From Planctomycetales bacterium (GTDB lineage: Bacteria; 4484-113): a stretch of 11,421 bases of DNA. The position numbers and the translations under genes were made by a program. The DNA lies in the NCBI GenBank assembly GCA_037445915.1, contig JBBIJQ010000048.1:4284-15704 (forward strand), read 5' to 3'. The notes below the pieces were generated by a model. It was not told where the DNA came from. It was given only the letters and a program-made list of their open reading frames with translations, and made no database searches. Shown one piece after another: positions 1 through 11,421 of the stretch (its first letter is position 1; each line of letters starts with the position of its first letter).

Positions 1-453
1 TCGCACCAAACCAACGCGCTGCGCCACCTATTGGAAACCAGCGTGTTTGCCGAAGGCTGGGCGCTATACTGCGAAGAGATGATGTGGGAGCAGGGCTTCT
101 ACCACGACCTGCGCAGCCGCCTGCTCCAGCTCAAGGACACGCTCTGGCGCGCCTGCCGCGTTATCGTTGACGTGGGGCTGCACACCGGCAAGATGAGCTT
201 TAACGACGCCGTGAACTTCATGGTGAAAGAAGCGAAGCTTGAGCGCGTGAATGCCGTGACTGAAGTGCGCCGCTACTGCCAGACGCCGACGCAGCCGATG
301 AGCTACATGCTGGGTAAGCTGCAAATCCTCGCGCTGTTAGACGACTACAAGAAGAAGCACGGCGCGAAGTTCAACCTTCGCAAGTTCCACGACGAGCTTC
401 TCTCCCACGGCACAATCCCCGTAAAGTATGTGCGGCAACTCATGGGGCTGTAG
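1..453 (+). CDS. DUF885 family protein (putative metallopeptidase fold), 3' part; 5' end lies outside the window
   Basis: Frame is open from base 1 (SHQTNALRHLLETSVFAEGWALYCE...). DUF885 C-terminal motifs EGWALYxE, LWRACRVIVDVGLH, EVRRY...PTQPMSYMLG and FNLRKFHDELL..G.IP. Stop TAG 451-453. Confidence 0.9.
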   Translation, partial: SHQTNALRHLLETSVFAEGWALYCEEMMWEQGFYHDLRSRLLQLKDTLWRACRVIVDVGLHTGKMSFNDAVNFMVKEAKLERVNAVTEVRRYCQTPTQPMSYMLGKLQILALLDDYKKKHGAKFNLRKFHDELLSHGTIPVKYVRQLMGL

Positions 454-477
454 AAACACTAATACGAACAGCGGCCA

Positions 478-1338
478 ATGCCTAGGGCTACTAATGATCT
501 TTGCCACGCCGAGGGCGTCACCATCGCGCCCATCAAGATGGGCGAGGGGAGCACGGGCGCGATGCTAATCCACGGTTACCTAGCCACGCCTGAGGAGATG
601 CGCGGGCTGGCGGAACATCTCGCGGCGCGGGGGCTTCGTGTGCATGTGCCGTTGGTAGCGGGGCACGGGACGACGATGCGCGATTTTCGGCGAACGCGGT
701 GGGAGGACTGGGCATCGTCTGTAGAAAGCGCGCTGAATGAGCTTCAGCATGAGTGCGACAGCGTATTCGTCGTGGGCACCTCGCTGGGAGGCTTACAGGC
801 GCTTCACCTCGCCGCGCACCATCCCGGCATTAGAGGCATCGTCGCTCTTGCGCCATCTGTAGAATTGATGTTCAACCCGCGCAAGCCGTGGCGCAAGGCA
901 AGCGACATGAAGCTATGGCTTCTTTCGCGAATGCCCTGGCTGGCAACACTTTATAAGGGCGAGCCGAGCGACCGCGCGCCGCACTTCATGCACGCCGACA
1001 TTCACGATGAATCCGCGCGCCTAAGCCACATCTATTACCGCTTCAATCCAACTTCAGGCGTGATTGAGCTATTGAGATACGCGCAGCATGTCAAGAGCGG
1101 GCTGCCGCAAATCCGCCAACCGCTGTTGCTCATTCATAGCCCACTGGATGGAACAGTGTCGGTGCGCAGTTCGGAGTTTGTGCTGGCGAACGTAAACTCA
1201 GTGGAGAAGGTGCTTGACCTCACGACCGCAGCGAACTCGTGGCACGTGCTGACTGAGGATGTTGACCGGGAGGCGGTATATAATGCTGTCAGCGGGTTCA
1301 TCGCCCGCATACAGGGAGAAGATTGGATATGGAAATGA
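478..1338 (+). CDS. Alpha/beta-hydrolase, carboxylesterase/monoacylglycerol lipase type (Est30/YvaK-like)
   Basis: Oxyanion motif LIHGY, VPLVAGHGT, nucleophile elbow GTSLGG, catalytic Asp in HSPLDGTV and His in NSWHVL. Confidence 0.9.
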   Translation: MPRATNDLCHAEGVTIAPIKMGEGSTGAMLIHGYLATPEEMRGLAEHLAARGLRVHVPLVAGHGTTMRDFRRTRWEDWASSVESALNELQHECDSVFVVGTSLGGLQALHLAAHHPGIRGIVALAPSVELMFNPRKPWRKASDMKLWLLSRMPWLATLYKGEPSDRAPHFMHADIHDESARLSHIYYRFNPTSGVIELLRYAQHVKSGLPQIRQPLLLIHSPLDGTVSVRSSEFVLANVNSVEKVLDLTTAANSWHVLTEDVDREAVYNAVSGFIARIQGEDWIWK

Positions 1339-2318
1339 ACGCAACGATGGTTCCGATGAAAGTTGAATGGGCGCCGGCTTGGCTCTCGTGGGTTGCCGCA
1401 ACAACGACATGCCTGCGCGCGTTGGGCGTTGAATGCGACCAGGTTGACGTCGCAGGCTACAGCGGCTACGCCTTCCACCTTTGCATTGACGCGAAGCTTT
1501 GTTCGTCGGGGCCGTCGGTGCTTAGCTGGGACAGCTTGAACGAAGGGGTGAGATTCCTCGGCCGCACAACCAAGATGTTCTACGGCGGTCAGTGCCATTG
1601 CGAGGGCTTCATTACCGACCTAACCCGCGAGCACTGCCGCACGGCGTTTGATATGGCGAAGGCCGAAGTGTTGGCGGGTCGTCCATGCGTGCTTTGGGGC
1701 GCGTACATGCCGGAATTTGCAGCAGTCACAGGTTTTACCAGCGACAGCTACCTCGTTGAAAGCTTCAAGGGCTGCATGGGCCAGGAACAGCAGCCTATCC
1801 CCTGCGAAGAAGTGAACGCGCCGGGCGGCGTTTATCTGCTCGCATTTCCAAATAGCGCGCAGCTTAACCAGTCGTTCGCTGGCTTGACCGCGATAACGCT
1901 TGCTATGAAAGCGTGGAACGCGCCTGGCTTCAGCACATACCGCTATGGCAAAGACGCATACATCCATTGGGCTGAAGCGCTCAAAGGCAAGCGCGCGGAC
2001 GGCGGCGGCAATGCTTACAGCGCCGCGTGCTACGCCGAAGGGCGCAGGTTTGCGAGTGTTTTCACCGCCAGGCTTGCGAAGCGCCACGAATTCGCCGGTG
2101 AGCTGCTTGATACTGCCTCCAAGCACTTCGGGCATTCCGCGGAAGCGCTTGACCATGTGGCCAAGCTGTTCCCGTTCCCCGGCGCGTGGGGCCAGCCGGT
2201 AGAGGACGACGAGAAGATTGAGCTTGCCTGCAAGCTGCTCATGGAAGCGCAAGAGGCTGATGCAAAAGCGATGGGCTTGCTGGAAAAAGTGCTGGAAATG
2301 GATTGGCCCGCCGGGTAG
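1329..2318 (+). CDS. Hypothetical protein; N-terminal half resembles BtrH_N/peptidase C39-like (papain-fold) domains, C-terminal half helical
   Basis: Long ORF overlapping the esterase stop. Start is ATG 1329 (GGAG at 1315-1318) or ATG 1335 (ATGA overlap). Motifs D..DVAGYSGYAF, CSSGP, GRPCVLWG..PEFAAVTGF and YGKDAY..W. The fold call is an inference. Confidence 0.6.
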   Translation: MEMNATMVPMKVEWAPAWLSWVAATTTCLRALGVECDQVDVAGYSGYAFHLCIDAKLCSSGPSVLSWDSLNEGVRFLGRTTKMFYGGQCHCEGFITDLTREHCRTAFDMAKAEVLAGRPCVLWGAYMPEFAAVTGFTSDSYLVESFKGCMGQEQQPIPCEEVNAPGGVYLLAFPNSAQLNQSFAGLTAITLAMKAWNAPGFSTYRYGKDAYIHWAEALKGKRADGGGNAYSAACYAEGRRFASVFTARLAKRHEFAGELLDTASKHFGHSAEALDHVAKLFPFPGAWGQPVEDDEKIELACKLLMEAQEADAKAMGLLEKVLEMDWPAG

Positions 2319-2331
2319 TAAACGGCGATGC

Positions 2332-2361
2332 TGCTATAATTCCCGCGTCATTTTCGGGAGG
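2332..2361 (+). promoter_or_regulatory. Extended -10 promoter (TGcTATAAT) and Shine-Dalgarno (GGAGG) for moxR
   Basis: TGCTATAAT at 2332-2340; GGAGG at 2357-2361, 5 nt before ATG 2367. Confidence 0.6.
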
Positions 2362-2366
2362 CACTA

Positions 2367-3338
2367 ATGCGCGTCGCTGATGCGTTTCAATTGACCGCCA
2401 CTGAATTCCGCAAAGTCGTCGTAGGCCAGGACGAAGTCCTGCGCCTGATGCTAGTCGCTTACCTGTCGCACGGCCACATCCTCTTTGAGGGCGTGCCGGG
2501 CTTGGCTAAGACGCTGATGGTGAAGGCGCTATCGGTGATACTAGGCAGCGGCGCTGACGGCGGTAAGGCCGAAGGCTTCCGCCGCATCCAATTTACGCCT
2601 GACATGCTGCCAAGCGACATCCTCGGCACGATGGTGTATTCCTCGCAGGACGGTAAGTTCAGGCTGCATCGGGGGCCGCTGTTTTGCCACTTCCTGCTCG
2701 CCGATGAGATCAACCGCACGCCCCCGAAGACGCAGTCGGCGTTGCTTGAATCTATGGAGGAGCGCCAAGTGACAATAGAGGGTGGGGTGGAGACGCTGCC
2801 GCTGGACTTCACCGTGTTCGCTACGCAAAACCCGATTGAGTATGAGGGAACGTATCCGCTGCCCGAAGCGCAGCTTGACCGCTTTATGATGCGCGTGAAG
2901 GTCGGCTACCCGTCGCGTGAAAGCGAAAAGGAAATCTTGTTGCGTTACCACAAGGGCTTTGACGCGCAGGATGTCGCATCCGCCGGCTTGCAGGATATAG
3001 GCATGTCAGCTTGCTTCTCCGACCTCACGGCGGAAGTGCAGGAAGTCAAGGTCAGAGACGAAATACTTGATTACATCCTGGACATCGTGCAGCGCACGCG
3101 CCAGCGCCGGGGCATAGTCCTTGGCGCAAGCCCGCGCGCGGGGATACACCTGCTTCGCGGCGCGAAGGCGCATGCGGCGCTGGAGGCGCGCGACTTCGTT
3201 ACGCCTGACGACGTGGCGATGCTCGTTCCGCACGTCCTGAACCACAGGCTCATCCTTTCGCCTGAGCTTGAGATTGAAGGCCGCAAATCCGAGGAGATAA
3301 TCGCCGAAATAGTGAAGTCCGTTCCCGTCCCGCGCTAA
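2367..3338 (+). CDS. moxR: MoxR family AAA+ ATPase (MoxR-proper type)
   Basis: Walker A EGVPGLAKT, RIQFTPDMLPSDILG, Walker B LLADEINRTPPKTQSALLE, ATQNPIEYEGTYPLPEAQLDRF and GASPRA lid motif. Confidence 0.95.
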   Translation: MRVADAFQLTATEFRKVVVGQDEVLRLMLVAYLSHGHILFEGVPGLAKTLMVKALSVILGSGADGGKAEGFRRIQFTPDMLPSDILGTMVYSSQDGKFRLHRGPLFCHFLLADEINRTPPKTQSALLESMEERQVTIEGGVETLPLDFTVFATQNPIEYEGTYPLPEAQLDRFMMRVKVGYPSRESEKEILLRYHKGFDAQDVASAGLQDIGMSACFSDLTAEVQEVKVRDEILDYILDIVQRTRQRRGIVLGASPRAGIHLLRGAKAHAALEARDFVTPDDVAMLVPHVLNHRLILSPELEIEGRKSEEIIAEIVKSVPVPR

Positions 3339-3386
3339 CAACGCGTTAGTATATTGTTGAAGCTCATTAGCCAACTAACTTACTAA

Positions 3387-3503
3387 CCTGCTGCGCCATC
3401 AACGCTTTATCCACGAGGGCATAGGCTTATCAACATGTTTGTTCACTAGCAGAGGATGTGACTCGTAGCGGAGTGTAGCGCGGTTAACGAACGGAGAAGC
3501 AGG
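3387..3503 (-). ncRNA. Putative rod-shaped structured RNA in the convergent intergenic gap (family unassigned, strand uncertain)
   Basis: Nested complementarity: 3387-3392/3498-3503, 3396-3403/3483-3490 and 3411-3417/3462-3468. The latter two pair best on the - strand through G-U wobbles. Folded by eye only. Confidence 0.25.
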
Positions 3504-3513
3504 AACGCTTGCG

Positions 3514-3930
3514 CTAGATGCCCTTGTGTTCGTCGGAGTCGGGGAGGGCTTCCATGGACTCCTTTTCTTTGCGCTTGGCTTCCTCTCTCTCAAGTTTCTT
3601 TTTGAGTTCGGGGAACTGCTGCTTGATAAACTCCTGGCGCTTCATCGGGTCAAGGACGGCGAGGGGGCTGCGGCCGTAAAACTCAATGAAGCCGCACTTC
3701 AAGCACATATAGCAGTCAATGGGCGTCGCGCGGTCGTATTTGACCTGCATCCATCCATAGGTGGCGACGAAGTGGGGTTCTTTGGTCACGCCGAAGTTGG
3801 CCACTGAGGAAAACTCGCCGCGCACCATCTCACCGCTGCACTTGGGGCAACGGCGCGTTTCTGCATCGGTTTTCGTGGCTTGCGCCGGGAAATCCACGCT
3901 CAAGGGGTCCTTCTTCTTAGACACGGACAC
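3514..3930 (-). CDS. Small Zn-ribbon protein (DUF6487/DUF2082-like) with charged, helical C-terminal tail
   Basis: Two CxxC pairs (CPKCSGEMVRG ... YMCLKCGFIEFY), then a Lys/Glu-rich tail. GTG start. Confidence 0.75.
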   Translation of the reverse strand: MSVSKKKDPLSVDFPAQATKTDAETRRCPKCSGEMVRGEFSSVANFGVTKEPHFVATYGWMQVKYDRATPIDCYMCLKCGFIEFYGRSPLAVLDPMKRQEFIKQQFPELKKKLEREEAKRKEKESMEALPDSDEHKGI

Positions 3931-3936
3931 ACCACA

Positions 3937-3945
3937 ATTCTACCA
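3937..3945 (-). promoter_or_regulatory. Extended -10 element (TGgTAGAAT), probable leaderless transcript
   Basis: TAGAAT at 3942-3937 ends 6 nt before GTG 3930; no Shine-Dalgarno. Confidence 0.5.
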
Positions 3946-3973
3946 TCATCCGGCTCTGACTGCAGAAACCTGC

Positions 3974-4591
3974 TTAGATGAGGAACCACAGAGCTATGAT
4001 GAGCAGCACAATCAGGGCAATGGGAAGCCATTCTTCAAGCCCCCTCAGCGCCCCTGCGCGCACCCACATCGTCATCACCGGTTTGTCGGTTGAACTGCCT
4101 ACTTGGCCTGAATAATCGCCGTTCACTTGCGTGAACTTCAGGTAATACATGCCTGAATCGCGCAGGACGAACCGGCAGCTCCTTGAATAGCGTGTTGACG
4201 AGCCGAATGCGTTCGCGCCTACGAGGATCAAATCTGTTTGCGGGTGGATAACTACGCCGTTGGAATCAAGTATCTCGGTGCGTGTCTCCCACATGCCGGC
4301 TGCTGCAGGAATGTTAATGTGGTATGTATAAACGCAGTTTTGCTTTGCAGGCGCGTAGAACGGGCCGAAAGTGAAACCCCTGGTAATGGAGCTGGCAGTG
4401 GCTTGCTGGTAAAGGACGACGCGGCCGGACGCGTATGTGCAATAAGCCCACCATGTAAGCGCGATGAATGCTAAAATGGCTGTCAGCGCAATTGCGCGCC
4501 TGCGGCGAAACAGCGCGCGCACGGAGGCCTCGTGCTGGGCACGAGATGATGCTTTGGGCTTGCCGGAGCCCCCGCTTCCTGTTGCGTCCAC
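3974..4591 (-). CDS. Hypothetical membrane protein: two TM helices flanking a beta-rich extracytoplasmic domain
   Basis: RRRR followed by hydrophobic AIALTAILAFIALTWWAY; C-terminal WLPIALIVLLIIALWFLI; beta-strand-like middle region. Confidence 0.7.
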   Translation of the reverse strand: MDATGSGGSGKPKASSRAQHEASVRALFRRRRAIALTAILAFIALTWWAYCTYASGRVVLYQQATASSITRGFTFGPFYAPAKQNCVYTYHINIPAAAGMWETRTEILDSNGVVIHPQTDLILVGANAFGSSTRYSRSCRFVLRDSGMYYLKFTQVNGDYSGQVGSSTDKPVMTMWVRAGALRGLEEWLPIALIVLLIIALWFLI

Positions 4592-4597
4592 GGGATG

Positions 4598-4626
4598 ATT
4601 ATAGAAGCTGCGGCGTCAAGGCGCAA
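4598..4626 (-). promoter_or_regulatory. Sigma70 promoter TTGCGC-N17-TATAAT, probable leaderless transcript
   Basis: -35 at 4626-4621 and consensus -10 at 4603-4598, which ends 6 nt before GTG 4591. Confidence 0.55.
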
Positions 4627-5619
4627 TCACGGCTTGAGTAGCATTTTGCCGATGCTCGCGCGCGATTCAAGCTTTTGATGTGCGTCGCCCGCGCGTTCAA
4701 GCGGGAAGACTTCGCTGATGGTGAACTTGAGCTTCCCGGCGCAGTAAAGGTCAATGACCGCGTCCGCATCTTTGCGCACTATGTCGGGATGGTCGCGCAC
4801 GGTGTTGAGCCAGAAGCCGGTGATGCTTCGGCTGCCGCGCATAAGCAGCTGTGGAACCGCCTGTGCAACATCGCCGCTTGCGCTACCGTAGAGGATGAGC
4901 TGGCCAAAGTCGGCGAGCGCTTCTAGCCCCTTGTCAAACGTGTCACGGCCAACGCTGTCCAAAATGATGTTCACGCCGCCCGGTGAAAGCTTGCGCGCCT
5001 CGCGCATCCAATCGCCCTGCGTATAGATAATGACTTCGTCAGCGCCCATCGCTCGAGCAGCCTGTGCCTTCTCTTCGCTGGAGGTTGTGCCGATAACGCG
5101 CGCGCCAAAGTACTTTGCTATTTGCACGGCCAGCAGCCCAACGCCGCCGGCCACAGCGTGTATGAGCACTGTTTCGCCTGCCTGTGTTTTATGCGATTCG
5201 GCAAGCATGTGATAGGCGGTCAATCCTTGCACAGGAAACGCTGCGCCTATCTCCATCGGTATTTCATCTGGCAAGGTGACAACACTATTGACCGGAAGCA
5301 CTCCATATTCCGCGTATGCAGCCGGCTTGCGGTAGAGCGCGGCTACACGCATTCCAACTTGCAGCCCTAGCGCTTCCACCCCTTCGCCGACTTTTGCGAT
5401 TGTCCCGGAGGCCTCCAATCCTGCGCCGCTGGGCATCTTTACTGTGCCGCCGCGCGCATATAGCCCACGGCGCATAAGAGTGTCGGCGAAGTTCACGCCA
5501 ATGTACTCGTGCTTTACCAGCACTTCGCCGGGACCCGGTTCTGGGATAGGCGTGTTTTCGATCTTGAGCGCTTCCGGCCCGCCAAATTCATAGAAGAACA
5601 CCGTTTTCATTGTGTCCAT
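4627..5619 (-). CDS. qor: NADPH:quinone oxidoreductase (zeta-crystallin/Qor, zinc-independent MDR family)
   Basis: GGPEAL, GVNFAD, G.EASG, GLTAYHML, Rossmann motif HAVAGGVGLLAVQIAK, DSVG and C-terminal AHQKLESRASIGKMLL. GAGGG RBS at 5628-5624. Stop TGA. Confidence 0.92.
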   Translation of the reverse strand: MDTMKTVFFYEFGGPEALKIENTPIPEPGPGEVLVKHEYIGVNFADTLMRRGLYARGGTVKMPSGAGLEASGTIAKVGEGVEALGLQVGMRVAALYRKPAAYAEYGVLPVNSVVTLPDEIPMEIGAAFPVQGLTAYHMLAESHKTQAGETVLIHAVAGGVGLLAVQIAKYFGARVIGTTSSEEKAQAARAMGADEVIIYTQGDWMREARKLSPGGVNIILDSVGRDTFDKGLEALADFGQLILYGSASGDVAQAVPQLLMRGSRSITGFWLNTVRDHPDIVRKDADAVIDLYCAGKLKFTISEVFPLERAGDAHQKLESRASIGKMLLKP

Positions 5620-5660
5620 TTAACCCTCGGTCGCTTGAGTGATTGCATGCTTTCAACTTT

Positions 5661-5741
5661 TGGGCGGGGGGGGACTTGAACCCCCACGGGTTACCCCACT
5701 AGCTCCTAAGGCTAGCGCGTCTGCCATTCCGCCACCCGCCC
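5661..5741 (-). tRNA. tRNA-Leu (anticodon UAG), CCA not encoded
   Basis: Reverse complement folds as GGGCGGG-TG-GCGGAATGGCAGACGC-G-CTAGC-CT[TAG]GA-GCTAG-TGGGGTAACCCGT-GGGGG-TTCAAGT-CCCCC-CCCGCCC-A: 7-bp acceptor stem, class II variable arm, discriminator A. Confidence 0.96.
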
Positions 5742-5750
5742 GATGGAACT

Positions 5751-5759
5751 AGTATATCA
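5751..5759 (-). promoter_or_regulatory. Extended -10 promoter (TGaTATACT) for tRNA-Leu
   Basis: TATACT at 5756-5751 with TG one base upstream; 9 nt before the tRNA 5' end. Confidence 0.5.
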
Positions 5760-5861
5760 GCTAGAATAACCTGGCGCACTATGTCAGCTTTAGCGTCTGT
5801 AGCTTTCGCTGTTCTTCTTGTTTAACTGGTTAGTATAGTGCAGGTCCAATACCTTACGTGC

Positions 5862-5903
5862 TTGTGAAATCAGAGCACAAACAATGTGGCTTTCGGCTCA
5901 CAA
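5862..5903. promoter_or_regulatory. Tandem TGTG...CACA operator-like palindromes upstream of the hydrogenase promoter
   Basis: TTGTG-N9-CACAA (5862-5880) and TGTG-N10-CACA(A) (5885-5903). Rex/CRP-like half-sites, but not the canonical N8 spacing. Confidence 0.35.
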
Positions 5904-5908
5904 CCCCC

Positions 5909-5936
5909 TTGACACGGCGGGAAACAAGGCTATTAT
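5909..5936 (+). promoter_or_regulatory. Sigma70 promoter of the hydrogenase operon
   Basis: TTGACA (5909-5914), 16-nt spacer, TATTAT (5931-5936); RBS AGGAGG at 6024-6029 before ATG 6037. Confidence 0.7.
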
Positions 5937-6036
5937 ATCCTAGGCTTTAGCCCCTCCTGCATTTGCCACGCAAAGGGGCTTTCTTGCATTCCGCCAAAGC
6001 TAGGCAATACAGCCGGTGGAACTAGGAGGACACTCA

Positions 6037-7077
6037 ATGAAGCTGATGATAATTGACGCGCCAAGCTTGAACGCGTTTGTGGACAAGCTTATTGGCGCGC
6101 ATCCCGTTATGGGCGTTAGGCAGCATAACGGGGATGGGAAACATTTCACGTTTGCCCGGCTGAGCGACGCTAAGGAGCTTAGGCTGGATTATGGCGTGAC
6201 GGTCCAGTCCCCTAAGAAATTTTTTTCCCCGCAGAAGGAAATTTTGCTGCACTTCAAAAGGGCTGATTCTCAAGCTGAAGCCGCGCGGCTGGACGCTGCG
6301 CCTTTTGTTTTGATTGGCGTTCACCCCTATGACATGGTTGCCATCAACCAGCTTGACCGGGTGATGCGCGAAGGCAATCCCGACGAGCAATATCTTAAGC
6401 GCCGCGAGGCCGCCATCATCATCGGTGTGGACCCGGTGAATGTTGGGGAGCGAGCGTTCTGGGGCTCAATGGGAACCTGGGAAGTCAGCGAAGGATACGA
6501 TGTCTGGCTGACCGATATTGGCGGTAAGTTTGTTGTTGAAACCGCAACCTTGAAGGGCGAAGAGGTTGTCTCCAAGTTTGCATCAACAAAGGGAGCTTCC
6601 GCCGACGATGCCAGGAAGCGCGAGGAAGTGCGCGCCAAGCTCCAGAAGCTTGGAACAACTACTGATGTTAAGTTTAAGCCTGAAGAACTGCCAGGACTTC
6701 TTCGCGGAAACTTTGAACATCCCATTTGGGATGAGAAGGCGCAAAAGTGCTACTCCTGCGGGAGCTGCAACCTTGTCTGCCCAACTTGCTACTGCTTTGA
6801 CGTGCAAGACCACGTAGATATTTGCCTCACTCAGGGAACGCGTTACCGCATTTGGGACAGCTGCCTGCTTGAGGAGTTTGCCATCGTCGCCGGAGGCGAG
6901 AACTTTCGCGAGCACAGGCAGCAGCGCTACCGCCACCGCCTGTTTCGCAAGGGATTATACCTTTACGATAAGGTTGGCGACATAGCCTGCGTTGGCTGCG
7001 GGCGCTGCGCAACGGCTTGCCTGCCCGACATCGCAGACCCAGTTGATGTTTACAACATTCTAAAGGAGGGCAAGTAG
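6037..7077 (+). CDS. hydB: Group 3b [NiFe]-hydrogenase (sulfhydrogenase) beta subunit, 4Fe-4S dicluster protein
   Basis: SPKKFF.PQKE and GVHPYD motifs; ferredoxin motifs CYSCGSCNLVCPTCYCF and CVGCGRCATAC; R.WDSC. Start placed at ATG 6037, 7 nt after AGGAGG. Confidence 0.9.
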   Translation: MKLMIIDAPSLNAFVDKLIGAHPVMGVRQHNGDGKHFTFARLSDAKELRLDYGVTVQSPKKFFSPQKEILLHFKRADSQAEAARLDAAPFVLIGVHPYDMVAINQLDRVMREGNPDEQYLKRREAAIIIGVDPVNVGERAFWGSMGTWEVSEGYDVWLTDIGGKFVVETATLKGEEVVSKFASTKGASADDARKREEVRAKLQKLGTTTDVKFKPEELPGLLRGNFEHPIWDEKAQKCYSCGSCNLVCPTCYCFDVQDHVDICLTQGTRYRIWDSCLLEEFAIVAGGENFREHRQQRYRHRLFRKGLYLYDKVGDIACVGCGRCATACLPDIADPVDVYNILKEGK

Positions 7078-7935
7078 GTGACCTTCCATCACGCAGAGAA
7101 TATGTATGTTCCGGTCCCTGCCACCATCAAGAATGTAGTGCAGCTCACTCCGATTGAGAATGTATTCACTATCGCGCTGGATAACGGCAAGCCATTAGGG
7201 CACAAGCCTGGGCAGTTTGTGGAGATATCGGTGTTCGGCATTGGCGAAGCGCCAATCTCGGTGACTTCTTCGCCAAGCCGCAGCAACGGGACGTTTGAAC
7301 TGGGCATCCGCAAAGTCGGCGATGTGACAGGCGCGATGCACGGCCTTAATGCCGGAGCGAAGATTGGCATCCGCGGCCCGTTCGGAACGAGCTTCCCTGT
7401 TGACGAGATGAAGGGCAAGGACGTCTGCGTCGTCGCAGGCGGCTGCGGCTTGTTCCCCGCGCGCTCGGTCATCAATGAAGTTGTTGACAACCGTAAGGAT
7501 TACAACCGCGTCATCATACTCTATGGTACGCGCTCCCCGGGCGACCGCCTGTTTGTAGAGGAGCTTGCTGATTGGCATATACGTGAGGAAATTGAGTTTT
7601 ACGAGACAGTTGACCGCGCCGAGGCTACCGAGGAGAACAGCTTGGCATGCTGGTCGGGTAATGTGGGAGTGATTACGACGCTCTTTCCCAAGGTTGAGCT
7701 TGACCCCGCCAAGACCTATCCGATTGTCGTCGGCCCTCCAATTATGTACAAATTCGTGCTAAAGGAACTGGAGAAGAAGAGCATCCCTCATGAGCAGATT
7801 TTTATGAGCCTTGAGCGGAGGATGAAATGCGGCGTTGGCAAGTGCGGCCATTGCCAGATAAACGGCCTGTATTCATGCCAGAGCGGCCCCGTCTTCCGGT
7901 ATTCTGACATCCGCCATTTGAAGGAAGCGTTGTAA
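7078..7935 (+). CDS. hydG: Group 3b hydrogenase gamma subunit, FAD/NAD(P)-binding with [2Fe-2S] cluster
   Basis: PGQFVEIS.FGIGEAPIS, GIRGPFG, VAGGCGLFP, YGTRSP, VGPPIMYK and SLERRMKCGVGKCGHCQI...CQSGPVF. GGAGG at 7065-7069 before GTG. Confidence 0.92.
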   Translation: MTFHHAENMYVPVPATIKNVVQLTPIENVFTIALDNGKPLGHKPGQFVEISVFGIGEAPISVTSSPSRSNGTFELGIRKVGDVTGAMHGLNAGAKIGIRGPFGTSFPVDEMKGKDVCVVAGGCGLFPARSVINEVVDNRKDYNRVIILYGTRSPGDRLFVEELADWHIREEIEFYETVDRAEATEENSLACWSGNVGVITTLFPKVELDPAKTYPIVVGPPIMYKFVLKELEKKSIPHEQIFMSLERRMKCGVGKCGHCQINGLYSCQSGPVFRYSDIRHLKEAL

Positions 7936-8672
7936 TGAAACCGAGAATCGCATTCTTTGATTTTGCCAGCTGCGAAGGCGACCAGCTCCAAGTAGTCAAC
8001 TTGGAGGAAGACCTTCTTGCGCTGCTTGAACATGTTGATGTTGTGAGCTTCCGTGAGGCGATGAAGGAACATAGCGACGAATACGACATCGCATTTATAG
8101 AAGGTTCCATTACCCGCCTTGTGGACGAAGAGCGCCTGAAGAAGATACGCGCCAATGCCACGTATCTTGTCGCGTTAGGCTCGTGCGCCACAATAGGAGG
8201 CATCAACGCTATCAAGAACTTCCACAACCTGGAAGAAGTGCGCAGATACGTCTATGCAGACAAGTGGCAGGAATATGACACTTATGCGACAAAACCAGTG
8301 AATGCAGTAGTTCAGGTGGATGCGTATGTTCACGGCTGCCCGATTGACCGTACGGAGTTTATGAACATCGTGAAAGCGATGTTGCTTGGAAAGAAGCCCC
8401 CGCTGCCTAACTACCCGGTCTGCGTGGAATGCAAGCTAACAGATAACGTTTGCGTCTTCCAGAAGGGCGAGTTCTGTCTTGGCCCAGTGACGCGCGCAGG
8501 CTGCAAAGCGTGCTGCGTGACTGAGGGTTGCATTTGCTGGGGATGCCGAGGTTTCGTGGATGATCCAAACAACGAAGCCCACAAAGAGGTTCTGGAGAAA
8601 TACGGCCTAAAGGCGCAGGAAGTCATCAACAAGTTTCGCCTTTACGGCGGGTGTTCGCAGGAGGTTGAGTAA
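7935..8672 (+). CDS. hydD: Group 3b hydrogenase delta (small, Fe-S) subunit
   Basis: FASCEGDQLQ, FIEGSI, LGSCAT.GG, HGCP, VCVECK, CLGPVTRAGC and C.CWGCRG. No Tat signal (cytoplasmic). TAATG overlap with the upstream gene. Confidence 0.92.
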   Translation: MKPRIAFFDFASCEGDQLQVVNLEEDLLALLEHVDVVSFREAMKEHSDEYDIAFIEGSITRLVDEERLKKIRANATYLVALGSCATIGGINAIKNFHNLEEVRRYVYADKWQEYDTYATKPVNAVVQVDAYVHGCPIDRTEFMNIVKAMLLGKKPPLPNYPVCVECKLTDNVCVFQKGEFCLGPVTRAGCKACCVTEGCICWGCRGFVDDPNNEAHKEVLEKYGLKAQEVINKFRLYGGCSQEVE

Positions 8673-9976
8673 TGACCGGAAATAGTGACGTCAAGGTGAA
8701 CGTGCACTACGTGACCCGAGTAGAGGGCCACGGCAATATACATGTAGAGATCAAGGGCGGCAATGTAGTTGATTGCCGATGGGAAGTGCCTGAAGCACCG
8801 CGTTTCTTTGAGGCGATGGTACGAGGGCGCATGTGGCACGAAGTGCACCACATCACAAGCCGCATCTGCGGCATCTGCTCCATCGGACACACGCTCGCAA
8901 GCGTAAAGGCGACTGAAGCTGCGATGGGTATCAATGTCACGCCGCAGACCGAAAAGCTGCGCCGCCTTTGCATCCATGCGGAAAACCTGCAAAGCCACAC
9001 GCTTCACGTTGGCTATCTCGTGCTGCCCGACTTGCTGGGAGTTGACAGCGTTGTCCCGCTTGCTTCAACGCATCCCGTGGAAGTGAAGACCGTCATCCGC
9101 TTGCACAAAGCTGCAAACGAAATGAGCGACCTGCTTTGTGGCCGCACAACTCACCCGCAGCGTCTCGTTCCCGGTGGCTTTACGAAGCTGCCGACGAAAG
9201 AGCAGCTTAGTGCGTTAGCGAGTGGGCTTGAGGCAGCAATTCCAGATTTAAAAGTTGTCGCGGGGCTTTATGGAGCACTCCAGGGCAACTTCCCGAAGTT
9301 TTGGCGCGAGACCGAATACATTGCGCTGACTGCCGACAATGAATACGCCCTTTACGACGGCCATATCGGCAGCACTGACGGCGGAACTTGGCCGGTGCCG
9401 GAATATCGCGGTATCGTGAATGAATATCTCGTTCCGCAATCAACCGCGAAATGGGGCAAACACAACCGCGAGTCGTTTATGGTAGGCGCACTGGCACGCT
9501 TCAACCTAAACTACGACAAGCTCTCGCCGATGGCTAAAGACATTGCGAAGTCACTGGGCCTCCAACCCGTGAACTGCAACACTTATATGAACACGGTTGC
9601 GCAGGTTGTAGAGTGCGTTCACAGCTTTGAGGATTCGCTGAACATAATCAACGGGCTTATCAAAGAAGGTATCCACGACGAGAAGCCGCAAGTAACACCT
9701 CGCGCTGGCAAGGGAGCTGGAGGAGTAGAAGTTCCGCGTGGAGTTCTATTCCACGAATACGAATACAACGACGAAGGGCGTTGCACCGGCGCAAACTGTG
9801 TGATTCCAACGAACCTCAATCACGCGAACATCCAGCTTGACTTTGAGGCGATAGTGCCGACGCTCATCGGCAAGTCCGAGAAGGAAATAGAGCTGGCGCT
9901 GGAGATGATGGTTCGCGCATATGACCCATGTATCTCATGCTCCACGCATTACCTTCGCGTGAACTTTGCGAAGTAA
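8672..9976 (+). CDS. hydA: Group 3b [NiFe]-hydrogenase alpha (large, catalytic) subunit
   Basis: TRVEGHG, PRFFE, L1 motif SRICGICSIGH, EVPRG.LFH, VIPT..N, and L2 motif RAYDPCISCSTH followed by an 8-aa extension (YLRVNFAK). TAATG overlap. Confidence 0.96.
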   Translation: MTGNSDVKVNVHYVTRVEGHGNIHVEIKGGNVVDCRWEVPEAPRFFEAMVRGRMWHEVHHITSRICGICSIGHTLASVKATEAAMGINVTPQTEKLRRLCIHAENLQSHTLHVGYLVLPDLLGVDSVVPLASTHPVEVKTVIRLHKAANEMSDLLCGRTTHPQRLVPGGFTKLPTKEQLSALASGLEAAIPDLKVVAGLYGALQGNFPKFWRETEYIALTADNEYALYDGHIGSTDGGTWPVPEYRGIVNEYLVPQSTAKWGKHNRESFMVGALARFNLNYDKLSPMAKDIAKSLGLQPVNCNTYMNTVAQVVECVHSFEDSLNIINGLIKEGIHDEKPQVTPRAGKGAGGVEVPRGVLFHEYEYNDEGRCTGANCVIPTNLNHANIQLDFEAIVPTLIGKSEKEIELALEMMVRAYDPCISCSTHYLRVNFAK

Positions 9977-10001
9977 GGTCTCACTACATATTACGCCGCG
10001 A

Positions 10002-10035
10002 AACAAGCGCAGCCCTTTCGGTGGCTGCGCTTGTT
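10002..10035. terminator. Bidirectional intrinsic terminator between convergent transcription units
   Basis: Perfect 13-bp inverted repeat AACAAGCGCAGCC (10002-10014) / GGCTGCGCTTGTT (10023-10035), with T-rich ends in both directions. Confidence 0.85.
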
Positions 10036-10066
10036 ATAAGCTTACTCCGAGCTAGTTGCCTCTTGG

Positions 10067-10444
10067 TCATTCGAAATTTGGCTTTGTCCCGAACATTTCC
10101 CGCAACTTAATAACGGCTTCGGAATGCAGGCGCACAAACGTAGCTCCAGGGACTGCTTCACGTGCCGCCGGCACGTAACGCTCGTTTCACTGGTAGACGA
10201 AGATTACCGGGATGGAACTTGTGGACTTACGCTCATGTATTGCGCGCGCCGTCTCAATGCCGTGTTTGGCCCTGTACGCCATATAAACCACCACGACATC
10301 CGGTTTCCTCTCGGCTGCGAGCTTGTATGCCCTAGCGCCGTCTTCGTTCTCCAGTATCACGTCCCACCCCTCACACTCATAGCGCGCGGCTTGCTTCTCT
10401 GAATATTCCTTGTTCCAGCTAATCAGCAGCACCTTTGGTTTCAT
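10067..10444 (-). CDS. Atypical single-domain response-regulator receiver (CheY-like) with in-frame TGA at 10189-10187; readthrough/selenocysteine candidate or nonsense pseudogene
   Basis: KVLLISW...EDGARAYKLAAERKPDVVVVY...GIETARAI...TSSIPVIFV matches receiver beta1-beta4. The frame continues after the TGA for 39 aa (NERYVPAAREAVPGATFV...PNFE) to TGA 10069-10067, giving 125 aa. GAGGTG RBS is 7 nt before ATG 10444. Confidence 0.7.
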
Positions 10445-10859
10445 CTTCATTCACCTCGTTAGATATCTGGAATTTCGGCTTTACAGGAATGCTGGTCAAC
10501 AGCGACCATAATCCCGCAAGTACGGGGGGGAACACAAGCGCGGCATATACTGCGAGCGTTTGCACGTGAAAGTAATAACGGAAATGGATGCCCGCCGCGA
10601 TGAGCAACACGCCGCCGATAACCGGGAAACGGAACGCCGTCAGTGTTACAGCCAGCAGCAACAGCCCTGGTGTAATGCTGTGCATCAATATTCCTGTGAT
10701 ATCGTAGCCTTCCGAAATGCTCTCGGCGATGGCGAACCAAGTCCAGAACAAACCTGCCAGCCCGGTTGTTGCCAGCAGGATGTAGCGGATCACCGTAGAC
10801 ACTGAAAACTTGGTGTTCGGAGCTTTTTCCATATACGTTCTTTTCGGCTTAAGCCGCAC
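10419..10859 (-). CDS. Hypothetical membrane protein with about 4 TM helices
   Basis: Four hydrophobic segments (YILLATTGLAGLFWTWFAI; PGLLLLAVTLTAF; IGGVLLIAAG; VYAALVFPPVLAGLWSLL). Start is GTG 10859 or ATG 10832. Confidence 0.75.
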   Translation of the reverse strand: MRLKPKRTYMEKAPNTKFSVSTVIRYILLATTGLAGLFWTWFAIAESISEGYDITGILMHSITPGLLLLAVTLTAFRFPVIGGVLLIAAGIHFRYYFHVQTLAVYAALVFPPVLAGLWSLLTSIPVKPKFQISNEVNEDETKGAAD

Positions 10860-10874
10860 TTGATTATTATGCGC

Positions 10875-11153
10875 TTATTGCGGCGGCTGGCACGCTCGGC
10901 TACGGCAATCGTCGGCGACATCCTTCGGGATTATCCTTAGCGCAAGGATTATAAGCGCTGGGATGATGATAGCGTCGTCAATGTGGCCGATAACCGGGAT
11001 AAAGTCGGGGATGATGTCAAACGGCAGAAACGCGTAACCCACCGCTGCTCCCACCAGCCATCGGGCAAGGCGTGGCGTCCGCCTGTCGGCAAGCATCAAG
11101 CGGTACGCCGAAAGCTCCCGTCTTAAATCGGCCAGCGTAATCCGCTTAGGCAT
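10875..11153 (-). CDS. YkvA/DUF1232 family small membrane protein
   Basis: Hallmark DRRTP..ARWL...AVGY...[20 protein letters not shown]...I.LALR.IP. Confidence 0.9.
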
Positions 11154-11162
11154 CGCGTTTAG

Positions 11163-11420
11163 TTAGAAATCCCAGTCGGGCTTTGGAACCGGCATCTGCA
11201 GCGCGCGGTCTAGCTGGTCCAGGAGTTTAGGCGGCGCTTTTAAATCGTCGGTGTAGGACAAGCCGGTTGCGGAACGGACGCCAAGCCACATGCGCGTGAA
11301 AGCATTAACGCTAGCATCCATCATCGGCAGCTTCAATTCCTCGCCGCGCCTTGCAGAGCTTTCCGCGCCAAGCGTAACAACGTAGTTTCCTGCGCACCCG
11401 CGCCAAGGCGAGTCCTCCGG
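11163..11420 (-). CDS. C-terminus of an Eis-like GNAT N-acetyltransferase (SCP2-like domain); 5' end lies outside the window
   Basis: Not in the ORF track. Manual translation gives PEDSPWRGCAGNYVVTLGAESSARRGEELKLPMMDASVNAFTRMWLGVRSATGLSYTDDLKAPPKLLDQLDRALQMPVPKPDWDF*. The PW..G.Y, LG.RSA..L and terminal P...DF patterns resemble Eis-family C-termini. Confidence 0.7.
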   Translation of the reverse strand, partial: PEDSPWRGCAGNYVVTLGAESSARRGEELKLPMMDASVNAFTRMWLGVRSATGLSYTDDLKAPPKLLDQLDRALQMPVPKPDWDF

Positions 11421-11421
11421 T

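Follow-up and report, generated by a model that had tools for sequence, protein, structure and literature searches.

The question raised by this locus is whether the TGA triplet that closes a small receiver-like gene is the end of the protein or a codon for selenocysteine (Sec). The gene lies on the minus strand of an 11,421-nucleotide stretch of Planctomycetales DNA, the whole of which is called the window below. Its open reading frame begins with the ATG at 10444-10442 and runs for 85 codons to ...IPVIFVYQ, where it meets the TGA at 10189-10187. An alternative ATG is found two codons upstream, at 10450. A Shine-Dalgarno-like GAGGTG (10457-10452, read off the sequence) is placed 7 nt ahead of the 10444 ATG, and the homologues all start with MKPK. 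Past the UGA, the same frame stays open for 39 further codons (NERYVPAAREAVPGATFVRLHSEAVIKLREMFGTKPNFE) up to a second TGA at 10069-10067, giving a total of 125 residues. The initial annotation had described both the stop after IPVIFVYQ and the 39 open codons behind it, and both hold in the sequence. It had proposed a Sec UGA, followed by a bacterial SECIS element, in a gene of the receiver fold; this proposal is well supported by the comparative data (conserved UGA, conserved hairpin, and a selected downstream frame). On these data we consider it likely that Sec is inserted at the UGA and that the candidate represents a previously undescribed selenoprotein family. The features of the locus are collected in Table 1.

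Table 1. Position of the candidate gene, its elements and its surroundings in the window.
Feature	Position	Strand	Evidence
Codons 1-85 (MKPKVLLISW...IPVIFVYQ), β1-α1-β2-α2-β3-α3-β4 of a receiver-like fold; equals the annotated 85-aa protein	10190..10444	-	ORF, AF2 model, homologues
In-frame UGA, proposed selenocysteine codon (residue 86), β4-α4 loop	10187..10189	-	sequence, 4 runs, G001, 11 protein clusters
SECIS-like hairpin UUACGUGCC-GGC-GGCACGUGA, loop starting 17 nt past the UGA	10158..10178	-	RNAfold; G001; selD geometry; bSECIS model
39-codon extension, α4-β5-α5, stop TGA 10069-10067	10070..10186	-	omega vs G001; full-length homologues; AF2
13-bp GC-rich hairpin between convergent genes, likely bidirectional terminator	10002..10035	-	fold, z -2.74
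DUF7670 membrane-protein gene, upstream, same strand; its end overlaps the Sec gene start by 26 nt	10419..10859	-	

The triplet at 10187-10189 was checked in Logan contigs from 4 public runs (all of one study), which span the TGA without any difference and show no sense codon there. A divergent variant is represented by run X2, whose contig shows 21 differences within 10190-10238 and 0 within 10056-10189 and matches the database protein P0002. Among the sequencing runs listed with this sequence none is of RNA, which has no bearing on expression. The second species, G001, belongs to the same genus and is known from a separate assembly; it carries a 76%-identical gene with the TGA, and not a sense codon, at the same position and the same hairpin behind it. 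A clade-profile search of a collection of 5.8 billion proteins returned 29 proteins at E ≤ 1e-8 among 3608 candidates, and they fall into two kinds. Eleven of them, with 67-95% identity, are 85 aa long (one has 89, due to a longer N-terminus) and end in ...FV[YFH]Q, while the remaining 18, with identity of at most 43%, are full-length proteins of 110-130 aa. The 11 clusters show where the called protein ends, the stop codon in use being invisible in a protein entry, and 10 of them (P0003-P0009, P0025, P0159, and P0160) are known as the truncated protein alone. DNA across the stop codon, the hairpin, and the extension thus comes from two species and one variant only. Scans of genome contigs with the protein, the clade alignment, and a degenerate SECIS pattern returned G001 as the only further clade member, and a scan of metagenome contigs gave one weak and unrelated locus. 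Among 24 species genomes of the phylum, the clade is present in just the window's own genome (G000) and G001.

The frame behind the UGA shows the marks of a translated sequence. For the 33 extension codons shared by G000 and G001, pN is 0.10 and pS is 0.53 in frame 0 (omega 0.12), whereas in the +1 and +2 frames omega amounts to 1.3 and 5.0. Of the 21 differences in the extension, 13 are at third positions. Upstream of the UGA, the same two genes have a pN of 0.13 and a pS of 0.78. Right past the stop of the G001 extension, the ungapped identity falls to 27%. The extension also aligns residue by residue with the C-terminal third of the full-length relatives, for example AVPGATFV with KVPDAVFV. 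As judged from the substitution pattern and the alignment, the region behind the UGA is translated in frame and kept under purifying selection.

Directly after the UGA, the mRNA reads AACGAGCG-UUACGUGCC-GGC-GGCACGUGA. The arms ACGUGCC (10176-10170) and GGCACGU (10166-10160) form a perfect stem of 7 bp closed by the GGC loop (10169-10167), and one U-G and one U-A pair lengthen the stem to 10178/10158, 9 bp in all. The loop starts 17 nt past the UGA. RNAfold predicts exactly this hairpin; the 56-nt context folds with -21.3 kcal/mol (z -2.16; an equally good fold is reached by 4 of 200 shuffled sequences), and the 21-nt hairpin by itself with -12.0 kcal/mol (the G001 counterpart, with an 8-bp stem, has -13.8 kcal/mol). 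The stem, its two extending pairs, and the G-initial loop at 17 nt were therefore all correctly described in the initial annotation. According to the available text of a 2026 selenoproteome review (PMC13188914), the bSECIS model comprises a loop of 3-9 nt, a stem of 4-16 bp, a G within the first two loop positions, a spacing of 16-37 nt, and an MFE of -7.5 or lower. The hairpin agrees with every constraint quoted there, including the loop pattern N1-G-[G|U]-N-N2 (here C-GGC-G). No SECIS family or other Rfam model matches the hairpin in a scan of 9950-10500 at E ≤ 10; the scan gave four chance-level sRNA/lncRNA matches, located on or near the terminator. In respect to the terminator itself, the earlier statement that the frame ends about 30 nt before it agrees with the 13-bp GC-rich hairpin found ~32 nt past the second stop, but the consensus terminator scan did not list this hairpin.

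The frequency of such hairpins was counted in the whole 1.79-Mb genome with a strict rule: a perfect stem of at least 7 bp and a loop of 3-5 nt that starts with GG or GU and is placed 16-20 nt past the stop. A hairpin of this kind follows 4 of the 2890 TGA-terminated frames of at least 80 codons, none of the 2155 TAA frames and none of the 2720 TAG frames of that length, and 16 of the 54147 TGA triplets overall. Of the four TGA cases, the three other than the candidate are terminator-like, their frames staying open for just 3, 11, and 17 codons past the stop. The candidate hairpin exceeds the chance expectation. It is also strongly conserved: 32 of the 36 nt after the UGA are identical between G000 and G001, compared with 46 of 63 in the remaining extension and a pS of 0.78 upstream of the UGA. 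The 17-nt core (stem and loop) is identical in G001, with six of six third-codon positions within it unchanged. The sole change in the stem from G000 to G001 is U-G to C-G, which comes at the cost of a Tyr-to-His replacement; this one change is the whole covariation record of the hairpin, since DNA of the clade comes from two species and one variant. By this comparison, the constraint on the hairpin is greater than coding alone explains.

A Sec reading calls on selA, selB, selC, and selD, and the search suggested in the initial annotation found three of these genes in G000, whereas selC was found in G001 and not in G000. The G000 genes comprise selA (360.7 bits), selB (wing domain of 62.8 bits in a 658-aa frame), and selD (330.8 bits). 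The selD gene has one in-frame TGA itself (SCAG-UGA-ASKV) and offers a positive control from the same genome. Its own SECIS has a GGU loop on an 8-bp stem, compared with a GGC loop on 9 bp in the candidate, and both loops start 17 nt past the UGA. In the selD gene of genome G021 a hairpin GGUCA-GGC-UGACC is seen at the same distance (by eye; in the RNAfold MFE structure of the 60-nt segment it is paired otherwise). Sec is likewise used by relatives from this order and class, two of which have both selA and a selD with a TGA.

The tRNA-Sec was not found in the G000 assembly, which is 90% complete, consists of 120 contigs, and is missing tRNA-Trp, tRNA-Asp, and tRNA-Ile as well. The best Rfam tRNA-Sec matches in it (46.3 and 45.7 bits, at a gathering score of 47) are tRNA-Ser according to ARAGORN. 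The G001 assembly has a tRNA-SeC with the anticodon tca (73.7 bits) and also selA, while selD was not found in it (62% complete). Nothing in G000 matches the G001 tRNA-Sec region, taken with 1.5 kb on either side, and the missing tRNA gene therefore points to a gap in the assembly. A global reassignment of TGA (codes 4 and 25) was considered and rejected, because TGA ends 234 of the 903 ORFs of at least 300 codons in G000 (TAG ends 340 and TAA 329). In regard to other selenoproteins of G000, no in-frame stop interrupts the FdhA-like (Molybdopterin) and FlpD/MvhD matches. Besides the candidate gene, two genome scans for a TGA followed by a hairpin gave wrong-frame or terminator cases only; the scan by codon score was too strict, recovering neither the candidate gene nor selD.

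The complete 125-residue protein is predicted by AlphaFold2, with a family alignment of 90 sequences, as a full (βα)5 domain of five strands and five helices (pLDDT 95.6, pTM 0.89). The elements around the UGA are β4 (residues 80-83), α4 (88-97), β5 (102-104), and α5 (107-118), which places Sec86 of the model in the β4-α4 loop. In the model the fold is complete only with the extension; without it, the domain would miss one strand and two helices. The closest structures found by Foldseek in the PDB are receiver domains, namely RpaA, RR468, CheY4, DivK, and Spo0F, with TM values of 0.73-0.79. In respect to sequence, the Pfam Response_reg model (PF00072) reaches 23.2 bits against a cut-off of 30.2 and covers residues 27-86 only; the 85-aa part alone gives the same weak match, and the NCBIfam matches are all far under their cut-offs. 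In the alignment with the canonical receiver L027 (VDDDD...LLDV), the window protein shows ISWN and VVYM at those columns, which we take, from the known roles in CheY, to hold the catalytic residues (the acidic pair and the phospho-acceptor Asp). Because the Pfam score is below the cut-off and neither the acidic pair nor the phospho-acceptor Asp is retained, the sequence identifies the protein as a pseudo-receiver of an unnamed family and not as a canonical response regulator. Since the catalytic residues are replaced, phosphotransfer by this protein is unlikely. Of the earlier designation as a receiver-domain response regulator, the fold and the placement of α4-β5-α5 behind the UGA are thus well supported by the AlphaFold2 model and the homologues, but the protein is not a canonical member (23.2 instead of 30.2 bits, with Tyr in place of the Asp).

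The family from which the clade stems, as judged from profile and motif, is a large unnamed one of small pseudo-receivers, with members that include P0010, P0013, and P0163. A profile search of 1.84 billion representatives gave 8584 proteins at E ≤ 1e-3, with true receivers among the weaker matches, and 801 at E ≤ 1e-10. The motifs of this family are HW(N/D)..EA, LPSHGRETA, and IPIIFV(D/G)G. It is not recognized above the cut-off by any Pfam or NCBIfam model, and in the ESM Atlas, with a natural relative as the query, the clusters are named 'hypothetical protein'. In some members, the pseudo-receiver is joined to a DUF3052, alpha/beta-hydrolase, or AMP-binding domain.

The Sec column was surveyed in an alignment of the 97 full-length, single-domain relatives of 100-165 aa among 149 listed matches. 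The residues present are E, D, K, A, S, T, N, P, and others; those of the nearest full-length relatives are S, E, Q, D, or K. The initial annotation had looked for Cys at this column as a support for Sec; Cys is found in 0 of the 97, at the column itself and within two columns on either side. This absence of a Cys counterpart speaks more than any other result against an ordinary Sec/Cys redox pair. According to the available part of the deep-Sep paper, Cys homologues exist for almost every selenoprotein, and their absence is unusual. As Cys occurs in none of the 97 relatives, the redox-switch function proposed for the Sec residue stays a pure inference. The residue Cys24 (YECEGW, numbered from the 10444 start) is nearly invariant within the clade and is located in the α1-β2 turn. 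It was considered as the resolving Cys of a Cys-Sec pair and rejected, as this turn presumably lies, by the usual receiver fold, at the opposite end of the domain from Sec86.

Other explanations of the locus have to be weighed against Sec insertion. An in-frame stop in a MAG is most often due to a pseudogene or to a sequencing or assembly error, which here would have turned a CGA, TGG, or GGA codon into TGA, and the relatives do have a sense codon at the column; the initial annotation had held a nonsense change or a sequencing error to be at least as plausible as Sec. This view has to be given up, because the TGA is found in the contigs of 4 runs, the divergent variant among them, and in a second species from another assembly, and 11 of 11 close clusters end at the same column. 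As the downstream frame is under purifying selection in addition, a pseudogene or an error is extremely unlikely. The TGA, being real, might simply terminate translation. The product would then be the 85-residue protein reported by every gene caller, which by itself gives the same weak Pfam match, and the conserved 100 nt downstream would form a 3' structured RNA or encode a small peptide, for instance from the GTG at codon 5 of the extension, which lies in frame inside the hairpin. However, the downstream substitutions are protein-like and follow the same frame as those upstream (omega 0.12, 13 of 21 at third positions), the stretch is homologous to α4-β5-α5 of the full-length relatives, and the 85-aa fragment is left without one strand and two helices of the AlphaFold2 model. 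No Shine-Dalgarno-like sequence is seen by eye ahead of the GTG, and a 43-aa query found no candidate for a separately called extension peptide in the protein database. Termination at the UGA is judged unlikely.

A further alternative to Sec insertion is a readthrough of the UGA with a standard residue, by a near-cognate (Trp, Cys, Arg) or suppressor tRNA, with the hairpin as a mere stimulator. It explains the selected downstream frame and the conserved hairpin equally well, would account for the absence of a Cys homologue at the column, and agrees with the tRNA-Sec not being found in G000. On the other hand, a full-length protein with a standard residue could be had from a sense codon without any cost, and still 11 of 11 close clusters keep the stop. 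The hairpin matches the SECIS of the genome's own selD gene, in the class of loop and in the exact spacing, and the bSECIS model as quoted in the available text of PMC13188914. The selA, selB, and Sec-containing selD genes are present, the tRNA-SeC is found in the sister species, and no suppressor tRNA with the tca anticodon is detected by ARAGORN in G000. Readthrough without Sec is therefore quite unlikely, and Sec insertion is the preferred reading.

In the preferred mechanism, the hairpin directly 3' of the UGA would work as a bacterial SECIS and recruit SelB with Sec-tRNA(Sec) to the ribosome paused at this codon. Sec would be inserted at residue 86, and translation would run on through α4-β5-α5. 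The β4-α4 loop of true receivers moves on phosphorylation. Sec86 would be placed in this loop, next to the pocket where true receivers are phosphorylated, and its selenol may modulate the α4-β5-α5 face. The selenol might conceivably serve an adaptor protein as a switch that responds to redox state, metal or selenium status. Or else the signal itself could consist in full-length synthesis depending on the supply of selenium. All these elements can be combined into a more specific picture, in which the protein would be the first selenoprotein of the CheY/receiver superfamily: in a pseudo-receiver adaptor, Sec would have arisen at a loop position that was never Cys, by a change of the (D/G)G turn, conserved in the family, to (Y/F/H)Q-U at the β4-α4 switch loop, and the selenol or the supply of Sec-tRNA would switch the α4-β5-α5 face in response to redox state or selenium. 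This picture as a whole is offered tentatively and is rather doubtful in its full detail.

The genomic context was compared between the two species. In both genomes, the Sec gene is convergent to a four-gene cluster for a group-3-like [NiFe] hydrogenase (6016-9976), the large subunit of which ends in DPCISC, with Cys and not Sec. Upstream and on the same strand, G000 has genes for DUF1232 and DUF7670 membrane proteins, both of which are absent from the G001 locus, where the gene immediately ahead of the Sec gene encodes an Eis-like acetyltransferase. The DUF7670 gene, being absent there, is thus probably not an obligate partner. As the upstream genes differ, no firm functional link can be drawn from the context.

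If the Sec reading is true, the annotation of the gene has to be corrected to a product of 125 aa. The annotation of all 12 known members of the clade, the window's own included, reads 'response regulator' or hypothetical protein, with a length of 85-90 aa. To our knowledge, almost every bacterial selenoprotein is a redox enzyme that has relatives with Cys. Selenoprotein prediction pipelines lean on Sec/Cys pairing, and a Sec clade with a signalling fold and no Cys counterpart, if real, would escape the pipelines based on such pairing. It would bring a non-catalytic protein, an adaptor or switch, into selenium biology and give a compact case of Sec arising at a non-Cys position. The signalling fold and the absent Cys counterpart are two unusual traits for a SECIS-dependent bacterial selenoprotein. 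Full-text literature searches found no selenoprotein described as a receiver or response regulator. Response regulator, receiver, and CheY are absent from the available text of the 2026 review (PMC13188914), and no such entry is found in the BSepDB paper (111 families) and one of its supplements, as far as their text is available and with a family table that is perhaps incomplete. The accessible part of the deep-Sep paper has no response regulator or CheY, and 'receiver' occurs in it only within 'receiver operating characteristic'. Haft's preprint names no response regulator, receiver, or CheY.

The candidate can finally be set beside the known systems that it resembles. With the PF00072 receivers (CheY, Spo0F, DivK, RR468) it shares the (βα)5 fold and the organization as a stand-alone single domain of ~120 aa, as well as the conserved Pro before β4 and the hydrophobic β-strands. 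It differs from them in the acidic pair after β1, which is S-W, in the phospho-acceptor Asp, which is Tyr, and in the Thr/Ser at the end of β4, which is Tyr, Phe, or His; the Lys after β5 aligns with Arg. In comparison with the unnamed pseudo-receiver family, the identity is 28-43% over the full length, the part behind the UGA included. Other members of that family carry an ordinary sense codon at the Sec column. In the Sec clade HW is changed to SW, LPSHGR to (A/P)K(H/Q/L)GI, and FV(D/G)G-x to FV(Y/F/H)Q-U, and by this alignment the pocket-facing motifs of the clade are remodelled. In respect to selD, fdhF, and similar bacterial selenoprotein genes with an intragenic SECIS, the candidate stands apart by the lack of a Cys homologue at the Sec position (0 of 97) and by its CheY-like fold, which is that of neither a thiol oxidoreductase nor a molybdo-, Ni-, or Fe-enzyme. 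The arrangement of the message is the same as in these genes: an in-frame UGA followed by a small G-initial stem-loop, with a spacing of 17 nt, a stem of 9 bp, and a folding energy of -12 kcal/mol.

The genome carrying the window (G000) encodes a selD that is itself a selenoprotein, and the SECIS element of this gene presents a GGU loop 17 nt after the UGA. An in-frame TGA is also present in selD of the relatives G021 and G011. No selenoproteins other than selD and the minus-strand pseudo-receiver gene (the Sec gene) were recognised in limited scans of G000.

In the whole genome of G000, ARAGORN detected 39 tRNA genes, with none found for tRNA-Trp, -Asp, -Ile, or -Sec. Since the region that bears tRNA-Sec in G001, a second species of the same genus, has no counterpart in the G000 assembly, the lack of tRNA-Sec points to an assembly gap and not to a biological absence.

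One of the public sequencing runs covering the TGA (run X2) yields a contig identical to the window over 10056-10189, including the UGA, the hairpin, and the entire extension. Its 21 differences are crowded into the 49 nt (10190-10238) that immediately precede the UGA on the mRNA, where they result in four amino-acid changes alongside synonymous substitutions. The database protein P0002 is the equivalent of this variant. Either recombination, with a tract whose end falls at the UGA, or a chimeric contig could account for this pattern.

Coordinates of the features in the window and of selD in G000
Feature	Position	Strand	Remarks
tRNA-Leu gene, anticodon tag	5661-5741	-	zinc-dehydrogenase gene on one side, hydrogenase cluster on the other
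Group-3-like [NiFe] hydrogenase cluster, four genes	6016-9976	+	Fer4_22 subunit, FAD/NAD subunit, small subunit, large subunit
selD (SCAG-UGA-ASKV)	contig C26:8769-9680 (locus L003)		in-frame UGA and SECIS

The Sec gene and the hydrogenase cluster are convergent in both G000 and G001. The hydrogenase large subunit terminates in DPCISC, with Cys there and not Sec. On the other side, genes for DUF1232 and DUF7670 membrane proteins (10419-11153, minus strand) separate the Sec gene from an Eis-like acetyltransferase gene in G000, whereas both are missing from the G001 locus (L035 1763-3357); the two species differ here by an insertion or a deletion.

Within the parent family of small pseudo-receivers (relatives P0031, P0063, P0081, and P0014), many forms are of about 250-270 aa, with a C-terminal part lacking a Pfam match, and one relative of 2855 aa contains 16 matched stretches. 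Fusions to an alpha/beta-hydrolase domain, to DUF3052, and to an AMP-binding domain also occur in the family.
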